From: an uncultured Pseudomonadota bacterium
GTDB lineage: Bacteria; Myxococcota_A; Polyangia; Fen-1088
DNA length: 64,000 bases
Assembly: GCA_963847705.1 (NCBI GenBank)
Contig: CAWKBC010000029.1
Span: 160,001-224,000 of the forward strand
Direction: 5' to 3'
The notes beneath the pieces are model-generated. The model was given only the letters and a program-made list of their open reading frames with translations. It had not been told where the DNA came from and ran no database searches. A program made the position numbers and the translations under genes. This document shows positions 1 to 64,000 of the stretch, one piece after another (position 1 is the stretch's first letter; the number at the start of each line of letters is the position of its first letter).

Positions 1-1
1 C

Positions 2-985
2 GCCGCATCCGACGAGGCGGCCTCAGCGGCGAAGAAGAAGAAGTCGAAGGTGAAGATGGAGGAGACGCCCGCGGAGGCCGCGGCGCCGGCGATCCCCTCG
101 GGACGCGCCTGGCTCGACTTCGAGCTGGGGATCGGCGGCTACAACCGCAGCCTGACGTTCAACCAGAACCTCAGCCCCAGCCTGCTCTCCTACACGCTCG
201 GCGTGGGACCAATCGCGGTGGCGAACATCGTGATGTACCCGCTCGACCCGCTCTGGGGCGGCTTGCTCGGCAACATCGGCCTCGAGGCGGAGATCCAGCA
301 GGGATTCGGCATCTCCTCGACGCTGTCCAACGGCGGCCCCAGCTTCAAGGACGTGGTGCACGACTACGCGGGCGGCGGCCGCTACCGCTTCACGTTTGGC
401 GCCGAAAACGACTTCTACCTCTCGTTCACCGGCGGCGAGGACGCCTTCACGTTCACGGGGCGAAGCGGGACGAATATGCTCAACATCCCCGACACCATCT
501 ACCACTACGTTCGCCCCGGCCTCGGTGTCGACATGGCGATTGGCTCCGGACTCTCGCTCGCCTTGAGCGGCGGATACCGGGTGGTCCTCAACAACGCCGG
601 CCCGCAGTTCCTGCAATTCTTCCCCCATTCGACCGTGGCCGGCGCCGACGCCGAGCTCGTGGCCCGCTACGCGATCTCCGAGAGGTTCCAGGTGCGCGCG
701 GGCCTGGAGTGGCGCCGCTACTGGTTCGCCATGCATTCCCTGCCCAGCGACGTCAACAGCAACGGGGTCTTCATCGCGGGCGGCGCGGTCGATCAGTCGT
801 TCGCCTTCACGGCGCGCCTCGCGATCCTGATCGGCAGCAGCAACGTCCCCAAGGCCGAGGGGGGCGCCGGCGCCGAGGAGGCACCGCCGCCAGCGCCGCC
901 CCCCACCTCCAAGGGGCGCGGGAGCAAGTCCGACGAGGACTCGGGCGGCGACAGCGACGCGGGGACGGCTCCGTCCGTCGAGTAG
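2..985 (+). CDS. Putative outer-membrane beta-barrel protein, 5'-truncated by the window edge; paralogue of 2285-3904
   Basis: Frame is open from base 2. Alternating aromatic/Gly beta-strand pattern (WLDFELGIGGYNRSLTF, GLEWRRYWF). Near-identical blocks shared with 2285-3904. Pro/acidic tail. Confidence 0.7.
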   Translation, partial: AASDEAASAAKKKKSKVKMEETPAEAAAPAIPSGRAWLDFELGIGGYNRSLTFNQNLSPSLLSYTLGVGPIAVANIVMYPLDPLWGGLLGNIGLEAEIQQGFGISSTLSNGGPSFKDVVHDYAGGGRYRFTFGAENDFYLSFTGGEDAFTFTGRSGTNMLNIPDTIYHYVRPGLGVDMAIGSGLSLALSGGYRVVLNNAGPQFLQFFPHSTVAGADAELVARYAISERFQVRAGLEWRRYWFAMHSLPSDVNSNGVFIAGGAVDQSFAFTARLAILIGSSNVPKAEGGAGAEEAPPPAPPPTSKGRGSKSDEDSGGDSDAGTAPSVE

Positions 986-986
986 G

Positions 987-2198
<1,212 letters not shown>

Positions 2199-2284
2199 CC
2201 CCCCGTCGGGGGCGGGGCCACTCGCCCCTAGGGCACGCGGAGGCCGTGTGGCAACATCCCCCAACACCCTCGACGAAAGGCACC

Positions 2285-3904
2285 ATGGTCTCGTCCAGAA
2301 TCGAGCTTCGGAAGCAACCCGCTGGCGGAAGGGATCGGTTCGTGGGCCGCCCCCTGCCGGCGCTGGCGCGGGTTTCGTTGGTGGTCATCGGGCTTCTGCT
2401 CTCCTCGGCGGCCGCCCAGGCGGCGGGCCAGCGAATCGGCGTTCCCAAGTTCGAGGGGCCGCACGAGGCGCTGATCCGCAAGCAGGTGGTGCATCTGCTC
2501 AAGGCGCACGGCTACGAGCCGGTGGGCCCGCGTGCGATGGACTACGGGATGAGCAGCACCGGCGCCGACCTCGACTCCGACGAGGGTCTGAAGAAGGTGG
2601 CCAAGGAGCTGTCGCTGTCGGCCATCGTGACCGGCAAGGTCGGACCGAAGCGCGCCAAGCTCGTCGTCCACGACGGCGCCGAGGGGTCGGTCCTGGGCGA
2701 GGCCTCGTTCAGCGGCGCCAACCCGCACAAGCTGGCCAAAGAGGTGTCGCTGACGTTCTGGAAGAAGCTCGGCGCCGACGTCGGCCGCGGGCATGTCCCG
2801 TCCGGTGCCAAGAAGCCGTCGAAGACCGCGGCGCCCGAGGAAGAGGAGGAGGCCGAGAAGGGACAGGCGGGCGAAGAAGGTGAAGAGGGCGAAGCCGGGG
2901 GGTCCAAGCCCAAGGGCGCCTCGTCTGCCGCCGGGGAGGGAGCCTCCGAAGCGACGGCGCCCTCGCCCCACGAGAAGACGGAGGCGCCGCCCAAGGAGCC
3001 CTCGGCGCCGTCGGTCCCCTCGGGGCGCCCCTGGGCCGACCTGGAGCTCGGGATGGGCGGATTGAACCGCAGCCTGACCTTCAATCAGAGCACCACCCCG
3101 GGTCTGCTCTCCTTCAAGCTCGGCGCGGGACCGATCGCGGTCGCCAACGTGGTGGTCTACCCGTTCGATCCGCTGGTGGGCGGCCTGCTCGGCAACATCG
3201 GCCTCGAGGCGGAGATCCAGCAGGGCTTCGCCATCTCGTCGACGCAGACGAGCAACGGGACGTCGACCAAGTACGAGAGCGTCGTGCACGACTATGCGGG
3301 CGGCCTGCGCTACCGCTTCCCGTTTGCCGCCGCCGACGACGTCTACCTCTCGGCCACCGCCGGCGAGGACGCCTTCACCTTCACCGGGCGGAGCGCCACC
3401 AACGTCCTCGACAGCCCCGACACCATCTACCACTACGTTCGCCCCGGCCTGGGCGCCCATCTCGCCATCGCCGGCGGCTTCTCGGTCGCGCTGGGGGCGG
3501 GGTACCGCGACGTCTTCAACCACGCCGGCGCCCAGTTCCATTCGCCGGACTTCTTCCCACGCTCCAACGTGGCGGGCGCCGACGCCGAGGTCGAGGCCCG
3601 GTACGCGATCGCCCCCTGGTTCCAGGTGCGCGCCGGACTGGAATGGCGCCGCTACTGGTTCGCGCTCAACACGCAGCCCGGCGACACCTTCATCGCCGGG
3701 AGCGCGACCGACCAATCGTTCGCCTTCACCGGGCGCATCGCGTTCCTGCTCGGCGGCAGCAGCGTCCCCAAGGACGAGGCCGGCGGCGACGAGGAGGCCC
3801 CGCCGCCACCCCCGCCCAACCCCAAGGGGCGCGGGCACAAGCCGTCCGACGAGGAATCGGGCGACAGCGATTCCGAACGGACCACCCCCTCCTCGGACGA
3901 ATAG
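2285..3904 (+). CDS. Exported protein: signal peptide, N-terminal alpha/beta domain, Glu/Ala/Pro linker, C-terminal beta-barrel-like domain
   Basis: Hydrophobic signal ending AAAQA. C-terminal half aligns by eye with 2-985. Start uncertain (2246 or 2285). Confidence 0.7.
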   Translation: MVSSRIELRKQPAGGRDRFVGRPLPALARVSLVVIGLLLSSAAAQAAGQRIGVPKFEGPHEALIRKQVVHLLKAHGYEPVGPRAMDYGMSSTGADLDSDEGLKKVAKELSLSAIVTGKVGPKRAKLVVHDGAEGSVLGEASFSGANPHKLAKEVSLTFWKKLGADVGRGHVPSGAKKPSKTAAPEEEEEAEKGQAGEEGEEGEAGGSKPKGASSAAGEGASEATAPSPHEKTEAPPKEPSAPSVPSGRPWADLELGMGGLNRSLTFNQSTTPGLLSFKLGAGPIAVANVVVYPFDPLVGGLLGNIGLEAEIQQGFAISSTQTSNGTSTKYESVVHDYAGGLRYRFPFAAADDVYLSATAGEDAFTFTGRSATNVLDSPDTIYHYVRPGLGAHLAIAGGFSVALGAGYRDVFNHAGAQFHSPDFFPRSNVAGADAEVEARYAIAPWFQVRAGLEWRRYWFALNTQPGDTFIAGSATDQSFAFTGRIAFLLGGSSVPKDEAGGDEEAPPPPPPNPKGRGHKPSDEESGDSDSERTTPSSDE

Positions 3905-3928
3905 GGCGCCGGGCGCCGGCCTCGGGGA

Positions 3929-5071
3929 TCAGTCCCAGGTGGTGCGCATGGCGAAGCGCTCGATCGCGAAGGGCGCCAGGTCGATGGGGGCCTGGCCGGT
4001 GGCGATCAGATCGGCGATCGCCTGGGCGGTGATCGGGGCCAGCAGGATCCCGTTGCGGAAGTGGCCGGTGGCGAGGACCAGGCCGCGGACGCGGGTGGCG
4101 CCCAGGACCGGGAGGTGGTCCTCGGTGAAGGGGCGGAAGTTGGACCAGGTGGCGGTGACGGGCGCGTCGGCGAGCCCGGGGATGAGCGTGCGGGCCAGCG
4201 TCAGGATCGCGGCCAGGCCGCCGACGGTGACCTCCTTGCGAAAGCCGGCCATCTCCACGGTGCTGCCGGCCAGGACCGTTCCGTCGCGGCGCGGGACCAG
4301 GTAGCCCCCGGGCGCCGAGACGACGTGGCGAAACAGCGGCGGGCGGGTCTCGATCGACACCAGCTGGCCACGCGCCGGGCGGACGACGGTCGGCGGCACC
4401 CCTGCCCCCTCGACCAGCCCCGACCAGCTGCCGGCGGCGACCACCACCACCGCGGCCGGCAGCAGATCGCCGTCGAGCTCGACGCCGGTGACGGCCTCCT
4501 TGTCGACAAGCACGCGGCGCACGTAGCGTCCGGTGAGAAACCGCGCGCCGGCGCCGGCCGCCGCCTGCGAGAACGCCCGGGCCAGCTCGCGAGCGACCAC
4601 CTGGGCGTCGTCGGTGAAGGCCAGCGCCGCCCGCACCGCCGGACCGAGCGCCGGCTCGCGCGCGTGCGCCGCCTCGCCCGAAAGACTGTCGACGCGCAGC
4701 CCGCGCGCCAGCTGCCAGGCGCGCCGGGCCGAGAGCGCCGCCTCACCCGCCTCGTCGAAGGCCACGGCCAGGACGCCCGAGCGGTCGTAGCCGACGTCGA
4801 TGCCGGTCAGCTCACGCAGCTCCGCCGCCAGCGCCGGGTAGAGCGCCCGGCTCTTGAGCCCGAGCTCGAGCAGCGGCCCGGGCCCTTCGGCCTCCATCTG
4901 CGGGCCCAGGATGCCGGCCGCGGCGCTCGACGCCTCGGCGCCGGGGATGCCGCGCTCGATGACGGTCACGCCGAGGCCGCGCTGGCAGAGCCGCAGCGCG
5001 ATCGCCGAGCCCATGATGCCGCCGCCGATGATGGCGACGTCGCTGGCCACGCCGCCGGCTGTCTGGTTCAT
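3929..5071 (-). CDS. thiO: Glycine oxidase ThiO-like FAD-dependent oxidoreductase
   Basis: DVAIIGGGIMG FAD motif, ASSAAAGIL, GHFRNGILLAP. ATG at 5071 overlaps the apbE stop. Confidence 0.85.
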   Translation of the reverse strand: MNQTAGGVASDVAIIGGGIMGSAIALRLCQRGLGVTVIERGIPGAEASSAAAGILGPQMEAEGPGPLLELGLKSRALYPALAAELRELTGIDVGYDRSGVLAVAFDEAGEAALSARRAWQLARGLRVDSLSGEAAHAREPALGPAVRAALAFTDDAQVVARELARAFSQAAAGAGARFLTGRYVRRVLVDKEAVTGVELDGDLLPAAVVVVAAGSWSGLVEGAGVPPTVVRPARGQLVSIETRPPLFRHVVSAPGGYLVPRRDGTVLAGSTVEMAGFRKEVTVGGLAAILTLARTLIPGLADAPVTATWSNFRPFTEDHLPVLGATRVRGLVLATGHFRNGILLAPITAQAIADLIATGQAPIDLAPFAIERFAMRTTWD

Positions 5072-6123
5072 CAGATCCCGTCCGTGGGGGCGGCCGTGCG
5101 CTGCAGCTTCCCCTCGAGCGACTTGGAGATCCAGACCTTGTTCTGCGCGTCGACGATCAGCGTCGCGCAATCGGGATACGAATCGACCAGCTCCATCCCC
5201 TTCTTGGGGCCCAGGATGAAGACCGAATCGTCGAGCGCGTCGGCCAGGAATGCGCTGGGCGCGAAGATCGTCACCTCGCGCGAGGCGGTGGCCGGGTAGC
5301 CGGTCTTGGGATCGATGATGTGGTGGTAGCGGCGGCCGTTGAACACGAAGCCGCGCTCGTAGTCGCCTGCCGTCGAGAAGGCGTGGTCCTGGATCGGCAT
5401 GCGGGCAATGATGTCGCGGGGCCCCCCGCGCGGATCGCGCACGCCGACCATCCAGTTTGCGCTCCCCTTGCGGCCCGCGACGAAGAGATCGCCGCCCGCC
5501 TGCACCATGAAGTTCTCCAGGCCCGCGGCGCGCAGCACCGCCGAGCAGCGATCGACGGCGTACCCCTTGGCGATGCCCCCCAGGCCCATCCGCATGCCGA
5601 CCCGCCGCAGCTTGACCGTCCCGGCCTTGGCGTTCACCAGCACGTCGCGCCAGTTGATGAGCTTGCGGCGCTCGGCGATCTCCTCGGGCAGGGGGATCGA
5701 CTTGTCCATGTCCTCGTCGAACTTCCACAGGCCGTGCATCGCCGCGAAGGTGATGTCGAACGCCCCCTCCGAGCGGCGGGACATCTCGAGCGATTTTTCG
5801 ATCACCTCGAGCGTCTCGGGGCTGACCTTGACTGGCTTCTTCCCGGCCGCCTTGTTGACGCGGACGATGTCGCTCTCCGGCTCGCCCGGCCGCTCCCAGT
5901 CGGTCATCAGCTTTTCGACCCGCCGGATCTCGTCGTAGGCCGCCGCGAAGGCATGCTCGGCCCTGTCCGGGTCGGACGTGTACGCCGAGAACGTCACCTC
6001 CGTCCCCATCGCGGGGAACGTGCGGGCCACCACCCGCGGCGCGGGGACGGGCGGCGCAGCCTGCGCGACCAGCGCGCCCAGCGTCAAAAATGAAAGAGCT
6101 CCGGTCAACACGCGGCAGACCAT
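5071..6123 (-). CDS. apbE: FAD:protein FMN transferase
   Basis: AMGT, GAFDIT, LGGIAKGYAVD, STAGDYER, HHIIDPKTGYP. Confidence 0.93.
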   Translation of the reverse strand: MVCRVLTGALSFLTLGALVAQAAPPVPAPRVVARTFPAMGTEVTFSAYTSDPDRAEHAFAAAYDEIRRVEKLMTDWERPGEPESDIVRVNKAAGKKPVKVSPETLEVIEKSLEMSRRSEGAFDITFAAMHGLWKFDEDMDKSIPLPEEIAERRKLINWRDVLVNAKAGTVKLRRVGMRMGLGGIAKGYAVDRCSAVLRAAGLENFMVQAGGDLFVAGRKGSANWMVGVRDPRGGPRDIIARMPIQDHAFSTAGDYERGFVFNGRRYHHIIDPKTGYPATASREVTIFAPSAFLADALDDSVFILGPKKGMELVDSYPDCATLIVDAQNKVWISKSLEGKLQRTAAPTDGI

Positions 6124-6214
6124 AGCACCGCGTCGCCCAGAGGCGAGAGCGAGAGCGAGACGAGAGACAGAGGCGAGAGCGAGCCGCGCGCACGAGCCGC
6201 GGTCGCCCGCGCTG

Positions 6215-8266
<2,052 letters not shown>

Positions 8267-8331
8267 TTGGGGCGGCAGTCTAGCTGGAGCGCGCCGTCTG
8301 CGGTAGTGAAGATCCTGGTTACGATCAAAGC

Positions 8332-9340
8332 TTGGCGGTCGCCAGCGCGGCGGAGCGCGACCGCGGAGGCGCCCGGCAGGAACAGCGCGCGGAGGAGGAC
8401 GCGGAGGCGCCCGGCAGGAACAGCGCGCGGAGGAGGACGCGGAGGCGCCCGGCAGGAACAGCGCGCGGAGGAGGTCGCGGAGGCGCCCGGCAGGAACAGC
8501 GCGCGGAGGAGGTCGCGGCGCTGGCCGGTGAGAGAGCGATCTCCGACGCCGAGCTCGATGTCGAGCGGGAGCAACGCCGGCGAGAGCTCGGCGAGATCTT
8601 TCGGCGAGAGCGGGAGGCCACCGATCTCCGCCTCGCGCACGAGCGGGTCACGTCTGACGAGGCGGTGGCGGCGCGGGAAGCGTTCCTCGGGATGGTCAAC
8701 CATGATCTGCGAACCATGGTGGGGGGGATCGGCCTGAACCTGGCCCTCTTGGTGAGGGATGTCGTCGATGACGAGCGGGGACGGCGGATCGTCAAGCGCG
8801 TCGACGCCATCGAGCGCTTCACGGGGCGGATCAACCGCCTGGTCGACGACCTCCTCGACGTCGTCGGGATCCACGCGGGAAAGCTCTCCGTCGTTCGCGC
8901 GCCTCACGACGCGATCGCCGTCGTGCGCGACGCGATCGCCGACATGGCGCCCTCCGCGTCGGCGAAGGGATCGCCCTGTCGGCCGAATTGACGGGCCCTC
9001 CCTTGCTCGCCCGTTCGACCACGATTGCGTCCTCCAGGTTCTGGAGAACCTCATCGGAAATGCCGTGAAGCTCACGCCCGCCGGTGGCCGCGTCCTGGTC
9101 CGCGTCCCCTCCACCGAGCCGGAGGTGCGGCTCACGGTCGAGGACACCGGCCCGGGCGTCGCGGGCGACGTTCGCGGCATCTTCGAACCGTTCGCCCAGG
9201 GGACGAACATCTCCCGACGCGGGCTCGGGCTGGGACTCTACATTTCGAGGTGCATCGTCGAGGCCCACGGCGGCAAGCTCTGGGTCGACAAGACCTCCGG
9301 CGAGGGAAGCGCCTCCTGTTTCACCCTCCCCCGCGCCTGA
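8332..9340 (+). pseudogene. Sensor histidine kinase (HisKA + HATPase) disrupted by frameshifts
   Basis: H-box MVNHDLR in frame 8332-8991. N/G boxes (NLIGNAVK, EDTGPG, GLGLGLYI) in frame ending 9340. Apparent single-base deletions near 8969 and 9013. No clear start. Confidence 0.75.
8363..8514. repeat. 38-bp tandem repeat x4 (gcggaggcgcccggcaggaacagcgcgcggaggagg(a/t)c)
   Basis: Copies start at 8363, 8401, 8439 and 8477, inside the 5' part of the kinase. Confidence 0.95.
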
Positions 9341-9507
9341 GCGCGAGCCGTCGGCCGCGGGACGAGGCGCGAGGACAAGGCCGCCTCTCACGATTCGTCA
9401 CGTCTTGGCGATCCGTCGGCGACTCCTCGCGCCGTTGGGTTTCGAGCCGTTGGGCCTCGGGGCAGGCCGTTGGGCGCGCGCGGCTGTCCCCCGCAACATC
9501 CGCCTAA

Positions 9508-10206
9508 TCAAGTGGGGTGCGGTCGCGGAGCTGCGGCCGGCCGTTCCTCGACCCGCAACGACCCGCCGGCGCGCCGCCAGCCGACGCGCGCCATCCAGGT
9601 GGACGGCAGGGCCGTGGCCGGCGCCAGATCCGTGGGCTCCGGTCCTCGCTGCCACCCCGAAAAGTGTGGCCCGGAGCTCCGTGGGTCGATGCACGGGGGC
9701 GCACGCAGGTGCTTCCGGAAGTTGAGCAGCACGTACACCATGCTCGCCCGCGTCTGCCGCGGCGTCGTGAGCGGGCGGGCGTGGTACCGATCGCCAACCA
9801 CCCTCCCCCGGCGGCCGAGCGCGCGATTCACCGCCAGCGCCAGGCGGATCGCGAGGCCATGCATGCCGCCGCGGGTCCGGCGCGGCTCGTCTCCCTCGAC
9901 GATGAAGTGTCCGTGATCCTGCTGGATCGAGAAATGGACGATTCGAAAGCGATCGATCGAGGCGCGGGCGATGGCCCGCCGGAGCGCGCCGAACAGCCGG
10001 GGGGAGCGAAGCGACGGCAGCCCGGGCGTGGCCCGGATGGTGAGCTGCACCGGATACCGCGGGTCGATCTTGGGTCGCGTGACGTGCGGCATCGACGGTC
10101 GGCCGCGCGGCTTACGGCCGGCGCCTTTACGAGCCCCGCCCCACGTTCTCGCCGCCGGAATGGGCAGCCCCAGCTGTCGAGACCGTCCCGACTTGATTGC
10201 GCGCAT
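9508..10206 (-). CDS. REP-associated tyrosine transposase (RAYT)/IS200-like Y1 HUH transposase
   Basis: HFSIQQDHGHFIVE (HxH), DRYHAR, catalytic Tyr in YVLLN, N-terminal WGGARKGAGRKP. ATG at 10206. Confidence 0.85.
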   Translation of the reverse strand: MRAIKSGRSRQLGLPIPAARTWGGARKGAGRKPRGRPSMPHVTRPKIDPRYPVQLTIRATPGLPSLRSPRLFGALRRAIARASIDRFRIVHFSIQQDHGHFIVEGDEPRRTRGGMHGLAIRLALAVNRALGRRGRVVGDRYHARPLTTPRQTRASMVYVLLNFRKHLRAPPCIDPRSSGPHFSGWQRGPEPTDLAPATALPSTWMARVGWRRAGGSLRVEERPAAAPRPHPT

Positions 10207-10239
10207 GTTCTGTCTTCGGCGCGGGAGGCGCCGAGTTGC

Positions 10240-10346
10240 GCAGGGCGCGAAGGGTTCGCCGGGCGCGAAGGGTTGCGCCGGGCGCGAAGGGTTGCAGGGC
10301 GCGAAGGGTTCGCAGGGCGCGAAGGGTTCGCAGGGCGCGAAGGGTT
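10240..10346. repeat. ~18-bp tandem repeat x6 (gc(a/c)gggcgcgaagggtt(c))
   Basis: Directly visible upstream of the transposase start. Confidence 0.95.
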
Positions 10347-10360
10347 GATTCGGCGGATGT

Positions 10361-10520
10361 CGCTCCTGAAGTGACAATCGACTGGAATGGGAGCGTGGAA
10401 CGCTCGTGAAGTGACAATCGACCGGAATGGGAGCGCGCAACGCTCGTGAAGTGACAATCGACCGGAATGGGAGCGCGCAACGCTCGTGAAGTGGCAATCG
10501 ACCGAAAAGGGGGGCGCGGA
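10361..10520. repeat. 40-bp tandem repeat x4 (cgctcgtgaagtgacaatcgaccggaatgggagcgcgcaa)
   Basis: Copies at 10361, 10401, 10441 and 10481. Inner two identical, outer two degenerate. No spacers. Confidence 0.95.
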
Positions 10521-10585
10521 ACGCGAGTTCGGCACCGGCGATGTGACGAATCGTGAGAGGCAGCCTAAGGCAGGCCTAAGGCGGC

Positions 10586-11056
10586 CTAGGCGCCGCCGAG
10601 CGCCCGGACCAGCGTCGCCGCCCGCGCGCCGCTGGCCCGGAACGTCAGCTTCCGACCGCCGTCTGGCAGGATCTCGATCTCGATCGTCAGCCGCTCCGCC
10701 GGCGCGGCCTCCGGGAAGCGGTCGAGCCATTCGATCGCCACCGCGGCGCGATCGAAGGCGTCGGCCAGGCCCAGCTCGTCGAGCTCGCGCGGGTCGTTGA
10801 TGCGGTAGAGGTCGGCGTGGACCAGCGGGACGCGCCCCGGGTGCTCGTTGACCAGCGCGAAGGTGGGGCTGGCCACGTGCCGCTCGGCGGGAACCTCCAC
10901 CCCGCGCGCCACGCCCTGCACGAACGTCGTCTTGCCGGCGCCCAGCGGGCCGACCAGCGCCAGGACGTCGCCGGCCGCCAGCGCGCGCCCGAGCCGCTCG
11001 CCGATCGCCTGCAGATCGGCGGCGGTGGTCGCGGTGAGGGTCAGCGCCTGCGGCAT
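10586..11056 (-). CDS. tsaE: t6A tRNA-modification ATPase TsaE
   Basis: GPLGAGKTTFVQG, SPTFALVNE, HADLYR, IEW. Confidence 0.95.
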   Translation of the reverse strand: MPQALTLTATTAADLQAIGERLGRALAAGDVLALVGPLGAGKTTFVQGVARGVEVPAERHVASPTFALVNEHPGRVPLVHADLYRINDPRELDELGLADAFDRAAVAIEWLDRFPEAAPAERLTIEIEILPDGGRKLTFRASGARAATLVRALGGA

Positions 11057-11110
11057 CGCTCGTGGGCCGTCACACGTAGATGGTCAACACGTAGATGGTC
11101 AGATGATGGG

Positions 11111-12052
<942 letters not shown>

Positions 12053-12054
12053 GT

Positions 12055-12961
12055 TCAAATCTCTCTCCCGTGAAGTGCCCGCAGGCGTTGGCGTGCCTCG
12101 GGCGTGATCGCCTCCGGCGCGGTGAGAATGGCGTGAGCGGCGGCCCGGGCGCAACCGCAGTCCGCGGCAAACGAGGCGTGCGTCGGCAGCCGGCGCACGA
12201 TCTCCTTGGCGCCGGCGACGTTGGCCGCCAGCACCGCGACGACGCCCGCGGCGGTGACCGCCTCCTCCTCGGCGTGCCAGCAGTCGTAGTCGGTGACCAG
12301 CGCCAGCGAGGCGAAGCAGAGCTCCGCCTCGCGGCAGAGCTTCGCCTCGGTCACCGCGGTCATGCCGATGCAGATCCGCACCCCAGCTCCGGTGCAGCAG
12401 CGACTCGGCGCGGGTGGAGAACTGCGGCCCCTCCATGCAGACGTAGGTGCCGCCGCGGTGGAGGCGCTTGCCGTCCGCCGGTGCGCGGGAGGTGAGGCGC
12501 GCGGCAGCCGGCGCTTCGCGCACGCCCGTCTCGGCCGCGGCGGCCGCCACCGCGGCGCTGAACGCCGCGCAGGTCGGCTCGGCGAAGGAGACGTGGCCCA
12601 CCGCCCCGTCACCGAAGAAGGTGGAGGCCCGCCGGTAGGTCTTGTCGATGAACTGATCGGCCAGCACCAGGTCCCCCGGCGGCATCCCCTCGCGCAACGA
12701 CCCCACCGCCGAGACCGACAGCACCTGCGTCGCCCCCGCGGCCTTGAGCGCGAAGACATTCGCCCGGTAGTTGATCTCCGACGGTGAGAGGCGATGCCCC
12801 GCCCCGTGCCGCGGCAGGAACAGCAGCCGCGCCTCGCCGATCCGCCCGCTGCGGAGCGGCCCGGAGGGCGGCCCATAGGGCGTCGCGACCTCGACCGACC
12901 GTGCGTCGGAGAGACCGTCGATGTCGTAGAGCCCGCTGCCGCCGAGAACGCCGAGGATCAT
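12055..12961 (-). CDS. mtnP: 5'-methylthioadenosine phosphorylase (one apparent frameshift near 12372)
   Basis: GVLGGSGLY, PRHG.GH, NYRAN, MEGPQFSTRAES, then IGMT..EAKLCREAE, VTDYDCWH in a second frame. Confidence 0.9.
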
Positions 12962-13028
12962 GCTTCCGCTCAAGGAGTCGATGCTTCTAACACGCGCCCG
13001 CAAGCTGTGGGAGCATGTCAGGCGGCCC

Positions 13029-15041
13029 ATGGCGGACGGCGACTTCGTCGACTATCTGGTGGCGCACGGCGCCTACGCCGAGGCGGCGCGCGCCGCCGTC
13101 GGGCGCGGCGAGCTGGCCCGCGCCATCGCGCTCTACGAGCGGGTCTGGCGGTTCGCCGACGCCTGGCCGCTGGCGCTGACGCTCGGTGATCGGGCGCTGG
13201 CGGTGCGGCTGGCGCTGGACGCCAACCTGCCGGCGCAAGCTTCCGAGATCGCCGAAGCGACCCCGCCCGAGGGGCTGCTGGCGGTGGCCGAGGCGTTTGC
13301 CGCCCGCGGGCGGTCGTTCGAGGCGGCCCGCACGGCCGAGCGGGCCGGCGCCTGGACCCGGGCCGCGGCCTGGTACCGCCGCGCCGGGGCGCCGCTCGAC
13401 GAGGCGCGCGCGGAGACCCGGGCCGGCGCGCTGCGCGAGGCCGGCCTCATCTATGAGCGGTTGATCGGGCAAGGAGGCGGCGGCCACCCGGTCGGCGACG
13501 AAGCCACCTCGGCCCGCCTCGCGCTCGGGCGGCTGCTGGCGCGCCTCGGCCGCGCCGAGGAGGCGGTCCGGCATCTGCAGATCGCCGCGCGCGACCCGTC
13601 GGCGCGGACGGCGGCCTGGCGCGCGCTGTGTGGGCCGCTGCTCGCGCTGGGGCTGCCCGGTGCGGCCGCCGAGATCGCCGCGCGGCTGCACGCCGCCGAC
13701 GCGTCGTTGCCGCGCGCCCCGGGAGAGCTGGCGCTCCTGGAGGAGGCCGCGGCCGAGACCGGACGCCAGGGCGGCGACGGCAACGACGGCGGCGACGTGG
13801 GACGCCGGTATCACCTTCGGCGCCTCATCGGCGCGGGCGCCGTGGGCCGCGTCTACGAGGCGTTCGATTCGCTGCTGGGGGCGCCGGTCGCGCTCAAGCT
13901 GCTGGTGGTGGGCGGCGGCGGGGGCGGTGATCCGGAGCGCCAGGCCTACCTGCGCTACGCGCGTGAGGCCGAGGCCGCCGGACGGCTGCGCCATCCCAAC
14001 ATCGTCGCGCTGGCCGACGCGCAGCCGGCTTCGGGGCTGTTCGTGTTCGAGCTGATGACCGGCGGGACCCTGGCCGACCGGCTGGCCACCCAGGGGCCGT
14101 TGCCGCTGGTGGGCGCGCGGCGGCTGGCGCTCGACCTCCTGGCGGCCCTGGGCGCCGCCCACGAGCGCGGCATCATCCACCGCGACGTGAAGCCGGCGAA
14201 CGTCCTTTACGACGCCGCCGGCAACGCCAAGCTGGGGGATTTCGGCAGCGCGCACCTGGCCGACTTCGGTCAGACCCAGACCGGCGGCTTCTTCGGGACC
14301 GTGGCGTACATGTCGCCCGAGCAGATCACCGGCGCGCCGATCGGATACGCGGCCGATCTGTACGCGCTCGGCGCGACGCTGGTCGAGGCGCTCACCGGAA
14401 AGCCGCCGTTCTTCGGGCCGGATCTGGTGGCCCAACACCTGGGCGAGGCTCCCCCGCCCCCTTCCGAGCGCAGGCCGGGGCTCTCCCCCCTGCACGACGA
14501 AGTGCTGCTGCGCGCGCTGGCGAAGGCGCCCGGCGAACGTTTTGCCTCGGCGATCGAGATGGCGGAGGCCATCGTCGCCTGGCCCACGGAGGCGACGGCG
14601 ATCGGAACGGCGACCGAGACGCGCGCCGCCGCCGCGGCCGCCCCGACGGAGAGGGCCGAGGAGACCGCCACCATCGAACGGGAGCTGTGGCGCACCAGCG
14701 AGGCGCGCCTGGTCTCGCGCCGCGATCCGCGGACCGCGCGGGAGGTGCTGGTCGAGGAGCACGCCTCGCCGCTCGACAGCGCGGCCTTGCAGGAGCTGCG
14801 CGAGGTCGCCGCCGCCGGTGGACCGCAGATCCAGCGTCTGCTCCGGCTCGACGCCGAGCGCCGCGCCATCTGGTACGAGGTCATCGAGGGCGAGCCGCAG
14901 CCGCTCGCCGCGCTCACCCCGCCCGAGCGCGCCGCCCTCGCCGCTCACCTCGACCGTCTGCCCGCGGCCCGCCGGCGGGCCTTCGTCCGCACGCCCGCCG
15001 GCCCGGTGGTGCTGGTGGCGCCCGTGCCCCTCAGCTGGTGA
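13029..15041 (+). CDS. Hanks-type Ser/Thr protein kinase with an N-terminal helical/TPR-like region
   Basis: GAGAVG.V, VALK, HPNIV, HRDVKPAN, DFG, YMSPEQ, DLYALG. Start 12960 or 13029. Confidence 0.9.
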   Translation: MADGDFVDYLVAHGAYAEAARAAVGRGELARAIALYERVWRFADAWPLALTLGDRALAVRLALDANLPAQASEIAEATPPEGLLAVAEAFAARGRSFEAARTAERAGAWTRAAAWYRRAGAPLDEARAETRAGALREAGLIYERLIGQGGGGHPVGDEATSARLALGRLLARLGRAEEAVRHLQIAARDPSARTAAWRALCGPLLALGLPGAAAEIAARLHAADASLPRAPGELALLEEAAAETGRQGGDGNDGGDVGRRYHLRRLIGAGAVGRVYEAFDSLLGAPVALKLLVVGGGGGGDPERQAYLRYAREAEAAGRLRHPNIVALADAQPASGLFVFELMTGGTLADRLATQGPLPLVGARRLALDLLAALGAAHERGIIHRDVKPANVLYDAAGNAKLGDFGSAHLADFGQTQTGGFFGTVAYMSPEQITGAPIGYAADLYALGATLVEALTGKPPFFGPDLVAQHLGEAPPPPSERRPGLSPLHDEVLLRALAKAPGERFASAIEMAEAIVAWPTEATAIGTATETRAAAAAAPTERAEETATIERELWRTSEARLVSRRDPRTAREVLVEEHASPLDSAALQELREVAAAGGPQIQRLLRLDAERRAIWYEVIEGEPQPLAALTPPERAALAAHLDRLPAARRRAFVRTPAGPVVLVAPVPLSW

Positions 15042-16299
15042 AGAGCTGGGTGACGAACAGGGGGCGAGTCCCCGTCACCTCGGGACCGAACACCACGCCG
15101 ACGCCGAGCCGGCGGGCCCGCGGATCGAGCAGGTTGCCGCGGTGGCCCGGACTGCCGACGAACCCGCTCTCCGCCTGCTCGGGGCTGTAGGCGCGGCCGA
15201 CGTTCTCGAACACGATGTCGGGGTTGAGGCCGGCGCGCCGGACGCGATCCATCGCCGTGCCAGTGCGGGGTGACAGATGCCCCACGAAGTCGTGGTCGAG
15301 CATGTCGTGGCAGTGCGCGCGCGCGATCGCCGCCAGCCGCGGGTCGGCGGTGACGGGCGGCAGACCGGCGCGCGCCCGATCGCGGTTCACCAGCGCGACG
15401 ATCTCCCGCTCGGCGACGACCGGATCGGTGGAGCCTTGCTGCATCCCCACCCCGCCCCGCCAGACCGCCGGCGGCGAGACGCCGCAGTAGACCGGAAAGT
15501 TCGCCAGCACCGTCGGGCCGACGGCGCCGGTGGCCACGATCTCGAGCTGGTAGCGCCCGCTGGCCCGGCAGCGGATCTCGCCGGAGAGCTCGCGCCCCCG
15601 CGTCGGCGGGGCCTCGTGGACGTGCCCGTCCGGTGAGGTGATCACCAGCTCGGGATCGCGGTAGGCGGCGTCGATGCGCGCCGCCACCCGCGCCCGGTCG
15701 CCCAGGCGAAGGCGGCGGGCGATCGCCGCGCCGAGGACGACGGGCGTCTCCTGGAATCCGGCCACCACCTGCACCTCCGGGCCGCTGCGATCGATCCCCA
15801 CGCCGATCCGGCCCACGGGGCCGCCGCGCAGGGCCGCCGCGAACTCTTCCCGGGCGCGCGCCCGGATCTCGGCGTCGGTCCCCGGGGTGGCGCGCGCGAA
15901 GAAGAAGTGCGGTGACGGCTCGACCAGACCGTAGTGCGAAAGCAGGAAGGCAATCGCCTCCAGCGACGGCAGCTGGTCGCCGCCGAGGTGGCGCGCCAGA
16001 TCCGTCATCGCCCAGTCGAGCCGCGTGTCGGCGCTCGGCAGGGGTCGCCCTGCCCGCCGGGCCGCAGCCCGGGCGTCCTCGACGATCGCGTCGCGCAACG
16101 GATCGCCTGGCGGTCCGCCGCGCGTCGAGGCCGCCGCCGTGTAGGCGCCGACCGGGGCCGCGCCGGGGATCATCGGCGCCGGGGAGGGCGCGCGCCCCCC
16201 TCCCGTCGCCTGCGCCGACCAGGCGACGGCGAAGGTCAGGGCCAGGGCGCAGACCGACGCCGACCCCGCCTTGCGGCCGGAGCGACCGGCGCGCCTGGG
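15031..16299 (-). CDS. CAP/SCP-domain exported protein
   Basis: VNRDRARAGL, ARAHCHDM, ENVG, SPGHRGNLL. Start uncertain. Confidence 0.8.
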   Translation of the reverse strand, partial: PRRAGRSGRKAGSASVCALALTFAVAWSAQATGGGRAPSPAPMIPGAAPVGAYTAAASTRGGPPGDPLRDAIVEDARAAARRAGRPLPSADTRLDWAMTDLARHLGGDQLPSLEAIAFLLSHYGLVEPSPHFFFARATPGTDAEIRARAREEFAAALRGGPVGRIGVGIDRSGPEVQVVAGFQETPVVLGAAIARRLRLGDRARVAARIDAAYRDPELVITSPDGHVHEAPPTRGRELSGEIRCRASGRYQLEIVATGAVGPTVLANFPVYCGVSPPAVWRGGVGMQQGSTDPVVAEREIVALVNRDRARAGLPPVTADPRLAAIARAHCHDMLDHDFVGHLSPRTGTAMDRVRRAGLNPDIVFENVGRAYSPEQAESGFVGSPGHRGNLLDPRARRLGVGVVFGPEVTGTRPLFVTQLFTS

Positions 16300-16300
16300 A

Positions 16301-17722
16301 CTACTTCTTGTCGTGGAGGTCGCCGCCCTTGGCCGCCGCGGGCGTCTTGCGATCGGGCGCCGGCGCGACAGTCTTCGGCCCGGGCGCGCTTCCGTGCGCC
16401 GCCGGCTTGCCCGCGGTTGCCACCGGCGGCGCGATCTTCCCGTCGGCGTCGGCGAACACCAGCTCGCCGAACCGCGCCAGCGCGTGGAAGTCACCGACCA
16501 GCGGCGGGGACCATCCGGCCGCCTGCTGGGGCTTCCCCTTGGGCAGGTCCATCCGGTACATGTTGATGCGCCAGACGTCGCCCGGCTCGGGCGGCAGCCG
16601 CACCGCCGACTTGTCGTCCATCCCCTTGACGTCCTCGAGCGGAATCGCCAGCTCGGTGGTCCACCCCTTGTCCTGGTCGTCGCGCTTGTTGAGCGTCCCG
16701 TCGACGTGAACCTTGGCGATCATCTTCGAGTTCCAGGAGAACGGCTTCAGCTTGGGGTCGACCGTGTCCTCGTAGCGCCGCGGCGACGGCAGGTAGGTGT
16801 CGAAGATGTTCCCGTTGGGCGCCACCTGCAGCTCGATGTAGGTGCGGCCGTTGCCGTCGGCGTCGATCATCAGCTCGTCGGCCTCTTCGGTCCAGAGCTT
16901 GTCGTCGCGTTTCGTGAGGTCGGTCCAGACGTCGTCGTCGGTGTTCTCGAACCCGACGTAGAGGTTCTTCTTGTCCCAGAGCAGCTTGGCCTCGGTGTGC
17001 ATCAACGGCTGCACCGGTGCGCCGGTCATCGTGTTGACGAACGGGCCCGTCGACGGCGCCGCCGCCCAGACCGCCTCGTCGAGCTTCCCGTCGAGCTTGG
17101 GCGCCTGCCCCTTCGCCACGAAGCGCGCCAGGTAGCGCTTGCGGGTCTCGGCGACGGCTGCCGCGCGCACCGGGATCGACGCCGCCAGCACCCGCCCCTC
17201 GTTGTCGTGCGCCCCGCTCTTGATCGGCATCCGGGTGTCTCCCCGCCACAGGCCGACGTAGACCTCGACCACCGGGTAGCTCCAGCTGTCGGGCAGCTTG
17301 ACGGTGTGGATGTCGCGGATGATGTCCCCCGCCTTCCAGGCGCTGACCGGATACTTCCCCTGGATCGGCGTGTGGTCGGCGTTGATGTAGCTCTGCTTGC
17401 CCGGCCCCTCGAGGTGCGTGAACGTCTTCCAGCCGTCGCCGGGGGCGGCGACCACCTTCCAGTACTGCGTGAGCTTCAGATCCTTGCCCCCTTCGGCCGG
17501 CAGCGGGTCGACGTCGAGCCCGAGAAAGACCACCTTCCCGTCGAGATCGGCGTTCACCGCGTAGCGGGGGGCGGGGGGCGACGGCAGGAGGTTCTGCTTG
17601 GCGACGGCCAGATCGTCGGTGGAAGGCTTGTCGGCGTCCTGCTCGACGCAGGCGCCATGGACGAACACGATGGGCACGAACACCATCGGCACGACCGCCA
17701 ACCGGATCGCCAGAGTGCGCAT
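16301..17722 (-). CDS. Lipoprotein with a carbohydrate-binding family 9-like (DOMON-like) domain
   Basis: Lipobox HGAC, PKLDGKLDE..W, AKLLWD, WTTELAIP, WRINMYR, WSP...DFH. Confidence 0.8.
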   Translation of the reverse strand: MRTLAIRLAVVPMVFVPIVFVHGACVEQDADKPSTDDLAVAKQNLLPSPPAPRYAVNADLDGKVVFLGLDVDPLPAEGGKDLKLTQYWKVVAAPGDGWKTFTHLEGPGKQSYINADHTPIQGKYPVSAWKAGDIIRDIHTVKLPDSWSYPVVEVYVGLWRGDTRMPIKSGAHDNEGRVLAASIPVRAAAVAETRKRYLARFVAKGQAPKLDGKLDEAVWAAAPSTGPFVNTMTGAPVQPLMHTEAKLLWDKKNLYVGFENTDDDVWTDLTKRDDKLWTEEADELMIDADGNGRTYIELQVAPNGNIFDTYLPSPRRYEDTVDPKLKPFSWNSKMIAKVHVDGTLNKRDDQDKGWTTELAIPLEDVKGMDDKSAVRLPPEPGDVWRINMYRMDLPKGKPQQAAGWSPPLVGDFHALARFGELVFADADGKIAPPVATAGKPAAHGSAPGPKTVAPAPDRKTPAAAKGGDLHDKK

Positions 17723-17798
17723 GCGGCCGTTTCTAACCAAGGGGGGGGCCGTTTGCAATGTCGCGGGACCCACCCGGCGCCGCCGGCGCCAGCCCGGT

Positions 17799-18491
17799 TC
17801 AGCCGCTCGGCGCGGTCGGAATCTGGTCGGGCGGCAGACCGCGCACGCCCCGCGCCGCGACCTCCAGGATGATCTCGGCGCGCGCCGTCGTCTCACGCAT
17901 GAAGAGGAAGATCCTGTCACCCAGCACCCGCCTGAGCTCGGGCGCCGGAACGCCGATCGCCTCCAGGCCGGCGTGGCGCGCCAGGTAGAGCGCCCGCGGC
18001 AGATGGTAGCGCTGCGAGACGACCAGCAGGGACCGCACGCCGGTCGCTGCGGCATCGGCCATGCTGGCCGCGGTTCGAAAGCCGCCGCGATCGATCACCA
18101 CGTCGCCCGGCGCGACGCCGCGGCTCTCCAACCAGGCGGCCATGGCGTCGGGCTCGTCGTAGCGCGGCCGCACCATTCCGGACACGATGATCCGGCGCGC
18201 CAACCCCGACCGATAGAGCTGGAGAGCGGTCTCCAGGCGCGCCGCGAGCTCCCACGAAGGGACGCCTCGCAGGACCTGGGCGCCGAGCACCAGGGCGTAG
18301 GGACGCGGCGGGATGCGGCTGAAGTCGGCGATGATCGCGTCGCGGCTGCCCGCGATGAGAGAGGCGTTGGCGGCGCCCACCAGCGCGATCAGCAGGACGG
18401 CCGCCAGCGCGAACCACTTCCCCCACCGCCCCTGCCCGGCCTTCCCCGCCTCGGTCGGGATCGCTTCCGCTGGGCGCGCGTCAGCCGGCAT
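17799..18491 (-). CDS. SanA/YdcF-like (DUF218) membrane protein
   Basis: ALVLGA, RLETA..LY, IIVSG, E..AM, D.GG.RT, VSQRYHLPRALY. Confidence 0.85.
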   Translation of the reverse strand: MPADARPAEAIPTEAGKAGQGRWGKWFALAAVLLIALVGAANASLIAGSRDAIIADFSRIPPRPYALVLGAQVLRGVPSWELAARLETALQLYRSGLARRIIVSGMVRPRYDEPDAMAAWLESRGVAPGDVVIDRGGFRTAASMADAAATGVRSLLVVSQRYHLPRALYLARHAGLEAIGVPAPELRRVLGDRIFLFMRETTARAEIILEVAARGVRGLPPDQIPTAPSG

Positions 18492-19110
18492 CGCGGTAAA
18501 CCTTCGCCGCGCCGATGTGCCCCAGGCGGTGCCAGCGGACATATTGCCGCGACAGATGAAACAGGATCTCGTCGCGGCTCATCCCCTGCTCGACCACCCG
18601 GTCGACCCACTCGATGGCCACGTCGCGCGCGTCGGGCGGATGAAACAGGAAGGTGCGCCCGAAGATCGCCCGCTCGCCGTCCCAGATGACGCGCGCCTCG
18701 AACACGTCCCCGTCGGAGATCCCGGCGGTGTTGCGGCGCTCCAGCACCGAGAAGCGCGCGCCGCCCAGGAGATCGTCGATCTCCAGGACGCGATCGGCGG
18801 ACGAGGCGAGCTGGAACAGGCTCCGGTGGCTGGCGGCCAGGTGCGCCAGCGCGCGGCGCTCCTCGGCGGGCGCTTTTGCCGCGGACTCGACGGCGTGCGC
18901 GATCGGCACCTTGCCCCCCAGGCCCATCGACGGCCGCTCCAGCACGTACCACTCCAGGAACGACGCCATCCGCCCTTCGAACAGCTCAGCGTCGTCGTCG
19001 AACACCTTGCCGGCGCGGTCGAAGTACTCCTCGCGCGCGCGCATCGCCTCCAGCCGAAACTCCTTCTCGCTGTAGCGCTCCGTCAGCCGGTCGAGCAGCG
19101 CGTAGATCAT
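18481..19110 (-). CDS. Conserved hypothetical protein
   Basis: MIYALLDRL... coupled to the carA stop. Globular composition with FLEWYVLER and FLFHP. Confidence 0.7.
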   Translation of the reverse strand: MIYALLDRLTERYSEKEFRLEAMRAREEYFDRAGKVFDDDAELFEGRMASFLEWYVLERPSMGLGGKVPIAHAVESAAKAPAEERRALAHLAASHRSLFQLASSADRVLEIDDLLGGARFSVLERRNTAGISDGDVFEARVIWDGERAIFGRTFLFHPPDARDVAIEWVDRVVEQGMSRDEILFHLSRQYVRWHRLGHIGAAKVYRDAG

Positions 19111-19112
19111 GC

Positions 19113-20300
19113 TCAGCGCCGGCGGCGCTCTTCCATCGCGACACGGAAGCGGTCGAAGAGGTAACCGGCGTCGTTGGGCCCGGGCGACGCCTCCGGGTGG
19201 TACTGCACGCTGAACACCGGCAGCGTCGCGTGGCGCATCCCCTCGACCGTCTTGTCGTTGAGGCTGACGTGCGAGAGCTCGGCCTTGCCCGCCAGCGAGT
19301 CGACGTCGACCGCGAAGCCGTGATTCTGCGAGGTGATCTCCACCTTGCGGGTGCCGAGATCCATCACCGGGTGGTTGGCGCCGTGGTGCCCGAACTTGAG
19401 CTTGTAGGTCTGGCCCCCCAGCGCCAGACCCAGGATCTGGTGGCCGAGGCAGATCCCGAACACCGGGAGCTTGCTGGCGCAGAGCTCGCGCGCCGCCTCG
19501 ACCGCGTAGTCGACCGCCGCCGGATCGCCGGGGCCGTTGGAGAGGAAGATCCCGTCGGGCTTCATCGCCAGCACCTCGCGCGCGGAGGTGGCCGCCGGCA
19601 CGACGCTCACCTTGCAGCCGGAGGAGCGGAGGTGGCGCAGGATGCCGCGCTTGATGCCGTAGTCGTAGGCGACGACGTGGTGACGCACCGGCGGCACCAC
19701 CACCGGGCCGCGGACCGGCGCGCGCGGCCCCTGCCAGAGCGGCTCGTCCCATTCATAGGCCGACGCGGAGGTGACCTCGCGGACCAGATCGCGCCCCTCC
19801 AGCGAGGGATGATTGCGCGCGCGCGCGACGGCGGCGGCCGGATCGCCGACGGCGCGGGTGATCACCGCCCGCTGCGCGCCCGAGAGCCGAATCCGCCGGG
19901 TGACCGCCCGGGTGTCGATGCCGGTGATGCCGGCGACGCCGTGGGCGGCCAGGAGCTCGTGCAGCGAGCCGGAGGCGCGCCAGTTGGAGACGACCGGTGA
20001 CAGCTCGCGCACCACGAAGCCCGCGCACCAGGGGCGCGAAGATTCGAAGTCGGTAGGGTTGATGCCGACGTTGCCGATCTCCGGCGCCGTCATGGTGACG
20101 ATCTGCCCGCGGTACGACGGGTCGGTCAGCACCTCTTGATAGCCGGTGATCGCCGTGTTGAAGACGATCTCCCCGGCGCCCGAGACGTCGCCGCCGTCCG
20201 CGGCGCCGAAGCCGAAGCCACGGTAGACGGTGCCGTCCTCCATCGCCAGCAGCGCCGGCGGCAGACTTGATGTTGAATCGTTCGAGGCGTCGACAGTCAC
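19113..20300 (-). CDS. carA: Carbamoyl-phosphate synthase small subunit
   Basis: [52 protein letters not shown]. Confidence 0.97.
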
Positions 20301-21589
20301 GAGATGTTCTCCCCGGAGTAGACGATAGCACCGCCGACGATGGTCAACACCGCCCGTCCCAAAAGCGCGCGGCCGGCAAAAGGGGTGTTGCGCGAGCGCG
20401 AGCGGATCGCCGCCGGCTCGCAGGTCCAGGCGGCCTCCGGATCGACGACGGTCACGTCGGCCGGCGCCCCGGCGCCGAGCGAGCCCCCCGGCAGGCGGAA
20501 CAGCGCGGCCGGCGCGGCCGAGAGCCGGGTCACGAAGGCCGCCGGCGTGAGCAGCCTGGCGCGGACGAGGTCGAGCACCAGCGGCACCGCCGTCTCGAGG
20601 CCGATGATCCCGAACGCCGCCTGCTCGAACTCGACCTCTTTTTCGACCGGCGAGTGGGGCGCGTGGTCGGTGGCCACCGCGTCGATGGTCCCGTCGGCGA
20701 GCGCCGCTCGCAGCGCCTCCACGTCGGCCGCCGCGCGCAACGGCGGGTTGCACTTGGCGTGCGTGTCGTAGTGGGCGCAGGCCTCATCGGTCAGCGTCAG
20801 GTGGTGGGGCGTGACCTCGCAGGAGACCGGCAGCCCGCGCCGCTTCGCCTCGCGCACGAGGCGCACCGAATCGGCGCTGCTCACGTGCGCCACGTGGTAG
20901 CGCGCGCCGGTCAGCGCGCAGAGCTCGAGGTCGCGCGCCACCATCGCCGACTCCGCCGAGGAGGGCTGGGCGCGGATGCCGGCCCGCGTGGAGACCGCCC
21001 CTTCGTTCATGGCCCCGCCCGCCGACAGGGTGAGATCCTCGCAGTGCTGCACGATGGTGAGATCGAAGGTGCGCGCATACTCCATCGCCCGGCGCATCAG
21101 CTCGGCGTTCATCACCGGCCTGCCGTCGTCCGAGACCGCGACGCAGCCGGCCTCCTTGAGCTCGCCCATCTCGGCCAGCTGCTCGCCGCCGAGGCCCTTG
21201 GTGATGGCGCCGACCGGGTAGACCCGCACCACGCCCGCCTGCCGGGCGCGGTTGATGATGAGCTCGGTCACCGCGCGGCTGTCGTTGGGCGGCGTGGTGT
21301 TCGGCATCGCACAGACGGCCGTGAACCCGCCGGCCGCCGCCGAGCGCGTCCCGGTGGCGATGTCCTCTTTGTACTCCTGCCCCGGCTCGCGCAGGTGGGT
21401 GTGCAGATCGATGAGCCCGGGCATGACCCAGCGCCCGCGCACGTCGACGACCCGAACGCCCGAGCCGACGCGGGCGGCGATCCCGGGGGCGACTTCGGCG
21501 ACGACGCCGTCCTTCAACAGAACGTCCGCCTCGGCGTCAAAACTCCGCCGAGGATCGAGGACCCGGCCGCCGCGCAGACAGAGATCCAT
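20297..21589 (-). CDS. pyrC: Dihydroorotase
   Basis: [40 protein letters not shown]. Confidence 0.96.
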
Positions 21590-21602
21590 TTGCCGGGTCC
21601 CC

Positions 21603-21631
21603 TTGTTAGGGGGTTACCGCGCCTCAGTCAA
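21603..21631 (-). promoter_or_regulatory. Candidate sigma70 promoter for pyrC-carA (TTGACT-N17-TAACAA)
   Basis: Near-consensus -35 and 17-bp spacer, weak -10, 13 bp from the pyrC ATG. Confidence 0.45.
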
Positions 21632-21646
21632 CCGGTTTCAATCCAT

Positions 21647-21721
21647 CGGGGACCCTGAGAGGGTCCCCGTGCCCCCGCCCCACGGACTTCGCGCGGCGGA
21701 GCGGCGCTCCGTCCACGCGAT
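21647..21721. repeat. Dispersed hairpin repeat, copy 1
   Basis: ggggaccct-gag-agggtcccc hairpin, then acggacttcgcg...gctccgtccacgcgat. Similar to 32506-32618 and 39496-39570. Confidence 0.75.
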
Positions 21722-21732
21722 GTTCCTTCTCC

Positions 21733-22272
21733 TCATGCGCGGTCGACGAACAGCCGCAGCCGCTTGAACCAGATCAATTTGCTCTCGAAGCCCGGAAAGC
21801 TGGCGTTGAGCCCGCTCGGGTTGGGGACCACGAAGACACGCGACCCGGCGATCGTCTCGCGCTTCGCGCCGGGACCCGGGCCGGCCGCGATGCCGAAGTA
21901 GGTCCGGTAGAGGCTGACGCCGACCAGCGCCACCACCGCCGGCCGCCAGGCGGCGATCTTGCGCTCCAGCACGACCTGCCCCCGGGCGAGCTCGGCGCGG
22001 GTCAGCTCGGCCGCCGTGCGGGTCGTGCGCGGGCACAGGTTGGTGAGCGCAATGCCGAACTCCGCCAGCCGCTGATCCTCGGAGTAGTCGATGAGCACCG
22101 GCGTCAGCCGCGCCGCATGCAGCAGCCGCCAGAACGGGTTCCCGTTGCCGGCGAAGTGGTGCCCCACCGCGCCCGACCGGCGCCCGGGGTTGATCCCGAC
22201 CAGCAACAGCCGCGGCCGATCGACGACAACGTCCTGGAGAAGCTGGACTCGACCGCTCGACGCCTTTGCCAA
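21733..22272 (-). CDS. mug: Mismatch-specific uracil-DNA glycosylase (Mug/TDG family)
   Basis: VGINPG, GHHFAG.GN.FW, TNLC.R.T, VPNPSGLNA. Confidence 0.9.
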   Translation of the reverse strand: MAKASSGRVQLLQDVVVDRPRLLLVGINPGRRSGAVGHHFAGNGNPFWRLLHAARLTPVLIDYSEDQRLAEFGIALTNLCPRTTRTAAELTRAELARGQVVLERKIAAWRPAVVALVGVSLYRTYFGIAAGPGPGAKRETIAGSRVFVVPNPSGLNASFPGFESKLIWFKRLRLFVDRA

Positions 22273-22295
22273 GGGACCAGTACATGACCATAATT

Positions 22296-22541
22296 ATGAC
22301 CATGTTGAAGGTCAACATTCACGAGGCGAAGGCCAACCTCTCCAAGTACATCGCGGCTGCCGGGCGTGGTGAGATGGTCGTCATCTGCCACCGCAATCTC
22401 CCCGTCGCCGAGCTCCGCCCCCTCCCCCGCGCCCGGACGAGACCGCGACCCGTCGGCCTGGCGCGCGGCGAATTCAAGATTCCGCGCAGCTTCTTCGAGC
22501 CGCTTCCCGACCAGGTCGTGGCCGGCTTCCACGGCGAATGA
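22296..22541 (+). CDS. Phd/YefM-family antitoxin
   Basis: VNIHEAKANLSKYI..A..GE.VVI...N.PVAEL. ATGA overlap with the toxin gene. Confidence 0.9.
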   Translation: MTMLKVNIHEAKANLSKYIAAAGRGEMVVICHRNLPVAELRPLPRARTRPRPVGLARGEFKIPRSFFEPLPDQVVAGFHGE

Positions 22542-22924
22542 AGCTGCTCCTCGACACCTGCACCCTGCTCTGGATCGCCACCGCCGACCGGGCGCTCTCG
22601 CGCACCGCGCGCGAGGCGTTCGCCGATCCGGAGAACGCCGTCTATTTGAGCGCGATCTCCGTCTGGGAGATCGCGCTCAAACACTCACTCGGAAAGCTGC
22701 CGTTGCCGAGACCTCCGATGGTGCTCATTCCCGACCTGCGGGCGCGGCACCAGATCGAATCGCTCCCGCTCGACGAACGGGCCACGCTGGCGGTCGCCCA
22801 GCTGCCCAGCCTCCACCGAGATCCCTTCGATCGAATGCTGATCTGTCAGACGATCATGGGTGGGCTCACGCTGCTCACGCCTGATCCGCTGATCACGCAG
22901 TACGCCGTTCCGACGCTCTGGTGA
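22538..22924 (+). CDS. vapC: PIN-domain (VapC) toxin
   Basis: LLLDTCTLLW, SAISVWEI, HRDPFDRMLI. Confidence 0.93.
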   Translation: MKLLLDTCTLLWIATADRALSRTAREAFADPENAVYLSAISVWEIALKHSLGKLPLPRPPMVLIPDLRARHQIESLPLDERATLAVAQLPSLHRDPFDRMLICQTIMGGLTLLTPDPLITQYAVPTLW

Positions 22925-22931
22925 GCGCGGT

Positions 22932-23882
22932 CTACTCGGACGGGCCGGCGTCGCCGCCGGCCAGGAGGTAAAGGACGGCCATCCGGATGGCGACGCCGCG
23001 GGCGACCTGATCGAGAATGACGGCGCGCGGGCCGTCGGCCACCGCGGGGTCGATCTCGATGCCGCGGTTGATCGGGCCGGGGTGCATGACGATGGCGTCG
23101 GGCTTGGCCAGCGCCAGCCGGCGCGGGTTGAGGCCGAAGTAACGCGAGTACTCGCGGGTGTTGGGGAAGAGCGCGCCGCCGATGCGCTCCTTCTGGATGC
23201 GCAACATCATGATGACGTCGGCCCCCTCCAGCGCCGGCTCCAGCCGCTCGTGGATCGACACGCTTCCGGGCGTGCCCATCGCCTCCAGCCCGGGCGCCAG
23301 CAGCGTGCGCGGCGCGACGATCCGGACCCGCGCCCCCATCTTGGTGAACGCCCAGATGTTCGAGCGCGCCACCCGGCTGTGGCGGATGTCGCCGCAGATG
23401 ACGATGTCGAGCCCCTCGAGCCGCCCCTTGTGCTTGCGGATGGTCGAGCAGTCGAGCAGCGCCTGGGTCGGGTGCTCGTGCGCGCCGTCGCCCGCGTTGA
23501 CCACCCCCGCGTGCAGCCGCGCGGCGAGCATCTCGGCGGCGCCGGCCTGGGCGTGGCGCACCACCACCACGTCGGGGGCCATCGCGTCCAGGTTCCGCGC
23601 GGTGTCCAGCAGCGTCTCGCCCTTGACCGTCGACGACGCCGAGCCCGAGATGTTCACCGCGTCGGCCGACAGCCGCTTGGCGGCGATCTCGAACGACGTC
23701 CGCGTGCGGGTCGACGGCTCGAGGAACAGGTTGATGACCGTCTTGCCGCGCAGGGTCGGCACCTTTTTGATCGGGCGCTCGTTGATCTCCAGGAACCGGT
23801 CCCCCAGATCGAGCAGCATGGCGATCTCCGCGGCGCTGAGCGACTCCATCCCCAGCAGGTGCCGGTGCGCGAACCCGGTCAC
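22932..23882 (-). CDS. pyrB: Aspartate carbamoyltransferase catalytic subunit
   Basis: [41 protein letters not shown]. Confidence 0.97.
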
Positions 23883-24457
23883 GAGCGCCGCTCGCGCAGG
23901 ACCACCCGGTCCCCCTCGTTCCGCTCGGACAGCATCACGCGCACCGACTCGCTCGCCGTGGTGTCGACGACCACGCCGACGACGTCGGGCTGAATCGGCA
24001 GCTCGCGCCGGCCGCGATCGACCAGCGTCGCCAGCTTGACCGCGCGCGGACGGCCATAGTCGGCCAGCACGTCCATCGCCGCGCGGATGGTCCGGCCGGT
24101 GAAGAGGACGTCGTCCACCAGGACCACCGTGCGCCCGTCGATCGGCTCGGGGAGCTCGGTGGGGCCGATCTCCGGCTTGGGCAGCCCGCGAAAGACGTCG
24201 TCGCGGTAGAGCGAGATGTCGACCGCGCCCAGCAGCGGCCGCGGCTCGCCCGCCTCGGCCAGCAGGCCGCAGAGGCGCTGGGCCAGGTAGGCGCCGCCGG
24301 TCCGCACACCGACCAGATAGAGCGGCCGCTCCTCCTGGGGGATCCGCTCGGCGAGCTCCAGCGCCATGCGCCGCAGCGTGCGCCCCAGACCGGCGCCGTC
24401 GAGAATCTCACGGCGCTCGAGGAGGTCGCTGTCGGGAGGCGGCAAACGTGGGGTCAT
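23879..24457 (-). CDS. pyrR: Bifunctional pyr regulator / uracil phosphoribosyltransferase PyrR
   Basis: [37 protein letters not shown]. Confidence 0.93.
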
Positions 24458-24473
24458 GGATGAAGCTTCCTCA

Positions 24474-25313
24474 TCAGAAGTAATACCGCACGTCGATGGT
24501 GGAGAGCGCGTCCCAGATGCTCCCACCGCCGAGCACGCCGACCGACCAGAGATGCCCCGCGGGCGCCCGCTCGTACAGGACCTGGGCGCCCGCCTGGAGG
24601 CTGATCGAGAGCGCCGGGACACCGATGAACCCGAAGTGCAGCTCTCCCTCGATCGACGCGCGCAGCTGGAACAGCGTCGTGCTGCCGGTGTCGCTCCCGG
24701 CGGGACGGAACCAGACCACCGCCAGCTCGGGGCTGGCCCCGATCGCCAGGTGCTTCCAGTTGGCGAGCAGCAGCGTCATCCCCACGATCGGTCCGACGCC
24801 GAGATAGGTGTCGAGGTCCTGGCCGCCGAGCGAGCCGCCCCCGGTCCCCAGCACCAGGTACCCGTTGAGCGCCACGTTGCGGCTCATCCAGTACCGGGCC
24901 CCGAGCGCCCCGAGGCTCACCGTGCAGGGGGTGGTGGTCAGGTCGGCCGCGCATCCCTGCCCCGGCCGCAGCGCCAGCGGCAGCGGCCCCGGATCCAGAC
25001 GCCGGGCCGTCACGCCGACACGACCGACCACGGCGTCATGATCGGACGCGGCGGGCGTCTCGTCGCTGGTGGGGATTGGCCCCGCGCCGACGGTGGCCTC
25101 CGCGCTGGGCGGCGCGACGGTCGGCGCCGCCACCGCCGCCGGCGGCGCGGGCGGCGCGACGATCGTCTCGGGCGGGGCGACGCCCGCCGCCACGGGTGGC
25201 GTGGTGGGGGCAGCGGTGACCGGCGGCGGCGCCGTCTGCTGCGCGCGCAGCGGCGCGGCGCAGAGAAGCAGGGCCGCGAGCGACCCGAGCCCCACCCGCC
25301 TTGCGCCCGTCAT
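24474..25313 (-). CDS. Putative outer-membrane beta-barrel protein
   Basis: Signal peptide (LRA-QQ), Pro/Ala linker, amphipathic strands, C-terminal VRYYF beta-signal. Confidence 0.75.
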   Translation of the reverse strand: MTGARRVGLGSLAALLLCAAPLRAQQTAPPPVTAAPTTPPVAAGVAPPETIVAPPAPPAAVAAPTVAPPSAEATVGAGPIPTSDETPAASDHDAVVGRVGVTARRLDPGPLPLALRPGQGCAADLTTTPCTVSLGALGARYWMSRNVALNGYLVLGTGGGSLGGQDLDTYLGVGPIVGMTLLLANWKHLAIGASPELAVVWFRPAGSDTGSTTLFQLRASIEGELHFGFIGVPALSISLQAGAQVLYERAPAGHLWSVGVLGGGSIWDALSTIDVRYYF

Positions 25314-25345
25314 CCCCTGCCTTCGGTGCGTCGCCTGCACGCCTC

Positions 25346-26731
25346 TTAGGTTCCGGTCTGCCCGAGGCAGATGCTCGCAGGTTGGGTGCCCGCCGGCGAA
25401 GAGCAGACGAACCCCGGGCGGGTGCACATCAGCGCGCCGGCGTCCGACCCGATCTGGCAGCCGGCGTAGCAGGCGTGCAGCGGAGCGTCGGGGGCGCCAC
25501 GCTGGACGCAGGTGCTGCCGGCGCCGACGCACAGATCGACGGCGGGGGTGCTGGGCCCGGGGTTCGGCGCGCAGCCGAAGGTCTGGCAGTAGCCGCCGGG
25601 GAAGCGCGTGCCGCCGGAGCAGACGCCGCCCAGCATGCAGCCGGAATCCATCGTGCAGGCCGAGCCCGGAACCGCCGCCTTGTCGTAACAGAGCCCGTGG
25701 GTGGCGTCGCAGGTGTCGGAGCCGTTGGCCAGCGCCACGCAGTCCGCGTCGATCCCGCAGCCGCTCACGGCGACGGGGACGAACAGCGTCTGGCATTCGC
25801 CAGCCACCACGTCGTCCGTCGGATCCGAGGGCGTCCCGTTGTTGTTCTGCACCAGGCGCGTGCACATCTGATCCGGACCGCAGTCGCTGTTGACCGCGCA
25901 GACCGACGAGCAGTAGGTCCGGTTCGTGAGGCCGTTGAGCCTGAACTGGCGGTCGAAGCAGGCGCCGCTGAGGCAGTCGGCGTTGCTGGAGCACGCCTGT
26001 CCGACCGTCTTGATGCCGCCCGCCGGCAAGGCCTTGCAGACGGTCAGCGCCGTGCGCGCCCCGTAGGGCACACACCCCTGAGGAGCTCCGCCATCGGCCT
26101 GCTTCGACTGGCAGTCGCTCTCGCGCGCGCAGGAGGTGGCCGCGATCTTCGACGAGGGCGTGCAATACCCGACCTTGGCGGTCGAGCCGTCGGGGGCGGG
26201 CACGGTGGTGTACTCGAGGCAGCTGGACGCCGTGGGGCAGTCGGCGTCGTTGCGGCACATGGTGCTGCAGAACGAGCCGGGGACATCGGGAGAGGTGACG
26301 CAGAGCGAGTCGTCCGCACAGTGCATCCCTGCCGTACTGGTCGAGCAGGGAGCCCCGTAGGCCAGCGCGCCCGAGGCCGGCGCCACGCAGGTGAGCTGGA
26401 AGGCGTTCCCGGCCGGGACCGGCGCGCCGACGATGCAGACGCGGCCGCTGTTGCAGATCGAATCGGCGCCCGACGTCGCGTAGGCATTCGAGGGCAGCGA
26501 GCTGGTGGTCTGGAGCGTGCCGCAGAAGTTGATCGGACAGACGCCGCCGCCCATGGCGTCGGCCGCGCAGTAGTAGTCAACCGCCTGCGCGTCCCGCTGG
26601 GGCGGCGAGAAGTCCATGCCGGCGTCGTGGGGCCGGCTGCCGGCCGCGGGACTGGAACAACCGAAAAGCGCGGTCGAGGCCAGGAGCGGCACGAGCAGAA
26701 GGGACGGCACCGCAAGCGAAGTGGTCTTCAT
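25346..26731 (-). CDS. Cysteine-rich lipoprotein
   Basis: Lipobox LFGC, repeated C..D.DC / C...C modules, PGGYC. Confidence 0.8.
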   Translation of the reverse strand: MKTTSLAVPSLLLVPLLASTALFGCSSPAAGSRPHDAGMDFSPPQRDAQAVDYYCAADAMGGGVCPINFCGTLQTTSSLPSNAYATSGADSICNSGRVCIVGAPVPAGNAFQLTCVAPASGALAYGAPCSTSTAGMHCADDSLCVTSPDVPGSFCSTMCRNDADCPTASSCLEYTTVPAPDGSTAKVGYCTPSSKIAATSCARESDCQSKQADGGAPQGCVPYGARTALTVCKALPAGGIKTVGQACSSNADCLSGACFDRQFRLNGLTNRTYCSSVCAVNSDCGPDQMCTRLVQNNNGTPSDPTDDVVAGECQTLFVPVAVSGCGIDADCVALANGSDTCDATHGLCYDKAAVPGSACTMDSGCMLGGVCSGGTRFPGGYCQTFGCAPNPGPSTPAVDLCVGAGSTCVQRGAPDAPLHACYAGCQIGSDAGALMCTRPGFVCSSPAGTQPASICLGQTGT

Positions 26732-26780
26732 AAGGTCGCGCGACGATTATGCCAGCTTCCCGTGTAATGATGAAGCCGTC

Positions 26781-27527
26781 GTGCTCGCCGACCCCACCGC
26801 CGCGATCCTGGTCATCGGGAACGAGATCCTCTCGGGAAAAGTCGCCGACGAAAACGCCCGCTATCTGATCGGCGAGCTGCGCCGGCTGGGCGTCTCGCTC
26901 CGCCGCATCGAGGTCATCCCCGACGTGGTCGCCGAGATCGCGGCGCGGGTGCGCGCGCTCGCCGGCACCGTCGACCACCTGTTCACCTCGGGGGGCGTGG
27001 GGCCGACCCACGACGACGTGACGCTGGAGGCGGTGGGAGAGGCGTTCGGCATGCCGATCGCGCGCAACGCGGAGCTCGAACGGATGCTGCGGAACGGCTA
27101 CGGCCCGCGCCTGCAGGAGCGCGACCTGCGCATGGCCGACATCCCCGTGGGCGCCCGCCTCGAGCATGGACCCGACGCCCTCGGCGCGACCTGGCCGGTG
27201 GTGGTGGTCCGCAACGTCTGGATACTCCCCGGCGTGCCGTCGATCTTCCGGCGCAAGTTCGAGGCCGTGCGCGAGCTCTTCCGGGCGCCGCCGATTCACG
27301 GGCGGGCGCTCTACTCGCGGGCGGGCGAAGGCGAGATCGCCGGCGCGCTCGACGAGACGGTCGCCCAGTTCGGGGCCGCGGGGGTGGAGGTCGGCTCCTA
27401 CCCGCACCTCGACGCCGCCGATTACCGCGTGAAGATCACCCTCGACGGGCGCGACCCGGCCGCCGTGGACGGCGCGCTGGCCTTCCTGGCCGAGCGCCTG
27501 GGAGACGCCGTCGCAAAGACTGAGTGA
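26781..27527 (+). CDS. CinA-like molybdopterin-binding-domain protein
   Basis: IGNEILSGK..D.N, TSGGVGPTHDDVT, LPGVP, GSYP. Confidence 0.88.
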   Translation: MLADPTAAILVIGNEILSGKVADENARYLIGELRRLGVSLRRIEVIPDVVAEIAARVRALAGTVDHLFTSGGVGPTHDDVTLEAVGEAFGMPIARNAELERMLRNGYGPRLQERDLRMADIPVGARLEHGPDALGATWPVVVVRNVWILPGVPSIFRRKFEAVRELFRAPPIHGRALYSRAGEGEIAGALDETVAQFGAAGVEVGSYPHLDAADYRVKITLDGRDPAAVDGALAFLAERLGDAVAKTE

Positions 27528-27555
27528 CCTTCCGGCTGCGTGGTAAAAGTCGGCC

Positions 27556-28830
27556 ATGGCTGATGTCCCCCCCGGCGTGAAAGGGATGAACGACGTCCTT
27601 CCGCCGGACGTCTCGAAGTGGCAGTTCGTCGAGGAGAAGGCGCGCGGCGTCCTGGAAGCGTTCGCCTACCGGGAGCTGCGGACGCCCGTCCTCGAGTACA
27701 CGCCGCTCTTCGTCCGCTCGGTCGGCGAGGTGACCGACGTGGTCGAGAAGCAGATGTACACCTTCGACGACCGCGACGGCCGCTCGGTCAGCCTGCGCCC
27801 CGAGGGGACCGCCTCCGCCGTGCGGGCTTACATCGAGAACGCGCAGTGGAACCGCGAGCCGGTCACCCGCTGGTACTACCTCGGCCCCATGTTCCGGCAC
27901 GAGCGGGCCCAGCGCGGCCGGCTGCGCCAGTTCCACCAGATCGGGGCCGAGTGGTTCGGCGTCAACGAGCCGTCGGCCGACGCCGAGACGATCGCCATGC
28001 TGGCCACGATGATCGAGGAGATTGGCATCCCGGCCGGCGCGCTGGAGGTGAGCCTCAACTCGCTGGGCGAGCCCGAGGAGCGGGCCGCCTACCGGGAGGC
28101 GCTGGTGGCCTTCTACCGCGGCCACCTCGAGGTCCTGGACGAGGAGGCCCGGCGCCGCCTGGAGACCAACCCGTTGCGGATCCTCGACTCGAAGAGCCCC
28201 GACATCGTCGCCCTCAACGCCAGCGCGCCCGTGCTGCTGGAGACGCTCAGCCCCGGCTCACAGGCCCGGTTCGCCAAGGTGCGCGAGCTGCTCACGGCGC
28301 TGGGCGTGCGCCACACGCTGGACCAGCGCCTGGTGCGCGGCCTCGACTACTACACGGCCACGATCTTCGAGATCAAGACGACCGCCGGCGAGCTGGGGGC
28401 GCAGAACACCATCTGCGGCGGCGGCCGCTACGACGGCCTGGTCGCCTCGCTGGGGGGGCCGAAGACGCCCGCCATCGGGTTCGCGCTCGGCGTCGAGCGG
28501 ACGCTCCTCGCCCTGACCCAGCCCGCCGACAGCTACGAGCGTCCGGTGAACGCTTTCTTTGCCTCGATGGACGAGGCCTCGCTCGCCTATGCCCTCCCGC
28601 TGGCCCACCGCCTTCGCGCAGCCGGGATCAGCGTCGAGATCGAGCACCGGGGCGGCAAGGTGGGAACCCAGCTCAAGCGCGCGGACAAGCTGCGGGCGCG
28701 GGTGGCCGTCATCATCGGCGGCAACGAGGTCGCCTCCGGCAACCTCACGGTCAAGGACCTCGCCAGGAGCACCCAGTTCACGGTCGCTGCGGCGGACCTC
28801 GAAGCGAAGATCCGCCAGCTCCTGGACTGA
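27556..28830 (+). CDS. hisS: Histidyl-tRNA synthetase
   Basis: KGMND, LRPEGTA, GPMFRHER.QRGR.RQFHQ, LVRGLDYY, GGGRYD. Confidence 0.97.
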   Translation: MADVPPGVKGMNDVLPPDVSKWQFVEEKARGVLEAFAYRELRTPVLEYTPLFVRSVGEVTDVVEKQMYTFDDRDGRSVSLRPEGTASAVRAYIENAQWNREPVTRWYYLGPMFRHERAQRGRLRQFHQIGAEWFGVNEPSADAETIAMLATMIEEIGIPAGALEVSLNSLGEPEERAAYREALVAFYRGHLEVLDEEARRRLETNPLRILDSKSPDIVALNASAPVLLETLSPGSQARFAKVRELLTALGVRHTLDQRLVRGLDYYTATIFEIKTTAGELGAQNTICGGGRYDGLVASLGGPKTPAIGFALGVERTLLALTQPADSYERPVNAFFASMDEASLAYALPLAHRLRAAGISVEIEHRGGKVGTQLKRADKLRARVAVIIGGNEVASGNLTVKDLARSTQFTVAAADLEAKIRQLLD

Positions 28831-29275
28831 CGGCAAAGGCCAACGGCGACGGTGACGCTCGGCTGGTCGGGGCCTGCTTCGGGGCGGGGAGTTGCCTGGC
28901 GGGGAACGCGGCCTAACTGACCGGCGGACCGGTCACGTGGCCGCTCCTCTTCGCGCTGGCATCCTCGCCGCGGACGGCGAGGAGCGCGCTCCCAGGTCCC
29001 CGCCAGACAACTCCCCGCCCCTCGCCCACCCCCTCCCACAATCCACACCGCCCCCATCGGGCAGGCGGCAAGGAACAGACCTCATCAGAGACTTTAAGAA
29101 TCGTCCGGAGGTACCAGGAACACTTGACCCCGGGCACCCTCGGAAGCAGCCCATTTTGGGGACAGGGGCCGGCAAAACGAAAAAGGACCCGTCTGGGCCC
29201 TCGGTAGAAACGAAAAAAGGGCCCGTCTGGGCCCAGGTTGATCGGAGGCGGGCTTTGCCCGCCGGAGACTTATGT

Positions 29276-29496
29276 GCCGAGCAAGATCTGGGTTCGGCTC
29301 TCGTCGCGATCCCGGGGTGGGCCCGCGCAGCGAGCGAAGCGAGCGTAAGGGATGGCGCCCCCGGTTGCCCGGGGGCGCCGTCCACCCCAACACGACCGAG
29401 GAACCACCCTCGTGTCGCGTGGCCCCCGCCGGGTTTGTGAGCCCGGCAGGCACCATCTTTTTGCGCGAGGGCCCCGGCTGAACCCGGGACCCTCGC
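29276..29496. other. Cluster of stable hairpins in the hisS/amt convergent spacer (REP-like element, sRNA or terminators)
   Basis: ggggtgg..ccacccc enclosing gatggcgcccccgg/ccgggggcgccgtc; gccggg/cccggc followed by a T-run; gcgagggccccgg/cccgggaccctcgc. Confidence 0.5.
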
Positions 29497-29512
29497 TTGA
29501 AACGCCGTGCCT

Positions 29513-31048
29513 TTAGGTCGCCGGGCTGGGGACAACTGCCCGCGCCGTCGCGGTGCCAGTCGCCTCTTCCGGAAGAACGAACCCGTGCGACGAACCCACG
29601 AGCTCCGGGTAGGCGCCGCCACCGTGCTCGTGGAGGTCCATTCCTTCGAGCTCGCCCTCTTTCGAGATGCGGAGGCCGACGGTGATCTTGACGAAGTACA
29701 TCATGAGCAGCGAACCGACGAAGGTCGCGCCGCCGATGGCCGCGCTGCCGATCGCCTGTCCGATGAGCTGGTTGACGCCACCGCCGTAGAAGAGGCCGGT
29801 GACGACCGAGGCCGCCGAGTTGTCGGCCCCCGTCGGCGTCGGCGCGCCGTACTGACCGGTCGCGAAGAGGCCGAGCGAGAGCGTGCCCCAGATGCCAGCG
29901 GCGCCGTGGACGGCAACCGCGCCAACCGGATCGTCGATCCGGAGGTACTCCAGCAGGTCGACGCAGAGGGCGCAGACCGGGCCGGCGATGGCGCCCAGCA
30001 CGATGGCGCCGAAGGGCGACACCCAGTAGCAGGGGCAGGTGATGGCCACCAGGCCGGCGAGGAAGCCGTTGATGGTCATGCCGCAGTCCCACACCTTGTT
30101 CTTCGGGTACATCCAGAACATGGCGCCCAGACCACCGGCACAGGCGGCCAGCGTGGTGTTGGCGGCAACGCGCCCGATGCCGGCCGCGTCCATGGCGGAC
30201 AGGGTCGAGCCCGGGTTGAAGCCGTACCAGCCGAACCAGAGGATGACGCCGCCAACGGCCGCGATGGTCATGTCGTGGCCGGGCATCGCCCCGCCGCCGT
30301 CGCGCTTGAACTTACGTCCCAGGCGCGGTCCGAGGACGATGGCGCCCGCGAGCGACACCATGCCGCCGATCGTGTGGACGACCGTCGAGCCGGCGAAGTC
30401 GTGGAAGGCGGCCGGGTGGATGGTGTTCAACCAGCCGTCCGGACCCCAGGCCCAGTGGCCGAAGATCGGGTAGATGAAGCCCGAGACGAAGAATGAGTAC
30501 ACGAGGTCGCCCACGAACCCGGTGCGGCCGATCATGGCGCCCGAGGTGACCGTCGAGCAGGTGTCGGCGAAGGCGTACTGGAAGAGGAAGAACGCCAGGA
30601 TGGACACGCCGGTGGACCCGTAGGTGTCGGGCGCGCCATGCAGGAAGAAGTACTGGTGGCCGATGAAGCCGTTGCCCGCGCCGAACATGAACGCGAAGCC
30701 GAAGGCCCAGAAGAGCAGCCCGCAGAGGCAGGTGTCGACGATCCCCTCGAGGAGGACGTTCACCGTCTCACGCGTCCGGGCGAACCCGGCCTCGAGGAAC
30801 ATGAACCCGGCTTGCATGAAGAACACGAGGAATGCCGTCACCAGCACCCACATGTTGTTGATCGGGTTGACGTAGAGGGGCACGGGAGCCGCGGCGTCGT
30901 CCGCCAAGGCCTTGTGCCCGAAGTAGTGCGGAACTCCCGCAATGATCAGAAAGAGGAGCGCGAGCCCCAGCGCCTTGCCACCGAGGAGGGCGTAGAAAAC
31001 ACGCCTTCGCTCAGAGGTCTTCATCCCGTCCATGAACCGTTTGATCAC
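29513..31048 (-). CDS. amtB: Ammonium transporter (Amt family)
   Basis: FFMQAGF..LEAG, HWAWG..GWL, DFAGSTVVH, LWFGWYGFNPGS, DDPVGAVAVHG. GTG at 31048 follows an AGGAGG RBS. Confidence 0.95.
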   Translation of the reverse strand: MIKRFMDGMKTSERRRVFYALLGGKALGLALLFLIIAGVPHYFGHKALADDAAAPVPLYVNPINNMWVLVTAFLVFFMQAGFMFLEAGFARTRETVNVLLEGIVDTCLCGLLFWAFGFAFMFGAGNGFIGHQYFFLHGAPDTYGSTGVSILAFFLFQYAFADTCSTVTSGAMIGRTGFVGDLVYSFFVSGFIYPIFGHWAWGPDGWLNTIHPAAFHDFAGSTVVHTIGGMVSLAGAIVLGPRLGRKFKRDGGGAMPGHDMTIAAVGGVILWFGWYGFNPGSTLSAMDAAGIGRVAANTTLAACAGGLGAMFWMYPKNKVWDCGMTINGFLAGLVAITCPCYWVSPFGAIVLGAIAGPVCALCVDLLEYLRIDDPVGAVAVHGAAGIWGTLSLGLFATGQYGAPTPTGADNSAASVVTGLFYGGGVNQLIGQAIGSAAIGGATFVGSLLMMYFVKITVGLRISKEGELEGMDLHEHGGGAYPELVGSSHGFVLPEEATGTATARAVVPSPAT

Positions 31049-31245
31049 GATGTCCCTCCTAGTTTTCTCGACGCCATCTGGGCGCCTGGGGGACATCATG
31101 GCGGCTTTGCATTTCGCAATTATTTCCAGATGTACCTAGTTCCGTAACTACAGCAACTTACGGCGACACACCTTGTTAACATCCGCCGACACCTGCAATT
31201 CGCAGCCGCAGGACCCGCGAAATGCAAAACCGCGGGTGGCGATTT

Positions 31246-32463
31246 TCAAGCCTTGTCGAGGTCGAAACCGTCGTGCAACGCGCGGACGGCCAGCTCGGCG
31301 TACTTGGCCTCAATCACACAGGAAATCTTGATCTCGGAGGTCGAGATCAGGTGCACGGTGATGTTCTCGCGCGCGAGGATCTCGAACATCTTCAGCGCCA
31401 CGCCGGCGTGCGACCGCATACCGACGCCGACCACCGAAACCTTGGAGAGATTCGTCTCCGTCTTGATCTGATCGGCCGGACAAAGATGTCCGCACTGCTT
31501 GACCAAGAGCTCCTTGGCGCGCGCCATGTCGGCGGACGGCAGCGTGAAGGTCAGGTTGGTGCGCCCGTTTTCGACGTAGGCCTGGACGATCACGTCGACC
31601 ACGATCCCGGCGGCCGCCAGGGGGCGAAACACCATCGCCTGGATGCCCGGCTGGTCGGAGATCCCGTGCAGCGTGATCTTGGCTTCGTCGCGCGAGGCGG
31701 TGACGCCGGAGACCATGATCGATTCCATCGCTTTTTCTTCCGGCACGACCCACGTCCCTTCGTTGTCGTTGAAGCTCGAGCGCACGTGAATCGGGACGCC
31801 GAACTTCATCCCGAACTCGACCGAGCGAATCTGCAGAACCTTGGCCCCCAGCGAGGCCAGCTCCAGCATCTCTTCGTAGCTGATGCGGCCGACCTTGCGC
31901 GCGGTGGGGACGACGTTGGGATCGGCGGTGTAGACGCCGTCCACGTCGGTGTAGATCTCGCACACGTCGGCCTTGAGCGCGGCCGCGATGGCCACCCCCG
32001 AGGTGTCCGAACCGCCCCGCCCCAGCGTGGTGATGTTGCCGCTCCGATCGACCCCCTGGAACCCGGCCACGACCGCGATCTTGCCGTCCTTGAGCGCGTC
32101 GGTGATGGCGCGCGCGTCGATCTCCTGGATGCGCGCGCGGGCGAAGGCGCTGTCGGTGAGGATGCGGACCTGATGCCCGAGGAGCGAGACCGCCTTCCCC
32201 CCTTCGGCCTGGATGGCCAGCGCGACCAGCCCGACGCTCACCTGCTCGCCGGTCGAGGCGATGACGTCCAGCTCCCGCTCGTCGGGGACCTCGGCCAGCT
32301 GCTTGGCCAGGCCCAGCAGGCGGTTGGTCTCGCCCGACATCGCCGAGACGATCACCACCACGTCGTGTCCCTGGCGCTGCGTGGCCAGGCAACGGCGCGC
32401 CACCGCGCGCATCCGGTCGATGGTGCCGACTGAGGTCCCGCCGTATTTCTGAACGATGAGCAA
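31246..32463 (-). CDS. lysC: Aspartokinase
   Basis: [34 protein letters not shown], two ACT domains, STSEIKIS. Confidence 0.96.
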
Positions 32464-32505
32464 GGCGCGACAATTTCCACTCCCCGGGCCGCCTCGTCAA
32501 GAGTT

Positions 32506-32618
32506 GTGGGGACCCTGGGAGGTCCCCACGCCCCCCCGACGGACTCCGCGGGGCCCGGGGTCCCCGCGCAGGTCCGCCTCCCGGGGGGTGGATGGAAGCC
32601 CGGCTCCGTCCACGCGAT
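32506..32618. repeat. Dispersed hairpin repeat, copy 2
   Basis: gtggggacc..ggtccccac, then acggactccgcg...gctccgtccacgcgat. Confidence 0.75.
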
Positions 32619-32643
32619 CGTGTCCTTATGGTAAACCTCGGCC

Positions 32644-32982
32644 GTGGCTGAAGCGCTGGAGATTCACGTGACGATGCCGGACGTCGAACAGGCGCAGAAA
32701 CTGGCGCGGGCGCTGGTCGACGAGGAGCTGGCCGCCTGCGTGAACATCGTGCCGGGCGTTCGGTCGATCTACCGCTTCGAGGACAAGGTCCACGAGGAGG
32801 ACGAGGTGCTCTGTCTGATGAAGACGCACCCCGCGCTGTTCGAGCGGCTGCGCGATCGGATCCTGGAGTTGCACTCCTACGACGTCCCCGAGATCCTCGC
32901 CTTCAAGGTCCACGACAGCAGCAAGGCCTACATCGACTGGCTGCACGGCTCGGTGGCCGTCACGGAAAGGGGCTCGGAATGA
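32644..32982 (+). CDS. cutA: Divalent-cation tolerance protein CutA
   Basis: LAACVNI.PG..SIY, HSYDVPEI. Confidence 0.93.
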   Translation: MAEALEIHVTMPDVEQAQKLARALVDEELAACVNIVPGVRSIYRFEDKVHEEDEVLCLMKTHPALFERLRDRILELHSYDVPEILAFKVHDSSKAYIDWLHGSVAVTERGSE

Positions 32983-34504
32983 CCGCGCCCGTTCGATCGA
33001 CCGCGGGCAGCCCCAGCGCCGGGCGCGCCCACACCTCATAGGCGTCGTCCCGGTAGACGCGCCCGAGGCCCGACCCGCCCGGCAGCGCCCCGGCCAGCGG
33101 CTCGTTCCGCGCGACCAGCGCCGCGTCGGGTGCGTAGCGCGCCAGGATCCCGTCCCAGCCTGGGCGCGCGCGGTGGATCGTCTGGTCCTCCTCCAGCACC
33201 TCGGGCGCGTAGGCGACCTCGTACCGGCCGTCGAAGCTGACGCGCGCCGCCGGGTGGAGCTTCCAGATCACGAACCCGCCGTTCACGAACGACGTCACCA
33301 GCTTGCCGTGGAAGCCCGCCTCGGCGAGGTAGGCCACGGCGCCCGCGGGATAGACGACCGCTCCCGAGGCAAGGTCGCTCCCCTGGGCCGGGATTCGCAG
33401 GCGAAACGGATGCAGCGGCAGCGCCACGGCGAGGAGCGCCAGGCCGACCGCCGCGCAGACGACGATCAGCGTGTCGGCCACGCGCCGGCGGGCGACCGCC
33501 GACGCGAGCAGCTCGCCGAGCGGCGTGGCGGCCAGATAGCCGGGGACCGCGCAGAACCAGGCGAGGGCAAACAGGGCCACGTGCCGCTCGTGCCGCCAGG
33601 CCGCCCAGGCGGCGACCACCACGAACGCCAGGCCCGGCAATCGCCGGGGCCCGCGGCGCACGACGGCATAGACGACGAACAGAACCGCCAGACCGAACGC
33701 TGAGAGGCCGATGACGTAGGGGCTCCGGACGAGGGGCGCCCACTCGCCGATCCGATCGCGTGGGAAGGTGATGCTGCGCCACCAGCCGACGTAGTAGGCC
33801 CGCCCGTAGGGGGTGAGCGCCATCAGCCCGGGCGTCGCCGCGACGGCGGCGACGAGGTGCCAGGCCGGACGGCGGCGCAGCAGCTGCTCGAGCGCGTGGA
33901 GCGCCACCGCCGCCACGCCGACCACCCATCCGCCGTGCAGGTTGATCCAGAGCGCGACGACCGGCAGGGTGATCAGCAGGAATCGGCGCGGCCGCGGGTC
34001 GTCGCGATCGCGATCGATCTCCGCCAGCAGCACGGCCAGGAACAGCATCGTGTAGAGGCCCGCCCGGATGGTGGTGAACGCCACTTGCCCCAGCAGGATG
34101 GCGATGGGCGCGCAGAACGCGACGACCACGGCGGGGGCCCGGCGCCGGGCCGCGGCCGTCGCGACCCAGGCCACCGCGGCCGAGACCAGCCACCGAAACA
34201 GCATGATCCCGGGCGCGCCGAGCGTGGTCGCGATCCCGAAGAGGAGCGCCCCGGCGCCCCACTCGTGCTGCACCGCCGGCACGATGGTGTGGGTGAAGGC
34301 GAAAGTGTCGTGCAGCGGCAGCGTTCCCGTTCGCAGCCATTCGCGGAAGAGCGCCATCTGATGAAACCCGTCGGGATCGAAACCGGTCTGCTGGCTGAGA
34401 CGCTCCATGAACAGCGCGCCCAGCCCGAACGCCAGGGCCGCCGACAGCGCGCGCCGGCGCCGGACGGCGCCGGGCTCCGGGGAGGCCGGCGCGGCGCCGT
34501 TCAA
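32960..34504 (-). CDS. Polytopic membrane protein, possible GT-C glycosyltransferase
   Basis: DPDGFHQ..., HEWG, W.NLHGG, I.EW, DGRYE, many TM segments. TTG start overlaps the sulfatase stop. Confidence 0.65.
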   Translation of the reverse strand: MNGAAPASPEPGAVRRRRALSAALAFGLGALFMERLSQQTGFDPDGFHQMALFREWLRTGTLPLHDTFAFTHTIVPAVQHEWGAGALLFGIATTLGAPGIMLFRWLVSAAVAWVATAAARRRAPAVVVAFCAPIAILLGQVAFTTIRAGLYTMLFLAVLLAEIDRDRDDPRPRRFLLITLPVVALWINLHGGWVVGVAAVALHALEQLLRRRPAWHLVAAVAATPGLMALTPYGRAYYVGWWRSITFPRDRIGEWAPLVRSPYVIGLSAFGLAVLFVVYAVVRRGPRRLPGLAFVVVAAWAAWRHERHVALFALAWFCAVPGYLAATPLGELLASAVARRRVADTLIVVCAAVGLALLAVALPLHPFRLRIPAQGSDLASGAVVYPAGAVAYLAEAGFHGKLVTSFVNGGFVIWKLHPAARVSFDGRYEVAYAPEVLEEDQTIHRARPGWDGILARYAPDAALVARNEPLAGALPGGSGLGRVYRDDAYEVWARPALGLPAVDRTGAVIPSPFP

Positions 34505-37287
34505 GGGCGGGCCTTCAAGCTCTCGGCCGCGGCACGCGACGCCGCGACCACCATCGGCTCGGTGTCGTGGCGGGCGGCCTCGGTGAGGACAGCGATGAGG
34601 TGGCGCCGGGCGACGCCGTCGCTTCTGCGGTTGCCGTTCCCGTCGCCGTGGCCGTTGCCGATCTGGGCCAACGCCGTGGCCGCCGCCGCCCGGACCGGCA
34701 CGTAGGCGTCGTGCTGCAGGCACTCGACGAGCGCCGGGACGGCGCCCGGATCGCCGAGCGCGCCGAGGGCTTCGACCATCTCGCGCCGGTTCTGCACCTC
34801 CGGAAGGTGCGCGAGCAGGACGGGGACGGCGCGCCGATCGCCGAGCTTTCCCAGCGTCACGATGATGAGTCGGCAAAGGAGGATGTCGTCGTGGCGCTCG
34901 AGGGCCTGAGCGAGGACGGGGATTCCACCGCCGTCGCCCGCGGTCGCCAGGGCCAGCGCCGCCCGCGTGCGAAGCTCGACGGCCGTCTTCGGGTCGCCGA
35001 CGAGGGCCGTCACCCGCGCGCGGTGGGTCGCGTCTCCCAGGCGGACCGACCCGACCGCGGCCCAGTCGGCGAGCACGCCGTCGGGATCCGCCGCCGCGCG
35101 CACGAGCGCCGCCGCCGTCGCCGGCTGCGGTGGGAGACCGACCAGAAGCTCGGCCGCCTCTCGCCTCTCCGCGACGGGGGCGGCGCCGTTGAGCAGCGCC
35201 GCCAGCTCGGGCGCGGCGGAGAGATCCCCGAGGCGCCCGCGCTCGATGGCCCTGGGCGCCCTCCGGTCGGGGGCGCCCCCGCCCGCCGCCCCGCTCCCGG
35301 CCGAGGTCTCGGGCGGTGCGGGCTCGAGCACCAGGTGGGCGTCCAGCCAGCCGTCGAGCAGGCCGTGCAGGTACGCGACCCGCTCGGGTCGCTCCTCGGC
35401 GAGGTTGTGGCGCTCGTGCGGATCGCTCGTCAGGTCGTAGTAGGCGCAGAAGCCGAGGCGCATCTCGCAGATCAGCTTCTCGCCCGCGACCGACACCATG
35501 CGCTTGTCCTCGAGCTCGGCGAAGGCCGGCGGCAGGCGCGCGGCCGGCGCCGGCGGCGTCGCCAGCCAGGGACCGAGGTCGGTCCCCCGCATCCGCACCG
35601 GAACCGAGATGTCGAGCAGGTTGAGCACCGTTGGCGTCACGTCGAACAGCTCCACCTGCCCGTCGACCACGTGCGGCGGCACGCCGGGGATCGAGATAAT
35701 GAGGGGAATCCGGAGCTGCTCTTCGTAGAGCGACGAGCCGTGGTAGCGCCCGCCGTGCTCGTCGAACTCCTCGCCGTGGTCGGCCGCCACGATCACGATC
35801 GTTCCCGGCCGCCGCGCCCGCACCTCCTTCACCAGCCGCCCGACGGCGGCGTCGGTGTAGGCGATCTCGCTGTCGTAGCGGTCGATGTCGCCCGACCCGA
35901 AGGGGAACCCTTCGTGCGCCACGTAGGGCTCGTGCGGCTCGAAGAAGTGGACCCAGACGAACGAGCGCTTCGGTTGGACCGTGTCGTAATAGGCGAGCAG
36001 CTGATCGACGCGGCGCTGGGCGTCGATGAACTCGAACTTGACGTACTCGAAGTCGAAGTTCGTCTCGGCGAAGGTCTTCAGCTTGTTCGACTCGATGTAG
36101 AAGACGGCCGGCGGATAGAAGGCCGCCGTCTTCCAGCCATAGTTGCGCAGCACCGCCGCGAGCGTGTCGTGCCGCTCCCCTGGCGCCAGGCGCGCCATCG
36201 TCGGGAAGTACTTCGAGGTCAGCAGCGAGGAGACGGAGAACGAGGTGTGCGGCGCCTGGGAATAGACGCGAGAAAAGCGGGTCCCTTCGGCGGCGAGCTG
36301 GTCGAGGTGGGGCGTCGTGTTGCGGGCGTACCCGTAGGCGCCGACGTGATCGTAGCGGAGCGCGTCGATGGTGATGAGCAGGACGTCCGCCTGCGGGCGG
36401 CGCGGCCCGGCCGGGAGCGGTGCAAGACTGGACGGATCGGCACCGTCTGCATGGGTCCCGCCCCCGGCGACGGGGTGCGCGCCGCGCGTGGCCGGCAACG
36501 CCCGCAGCGCCAGCCCGGCGAGCGCCGTCCGTTCGTAAGCGGCGTAGCGCAGCCCCTGGCTGCGGCCAAGGCCGAAGATCGAGGCAACGCAGGCGAGCGC
36601 TGTCGCCGCGGCGAGGAGCCCGACCCCGGCGAGGCGTCCGCCCCGCGCGAGCAACCGGATCGCCAGCACCAAGGCGAGCAGCGTCGCCGCCGCCAGGGTG
36701 AGGTGGAACCACGGGTAGAGCCGCGGCAACACCACCCGGTTGGCGATCTGGCAGCCGGCGCCGGCGGCGAACAGCGCCAGCGAGGCCGGCGCCCCCGCCA
36801 TCCAGGGGCGCGTCGTCGCGGCCTGCGCGCGCCCGAGCAGCCCGCGGTAGACCCGCGCGCCCCACCCGACGGCGCAAAGCGCGCCGAGCGCGAGGGCTGC
36901 CGAGATCAGGCCGTGGGCCGGCACCGAGGCGGCGTGATGGCCGGAGAAGAGGGCCAGGGCGTCGTAGACGACGAGCGGCGCGGCGCCCACCGCGGCGAGC
37001 GCGGCGGCGGTCCGCGCGGGCGCGCCGGTACGCCGGGCGATCCAACCGCCGGCGGCGATGAGCGCCCCGGCAACGGCGCCAGCCACCGCGAGCAGACTGG
37101 AGGCCAGCACGATCAGGCGTACGGCCTTGTCGGCCGAGAGCCCGCCGATCTTGCCGGCGATCGCCAGGGCGGCGTCGAGAGCACCCGCGAGGGCGCCGCC
37201 GACGAGCCCGCTCTTCACCCAGGCGCAGGTGAGGCTGGATGCCGCAACGGTCGCCTTGGTCCGGTCGGGCGGCGCTGGCGTGCTCAT
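34501..37287 (-). CDS. Membrane-anchored sulfatase/alkaline-phosphatase-superfamily protein with C-terminal HEAT repeats
   Basis: N-terminal TMs, LITIDALRYDH, WVHFFEPH.PY, ADHGE, HG..LYEE, HEAT-like LG.LGD repeats. Confidence 0.85.
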   Translation of the reverse strand: MSTPAPPDRTKATVAASSLTCAWVKSGLVGGALAGALDAALAIAGKIGGLSADKAVRLIVLASSLLAVAGAVAGALIAAGGWIARRTGAPARTAAALAAVGAAPLVVYDALALFSGHHAASVPAHGLISAALALGALCAVGWGARVYRGLLGRAQAATTRPWMAGAPASLALFAAGAGCQIANRVVLPRLYPWFHLTLAAATLLALVLAIRLLARGGRLAGVGLLAAATALACVASIFGLGRSQGLRYAAYERTALAGLALRALPATRGAHPVAGGGTHADGADPSSLAPLPAGPRRPQADVLLITIDALRYDHVGAYGYARNTTPHLDQLAAEGTRFSRVYSQAPHTSFSVSSLLTSKYFPTMARLAPGERHDTLAAVLRNYGWKTAAFYPPAVFYIESNKLKTFAETNFDFEYVKFEFIDAQRRVDQLLAYYDTVQPKRSFVWVHFFEPHEPYVAHEGFPFGSGDIDRYDSEIAYTDAAVGRLVKEVRARRPGTIVIVAADHGEEFDEHGGRYHGSSLYEEQLRIPLIISIPGVPPHVVDGQVELFDVTPTVLNLLDISVPVRMRGTDLGPWLATPPAPAARLPPAFAELEDKRMVSVAGEKLICEMRLGFCAYYDLTSDPHERHNLAEERPERVAYLHGLLDGWLDAHLVLEPAPPETSAGSGAAGGGAPDRRAPRAIERGRLGDLSAAPELAALLNGAAPVAERREAAELLVGLPPQPATAAALVRAAADPDGVLADWAAVGSVRLGDATHRARVTALVGDPKTAVELRTRAALALATAGDGGGIPVLAQALERHDDILLCRLIIVTLGKLGDRRAVPVLLAHLPEVQNRREMVEALGALGDPGAVPALVECLQHDAYVPVRAAAATALAQIGNGHGDGNGNRRSDGVARRHLIAVLTEAARHDTEPMVVAASRAAAESLKARP

Positions 37288-39566
37288 CCCGCCTCGCCGG
37301 CGAACAGCATCGCCGTTCGCGCCCGCGCCGCCTCGGCCAGGGGCGCGTGGGCGGGATCGACCAGCAGCGGATCGGTCGCCAGCAGCGCCTCCGCCTCGCG
37401 ACGGCCGAGCGCGGTCAGCTCGGCGAACTCCGCCAGACCGGCCGCGCCCAGCGCACCGTCCCCCTCCCCTTCGCCGGCCTGCGCGGTCCCCCACAGATCG
37501 CCGAAACCCCGCGCGGCCAGATCGGCCTCGGCCAGCCGGAACCCGTCGTCCAGCGACGCGCAGAGCGCCAGGCGCGCCCGCCCCGGCGCGTCCTGGGGCA
37601 GCCCCTCGGAGGCGAACAGGAAGCAGATCCCCGCGCGCGCGCCGCGCCCCACCCGCCCGCGCAGCTGGTGCAGCTGCGCCAGACCCAGGCGGTCGGCCTC
37701 CTCGACGATCATCACGGTCGCGTTCGGGACGTCGAGCCCCAGCTCGACCACGGTGGTCGCCACCAACACGTCGGTCCGTCCCTCGGCGAAGGCCCGCAGC
37801 GCCTTCTCCTTCGTCGTGGGAGCGAGCGCCCCGTGCAGGAGGTCCACGCGGGCTGGCGCCAGGGCCCGGCGAAGGCGCGCGTGCTGGGCCACCGCGGTCA
37901 CCGCGCCGGGACGCCGCGCCTCCTGCCGCACCGGACAGACGACGAAGGCCTGACTCCCCTCCCCGAGCGCGTCGCGAAGCCGCGCGTAGGCGGCCTGGCG
38001 TTCCTGGTCGGTGCCACAAACGATCGCCGTCGGCGGCGGCCGGCCACCCGGACGCTCGGTCAGGAACGAAGCGTCGAGATCGCCGTGCAGCGCCAGGGCC
38101 AGGCTGCGCGGAATCGGCGTCGCCGACATCGAGAGCAGGTGCGGTGACCCGCGCGAGAGTCCGAGCGCACCGCGCTGAGCGACGCCGAAGCGGTGCTGCT
38201 CGTCGACGATCACCAGACCGAGCCGCGGCAGCTCTGCCGCGACGCCGAGCAAGGCCTGCGTCCCGATCAGAAGCTGGACGCCTCCCCGCGCCCAGTCCTC
38301 GAGGAGGGCGGCGCGCGCGGCGGCCGGGGTCGCGCCGGTCAGCGCGGCGATCCCGAGCCCGAGGCGGGCGCCCAGCGGCCCGAGCGCGCGCAGCTGCTGC
38401 TCGGCCAGGACCTCGGTCGGCACCATCATCAGGGTCCCCGCACCGGTCGCTGCGACGAGCGCCGCTGCCCCGAACGCCACCGCGGTCTTCCCGGAGCCGA
38501 CGTCACCGACCAGCAGCCGCCGCATCGGGCGCGCCGCCGCCAGATCGGCCGCGATCTCGTCGAGGGCCCGCGCCTGGGTCGCCGTCAGCGCGAACCCCAG
38601 CGCCGCCTCGACCCGCACCCTCATGGCGGCGGCCAGGGCCGGCGGAACGGCGAACGCGCACGGGGCCGCGGCCGCCCGCCGCAGGAGAAACGCGAGCTGT
38701 GCCACCAAGGCGCCCTCGAAGGCCAGCCGGCGTCGCGCCGGCACCAGCTCCTCCAGCCGGGCTGCGTCCTCGTCGGCCGGGGCGTGGACCCGGATGAGCG
38801 CCTCCGCCAGCGTCGGAAGCGCGAGCCGCCGGCGGGTCGCCGCCGGCACCAGCTCGAAGCGGTCGTGCCCCTCGGCGTTGCCTCCGGGCCGGTCTTGGTT
38901 GGCCGCGCCGAGGCGGGCCAGCGCCCCGCCCCGCATCCGCTCGAGCACCCGCCCCTTGACCCCCTGCACGATGCCGTAGCGAGGCCGCAGGCCCAGCCCT
39001 CCGTCGCCGCGCGCCGCCAGCGCCGCCGTGACGACCGATGGCTGCACGAGCTCGCGGGTCCCGTCGGTGGCCGTCCGCAGCGCGCCCGCCAGCGCGACCT
39101 CGCTGCCCTTGGGAAAGGACTTGGCCATCGCCGACGGGACGCGGAACCAGCGCGCGCGCAGGACCCCGTCCCCGTCCTCCAGGAAGACGTCGAGGAGCCG
39201 GCGGGGAAAGACGTGCAGCCGGCGGACCCTCCCGCGCACCAGCACCACCGTCCCGTCGGCCACCTCGGGCAGCGAGGCGATGGACGTCGCCCGCCGCAGA
39301 TCGTCGTACGCCCGCGGCAGTCGCATCAAGAGATCGCGCACCGTTCGAACACCCAGCTCCCCCAGCCGAGCCGCGGTCACCGGTCCCGCGCCGGGCAAGG
39401 TCGAGATCGGAAGGTCCAGCTCCGAGCTCGGAGGCCGGCTTTGCCCGCCGGAGACAGCGTCCGTCGAGGAGATCCGGGATCGGCTCTCGTCGGAGATGGG
39501 AACCGTCGAAAGGTTCCCATGCCCTCCCGCGAAGGACTTCGCCGGGCGCAGCCCTGCTTCGTCCAC
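37284..39566 (-). CDS. recG: ATP-dependent DNA helicase RecG
   Basis: GDVGSGKT, PTEVLAEQ, DEQHRFG, MSATPIPRSL, QLHQLRGRVGRG, DGFRLAEADL. Start uncertain. Confidence 0.93.
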   Translation of the reverse strand: MDEAGLRPAKSFAGGHGNLSTVPISDESRSRISSTDAVSGGQSRPPSSELDLPISTLPGAGPVTAARLGELGVRTVRDLLMRLPRAYDDLRRATSIASLPEVADGTVVLVRGRVRRLHVFPRRLLDVFLEDGDGVLRARWFRVPSAMAKSFPKGSEVALAGALRTATDGTRELVQPSVVTAALAARGDGGLGLRPRYGIVQGVKGRVLERMRGGALARLGAANQDRPGGNAEGHDRFELVPAATRRRLALPTLAEALIRVHAPADEDAARLEELVPARRRLAFEGALVAQLAFLLRRAAAAPCAFAVPPALAAAMRVRVEAALGFALTATQARALDEIAADLAAARPMRRLLVGDVGSGKTAVAFGAAALVAATGAGTLMMVPTEVLAEQQLRALGPLGARLGLGIAALTGATPAAARAALLEDWARGGVQLLIGTQALLGVAAELPRLGLVIVDEQHRFGVAQRGALGLSRGSPHLLSMSATPIPRSLALALHGDLDASFLTERPGGRPPPTAIVCGTDQERQAAYARLRDALGEGSQAFVVCPVRQEARRPGAVTAVAQHARLRRALAPARVDLLHGALAPTTKEKALRAFAEGRTDVLVATTVVELGLDVPNATVMIVEEADRLGLAQLHQLRGRVGRGARAGICFLFASEGLPQDAPGRARLALCASLDDGFRLAEADLAARGFGDLWGTAQAGEGEGDGALGAAGLAEFAELTALGRREAEALLATDPLLVDPAHAPLAEAARARTAMLFAGEAG

Positions 39567-39570
39567 ACGG
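39496..39570. repeat. Dispersed hairpin repeat, copy 3 (divergent)
   Basis: atgggaacc..ggttcccat, then ggacttcgcc...gcttcgtccacacg. Confidence 0.55.
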
Positions 39571-39615
39571 CGAGGGGTGGGCTCGTGGGAGGGGCGCAGC
39601 CCCACCGGCGCCTTC

Positions 39616-40353
39616 TTACCGCTTGAAGGTGAAGCGGAGCTCGTAGTCACAGAGGTGGAAGATGTCCCCCTCTTCGATGCGCTTGTTGTCGATGCGCATC
39701 CCCTTGAAGTCGATCCCGTTGGTCGATCCGAGGTCCTTGATGAAGTACGTCCCATTCCGTCGGATGACCGCCGCATGTTTGCGCGAGATGTTGCCGTCCT
39801 TGATCGGCAGGTCGGACGACTTGGTGCCGCGCCCAATGATGAACTGCTCCTTGTCGATCCGGTATTTTTGATTGTCGAACACGAGATAGACGGGGATCTG
39901 TGGCTGGACGGCGGGGGTCCCATCGAAACCGGCCGCGTGTCCCAGTCCCGCCCCTGCCCCCATCATCTGCGCCGCGCCGTGCGGATGGGGCGGCGGCGTC
40001 GCCGGCGCATCGAACATGGAGACGCCGCCCGGCTGCGGCATGCGCTGGGCGAACCGCGAGCGCCCGGCCGGAGGCGCCGGCGGAGGCGGCGGCAACGGTG
40101 GCGGCGGCGCGGCGGCCGCCGGCGCCGGGCGCTGGCGGTGCTGGGCGCTGGAGGGGGGCGGGGTCAGCTGGCTCTCGGACTCGAGCGCGTTGATGCCGGT
40201 CTGATAGCCGGAGAGCTGCGCGTAGGCCTCCATCGCATCGGCGATCATGTCGTCGACCTCTTTCTCCTGGTCCTCGGCCATGCGCCGAAAGGTGACCCAG
40301 AGCGTGTCGTTGCACTGAAACTGCCGCAGGCTCTTGCGTCCGGGGAGCGCCAT
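39616..40353 (-). CDS. FHA-domain protein with a short N-terminal helical (RHH-like) domain and Pro-rich linker
   Basis: IIGRG, ISRKHA, DLGSTNG. Confidence 0.88.
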   Translation of the reverse strand: MALPGRKSLRQFQCNDTLWVTFRRMAEDQEKEVDDMIADAMEAYAQLSGYQTGINALESESQLTPPPSSAQHRQRPAPAAAAPPPPLPPPPPAPPAGRSRFAQRMPQPGGVSMFDAPATPPPHPHGAAQMMGAGAGLGHAAGFDGTPAVQPQIPVYLVFDNQKYRIDKEQFIIGRGTKSSDLPIKDGNISRKHAAVIRRNGTYFIKDLGSTNGIDFKGMRIDNKRIEEGDIFHLCDYELRFTFKR

Positions 40354-41678
40354 CAGGATCTCTTCTTCACCATGTCGGCCGCCTGCGCGGCCTCCTTGCC
40401 GACGGTATCACCGGCGGGGAAACCCTTCACCGGCGAGCTGTCCGTCGCCAGCTTCTCCAACGCCGGCGCGTCGGGGGCGCGTCCGATCTGCGCGAGCGCC
40501 ATGACCGAGGTCATCCGCGCCAGCGGCATCCGCGAGCCGAGCCCCTGCACCAGCGCCGGGCGGGCCGGCTGGCCGATCTTCTCGATCAACTTGACCAGCA
40601 GATCGTCGACGTCGACCTTCTTGTAGCTGGCGCTGGCGGGGAACGCCTCCAGCCCCGGAACGATCCCGTTGGCTTTTTGCGCCGCCAGCTCCGACTCGAA
40701 CGCGCGGTAACGCACGATCTCCTCTTTGTCCGACGAGATGATGCCGAGCAACCCCTTCTCGGCCTCCAGCCCCCCGATCCCTTCGATCACGCCGAACATC
40801 TCGTCGCGGACCGCCTTGTCGGCCCTGGGATCGGCGGCGACCTTCAGCGCGAACGGCAGGATCGCCGGGTCGCGCCGCTCTCCCAGCGCCCGCGTCGCCA
40901 GGAGCGCCCCCTCCGGCTTGCCGCCGGTCACTTCACCCTCGAGGTACTTCACGGCGACCGGACCGCCCAGCGTGCCGAGCGCCTTGTAGAGGAGCTCCGG
41001 GTGATCCTTGTCCTTGGCCTTGATCTGCGGCGCGCGGCCGATGAGGCCTCCGGCGCCGCGGTCGCGGGCCGTCTCGTCGCCCACCTTGGCCAGGAGGTCG
41101 GCGGCCTGCCCGTAGGGTTGATCGGGCGCGGCCAGCACCTCGATCAACATCGAGGACGAGTCGGGACCGATGGCGGTCAACATCTTTTCGAGCGAGTGCT
41201 CCCCTTGCCGCACCTTGCCCGCCTCGAGCTGCGCCTCCAGGACCGGCAGGATCGCCGCGTCGATCCGCTTCTGATCCTCGGGCAGCGCCACCAGGCGCAG
41301 CGAGAACAGCGCGTCCCGGTAGGCGAGCGCCTTCTCGGGCGCCGGATCCTTCATCGCCACCTCGTACGCCGGCTCCAGCGTCTTGGTGATCTCCGCGCGA
41401 TCGTCGGCGGAGGCGCCGCTCAGGATCGTGTCGACCTCGTTGGAGCGCCCGAGATCGACCAGGGCGACCGCCGCCTCGGCGCGCAGCTTCGGCGCCACCG
41501 AGTGATCGGCGAGCGCGTCGTGCAGCCGCTCCGGTCCCTTCTCGGTCGTCTTCCAGAGCGCGATGTTCTCCGACGACACGCGGCTCGAACAGCCGAGCAC
41601 GAGGACCGCGAGCGCCCACAGCGATTGGCAAGTGCGCGGGAGCGATCCGCGACCCTGCCGCGTCGGCGTACGGGCCAT
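40353..41678 (-). CDS. HEAT-repeat lipoprotein
   Basis: Lipobox VLGC; helical repeats (RAEAAVAL, ALG.LGG, ALAQIG). Confidence 0.75.
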   Translation of the reverse strand: MARTPTRQGRGSLPRTCQSLWALAVLVLGCSSRVSSENIALWKTTEKGPERLHDALADHSVAPKLRAEAAVALVDLGRSNEVDTILSGASADDRAEITKTLEPAYEVAMKDPAPEKALAYRDALFSLRLVALPEDQKRIDAAILPVLEAQLEAGKVRQGEHSLEKMLTAIGPDSSSMLIEVLAAPDQPYGQAADLLAKVGDETARDRGAGGLIGRAPQIKAKDKDHPELLYKALGTLGGPVAVKYLEGEVTGGKPEGALLATRALGERRDPAILPFALKVAADPRADKAVRDEMFGVIEGIGGLEAEKGLLGIISSDKEEIVRYRAFESELAAQKANGIVPGLEAFPASASYKKVDVDDLLVKLIEKIGQPARPALVQGLGSRMPLARMTSVMALAQIGRAPDAPALEKLATDSSPVKGFPAGDTVGKEAAQAADMVKKRS

Positions 41679-41781
41679 AGAGCGGATGTAACTACGGCCG
41701 GTTGTGACCGTCAAGGCATTGCCGGACGGTATCGTCGGGCATTGCCGCATCTGGGGCCTTCGGATAACGTCGCGTCACCTC

Positions 41782-43233
41782 ATGTGTTTCAGTGAGCGCC
41801 GGGGGCGTCGGGGGCGTCGGGACCCACGGGCGCTCGCCCTGCTGGCCGCCGCCTCGCTGATCCTCATCGCGGCCCGGGCCAACGCCTCGCCGATCGACGA
41901 TCCGTTCGTGACCGGCATGTCGTTCAGCGGACCGACCTCGGGCGATCTGGGGGCGATTTACTGGAATCCGGCAGCGCTCGGCCTGATGCGCGGGTTCCAG
42001 CTGATGGTGGCCGGAACGGCGCGCTGGTCGTCGGTCGGCGCGTCGCTCCCCGCCGGCTCGGCGACCGCCACCGACTTCCGTCAGCCATTTCAGTGGCCCC
42101 CCGGCCCGGGCGCCTACGTGGCGCTGGGGTACGGGAGCGATCGGTTCACGCTGGCCTTCGCGACCTACATGCCCTACCTCGAACAGATCCATTTTCCGAC
42201 CTCGGCGACGGGCAACGAGCCGACCCGCTACCAGGTGTTGAGCATGGACCTGCGCAACCTGGCGCTGGTGCCGGCGCTGGCAATCCGGTTCGGCAACGAC
42301 CTGCGGATCGGCCTGTCGTCGGGGTTCATGTTCTCGACCGGCAGCCTCAGCTTCGCCGAGGATCTGACCGGCGCGCAGACCCCGGCCACCGACGCCCGCT
42401 ACAACATCGACTCGGGCCAGGGGATCGGCGACGCGACGTTCTCGGTCACACTCGGCGGCGGACTCTACTGGCGCCACAAGAATCTGGAGCTCGGCCTCTC
42501 CTACCAGAGCCATCCACTCGGCGGCCAGGTGGCGGGCGTCGAGGTCGCCGGCGACGCGACCACCGTCACGCGGCCGCCCAGTCAGGGCGGCGGCCTGGCC
42601 ACCTGCGGGGGCGGCCAGTCGAGCCGCTGCGTCTTCGGCGACATCGCCTACCGCCTCCCGGATGTCTTCATCGGCGGGGTCACCTGGCACCTTCGACCGG
42701 GGCTGGAGCTCAACGTGATGGCCCGCTGGCTCTGGACCCACGAGCACGACCGGATCGACATCCGCCTGGTCGGTCCCACGCTGGAGGCCGACGGGCTCCC
42801 CCAGCACATCGTTCTTTACCAGGGATTTCACGACGTGGTCGACACCCGGGCGCGGATCGCCTACTGGTGGCGCGAGCGGCTGCGCATCGGCGCCGAGCTG
42901 CGGGTCGAAAACGGCGCGGTCGACAGCAGCGCGGTCAACGCCGCGGCCGTCGACGGATGGCAGCTCGAGCCGGTCATCCTGGCCGAGCTGCGGCTCAGCC
43001 GGAGATTCTGGCTCGGCGCCGGCTACGGCCTTACCATCATGCCCAACGTGACCGTGACCAACTCGATCTTCGACTCGACCGCGGCCGCCGCCTGCAAGGC
43101 CGACAGCTATGACCTCGCCAACCCCGACAACGCCTGCCAAAAGCGCACGAACGGCACCGCTCGCCCCAGCGCCGACGGGACCTACACCAGCCTCGTGCAA
43201 GACTTCGGCCTCACCATGACCTTTCGACTCTGA
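41782..43233 (+). CDS. OmpP1/FadL/TodX-family outer-membrane transporter
   Basis: Signal ANA-S, AIYWNPAALG, beta-strand pattern, C-terminal TFRL. Confidence 0.8.
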   Translation: MCFSERRGRRGRRDPRALALLAAASLILIAARANASPIDDPFVTGMSFSGPTSGDLGAIYWNPAALGLMRGFQLMVAGTARWSSVGASLPAGSATATDFRQPFQWPPGPGAYVALGYGSDRFTLAFATYMPYLEQIHFPTSATGNEPTRYQVLSMDLRNLALVPALAIRFGNDLRIGLSSGFMFSTGSLSFAEDLTGAQTPATDARYNIDSGQGIGDATFSVTLGGGLYWRHKNLELGLSYQSHPLGGQVAGVEVAGDATTVTRPPSQGGGLATCGGGQSSRCVFGDIAYRLPDVFIGGVTWHLRPGLELNVMARWLWTHEHDRIDIRLVGPTLEADGLPQHIVLYQGFHDVVDTRARIAYWWRERLRIGAELRVENGAVDSSAVNAAAVDGWQLEPVILAELRLSRRFWLGAGYGLTIMPNVTVTNSIFDSTAAAACKADSYDLANPDNACQKRTNGTARPSADGTYTSLVQDFGLTMTFRL

Positions 43234-44675
43234 TGCTGAGCCCAGGATCCACGGCGGCGATCTCCGCGCTGGCGCTGCTCGGATGCGCCGCGACCTCCGC
43301 CCGGCGCGGCTCGGCGGCGGCGCCGGGGGGCGGCCCGACCGGCACCGGCGCCGCGCCGCCCGCCGAGATCGCCCGCGCCTCGCTGGGGACGCTGACGGTC
43401 ACCAAGTGGCGGCTCGACAACGGGCTGGAGGTGGTGCTGCTGCCCGATCCGCGGGCCACCTCGGTCAGCTACACCACCTGGTTCCGCGTCGGCTCGCGCA
43501 ACGAGGAGGCGGCGGCCGGCGAGACGGGTCTGGCGCACCTGTTCGAGCACCTGATGTTCACCCAGACCAAGAACGCCGCCGCCGACGCCTTCGACAACAA
43601 GATGGACGCCGTCGGCGGCAGCACCAACGCGATGACCTATTACGACTTCACCGCCTACGTCGACGACATTCCAGCCACGGAGATGAGCACGGCCGTCACG
43701 CTGGAGGCCGATCGGATGGTCAACCTCGATCTGCGCAAGAAGCAGGTCGACATTGAGCGCGACGTGGTGGCCGAGGAGCGCCTCTCCTCGGTGGAAGACA
43801 ACGTCGACGGGATCCTCGACGAGCTGATGTACGGGCAGGCCTACAAGACGCACCCCTACCGCTGGCCGGTGATCGGCTCGATGAAGGACATCAAGGCGAT
43901 CACCCAGGCCAAGGCGGCCGCCTTCTACAAGAAGTTCTACGCGCCCAACAACGCGGTGCTGGTGATCGCCGGGAAGATCGACGAAGCGGCGACGCTGTCG
44001 GCCATCGTCGGCGCCTACGGCGCGATCCCGCCGTCGAAGAAGCTCCCCCAGGACGAGGCCAAGCCCGAGCGCGCGCCGCAGAGCGAGGTGCGCACGGTGA
44101 TCGCCCGCCCGGTGCCCGCCGATCGCCTGGTGATCGGTTTCCCCGCGCCGGCGCTGGGCGCCCCCGACCGCGCCGCCTACGAGGTGTTGAACGAGCTGCT
44201 CGCCGACGGTCCCTCGTCCCGCCTCAACCGCGCGCTCATCGTCGACAAGCCGTGGGCCTCGTCGGTGCACGGCGACATCGCGCCCACCCGCGATCCTGGC
44301 CTCTACGCCATCTGGATCCAGATGGTGAAGGGACACACCGCCGAGGAGGCCGAGCGGCTGGTCGTCGCCGCGGCGGCCGACCTGGCGGCGCGCCCGGTCG
44401 GCGCGGCGGAGCTGGGCAAGGCAGCCGCGCGGATGGAGACCCAGTTCTGGCAGGAGCTCGGGTCGAGCCACGGGCGCGCCGAGACGGTGGGGGCATTCGA
44501 GATCGCGGCCGGCGACTTCCGGGCGCTCTTGGCGCGCGGCGCCGAGTACGCGCGCGTGACCGCCGCCGACGTGCAGAAGGTGGCCGCCGACTACCTGGCC
44601 ACCGGGGCGCGCTCGGTGGTGATCGCGCGCCCCTCCGGTGAGCCGGTGGCGCCGCAGGGGACGGAGAAGCTTTGA
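43233..44675 (+). CDS. M16 family zinc peptidase, catalytic subunit (lipoprotein)
   Basis: LDNGL, GLAHLFEHLMF (HxxEH), NA.T..D.T.Y, HPY.WPVIG, Y.PNNA. Confidence 0.93.
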   Translation: MLSPGSTAAISALALLGCAATSARRGSAAAPGGGPTGTGAAPPAEIARASLGTLTVTKWRLDNGLEVVLLPDPRATSVSYTTWFRVGSRNEEAAAGETGLAHLFEHLMFTQTKNAAADAFDNKMDAVGGSTNAMTYYDFTAYVDDIPATEMSTAVTLEADRMVNLDLRKKQVDIERDVVAEERLSSVEDNVDGILDELMYGQAYKTHPYRWPVIGSMKDIKAITQAKAAAFYKKFYAPNNAVLVIAGKIDEAATLSAIVGAYGAIPPSKKLPQDEAKPERAPQSEVRTVIARPVPADRLVIGFPAPALGAPDRAAYEVLNELLADGPSSRLNRALIVDKPWASSVHGDIAPTRDPGLYAIWIQMVKGHTAEEAERLVVAAAADLAARPVGAAELGKAAARMETQFWQELGSSHGRAETVGAFEIAAGDFRALLARGAEYARVTAADVQKVAADYLATGARSVVIARPSGEPVAPQGTEKL

Positions 44676-46072
44676 GCGGCGTGGGCGCCATCGTCTCCGC
44701 CGCGCTGATGGTCGGGGTGACGCCCCCCGCGGCAGACGGCGGCCCAGCACAAGGCGCGCTCCGGCGCCCCGGTCCGGCCGGCTCGCTGGTGATCGTCGAG
44801 GACGATCACAGCGTCCCGCTCGTGCACGTCATCATCGCCTCGCGCTCGGGCTCGGCGGCCGATCCGCGTCACCGGGAGGGGCTCACCAACCTCGGCGCCG
44901 AGTGGGCGCGGCACGGCGCCGGCGGCCGCTCGCGCGCGGCGCTCGACGAGGCGTTCGACGCGCTCGGCGGGACGCTGGAGGTGCGCGTCGAGCAGGACAT
45001 GACGCGCTTCGAGGGCGAGGTTTTGGCCCGCAACCTCGACGCCTACCTGGCGCTGGTCGCCGACATCTTGATCCGCCCCAGCTTCGACCCGGCCGAATTT
45101 GTCCGCACGCGCCAGGAGATCGAGGGGCAGATCGATGAGAACCGCAACGACGATCGCCAGCTGTGCGAGCGCTTCTTCCTGCGCAACGTCTACGGCGAGC
45201 ACCCCTACGGCCATCCGGTCGACGGCCTGCCGGCCTCGCTGAACGCCGCCGCCGCCGCCGAGACCGCGGCGCATTTTCGCCGCCACTTCGGCGGGCGGAA
45301 CCTGATCTTCGCCTTCACCGGCGACGTGGAGCCCGACGCGCTCTCCGCCACGCTGGCGAGGACGTTCCACGGTCTGTCGGCCGCCCCCGCGCCCCCGCCG
45401 AACGCGCTCGAGCTGCGCGCGCCGGTGCCGCTCAAGGGGTGGCGCATCGAGCTGGTCGACAAGCCCGACCGACAACAGACGCAGCTGATGTTCGGTCACG
45501 CCACCCTGCACGCCTCCGACAGCGACTTCGTCCCGCTGCAGATCGCCATGTCGGCCTTCGGCGGGCGGGCCATGAGCTCGACCTTGATGGACGAGGTGCG
45601 CCGCAAGCGCGGCCTGGCTTACGGCGCCTACCTGATCCTGGAAGAGCGCCGCGGCGCGGGCGCGGCCATGGGCTGGGTCTTCTCGGGGACCGACAAGACG
45701 GTCGCCATGCTGAAGCTGGTGCTGAACCTCTACGTGACGTTCATGGAGAAGGGTCTGTCGCCGACCGAGGTGGCGTTCTTCCAGCGCTTCCTCATCGGCT
45801 CGCAGGCCGCCGAGATGGACGTCCCGGAGCAGCGGCTGGCGGCGCGCGTGGCCGCCGAGGTCGCCGGGCTGCCGGGCGACTTCGTGGACAGCTACGGGGC
45901 GCGCGTCTCGGCCGTCTCGCCCGCCGAGGTCAACGCCGCGATCAAGCGCCACGTCCACGCCCGCGATCTGGCCATCACGATGGTCGCCTCCGCCCCGGTG
46001 ATGAAGAAGCTGCTCACCGCGGCCAAGATTCAGGAGAGCGCCATCGACGTCGTCCCCTACGACGGTTTTTGA
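44672..46072 (+). CDS. M16 family non-catalytic subunit
   Basis: EDHSVPLV-like start, YGEHPY, EVR.KRGLAY, no HxxEH. Confidence 0.88.
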   Translation: MSGVGAIVSAALMVGVTPPAADGGPAQGALRRPGPAGSLVIVEDDHSVPLVHVIIASRSGSAADPRHREGLTNLGAEWARHGAGGRSRAALDEAFDALGGTLEVRVEQDMTRFEGEVLARNLDAYLALVADILIRPSFDPAEFVRTRQEIEGQIDENRNDDRQLCERFFLRNVYGEHPYGHPVDGLPASLNAAAAAETAAHFRRHFGGRNLIFAFTGDVEPDALSATLARTFHGLSAAPAPPPNALELRAPVPLKGWRIELVDKPDRQQTQLMFGHATLHASDSDFVPLQIAMSAFGGRAMSSTLMDEVRRKRGLAYGAYLILEERRGAGAAMGWVFSGTDKTVAMLKLVLNLYVTFMEKGLSPTEVAFFQRFLIGSQAAEMDVPEQRLAARVAAEVAGLPGDFVDSYGARVSAVSPAEVNAAIKRHVHARDLAITMVASAPVMKKLLTAAKIQESAIDVVPYDGF

Positions 46073-46083
46073 GGCCCAGGCGG

Positions 46084-47841
46084 ATGCTCCGGCGCGCGCC
46101 GCTCGTCGCTGCCTGCGGCCTGGCGGCGTTGCTCGGCTGCCAGCAGCCGCCCGGCACTGAAAGGTTTCGTCCGGCTCCGCTCCCCGACGCGGGCGACGCC
46201 GTCGCCGGGCTGACGCCCCTCTTCGTCACCGCGCCGCGCCCCGCCTGCGAATTCTCCGGACCGCTGGCGATCACCTCGCAGGGGGAGCCCGAGATCCTCA
46301 TCGTCACCGCCGACGGCGTCTTCACGGCGCTCGACCCCGCGACCGGCGCGCAGCTCTGGCAGGTCGCGCTGGCGGCGGGCGACGGCCTTCTCGCCAACCT
46401 GGCCGCGCCGCCCGCCCTGGTCGGTCATCGCCTCGTCTTCGCCTGGCAAGAGGTGATGCCCGACTGGACCCGGGTCGCCCATCACGTCGGCGTCATCGAT
46501 CTCGACGCCCGCGCGCTCGACCCGCAGTTCCCGTCACTCACGCTCGCCGCCAGCGCGCCGGCCAGCGACGGGTCGGGGCCGATCGACTTTCTCCCGGCCC
46601 ACGCCTATTCGCGCGCGGCGGTCGTTCACGTCGAGGTGCCGGATCGGGTGCTCGGCCTGGCCTACGTCTCCTTCGGCAACGTCCGCGATCTGCAGCCCTG
46701 GCACGGCTGGCTGTTCGAGATCGATCTCGACGCCTGGCAGGCGAACGGCGAGGCGATCACCGGCACCCTGGTCACGACCTCCGCCCAGAGCGACTGCGGC
46801 GCCGAGAACAGCGACGGCTCTCGCCAGATGAGCTGCGGCGGCGGCGTCTGGGCACCGCTCGGGCCCGAGGTGATCGCGGACCCGGCCTCCCCGGACGGGT
46901 ACGCGCTCCTGGTGGCGACCGGCAACGGGTTGCTCGATCCCACGCGCGGCAGCTACGCGAACTCCGTGCTCCGCCTGGGGCGCGGCCTCTCCTTCGATCC
47001 AGGGTGCGACCCCACGCTCTGCGCGGGGTTCGAGCCGACGGCGCCGACCGACGCCTGCGTGGCCTCTTGTGATCGGCTGTTCATCCCGCGGCTTCCCGCG
47101 GGGGAGGCCGTCCCGCGCGGCGCCAACGACGGGTGCGTCGGCCGTACGCTGTTCGAGTGTTACGCCACCTTCGACTGGGATCTGGGCGCCGACGCCCCGA
47201 TCGCCGTCGCGCTGCCGGGCGGTCCCCAGGTGATCGTCCAGGCAGGGAAGGACGGTGCGGTCTATCTGGTCGACGCCGATCACCTGGGCACGCTCTACGA
47301 CCGCGCGCCGATCATGCCCGGCTGTGGCGAGGGGGGCGGGACCTGCACCGAGACCTGGGCGGGGACCATCGTCACCAAACCGGCCGTCACCACCGTCGGC
47401 GGCGCCACGCTGGTGCTGGTCCCGACCTTCGTCGCCGACGATCTCCACCCCGCCGGGCTGCAGGCGCTGCAGATCGACACCAGCGAGGGAACGCCTCGGT
47501 TCTTGCCGCGCTGGCAGGCGCCGGCCGCTGGCGATCCGGACGCGGTGGCTGGATTCCGCGCGCCGCCCAGCGGCGTCGTCACCGTCGAGGTGGGCGGGGA
47601 GACCTACGCGGCCCTGGCCGACGCCAGCCCGCCGGCCGGGACGCTCTACTGGGTTCGGGTGCGCGACGGCGCGGTCGTTCAGAAGCTGGCGCTGGCCGGA
47701 GGGGGCCAGCGCTTCGCCCAGCCGCTCGCCGCGAACGGCATCCTCTACGTCCCCTCGTGCCAGCGCACCGGCACGCCTTCCTTCGAGGAGGGCCCCTCGA
47801 CGCTGGAGGCGTTCAAAATCGATGCTACGCTCCCGCCGTGA
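46084..47841 (+). CDS. Lipoprotein with a PQQ-like beta-propeller
   Basis: Lipobox LLGC, ALDPATGAQLW, WHGW, GGGVW, ATGNG, DWDLG, AGKDG.VYL. Confidence 0.75.
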   Translation: MLRRAPLVAACGLAALLGCQQPPGTERFRPAPLPDAGDAVAGLTPLFVTAPRPACEFSGPLAITSQGEPEILIVTADGVFTALDPATGAQLWQVALAAGDGLLANLAAPPALVGHRLVFAWQEVMPDWTRVAHHVGVIDLDARALDPQFPSLTLAASAPASDGSGPIDFLPAHAYSRAAVVHVEVPDRVLGLAYVSFGNVRDLQPWHGWLFEIDLDAWQANGEAITGTLVTTSAQSDCGAENSDGSRQMSCGGGVWAPLGPEVIADPASPDGYALLVATGNGLLDPTRGSYANSVLRLGRGLSFDPGCDPTLCAGFEPTAPTDACVASCDRLFIPRLPAGEAVPRGANDGCVGRTLFECYATFDWDLGADAPIAVALPGGPQVIVQAGKDGAVYLVDADHLGTLYDRAPIMPGCGEGGGTCTETWAGTIVTKPAVTTVGGATLVLVPTFVADDLHPAGLQALQIDTSEGTPRFLPRWQAPAAGDPDAVAGFRAPPSGVVTVEVGGETYAALADASPPAGTLYWVRVRDGAVVQKLALAGGGQRFAQPLAANGILYVPSCQRTGTPSFEEGPSTLEAFKIDATLPP

Positions 47842-48404
47842 ACGAGGGAGCCCCCAAACCGGCGAAAGAAGCGGGCGTGCGCGTCCTCGCGCGCGGGCGC
47901 TATCTGACGTTGCTGGACGACGACGGGTGGGAGTACGTCACCCGCCACAACATCAAGGGGATCGTCGTCATCGTGGCGATCACCGACGACCAAAAGCTGC
48001 TGCTGGTCGAGCAGCACCGCCCCGCCGTCGGGAACCGGGTGATCGAGCTGCCGGCCGGCCTGGTGGGGGACATCGACGCGGGTGAGAGCCTGATCGGGGC
48101 AGCCGAACGCGAGCTCATCGAGGAGACGGGCTTCGCGGCGGGCGAGATGGTCGCCCTGGCCGAGGGCCCCATCGCCGTCGGCGTCAGCGACGAGACGATC
48201 TCCTTCTTCCATGCCCGCGACCCGAGGCGCGTCGGGCCAGGCGGCGGCGACGCGAGCGAGCAGATCACCACCCACGAGGTGCCGCTGCCGGAGCTGCGCA
48301 GGTTCCTGGCCGGTCGCGCGGCAGCGGGTCTGGCCATCGATCCGAAGATCTATGCCGGGCTGTTTCTGGTCGGCGCGCAAGTCCCCGCCCAGAGCCCCGC
48401 GTGA
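47838..48404 (+). CDS. NUDIX hydrolase (ADP-ribose pyrophosphatase-like)
   Basis: ELPAGL.G..GES...AAERELIEETG Nudix box. Confidence 0.9.
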   Translation: MNEGAPKPAKEAGVRVLARGRYLTLLDDDGWEYVTRHNIKGIVVIVAITDDQKLLLVEQHRPAVGNRVIELPAGLVGDIDAGESLIGAAERELIEETGFAAGEMVALAEGPIAVGVSDETISFFHARDPRRVGPGGGDASEQITTHEVPLPELRRFLAGRAAAGLAIDPKIYAGLFLVGAQVPAQSPA

Positions 48405-48823
48405 CGCCCCCCGTGACCACCCTCCCCGCCCCCGGAACCCCGGTCGGCCCGCTGGGGTTCGTCGAGCGCGCGTCGGCGCCCGGCACGGCGATCTGGGACT
48501 ACGACGTCAAGCCCGAGCACTTCAACCCGAACGGCGTCCTGCACGGCGGGGTGGTCATGGCGCTGCTCGACACCGCGATGGGACAGGCGGTGGCGGCGCT
48601 GGTGGCGCCCGAGGGGGCCTTCAACGCCTCCGCCCAGATGAACGTCCACTTTCTGGAGCCGATCCGCGGCGGGCGAATCACCGCGCGGGCCGAGGTGCGC
48701 AAGTGCGGCAAGCGGCTGGCGGTGGTCGAGGCCGAGGCGACCGACGAGCACGGCGCCGTGCTGGCCATCGCCACCGCCTCGCACGCGATCCTCAGGCGGA
48801 AGCCAGAGCCGTCCTCGTCTTAG
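48401..48823 (+). CDS. PaaI-family thioesterase
   Basis: NPNGVLHGG...ALLD.AMG. Confidence 0.9.
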   Translation: MTPPVTTLPAPGTPVGPLGFVERASAPGTAIWDYDVKPEHFNPNGVLHGGVVMALLDTAMGQAVAALVAPEGAFNASAQMNVHFLEPIRGGRITARAEVRKCGKRLAVVEAEATDEHGAVLAIATASHAILRRKPEPSSS

Positions 48824-49538
48824 CCGGGTCGTTGGTGATGACGCCGTCGACCCCCATCCGGCGGCAGGCGGCGAGCGCCGCCGGATCGTCGACGGTCCAG
48901 ACGTTCACCATGTAGCCGCGCCGCTGCCAGGCGGCCACCCGCTCCGCGGTGCAGAGCACCAGCTCCGGATGCAGCGCGAACGGCCGCAGCCACGGCGCCA
49001 GCCAGGCGCGCCGCAGCGGCAACAGCGACTGGCGTTCGAACAGCAACGCCGCGCGGACGGCGGGCAGGCGACGCATCCAGAGGTGGACCGCCAACGGATT
49101 GAACGACGACACCAGCACGCGGTGGGCGCTGTCGGTCCGCGCGACGACCTCGGCCACCGCCTCCACCAGCGCGGCGATCGGGCCGACGCCGAGCACGTTG
49201 GCCTTGAGCTCGACGTTGACCAGGAGGTCTGGACCGCAGGCCTCCAGCGCCTCTTCCAGGGTGGGGATGGTCGTCCCGCCGGGGAGCTGGACGTCGCGCA
49301 GGGTCCGGTAGGGAAGCTCGGCAATGCGCTCCGGCCGCCCCGCCAGGCGCGCGAGATCGTCGTCGTGAAAGACCATCACCTCGCCGGTCGCCGACAGCAA
49401 GACGTCCAGCTCGACGCCGTCAGCACCGTCGCTGCGGGCGCGCCGAAATGCCGCGACCGTGTTCTCGGTCTCACGTGCGCTCGCCCCGCGATGTCCGAGG
49501 ACCAGCGGTCCCTCCCCGGGCCGGCGCGACTGCCACAC
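48792..49538 (-). CDS. Glycerophosphodiester phosphodiesterase
   Basis: GHRGAS, ENT..AF, GVELDV, FHD, NVELK, WTVDD, GVITN. Confidence 0.93.
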   Translation of the reverse strand: MWQSRRPGEGPLVLGHRGASARETENTVAAFRRARSDGADGVELDVLLSATGEVMVFHDDDLARLAGRPERIAELPYRTLRDVQLPGGTTIPTLEEALEACGPDLLVNVELKANVLGVGPIAALVEAVAEVVARTDSAHRVLVSSFNPLAVHLWMRRLPAVRAALLFERQSLLPLRRAWLAPWLRPFALHPELVLCTAERVAAWQRRGYMVNVWTVDDPAALAACRRMGVDGVITNDPAKTRTALASA

Positions 49539-49583
49539 ACGAAAAGCGTACCACCGGCGAGGCGGCGCATTAAACTAGAGGCA

Positions 49584-52001
49584 ATGTCGCGACGTGCACC
49601 CTCGGCCGTGGTCGGGGCTCTCGCCTTGGGTTTGCTCGCAGGGTTGGCCACCGGCATCAGCGGAGGCTGTGCGCACACCAGCAAGCCGCCGCCGTCCGGG
49701 CCTGGCCAGGCGCTGGCCAGCGAGGCTTCGCGCATCGGCGCGATTGCCTACGAGGACGACTTCCTCGAAGCCCGGCTGGTCTTCCAGGCGTTGCCGATCG
49801 CGGCGCCCGAGCGGGTGGCGTTGCGCTCCAAGCTCCTCCACTACCTCCTCGATCCGGTGCTGGCGCTCAAGCTGGACGACATCCGGCGCGAGTCGCGCGA
49901 GCTCGAGAGTGACGACGTCTACGAGTCGGTCTTCTCGTCCTTCCGAGATGCGCTGGGGCTCTTCGATCCGAGCGAGCTGTGGGCGGCGCCGGCGCGCGTG
50001 ACGCCCGAGGAGGCGCGCCTCCTGCGGCCAGCGGCGGAGCTGGTCATCGCCCTTTATTCTCCCCGCGGCGGCGATCAGCAGGCGGTGCTGGCGCTGGCGG
50101 CGCTGGCCACGATCGCCCCCGCCGAGCACGAATGGCAGGAGCGGCTCGATCAGGTCGTCCACTGGAGCGAAGAGGAGAGCAACTTCGACGAAGGGGGCGG
50201 CATGCACCGGGGCAGCAGCGCCATCGACGCGCTCGAAAGCGCGCTCGGCGACTGGCCGGCCCCCGCGGTGGTCCTGCGCCTCGACCAGCTCTACGTCGCC
50301 CGGCAGAAGCGGTTCGCCTCGGCGCTCAGCCACCCGCCGTCGGGGGACGGCGCACGGCGGGCGCTCGGCGAGCTGTTGCTGGCGCACGGCGACGAGATGC
50401 AGCGGGCGGTCACCAGCCTGGCCGGCGCCTACCTGCGCGCCGGACGGATCGCCGATGCGGCCACCCGAACGGCGCAGATGACCGGCCAGCTGGCCGGCAA
50501 TGACGGCGACGACCCCGAGCTGCGCGCCCTGCTGGTCGCCGCGGCCAAGCCCAACGCCGCCGCAGCCGACTACCTGGCGCTCGCGCGCCGGTTCCTGCCC
50601 CGGGTCGACTTCCTGGGCGGGACCGCCACCGACGCCCCCGATCCGGTGGTGGCGTTCCGGGTTCTGGAGGCGGGCCTGGGCGCGCACCCCTCCGATGTGG
50701 ATCTCCTCATCCTCAACGGTCACGTCGCGCGTCTGCTGTCGTCTTACTTCCTGGCCATCCGGCGGCTCGAGGAGGCGGAGGCGGTGCTCGAGGCCAACCC
50801 GTCGGCACGAGACCTCGACGGCAAGATCTCGGCGGAGCTGATCGAGCTCTACTTCGTCCGCCTGCGGCTGCGCCTCGATCCCGAGCGCGACGCGCCGGCC
50901 TTTGCGGAGGCCGACGATCTCAAGCGGCGATTCGCCGACACCAAACGCCGGTTCGCCAGCACCGAGATGAAGGTCCGAGACGCCGACATCGACTTCGAGC
51001 TGGCCCGCAGCTACGTCAACGAGGGCCTCATCGACCGCGCCGAGCCGCTGTTTCTGCGGGCGCGTGAGGAGGGTGAACCGACCGCCGACGTGACGGTCGA
51101 GCTGGCCAACCTGGCGCTCAAGCGCGGCAATCCGGCGCGCGCCACCCGAATCGTCCGCGAGGGGCTGGAGGCCCTGCGCGCCAAGGGTGCGTCGCAAGAC
51201 ACCATCGGCTCCGTCGAGGGGCGGGCGCGGCTGGACCGCCTGCTGGGCGACACCTTCGATGCCGCCGGCGATCGCGACGCAGCGGCGACCGCCTGGCGAG
51301 GCTCGCTCATTGGCTGGGAGCGGTTGATGATCGAGCACATCCGCCGGAAGAACGTCGCCGAGTCGGCCGAGGCGAAGGTGGAGGTTGGCAAGCTGCTCTA
51401 CCTCTTGGGCCGTCACGCCGAGGCCTTGCAGCAGTTCGACGACGCCCTCGAGGCCGACGACGACCGCGACCAGTCGTACATCGACATCGTCGCCTTTCTC
51501 GTTCAAGCGGGCGAGACCGACGCCGCGCTCAGCGTCTACCACCGCGCCCTCTCCCGCCCCGGCCATTCCGTGTCGGAGTACGTGAAGGTCTACACCTCGC
51601 TCTGGATCCTCGACCTGACCCGCCGAACTAACAAGGTCGGCGATCCCAAGGCCGAGGCCTACCTGCGCACCCTCGATCAGCGCCACGGCGAGCTCCGCCC
51701 CCACCGCGGTGCCGCCTGGTCCCGCCTGCTGGGCCGCTACGCCGTCGGCAAGATCACCTACGAGCAGGCGCTGGCGGCGGCCGACACGCCCGGAAAACGC
51801 GCGGAGATCTACTTCTACGAGGCGATGCACCGCCTCGAAGAGGGGAAGTCGGACGACGCGCATCAGCTCTGGCAGAAGGTGGTCGAGACGCAGATGTTCT
51901 CGTTCTTCGAGTTCGACATGGCGTCCCACTACCTCCGCACGGGGGCGCCCACGTCTCCTGCCACGTCCGACAGCGCCGCCGCCGCCGCCGCCGCGATCTG
52001 A
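49584..52001 (+). CDS. Large TPR-like alpha-helical lipoprotein
   Basis: Lipobox-like SGGC, TPR-like helices, C-terminal AEIYFY..FFEFDMA (NlpI-like). Confidence 0.75.
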   Translation: MSRRAPSAVVGALALGLLAGLATGISGGCAHTSKPPPSGPGQALASEASRIGAIAYEDDFLEARLVFQALPIAAPERVALRSKLLHYLLDPVLALKLDDIRRESRELESDDVYESVFSSFRDALGLFDPSELWAAPARVTPEEARLLRPAAELVIALYSPRGGDQQAVLALAALATIAPAEHEWQERLDQVVHWSEEESNFDEGGGMHRGSSAIDALESALGDWPAPAVVLRLDQLYVARQKRFASALSHPPSGDGARRALGELLLAHGDEMQRAVTSLAGAYLRAGRIADAATRTAQMTGQLAGNDGDDPELRALLVAAAKPNAAAADYLALARRFLPRVDFLGGTATDAPDPVVAFRVLEAGLGAHPSDVDLLILNGHVARLLSSYFLAIRRLEEAEAVLEANPSARDLDGKISAELIELYFVRLRLRLDPERDAPAFAEADDLKRRFADTKRRFASTEMKVRDADIDFELARSYVNEGLIDRAEPLFLRAREEGEPTADVTVELANLALKRGNPARATRIVREGLEALRAKGASQDTIGSVEGRARLDRLLGDTFDAAGDRDAAATAWRGSLIGWERLMIEHIRRKNVAESAEAKVEVGKLLYLLGRHAEALQQFDDALEADDDRDQSYIDIVAFLVQAGETDAALSVYHRALSRPGHSVSEYVKVYTSLWILDLTRRTNKVGDPKAEAYLRTLDQRHGELRPHRGAAWSRLLGRYAVGKITYEQALAAADTPGKRAEIYFYEAMHRLEEGKSDDAHQLWQKVVETQMFSFFEFDMASHYLRTGAPTSPATSDSAAAAAAAI

Positions 52002-52019
52002 TGTCGCGGCCCGGGCCCG

Positions 52020-52295
52020 GGCCCGGGCTCGCCTCGCTTCGCTCGCTCGCCCTACCGCCACCGCCCGGGCCCGGGCTCGCGCTCGCCTCGCTTCGCTCGC
52101 TCGCCCTATCGCCACCGGGCACGCGCTCGCGCTCGCCTCGCTTCGCTCGCTCGCCCTACCGCCACCGGGCACGCGCTCGCGCTCGCTTCGCTCGCTCGCC
52201 CTATCGCCACCGGGCACGCGCTCGCGCTCGCCTCGCTTCGCTCGCTCGCCCTATCGCCACCGGGCACGCGCTCGCCTCGCTTCGCTCGCCCGCCC
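52020..52295. repeat. ~45-54-bp imperfect tandem repeat x5.5 (core ctcgcttcgctcgctcgcccta(c/t)cgccaccg)
   Basis: Directly visible after the TPR gene stop. Confidence 0.92.
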
Positions 52296-52359
52296 ACGCT
52301 TCCGGCTGCGTTCGCCGTCAACCCCGGCGTTTCGCGCCGGCGAGATCTCTTCGGCGCGC

Positions 52360-52550
52360 GTGAACCCTGTTTCGTGCGGCCTCGAACGCCGTCCGCTCGC
52401 GCCCGGGTCCAGGTCCGCACGAAGCTTTTTCCGGCGCGTGGGCTGCGCTCACGTTTTGAAATGGCAGCCCACGCGCCGGAAAAAGCCCGGTGCGGACCGG
52501 AGAGTGAGCGCGAGCGGGCGACGTTCGATCCCGCACCGCTCGGGGTTCAC
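52360..52550. repeat. Long imperfect palindrome with a perfect 23-bp inner stem
   Basis: gctttttccggcgcgtgggctgc (52424-52446) pairs with gcagcccacgcgccggaaaaagc (52464-52486). Outer arms: ggtccgcac/gtgcggacc, cgctcgcgc/gcgcgagcg, tcgaacg/cgttcga, gtgaaccc/gggttcac. Confidence 0.9.
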
Positions 52551-52557
52551 CGCCGAC

Positions 52558-52967
52558 GCGAGGCGAGCGAGGCGAAGCCGTCGCGAGCGAGCCCGTTAGC
52601 GAGGCGAGCGAGGCGAAGCCGTCGCGAGCGAGCCCGTCAGCGGGGCGAGCGACGCGAAGCCGTCGCGAGCGAGCCCGTCAGCGGGGCGAGCAAGGCGAAG
52701 CCGTCGCGAGCGAGCCCGTTAGCGAGGCGAGCGAGGCGAAGCCGATGCGAGCGAGCCCGTTAGCGAGGCGAGCGAGGCGAAGCCGATGCGAGCGAGCCCG
52801 TTAGCGAGGCGAGCGAGGCGAAGCCGTCGCGAGCGAGCCCGTTAGCGAGGCGAGCGAGGCGAAGCCGATGCGAGCGAGCCCGTTAGCGAGGCGAGCGAGG
52901 CGAAGCCGTCGCGAGCGAGCCCGTTAGCGAGGCGAGCGAGGCGAAGCCGATGCGAGCGAGCCCGTTA
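52558..52967. repeat. 41-bp tandem repeat x10 (gcgaggcgagcgaggcgaagccg(tc/at)gcgagcgagcccgtta)
   Basis: Copies every 41 bp from 52558 to 52927. No spacers. Confidence 0.96.
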
Positions 52968-52973
52968 GCGTCC

Positions 52974-54341
52974 CTACGGGGCCTGTAGTTCCCAGCGGCG
53001 CACGAGCACGGACGGGGAGCCGCCCGCGGCCTGGAAGTCGTCCAGGAAATCGTCGGCGGGCGTCCGGCCGGCTTCGGCGTAGGCCAGCAGAGGTGCCAGG
53101 AGCAATGAGTCTTCGGATGTGGCCGGCAACCGTGCGAGACCGAGAGCCGCGATCTTGCAGAGCTCGACCGCCAGCTCGCGCACGGAGCGGCGGCCAAAAC
53201 GCGCCGCCAGCGCGGTCCGCGGCACCTCTCGACGCAGGGCCTCTCGCTCCTCGAACGCATGATCGGCCACCAGCGCGTAGGCGGCGCGGCGCGCCTCTGG
53301 ATCCTCCAGGATGCCGCGCCAGAGGGCACCGAGGCCGCGCGCCATCGGCATCGGCCCGGCGTCGGCGCCGCGCACCTCGATGTAGCGCTTGAGACGCACC
53401 TCGGGGAAGAGCGTCGAGAGGTGGACCTCCCAGTCGGCGATGGTCGCTCGCAGGCCTTGCCACCCTTCGGTCATGAAGCGACGGAAGGTCATCTTGTCGG
53501 CCGGCCGATAGACGCCGTCGCGAACGACGAAGAACATCGGCACGTCCAGCGCCCACTCGACGTAGTCGCGGAAACGGAAGTCGGGCTTGAAGACGAACGG
53601 GAGCAGCCCGCAACGATCGGCGTCGGTCTCCAGCCAGATCGCCGCCCGGTAGCTCTTGAAGCCGCTCGGACGTCCGAGGGCGATCGGCGAGGCGGCGAAG
53701 AGCGCAGTGACGATGGAGGTCACGCCGTAGGCGGTGCGGATCTTTTCGGCCGCGTCGTCCTCGCTGGCGAAGTCGAAGTTGGCCTGGACCGTGGCCGTCA
53801 TCTTCATCATCTGATGCGCGAGGCGGCTCTGGCGGCCGTAGCGGGGGAAATAGTCGCGCATCACCACGTAGCGGCGCTTGGGCAGCCAGGCGATGTCGTC
53901 CGGCGAACCGAAGGGTCGCGACCCCGTGCCGATGAAGCGAATCCCCAGCGGTCGGGCGGCTTCGGCCACTTCTCGCACGTGGGCATCGAGCGCTGCCGCG
54001 CAGTCCGCGGCGGTGAGGAGGGCGCCGCCCGACAGCTCGAGCTGGCCCCCCGGCTCCATGGTGATCCGGTCCCCTTTTCGCGCGAGCGCGATGGCGTGCC
54101 CGTCCTCCCGCGTGGCCTCGAATCCCCGCCCCTCGAGCCGCGCCAGCACCTCGGCCAGGCCGCCCTCACCCTCGTACGGGACCGGGCGGCCGTCGTCCCG
54201 GACGGCGATCTTTTCCTGCTCGATGCCGATCCTGAAGCTGGTCCGATCCTTGGCGCCCGATCGGAAGTACGCAACCAGATCCTCGATCGACAGGGGGGCC
54301 GCGGCCGAGGGGCCGGTCGGAGGAGACAGGGGGCTGGACAT
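52974..54341 (-). CDS. gshA: Glutamate--cysteine ligase (GCS2, plant/alphaproteobacterial type)
   Basis: IGIEQEK, EPGGQLELSG, PKRRY..M, TVQAN.D, HLSTLFPEVRLK.YIE.RGAD. Confidence 0.92.
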   Translation of the reverse strand: MSSPLSPPTGPSAAAPLSIEDLVAYFRSGAKDRTSFRIGIEQEKIAVRDDGRPVPYEGEGGLAEVLARLEGRGFEATREDGHAIALARKGDRITMEPGGQLELSGGALLTAADCAAALDAHVREVAEAARPLGIRFIGTGSRPFGSPDDIAWLPKRRYVVMRDYFPRYGRQSRLAHQMMKMTATVQANFDFASEDDAAEKIRTAYGVTSIVTALFAASPIALGRPSGFKSYRAAIWLETDADRCGLLPFVFKPDFRFRDYVEWALDVPMFFVVRDGVYRPADKMTFRRFMTEGWQGLRATIADWEVHLSTLFPEVRLKRYIEVRGADAGPMPMARGLGALWRGILEDPEARRAAYALVADHAFEEREALRREVPRTALAARFGRRSVRELAVELCKIAALGLARLPATSEDSLLLAPLLAYAEAGRTPADDFLDDFQAAGGSPSVLVRRWELQAP

Positions 54342-54576
54342 CAGGTTGGGGGTTCTGCCGGACGGGGGCCGCCCGAGCGGCCAGGGGCGACTGAAGGGGC
54401 AGCGGAAGGGAGGCGAAGGCTAGCCACCACCCCCTCGATCGTCAATTCCGATTGCGTGACCTCTTCCACATGGCGGAAATGACTCGTGCCCGGGGTCGGC
54501 AACGGATAAAATTGACGGCGGTGGCCCATCGCAGGCACTTATTCGATGACCTAACCTTGTGCCGGGGTTCCTGATT

Positions 54577-54606
54577 TTGGGTGAGTTCACTCTCCCGCCG
54601 TATAAT
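54577..54606 (+). promoter_or_regulatory. Candidate sigma70 promoter
   Basis: Perfect TATAAT at 54601-54606, 26 bp before ATG 54633, in very GC-rich DNA. Weak -35 (TTGGGT). Confidence 0.5.
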
Positions 54607-54632
54607 GGGACGCCGCGCCCCGTCCAACTTCC

Positions 54633-56492
54633 ATGATTCAGCCGTCCAGCCTCTTCGTCGTCGACGCCGACGCGCGCAGCCTCGAGACTCTGACGTTCGG
54701 GTTCGAACGGGAGGGGTGCAAGGTCACTGGCACCTCCGATCTGAAGCGGGCGACCCTCCTGGTCCGCTCGGCCGGGGCGGAGGTGGCCGTCGTCTCGCTC
54801 CGGGAGCCAGAGCCGTCGTCGCTGGAGGTGGTGAGCTCCCTGCGCGAGATCGCCAAGGACCTTCCCATCGTGGTGCTCGGGCCGCAGGGGTCCAAGGCGG
54901 ACGCGCTGCGGGCCGGCGCGGCCGACTTTTTGACCCTTCCGACCTATCTGCGCGACGTGATCGGCGTGGGGAAGCTGAGCGCGCTCGGAAGCAAGGCGGG
55001 GCACGCGCCGGATGCCGAGGGCTCGAGCGAGCTGCAGACGCGCCTCTCGGAGCACTACGGCCTCTTCTATCTGCTGCGCGCCATGGCGTCGTCGGAGCGC
55101 TCGGGGATCCTCGCTCTGACCCGCGGGAACCGACGGGCGGAGCTGCGCATCCACGAAGGGACCGTCGTCTCGGCCAGCGTGGGGGCGATGCAGGGGCTCC
55201 CGGCGCTGCATCACCTCCTGCTGTGGGAAGAGGCGGCCCTCACCCTCACCCGTCGCGCCATCCCCAAGCGCAGCCAGCTGCATCTGTCGGCGCAGGAGAT
55301 CCTCGACGAATGCGAACGGTTCCTGCGCGACTTCGCCCACGCGGCCCGTGACCTTGGCTCGCCGCGCACGCTCTATGCGGCGGCCGGTGAACCCACGGCG
55401 GAGCTGCGGGGCTTGCAACCGAGCCAGGTGACCCCGCTCCTCCGTCTGTTCGACGGACGCCGGGTGCTGGCCGACGTCATCGAGGAGAGCCCGTTCCGCA
55501 TCTTCGACACCGTCCGCATGATCCGCCGGCTGCGCGACGGCGGCATGCTGGTCGTTCGGCCCGACGAGCCGAGCCCGGAGCGCAGGGACACGCGCACCGG
55601 CGCCGAATCGGGCGGCGCCCGCAAGAACGGAACGCCGAAGTCGATGCTGGCCGAGTGGGCGATGGTCCCCGATCAGCGCGGCGTGGTCGGCGACCGCCGG
55701 ACCACCAGCCGTCGGCTCCGGCCTCTGGAGGCCAAGGCGCCGGCGCCCACGCCGATCCCGCTCACGACCAAGAAGGGGGCGAGCGCCACCGGCGAGATCG
55801 CTGCCGCCAAGCGGAAGCCGACGCCCGCCACCGCATCGGCCAGCTTTCTGGCGGTGGCACCGACGGTCCAGGTGCAGCTCGACGCGAACGGCGTGCCCGT
55901 CGGTCAGCCGCTGGTGGCATCCAATCCCTCGTCCTTCCCCTCGGAGAGAACGCCGCCGCCGATCCGCGCCCGCGCTCCGAGCGGCCGGTTCGCCCAGGTC
56001 GAGGACGCGCCGCCGTCTCGCAGGAGCGAGCCAAGAAACGAGCCGACGCCGCTGCCCGCTCGCACCCGCAGCGGCCGGCTCCCTTCGCTCGAGGACGCGC
56101 TGCCGTTCCCCAATCCCGAGGCGAAGCCCCAGCCGAAGCTCGAGGCGAAGCTCGACCCCAAGGGCGAGCCGACCCTCCTGCCCGTTCGTGCCCGCAGTGG
56201 CAGCGGGCGCCTGCCCCCGCTCGAGGACGCGCCCCAACCCAGGAACGAGCGGACTTCCGAACGGACTTCCGACCGGACTTCCGAACGGACCTCCGACCGG
56301 ACTTCCGACCGGACGCCCCGCCCGCGCAGGATCAGCAGCGACGGAAAGACCATCGCGCCGGACGAGTTCGACGCCATCGAGTCCGACTTCTTCGCGCGCG
56401 AGGCGGATCTCTACAAGCGCGAGGCGCTGGAGACCTTCGACGATCTCGATCCCATCGCGGGCCTGCCAGGCCGCCGTCCCCCCAAGAAGTAG
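54633..56492 (+). CDS. Atypical receiver + DUF4388 (PATAN-like) domain protein with a long disordered tail
   Basis: LFVVDAD..., ALRAGAADFL receiver fold lacking the phospho-Asp (VVSL). LL.AM....RSG.L.L.RG...AEL...EG.V..A. Confidence 0.75.
   Translation: MIQPSSLFVVDADARSLETLTFGFEREGCKVTGTSDLKRATLLVRSAGAEVAVVSLREPEPSSLEVVSSLREIAKDLPIVVLGPQGSKADALRAGAADFLTLPTYLRDVIGVGKLSALGSKAGHAPDAEGSSELQTRLSEHYGLFYLLRAMASSERSGILALTRGNRRAELRIHEGTVVSASVGAMQGLPALHHLLLWEEAALTLTRRAIPKRSQLHLSAQEILDECERFLRDFAHAARDLGSPRTLYAAAGEPTAELRGLQPSQVTPLLRLFDGRRVLADVIEESPFRIFDTVRMIRRLRDGGMLVVRPDEPSPERRDTRTGAESGGARKNGTPKSMLAEWAMVPDQRGVVGDRRTTSRRLRPLEAKAPAPTPIPLTTKKGASATGEIAAAKRKPTPATASASFLAVAPTVQVQLDANGVPVGQPLVASNPSSFPSERTPPPIRARAPSGRFAQVEDAPPSRRSEPRNEPTPLPARTRSGRLPSLEDALPFPNPEAKPQPKLEAKLDPKGEPTLLPVRARSGSGRLPPLEDAPQPRNERTSERTSDRTSERTSDRTSDRTPRPRRISSDGKTIAPDEFDAIESDFFAREADLYKREALETFDDLDPIAGLPGRRPPKK
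56247..56315 (+). repeat. 12-bp in-frame tandem repeat (~6 copies) encoding (E/D)RTS
   Basis: ga(a/c/g)cggac(t/c)tcc units. Confidence 0.9.
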
Positions 56493-56501
56493 GGCGCGCC
56501 G

Positions 56502-57164
56502 TCAGCTTTTCCAGATCAGATCGACGCGACCGATCGGGCTGGCGAACCTGAGCGTCAGCGAGCCAGACCTCACGCCCGCGAAGTCGCCGCCCGGCGCCGG
56601 CATGATGAAGCGGACGCTGTAGGTCTTGGTGAACGGCGTCTTGGCCGGAAAAAACTCGCGCTCGTAGGCGTCGGGGAGCTTCTCGATGCGCACCCGCTCC
56701 GAAGGGAGCTCGTGCCCGAGCGCGTCCAACAGAGTGACCCGCCAGGGGGTGCTGGCCTTCTCCAGATCGTTCCAGTCGTAGTTCGCGCTCTGGGCGGTGA
56801 CGTGAAACTCGAAGGCCTGGCGGTTGGCCTCCTGCTGGGCCTCGCGGAGCTCGACCCGCTTGGCGTCCGAGAGACTGTAGATCGAGGCGTACTTCTCGAT
56901 GTACGCCTCGCGAAAGTCCCAGCTCTTGAAGGTGGCCCAGACCTCCAGCGACTTGTCGACGATCTGCTCGGTGGCGTAGTCGTGGCGGGTCCAGCGCTCG
57001 TAGACCCCGTTGTAGTCGTTGGGAAGATAGTCACGGGGCGTCTCGGAAAAATCGACGCGCACCTGCTTCTGCGTCGCGCAGCTGGCGCCCAGCGCAAGAG
57101 TGACCGCGAGAGCGAGGAACCAGGTCCGCGCCCATCCGCCCACCCGCAACCCCACCCCCGTCAT
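56502..57164 (-). CDS. Hypothetical lipoprotein
   Basis: Lipobox GASC; coupled to the pyrE stop. Confidence 0.75.
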   Translation of the reverse strand: MTGVGLRVGGWARTWFLALAVTLALGASCATQKQVRVDFSETPRDYLPNDYNGVYERWTRHDYATEQIVDKSLEVWATFKSWDFREAYIEKYASIYSLSDAKRVELREAQQEANRQAFEFHVTAQSANYDWNDLEKASTPWRVTLLDALGHELPSERVRIEKLPDAYEREFFPAKTPFTKTYSVRFIMPAPGGDFAGVRSGSLTLRFASPIGRVDLIWKS

Positions 57165-57733
57165 CGCAGGAAGTCTTGGCGGCGAAACAGAGTGACGAGC
57201 GGCGCTTCCTTCTCCAAGGTTTCCCGCCCCCCTTCGTCCCGATCGACCAACCCGAGGATGATCGCCACCTTGAGCCCATGCTCGCGCGCGCGGGCGATCG
57301 CCTTCAGCGCGGAGCCGCCGGTGGTGACGACGTCCTCGAGGATCGCCACCGGCATCCCGGGACGCAGCGACTTCGTCCCCTCGATCCAGGCCGCCGTGCC
57401 GTGCCCTTTGGCCTCCTTGCGCACGTAGAACGCCGGGAGCGGACGGCCGGCCACGTAGCTCAGCGTCGAGACCGCCGAGGCGAGCGGATCGGCCCCCATG
57501 GTGACGCCGCCGATCGCTTCGACCTCGGGCGCCTGGGTGGCCAGAATGCGCCCGAAGAGGCTGCCCACCAGGAAGTGTCCCTCGGCGGTCAGCACCGTCT
57601 GCTTGCAGTCGATGTAGAAGTTGCTCTTCGCCCCCGACGCCAGCGTGACCTCGCGCTCCTCGTACGAGAGCCGGGTCATGAGCGCGAGGAGCCGCTTTCG
57701 GTTCTCCTCGAAGAGCTCCGCGCCGATCGACAT
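57161..57733 (-). CDS. pyrE: Orotate phosphoribosyltransferase
   Basis: LASG.KS.FYIDCK, GG.TMGADP, VRKEAKGHG, EDVVTTGGS. Confidence 0.95.
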   Translation of the reverse strand: MSIGAELFEENRKRLLALMTRLSYEEREVTLASGAKSNFYIDCKQTVLTAEGHFLVGSLFGRILATQAPEVEAIGGVTMGADPLASAVSTLSYVAGRPLPAFYVRKEAKGHGTAAWIEGTKSLRPGMPVAILEDVVTTGGSALKAIARAREHGLKVAIILGLVDRDEGGRETLEKEAPLVTLFRRQDFLR

Positions 57734-57744
57734 CGCGGTGACTC

Positions 57745-58479
57745 CTAGAGCCCTTCGAGCGGATCGTTGCTGACGTCGCGCTTGCCGACGTTCTTGACCT
57801 TCGTCGTCGCCGTCGAGTCCGACTTCGAGCCGCTGTGCGACGGGCGGGAATGCGTCTGCGTTTGCGACTGCGCCTGGGCCCGCGCGGTGGCAGCGTCGGC
57901 CCGGATCTTCGCCCGCTCTTCCTCGCTCTTCGCGCTGGCGAGCTTGTCGTTCATGTCCTTCTGGATGGCCGCCATCTTGGACTCGAACTCGGCCTGCGCC
58001 CGCTTCGCCTCGGCGCGGGCGGCGTCCAGCTGCGCCTGCGCGACAGCCTGCTCGGCCTGGTGCTGGGTGTACATCTTGTAGCCGAGGCCACCGCCGACGG
58101 CGATCAGGATGACCGCCACCGTCACCACCGCCTTGACCGGCGAGCTGCGCGCCTTGGCGTGCACCTCGAGGCGCATCCGCTCCTCGTGGATGCGCATCTC
58201 ACCTTCGACCCGCGCCCGTCGCTCGGCCTCCTGCAGGCGCATCTGGTCCTCACGCACCCTCGCCTGTTGTTCCTCTTCGGCGCGGCGGATCCGTTCGGCC
58301 TCTTCGCGATGGCGGCGCTCCTCCGCCTCACGGGCGGCGCGCTCCGCCGCCTCCTTCGCGGCACGCTCCGACTCGCGGCGCGCGGCAAGCTCGTCCTGCT
58401 CCAGGCGGACGCGATCGTCCTCGATCCGACGCAGCTCCTTCAGCGAAAACAGAACCGAATTCTCACGTCGATCGGACAT
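57745..58479 (-). CDS. Bitopic coiled-coil membrane protein with an N-terminal ENSVLFSL motif
   Basis: MSDRRENSVLFSLKEL, charged coiled coil, one TM, second coiled coil. Confidence 0.75.
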   Translation of the reverse strand: MSDRRENSVLFSLKELRRIEDDRVRLEQDELAARRESERAAKEAAERAAREAEERRHREEAERIRRAEEEQQARVREDQMRLQEAERRARVEGEMRIHEERMRLEVHAKARSSPVKAVVTVAVILIAVGGGLGYKMYTQHQAEQAVAQAQLDAARAEAKRAQAEFESKMAAIQKDMNDKLASAKSEEERAKIRADAATARAQAQSQTQTHSRPSHSGSKSDSTATTKVKNVGKRDVSNDPLEGL

Positions 58480-58562
58480 GGGCCCTTTCCTGGTAACACG
58501 AATTGTCCGGCGCTTCAATCCACGCCACGCTGGCGCGCCGGCGTTCGGCAAGCACCGAGATC

Positions 58563-59090
58563 CTACTTGAACTGCGCCAGAAGCTTGTCGATGGCGGCGT
58601 TGTCGCGGCCGCCCTTGGCGGCCGACTTCTTGTCGTCGCCCGATCCCTTGGCAGCGACCGCGTCGCCGCCCTTGCCCTTCCCCTTCGCGCCCGCTTTGCC
58701 GCCGTGGTGGTGGTGATGACCGCTGGAGGCGTCGGCCACGGCCGTCTTCGAGCCATCCGCCGGATGAGCCTTGGCCGCCGCGGCGGCCAGCTTGGCCGCC
58801 TCGATCTTGGCCGCCGCGTCTGCCTTCGCGGCTGCCTCCTTGGCGGCCGCTTCGGCGACACGCGCCTTGGCGGCCTCGATGGCCGCGTTGGCCTCGGCGG
58901 TCCGGGCGGCGATGAGCGCGTCGCGCTGCTGTTCAGCCGCCAGCTGTGCGGCGTGCCGTTTCCACATCGCGCCGCAGAGGATCACCGTCGAGACCAACAG
59001 CAGGGCACCGACGATCGCGACCGCCTTGACGGCGGGGTGCGCGCTCTCCGACGGGATGTCGAATTTCGGAAGCACCACTTTCTCGCTCAT
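58563..59090 (-). CDS. Small bitopic Ala/Lys-rich protein
   Basis: GGAG RBS, single TM, Ala-rich helix, His5, C-terminal IDKLLAQFK. Confidence 0.7.
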   Translation of the reverse strand: MSEKVVLPKFDIPSESAHPAVKAVAIVGALLLVSTVILCGAMWKRHAAQLAAEQQRDALIAARTAEANAAIEAAKARVAEAAAKEAAAKADAAAKIEAAKLAAAAAKAHPADGSKTAVADASSGHHHHHGGKAGAKGKGKGGDAVAAKGSGDDKKSAAKGGRDNAAIDKLLAQFK

Positions 59091-59411
59091 CGCAAATCCG
59101 CTCCTTTGAACTACTTCTGGACCGCGCGCAGCCGCGTTCCGGGGGAATTTCATTCTAAGTGGTGGAAAAATCACATGCAACCGATTACCGGCGGCTCAGC
59201 TTTCGGCAGATCCGGCCGGCGACCGCCCCTCCTTTTTTCCTCTGGGGCATCCGTTCGCGCACACCTTCGTTCACCCCTTCGGGTCCACCCACGTTGCCCG
59301 TCGGTCGTCGGAAAACGGCGGTCGTGACCCTCAGGACGCTTTGCGCGTCCGCGGCGGCGCGCTATGTTGGCCGCCGTCCAGACTAATTTCCGGTGCAGGA
59401 ACGCCGGCCTG

Positions 59412-60149
59412 ATGGCCCACTACGTCGATCTCCACGCCCACTATCTCCCCGCCCTCGACGACGGCGCGACCGACCGACAGATGTCGCTGCAGATGGTCCG
59501 GGCGGTCGCCGCGCTGGGGTTCTCCGACCTCTATGCCACGCCGCACCAACGGGCGGGGATGTTCATGCCGGCCCGGGCGGCGATCGACGCCGCCTTCACG
59601 ACCGCCAAGGAAGACGCGGCCACCGCCGGCGTAGGCGCGACGCTCGGCCTCGGCGCCGAGAACTTCTGGGACACGGTCCTGCACGATCGGCTGCGCCTGC
59701 GCGCCGTCCCGTCATACGGCGGGGGTGCCGCATTCCTGTTCGAGGTCGGAACGCAGATGATGCCGACGGGGATCGAAAACGAGCTGTTTCAACTGCGCGT
59801 CAATGGCTACCTGCCGGTGATGGCCCACCCCGAGCGCTACCTGCCGGTCCAGCGAGATCTGGCGCTGGCAGAACGCCTCGCGCGCCACGCGGCGCTGATG
59901 GTGGATCTCGGAGCGCTCGACGGCGCCCACGGCAAGCAGGAGATGAAGACGGCGCGCAAGCTGGTGCTGGAAGGGCTGGCGACTGCGGCCGCCTCCGACA
60001 TCCACCGGCCCGAGGACCAGACCTCGGTGGCGGCCGGGATGGCCTGGATCCGCAAGCAGCTGGGCGACGGCGCGCTCACCACGATGCTGGACGAGAACCC
60101 ACGCCGCATGCTGGCCGGCGAGCTGCCGGAAACCCCCAGGTCCCCATGA
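59412..60149 (+). CDS. CpsB/CapC-like PHP-family protein tyrosine phosphatase
   Basis: VDLHAHYLPALDDGA, ATPH, PVMAHPERY, ASDIH. Confidence 0.9.
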   Translation: MAHYVDLHAHYLPALDDGATDRQMSLQMVRAVAALGFSDLYATPHQRAGMFMPARAAIDAAFTTAKEDAATAGVGATLGLGAENFWDTVLHDRLRLRAVPSYGGGAAFLFEVGTQMMPTGIENELFQLRVNGYLPVMAHPERYLPVQRDLALAERLARHAALMVDLGALDGAHGKQEMKTARKLVLEGLATAAASDIHRPEDQTSVAAGMAWIRKQLGDGALTTMLDENPRRMLAGELPETPRSP

Positions 60150-61201
60150 GCCGGCGTCTCTTCGTTCAGGGGTTTCTCTCGCTGGTGGTCGGCGGCGTGT
60201 GCGTCGTCTACGCCGTGCACGGAATGGACGGGCACGCGGTGCTCGGGGCGCTGCGCGCGCTGGCCCCCTCGGCGGTGGCGCTCTACCTCGGGACCATGGT
60301 GGTGACGCATCTGTTCCGCACACTGCGCTGGGAGTACCTCCTGCGCGCGCTCGGGACCTCGCTGCCGTTTCGCCGTCTCCTGCCGATCTCGTCGGTGGGC
60401 TTCATGGCGATCCTGGCGCTGCCGGTCCGCCTCGGCGAGTTCGTGCGCCCCTACCTGGTGGCGCGCGAGCGCCACGTCCGGATGAGCACCATGGTGGGCG
60501 CCGTGGCGGTCGAGCGGATCGTCGACGGCCTCCTGATCTCGATCCTCTTCTTCGGCGCTTACCTGGCCTCGGCGGGCGATCTGTTCTCCTCGCAGCTGCG
60601 CGCCGCGGCCTGGCTGTCGCTGATCGGCTTCGTCGGGCTGACGACGTTCCTGATCCTGGCGCAGCTCTGGACCGATCGCACGATCGCCATCGCGCTCCGG
60701 CTGACGCTGGTGCAGTGGCTGGCGCCGTCCCGCGCGCCCGCGATCGACGAGAAGCTGCGCGCCCTGATCTCGGGCTTTCGCGCCCTGGCCGATCGCCGGA
60801 ACTTCTCCATCTTCCTGGTCCAGTCGGTGATCTACTGGGCCTCGACCGGGGTCGGGATGTGGATCCTGGCGCGCCACATGAACCTGCCGATCTCGCTGGG
60901 CGCCGCCTTCGTCATCATGGCGTTCACCGGCGTGGTGCTCAGCTTGCCGAACGCGCCGGGCCTGGTTGGCCAGTTCCACGCCGCGATCAAGATGGGGCTC
61001 ACCGCCTACGTGCCGGCCGCCGTGGTCAACTCGAACGGGATGGCTTATGCCATCGTGCTTCACGGCCTCCAGACGCTCTGGTACATCAGCGCTGGGCTGC
61101 TCTCGCTGCCGGCCCTTTCGCGCGCGGGCGTTCACGTCTCGTTGCGGGACGCCGTCCGCGAATCGACCCACGCAGCCGAGGTCGAAGAGGGGTTGAGCTA
61201 G
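60146..61201 (+). CDS. Lysylphosphatidylglycerol-synthase TM-domain (flippase-like, UPF0104) protein
   Basis: R..RW.YLL, LP.RLGE..R, ERI.DG, P.APG..G.FH, multiple TMs. Confidence 0.85.
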   Translation: MSRRLFVQGFLSLVVGGVCVVYAVHGMDGHAVLGALRALAPSAVALYLGTMVVTHLFRTLRWEYLLRALGTSLPFRRLLPISSVGFMAILALPVRLGEFVRPYLVARERHVRMSTMVGAVAVERIVDGLLISILFFGAYLASAGDLFSSQLRAAAWLSLIGFVGLTTFLILAQLWTDRTIAIALRLTLVQWLAPSRAPAIDEKLRALISGFRALADRRNFSIFLVQSVIYWASTGVGMWILARHMNLPISLGAAFVIMAFTGVVLSLPNAPGLVGQFHAAIKMGLTAYVPAAVVNSNGMAYAIVLHGLQTLWYISAGLLSLPALSRAGVHVSLRDAVRESTHAAEVEEGLS

Positions 61202-61207
61202 AGCGAG

Positions 61208-61429
61208 CTACACCGGCGTCAGCTCGAGGAGCGGCGCCCCCTCCTCGATCGACGCCCCCTCTTTCGCCAGGATCGCCGCCACCGTCCCGGCCGCCGGGGA
61301 TTCGACCGGCATCTCCATCTTCATCGACTCGAGGATGGCGACGGTCTCTCCCTCGGCGACGGCGTCGCCGACCTTCACGTTGATCTTCCAGACCGTCCCG
61401 GTGATGTGAGCGTTCACGCTGATCGCCAT
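61208..61429 (-). CDS. Stand-alone biotinyl/lipoyl carrier protein
   Basis: ILESMKME motif, 73 aa. Confidence 0.88.
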   Translation of the reverse strand: MAISVNAHITGTVWKINVKVGDAVAEGETVAILESMKMEMPVESPAAGTVAAILAKEGASIEEGAPLLELTPV

Positions 61430-61462
61430 GTCCGAGCAGGGTAGGAACCAGCCGCCGCGCCG

Positions 61463-62158
61463 TCAAGCCACCGGCGGGGACACCGGAGTCGGGCTGGGCA
61501 TCGAGGCGCGCATGTGAAACGCCAGCTCCTGGTCTCGGTAGCGGTGCGCCGGGCCTCGCACGCAGGCGATTCGCGCCACGCACGACAGCCGGCAGGGCGC
61601 GGCGACCAGGCGGCGCGCGTGACAGGCGACGACGTCGAATCCCGCGCGCGCCACCGCGCCGGCCGGGCAAGCGGCGACGCAGGGAGCGTCGCACCCCGCG
61701 CATCCGTCGCCGGGCGGCGGCGCCGGCGGCAGCGCGCGATCGAGGACGACCAGCCCGCGGTAGGCCCACCAGGGCCCGAACGTGGGGTGAATCTGCAGCC
61801 CGAGCGGCCCCGGCCCGCCGAGACCGGCGGCGAGACCCAGGCGTTGAAACGGGATCAGCGGCCGCACGCCAAAGGGAAAGTGCACGACGTGGGCGGAGCC
61901 GCGCGGATCGAGCGCCTCGCGCGCGGCGCGGGTGACCACGCGCTCGGTGTAGCGGTCGAGCGGATGGGGCGCGCCGTCGCTGGCCTCGGGCCCACCCTCG
62001 AAGCGATCGAAGAACGTCGGCCCGCCCGAACCGACGATGAGCGCGCCGGCCGCGCCGGCCAGCAGCTCCTCGAGAGCGAGCGGCGCCGCGGCGACGTCGA
62101 ACGCCGCCCGCGTGAGCGGGAGAGAGATGTTCAGGCCCAGCTCGGCCAACGGACGCAC
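61463..62158 (-). CDS. QueG/MMACHC-like protein with a Cys cluster (putative Fe-S/cobalamin-related)
   Basis: HPLDRY, PFQRL, LQIHPTFGPWWAYRG, C..C.APC..ACP, C.AR.AC. Start uncertain. Confidence 0.65.
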   Translation of the reverse strand: MRPLAELGLNISLPLTRAAFDVAAAPLALEELLAGAAGALIVGSGGPTFFDRFEGGPEASDGAPHPLDRYTERVVTRAAREALDPRGSAHVVHFPFGVRPLIPFQRLGLAAGLGGPGPLGLQIHPTFGPWWAYRGLVVLDRALPPAPPPGDGCAGCDAPCVAACPAGAVARAGFDVVACHARRLVAAPCRLSCVARIACVRGPAHRYRDQELAFHMRASMPSPTPVSPPVA

Positions 62159-62220
62159 CAGCGCCGTCAGCAGATCGTCGGATGAACCGCTTTCCGACGT
62201 CTGCGACGTTTGACTCGCTC

Positions 62221-63924
<1,704 letters not shown>

Positions 63925-64000
63925 CAACGCCTCGATTCAGGGGGATCAGGCTGCAACGCTCCACGAAGAATTCCACGAAGCGATCACGCAGGGCGAAGGC

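Follow-up and report, generated by a model that had tools for sequence, protein, structure and literature searches.

A multi-copy cassette with IS50-type ends around a RAYT-like Y1 gene in Polyangia genomes

The window analyzed here is a stretch of 64,000 nucleotides from a contig of an uncultured bacterium of Polyangia lineage. Between the stop codon of its tsaE gene (PF02367) and the 3' end of a split histidine-kinase gene lies a cassette of 1171 bp at positions 9387-10557 (Table 1). The only gene between the cassette arms (10206-9508, minus strand) encodes a protein of 232 aa with the sequence DHGH at residues 97-100 and YVLLN at residues 158-162, which agrees with the HxH and YVLLN motifs named in a preliminary description of this DNA. 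A second long gene, such as tnpB, has no room within the 1171 bp between the ends, and TnpB had indeed been described as missing.

Table 1. Features of the cassette and of its immediate flanks, in window coordinates
Feature	Coordinates	Strand	Remark
Target-site duplication, copy 1, AGGCCGCCT	9378..9386	.	8/9 match to 10558-10566
IS50-type end downstream of the Y1 gene	9387..9405	+	6/7 IS50 end consensus positions (PMC2266710 Table 1)
Inner 17-bp motif over the stop codon; putative Y1 binding site	9496..9512	+	
RAYT-like HUH/Y1 gene, 232 aa, H98/H100/Y158	9508..10206	-	
Inner 17-bp motif over the start codon; putative autoregulatory/binding site	10192..10208	-	
Five degenerate ~18-bp tandem repeats, upstream arm	10227..10346	.	
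Third copy of the inner 17-bp motif	10344..10360	-	
40-bp tandem expansion, upstream arm, copy-specific	10361..10511	.	
IS50-type end upstream of the Y1 gene	10539..10557	-	6/7 IS50 consensus positions (PMC2266710 Table 1)
Target-site duplication, copy 2, AGGCAGCCT	10558..10566	.	
Two extra tandem target units with YTAG half-sites	10567..10589	.	sequence

The longest inverted repeat within positions 8000-12000 is the pair 9378-9404 and 10540-10566. Its arms are 93% complementary; the two mismatches in 27 bp and the perfect core of 19 bp are as the preliminary description had them. This 27-bp repeat resolves into two parts: a 19-bp end, of which the first 18 bp lie inside the 27, and a near-palindromic 9-bp duplication. 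The true ends begin at 9387 and 10557. The two 9-mers outside them form a direct repeat, which had been overlooked in the statement that there was no obvious target duplication; it had been taken up into the inverted repeat because it is near-palindromic. The accompanying remark that the motif has no foot was incomplete: immediately beyond each end there is a YTAG half-site, which belongs to the target DNA. At copy 1 of the duplication the outer half-site is degenerate (CAAG, 9376-9379). On the other side, the extra target units end in a CTAG that holds the tsaE stop codon (10586-10588, minus strand), and a similar extra unit is found beside one IS50-type copy (L445) and three other cassette copies (L033, L052 and L077). 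The inner 17-bp motif overlaps the start and stop codons of the Y1 gene in inverted orientation; both this motif and the extra target units had escaped the preliminary description. Each of 42 cassettes carries one to five inverted copies of this motif at its right end, and many distant family members that have no cassette ends show, by eye, a related motif ahead of their start codon.

Membership of the 232-aa protein in a known family is visible only through an alignment, not through profile scans with a single sequence. The protein alone gave no match in a Pfam scan and only 16.6 bits against NF047646 (REP_Tyr_transpos), whose cut-off is 80; a search of the window genome (G000) with the PF01797 profile found nothing. 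One search returned 1409 relatives, and 902 clusters were obtained at E<=1e-30. In an alignment of 104 sequences H98 is common to all, and conservation is at least 90% at H100, Y158 and N162. At E<=0.01, 90 of the 104 members match Y1_Tnp (PF01797) and 103 match REP_Tyr_transpos. The structure model was built from these 104 sequences (pLDDT 89.5) and replaced an earlier, poor model from 43 close sequences (pLDDT 53.8). Its best match among solved folds is TnpA-REP of E. coli (4ER8; E 8e-5, rmsd 2.5 Å, TM 0.63 by target length), followed by TnpA structures of IS200/IS605. Relative to TnpA-REP, the protein has extra basic N-terminal and W-rich C-terminal parts. The variable residue of the HuH motif is glycine in the cassette clade (DHGH). 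YVLLNF is present in all 54 intact copies, in place of the class-2 Y---NP motif given in the accessible text of PMC6006769, and the consensus of the 104 sequences is YVLxNxRKH. Neither the single protein nor the alignment gave a Pfam match to a helix-turn-helix (HTH) domain. Judged by the alignment and the model, the protein is a predicted RAYT-like member of the Y1 HUH transposase superfamily, whose enzymes cleave and rejoin single-stranded DNA through a 5'-phosphotyrosine, and its relatives carry Polyangia labels; the view of it as a myxobacterial RAYT-like protein thus stands.

In the 6.1-Mb window genome there are five exact occurrences of the 19-bp core, each at the end of a cassette or of a remnant, so the core is no chance motif. 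Three full copies, with 100, 98 and 95% amino-acid identity, were counted in this genome, together with four solo ends. Protein matches were found in 22 of 41 related genomes and number 3-53 per genome, with 53 in G020 and 21 in G017. We took the listed protein matches, mostly full-length, as loci (91 in all). At 43 of these, both ends lie within four mismatches of a 20-bp end pattern. An exact direct repeat of 7-9 bp stands outside the ends in 14 of the 43, versus 0.12 expected from swapped flanks; if one mismatch is allowed, the count rises to 20 versus 0.98 expected, and the other 23 are worse. With ends set by the IS50 consensus, duplications of 9-11 bp are exact in 9 of 42 copies and within one mismatch in 19 of 42 (expected 0.10 and 0.34); the set of 42 omits L049, a segmental duplicate. 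Two other readings of the flanking 9-mer were rejected. As a part of the terminal inverted repeat (TIR) it would have to be inverted, and the inverted-repeat control on the flanking sequence gave only 3-4 of 43 per length, against 20 of 43 for direct repeats. As an inherited core carried along with the element it should be constant, and it varies across the tree; only L043-L045 and the pair in the window genome are similar.

The target consensus of the cassette is YTAG-N5-7-CTAR. A TA dinucleotide lies 7-9 bases outside the end at 75 of 107 ends, mostly as CTAG; in 19 of 24 copies the half-site is offset equally on the two sides (P=0.001). Stop codons that close at least 80 open codons with coding-like third positions make up 59 of the 99 half-sites. 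Around the half-sites there is also a 4-nt periodicity (36/82 vs 4.8). It was discarded as a signature of the Y1 enzyme: it is likewise seen at the IS50-type copies L429 and L445 and at free sites in genomes lacking the element. Free double half-sites number 4-15 per genome by one search pattern, and a separate count gave 16 in the window genome. Five matches to target plus end found across the phylum have no adjoining Y1 or IS50 gene and look like chance.

At the tsaE locus the unit follows the stop codon in three of 25 genomes (G000, G001 and G020), in G001 and G020 in the orientation opposite to that in the window. The other 22 genomes have no unit there. No orthologous site empty to the exact base was found, and intergenic DNA has diverged too far to identify a single-copy duplication. 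Flank searches for six copies returned orthologous element-free sites for four and nothing for two. The C47 copy lies inside the start of a repeated sequence, and three other copies of this start carry the 9-mer once; this comparison is a paralogous empty site. In G020 the near-identical copies L043-L045 occupy three different sites, each with a perfect duplication. Five extra end pairs examined in G017 and G020 all enclose deletions of the Y1 gene. Among 80 metagenome tsaE loci the 12 closest have no end match, a search of viral contigs for the end pattern was negative, and public sequencing runs (two sets of four, with small shares of the window) gave no base-level joint across the cassette. 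One X2 contig skips positions 8293-10670, on 35 letters of side; we do not count it as evidence. The unit at 9387-10557 is multi-copy and mobile.

The Y1 gene inside the unit is under purifying selection. From 63 copies examined we kept 54 intact ones, dropping nine that were broken, over-long or without a start anchor; H98, H100 and Y158 are retained in all 54. Within each of four genomes the dN/dS of the Y1 core is 0.09-0.11. By simple site counts, uncorrected for mutation bias or recombination, changes private to single copies give 0.15 in G020 (48 synonymous, 19 non-synonymous) and 0.11 in G017 (33 synonymous, 9 non-synonymous), while for the C-terminal tail the private changes give 0.34-0.55.

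Such selection, together with a fold closest to TnpA-REP 4ER8, would fit a host-serving, immobile gene whose repeats are REP-like decorations made by the gene itself, i.e., a domesticated RAYT or TIRtron. RAYTs are described as domesticated (PMC5581495), and a CTAG-bounded REPIN-like family is present in the window genome. This family is also present in genomes with no protein match (e.g., G002, G003, G007, G009, G018, G023 and G024), and as the cognate REP of the protein it was rejected because the two are not co-distributed. There are up to 53 protein matches per genome, near-identical copies stand at unrelated sites, and the duplications and empty orthologous sites already largely refute immobility of the whole unit. 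We consider domestication in this sense very improbable.

A wider pattern search bears on the origin of the ends. Among 89 genomes of the order, the end pattern matches in 13 genomes from five of 19 genera, whereas a reversed control pattern matches in none of the 89. In G347, G360, G397 and G362 the same end, in a CTAG-N7-C context, bounds gene-less MITEs. Seven complete MITE pairs of 57-451 bp were found, and their duplications are perfect in two cases, have one mismatch in two and two mismatches in one, and are unmatched or unclear in two; variable duplications of 10 and 11 bp also occur. The MITE interiors have no blastn match to the cassette and lack the inner motif. Neither the Y1 protein nor its family profile was found in these four genomes or in G367 (0/5; fragmented assemblies, 84-97% complete). 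In G367 (L381) a truncated IS4/Tn5-type transposase gene (PF14706, NF033590) is preceded, at a distance of 54 bases, by an end that differs from the 18-bp cassette pattern at one base.

Intact IS50-type relatives are present in three of 401 genomes of the class (G008, G549 and G600). G008 belongs to the genus of the window genome and has four copies that are 99.5-100% identical. The autonomous element is 1.46 kb long with a single DDE gene; its protein of 468 aa has PF14706 and DDE_Tnp_1 domains and a YREK motif, and its best solved relative is the Tn5 transposase (E 2e-30). All six complete copies, from three families, have the outer end of the cassette, and each lies in a YTAG-N7-CTAN target with a perfect duplication. 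More distant DDE relatives (30-50%) have, by eye, related ends and other targets. In the window, the end at 9387..9405 has the same outer 8 bp as the G008 elements, and the end at 10539..10557 has 16 of 19 bases in common with their left end. The published IS50 end consensus is CW------Y---CA-A--W- (PMC2266710 Table 1), and at its seven fixed positions 83, 82, 84, 82, 81, 59 and 69 of 84 cassette ends agree. The IS50-type and cassette ends differ at positions 9-12, and an autonomous element with an end identical to that of the cassette was not found. Distant members of the Y1 family are present in 21 of 301 genomes of the phylum and lack the cassette ends, having either ragged long inverted arms (G256, G107 and G202) or none. 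As the same ends, target and duplication occur in DDE elements and in MITEs without Y1, they are by parsimony assigned to the DDE family. The ends are thus those of the IS50 subgroup of IS4 rather than ends of the Y1 protein. The suggestion of an end motif cognate to the Y1 protein is not supported, since the motif also flanks IS50/Tn5-type DDE genes, and MITEs in genomes with no detectable member of the Y1 family. The unit is, as had been proposed, TIR-bounded and multi-copy, with non-autonomous relatives.

Without the order-wide search, the extra end pairs enclosing deletions of the Y1 gene point to an autonomous Y1 transposon, which is also how the preliminary description took the unit. Here the Y1 gene would have replaced the DDE gene inside an IS50-type element, and its product would need no partner to move the unit: it would nick both strands at the two CTAG half-sites and produce the duplication as well. 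Every complete cassette contains the Y1 gene and no other, the catalytic residues of the protein are invariant in the 54 intact copies and are under selection, searches of the copy-rich genomes turned up no helper, and the covariation of half-site offsets is what two sequence-specific nicks would give. The difficulty is that an unrelated enzyme would need the same ends, target and stagger as an IS50-type DDE transposase, while the same ends have spread as MITEs where no Y1-family gene was found. Moreover, characterized Y1 enzymes make no duplication (PMC4810608), and the variable 10- and 11-bp duplications also seen at MITEs are hence not Y1-specific. Autonomous movement by Y1 is in our view improbable.

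We favor, with moderate confidence, a non-autonomous IS50-type cassette that is moved in trans by a DDE transposase, the Y1 gene being captured and still-selected cargo. Tn5 transposes by a cut-and-paste reaction, in which a transposase dimer acts on two 19-bp ends and strand transfer is staggered. By analogy, an IS50-type transposase dimer would bind the two 19-bp ends of the cassette in trans and excise it, the 3' ends would be joined to staggered nicks at the centers of two CTAG half-sites, and gap repair would duplicate AG-N5-7-CT. Since CTAG is largely a stop-codon word in these GC-rich genomes, the unit would land behind genes and leave their stops intact. The Y1 protein may bind the inner 17-bp motifs as its own operator or end sites. 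Its gene could be kept by selection on its own nicking, by a benefit to the host or by harm from defective versions, and presumably not for making insertions. The cargo reading is supported by the distant Y1-family members without these ends, and the reported lack of TIRs and duplications in Y1 transposons (PMC4810608) speaks for it as well.

Several observations count against the cargo reading. One is the missing helper. An IS50-type gene was not found in G000, G017, G019, G020 or G021, the copy-rich genomes included; across the cassette genomes PF14706 gave a single sub-cutoff match, in G000, and three of 26 genomes of the genus have an IS50-type gene. G017 and G020 are assemblies of 9 and 20 contigs that are 79% and 73% complete, and G020 nevertheless carries the near-identical L043-L045 with their perfect duplications. 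No helper was found in the MITE-rich G347, G360 and G397 either, so a missing helper is usual here. A search of plasmids for a helper DDE gene (E 1e-60) was negative; in metagenomes the IS50-type group is common, for the most part on contigs of 1.4-3 kb that can drop out of bins. G008, in turn, has an active IS50-type element along with 21 Y1-family matches and shows no cassette: there were no end matches in this genome, and the eight Y1-family copies examined are without such ends. The difference at positions 9-12, with no identical-end autonomous element found, also weighs against the cargo reading. Finally, plain cargo at 16-30 copies per genome should drift, but the core is under purifying selection, and this remains unexplained by the cargo model.

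Because of the selection we also consider two enzymes acting on one element. According to this explanation an IS50-type DDE transposase lays "shells" consisting of ends and duplication, and Y1 acts in cis on the interior, either copying or swapping it between shells or restoring its own copy after loss. Single-strand intermediates might, for example, recombine at the ends, so that copies with a working Y1 would spread. Purifying selection even on copy-private changes, and the lack of a found helper in copy-rich genomes, would follow. At six sites common to G017 and G020 the ORFs are not mutually closest: their similarity does not exceed that of random pairs across the two genomes (ranks 5-22 of 31), and five of the six have a neighbor of 96-97% in their own genome. 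Orientation is flipped at the shared sites L039/L075 and L057/L077 and at tsaE. However, free double half-sites are few, and parallel insertions in either orientation explain the flips and the non-orthologous interiors equally well. The youngest copies carry perfect duplications, as fresh insertions would, and at 0.22 the mean duplication mismatch is of the same order as the divergence of the copies at synonymous sites (0.11-0.16). Nothing pointed directly to Y1 activity. Two cooperating enzymes seem unlikely, though the idea keeps a real share of our credence because the cargo reading does not account for the selection signal.

With the cargo reading an apparent exception is removed: since the ends go back to a DDE family, TIRs and duplications around a Y1 gene do not have to imply new Y1 chemistry. 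Published TIRtrons could be given the same check for DDE ends. The cassette also points to an IS50/Tn5 relative with a sharp paired-YTAG specificity, usually for stop codons, which steers insertions into harmless gaps behind genes and may be of interest for transposon targeting. A RAYT-like gene under strong purifying selection in 16-30 copies per genome is a testable puzzle. The function of RAYTs is open, and the cassette provides a defined protein together with candidate binding motifs and a candidate helper. If the two-transposase chimera were true, it would explain dozens of selected copies in genomes with no visible helper and would represent an extant stage between mobile Y1 genes and domesticated RAYTs. 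In a literature search conducted mostly at the abstract level, with thin coverage of subscription literature, we found no description of IS50-type ends that enclose a RAYT-like gene, nor of the paired-YTAG target rule. This novelty may be affected by the TIR list and alignment in PMC3733652 and by Figure 3 in PMC2266710.

The cassette shares features with several known systems. Like IS200/IS605 elements it has a Y1 fold, many copies and one short gene, but it lacks subterminal hairpins, TnpB and the YxxxQ motif, and it has the TIRs and duplications that Y1 transposons are reported to lack (PMC4810608). The protein has the fold of the RAYT TnpA-REP of E. coli (4ER8), its HxH motif and an aligned catalytic tyrosine. 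It differs in scoring below the NF047646 cut-off and in the glycine of the HuH motif, and the cassette has TIR ends instead of a REP hairpin with a GTAG foot. Its high copy number also sets it apart from RAYTs, which are described as low-copy and domesticated (PMC5581495). The preliminary description was therefore right that the unit is neither an IS200/IS605 element nor a REP-flanked REPtron.

The architecture that it proposed as a candidate new one has a precedent: Y1 genes between TIRs have been described as TIRtrons (TIRYT) by Di Nocera et al. 2013 (PMC3733652), and TIRtrons mostly fall into subclass 2.1 of Quentin et al. 2018 (PMC6006769). In our literature search the term TIRtron was found only in PMC3733652 and in PMC6006769 and its preprint. 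As in TIRtrons, a RAYT-like gene has TIRs instead of REPs, and free TIR elements exist (PMC3733652). However, GGGGWSAS, which is present in most TIRtron TIRs (PMC3733652), is absent from the cassette end, and the cassette protein has neither a Pfam HTH match, in contrast to the C-terminal HTH of subclass 2.1, nor YxxxNP. Furthermore, the TIRs of the cassette go back to an IS50-type DDE element, and the unit is multi-copy as a whole; neither "target site" nor "duplication" is used in the accessible text of PMC3733652.

The closest system in terms of the ends is the IS50 subgroup of IS4, represented by IS50/Tn5 (De Palmenaer et al. 2008, PMC2266710). The cassette likewise has 19-bp ends that fit the subgroup consensus, and its target duplication spans roughly one helical turn. 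Its length is 9-11 bp by the consensus ends, or 7-9 bp if the boundary is one base further out, compared with 8-9 bp in the subgroup and about 10 bp in the family (PMC2266710); it is within the range of the IS4 family and at or above that of the subgroup. Unlike the elements of G008, G549 and G600, the unit in the window has no DDE/YREK gene, only Y1. Targeting of stop codons through YTAG-N5-7-CTAR is not mentioned for IS50 in the available part of PMC2266710.

Passenger-carrying IS4 derivatives, such as IS231 mobile insertion cassettes and MITEs, provide the nearest parallel for the unit as a whole. Non-autonomous IS derivatives that carry passengers are termed tMITEs. Both in them and in the cassette, IS-type ends surround a non-cognate gene, and the cassette is flanked by duplications; these derivatives are moved in trans, as is likely for the cassette. 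According to the accessible text of PMC2266710, passengers were reported for IS231 only and not yet seen in other IS4 subgroups. The passenger of the cassette differs in being a transposase-fold protein, which is under purifying selection and present in dozens of copies per genome.

The histidine-kinase gene beside the cassette, the multi-copy unit that carries the RAYT-like Y1 gene, is split over two frames (see the table). Contigs from the public sequencing run X3 have one additional base near position 8966 of the window and another near 9008, both within this gene, which is therefore either a pseudogene or an assembly error. The gene is missing between transketolase and tsaE in the related genomes G001, G017, G018 and G020. 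The 38-bp tandem repeats have no further occurrence in G000, the window's own genome.

Location of the features discussed (G, genome; C, contig; L, locus)
Feature	Location	Strand	Remark
Histidine-kinase gene	window 8332-9340	+	HisKA in one frame, then HATPase in another
38-bp tandem repeat, four near-identical units	window 8362-8513		upstream of transketolase
REPIN-like doublet, examples	G000: C47:44739-44815; C21:60203-60353; C31:11-343
Distant Y1-family loci with long arms	G256: L308, L329, L338-L344; G107: L333, L345, L349, L357; G202: L319, L337
MITEs with cassette-type ends	G347: L391, L400, L411, L413; G360: L421; G397: L407; G362: L380
IS50/Tn5-type element L429	G008:C3:1056082-1057485
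IS4-type element L449	G008:C3:643842-645626		9-bp duplication
PF14706 match L466	G000:C18:21192-21296		19.1 bits

Two G000 sites, on C27 and C30, are orthologous to the cassette loci L043 and L081, respectively, and are without the element. At both, a 9-11-bp unit occurs twice in tandem among three stop-like half-sites, an arrangement resembling excision footprints. Rearrangement between cassette copies is suggested by one G020 copy, since its left and right flanks match two different G017 copies (L034/L071/L087).

G000 also contains a REPIN-like doublet of about 74 bp with CTAG on either side and one hairpin per end. A genome-wide blastn search gave 59 matches in G000; some doublets are arranged in tandem, with a single CTAG common to neighbours. 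The doublet is matched in 18 of the 26 genomes of the genus, some of which lack the Y1 gene. In G000 the doublet serves as the target for the C47 cassette, and in G001 it occupies the site orthologous to L043.

In G256, G107 and G202, distant Y1-family members are enclosed by long inverted arms of degenerate sequence. These arms measure about 60-260 bp, are 70-85% complementary and are common to copies within one genome. No clear duplication was seen beside these loci. The arms may represent further captured shells, or ends that belong to the family itself.

MITEs, gene-less units with cassette-type ends, have at least three interior types. Interiors in G347 show a weak relationship to the one in G360; that of G397 is an almost perfect hairpin of about 230 bp.

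A 786-aa open frame in G000 contains a below-cut-off match to the IS4/Tn5-type transposase family PF14706 (L466). Besides the IS50/Tn5-type element, G008 has a second and more distant one of IS4 type, which interrupts a Y1-family gene (L449).

The IS50/Tn5-type element itself is intact, with strict YTAG-N7-CTAN targeting, at L429, L441, L445, L447, L468 and L469. It has been active recently and is a candidate for the helper of the cassette. It is also notable in its own right, as a relative of Tn5 that targets stop codons.
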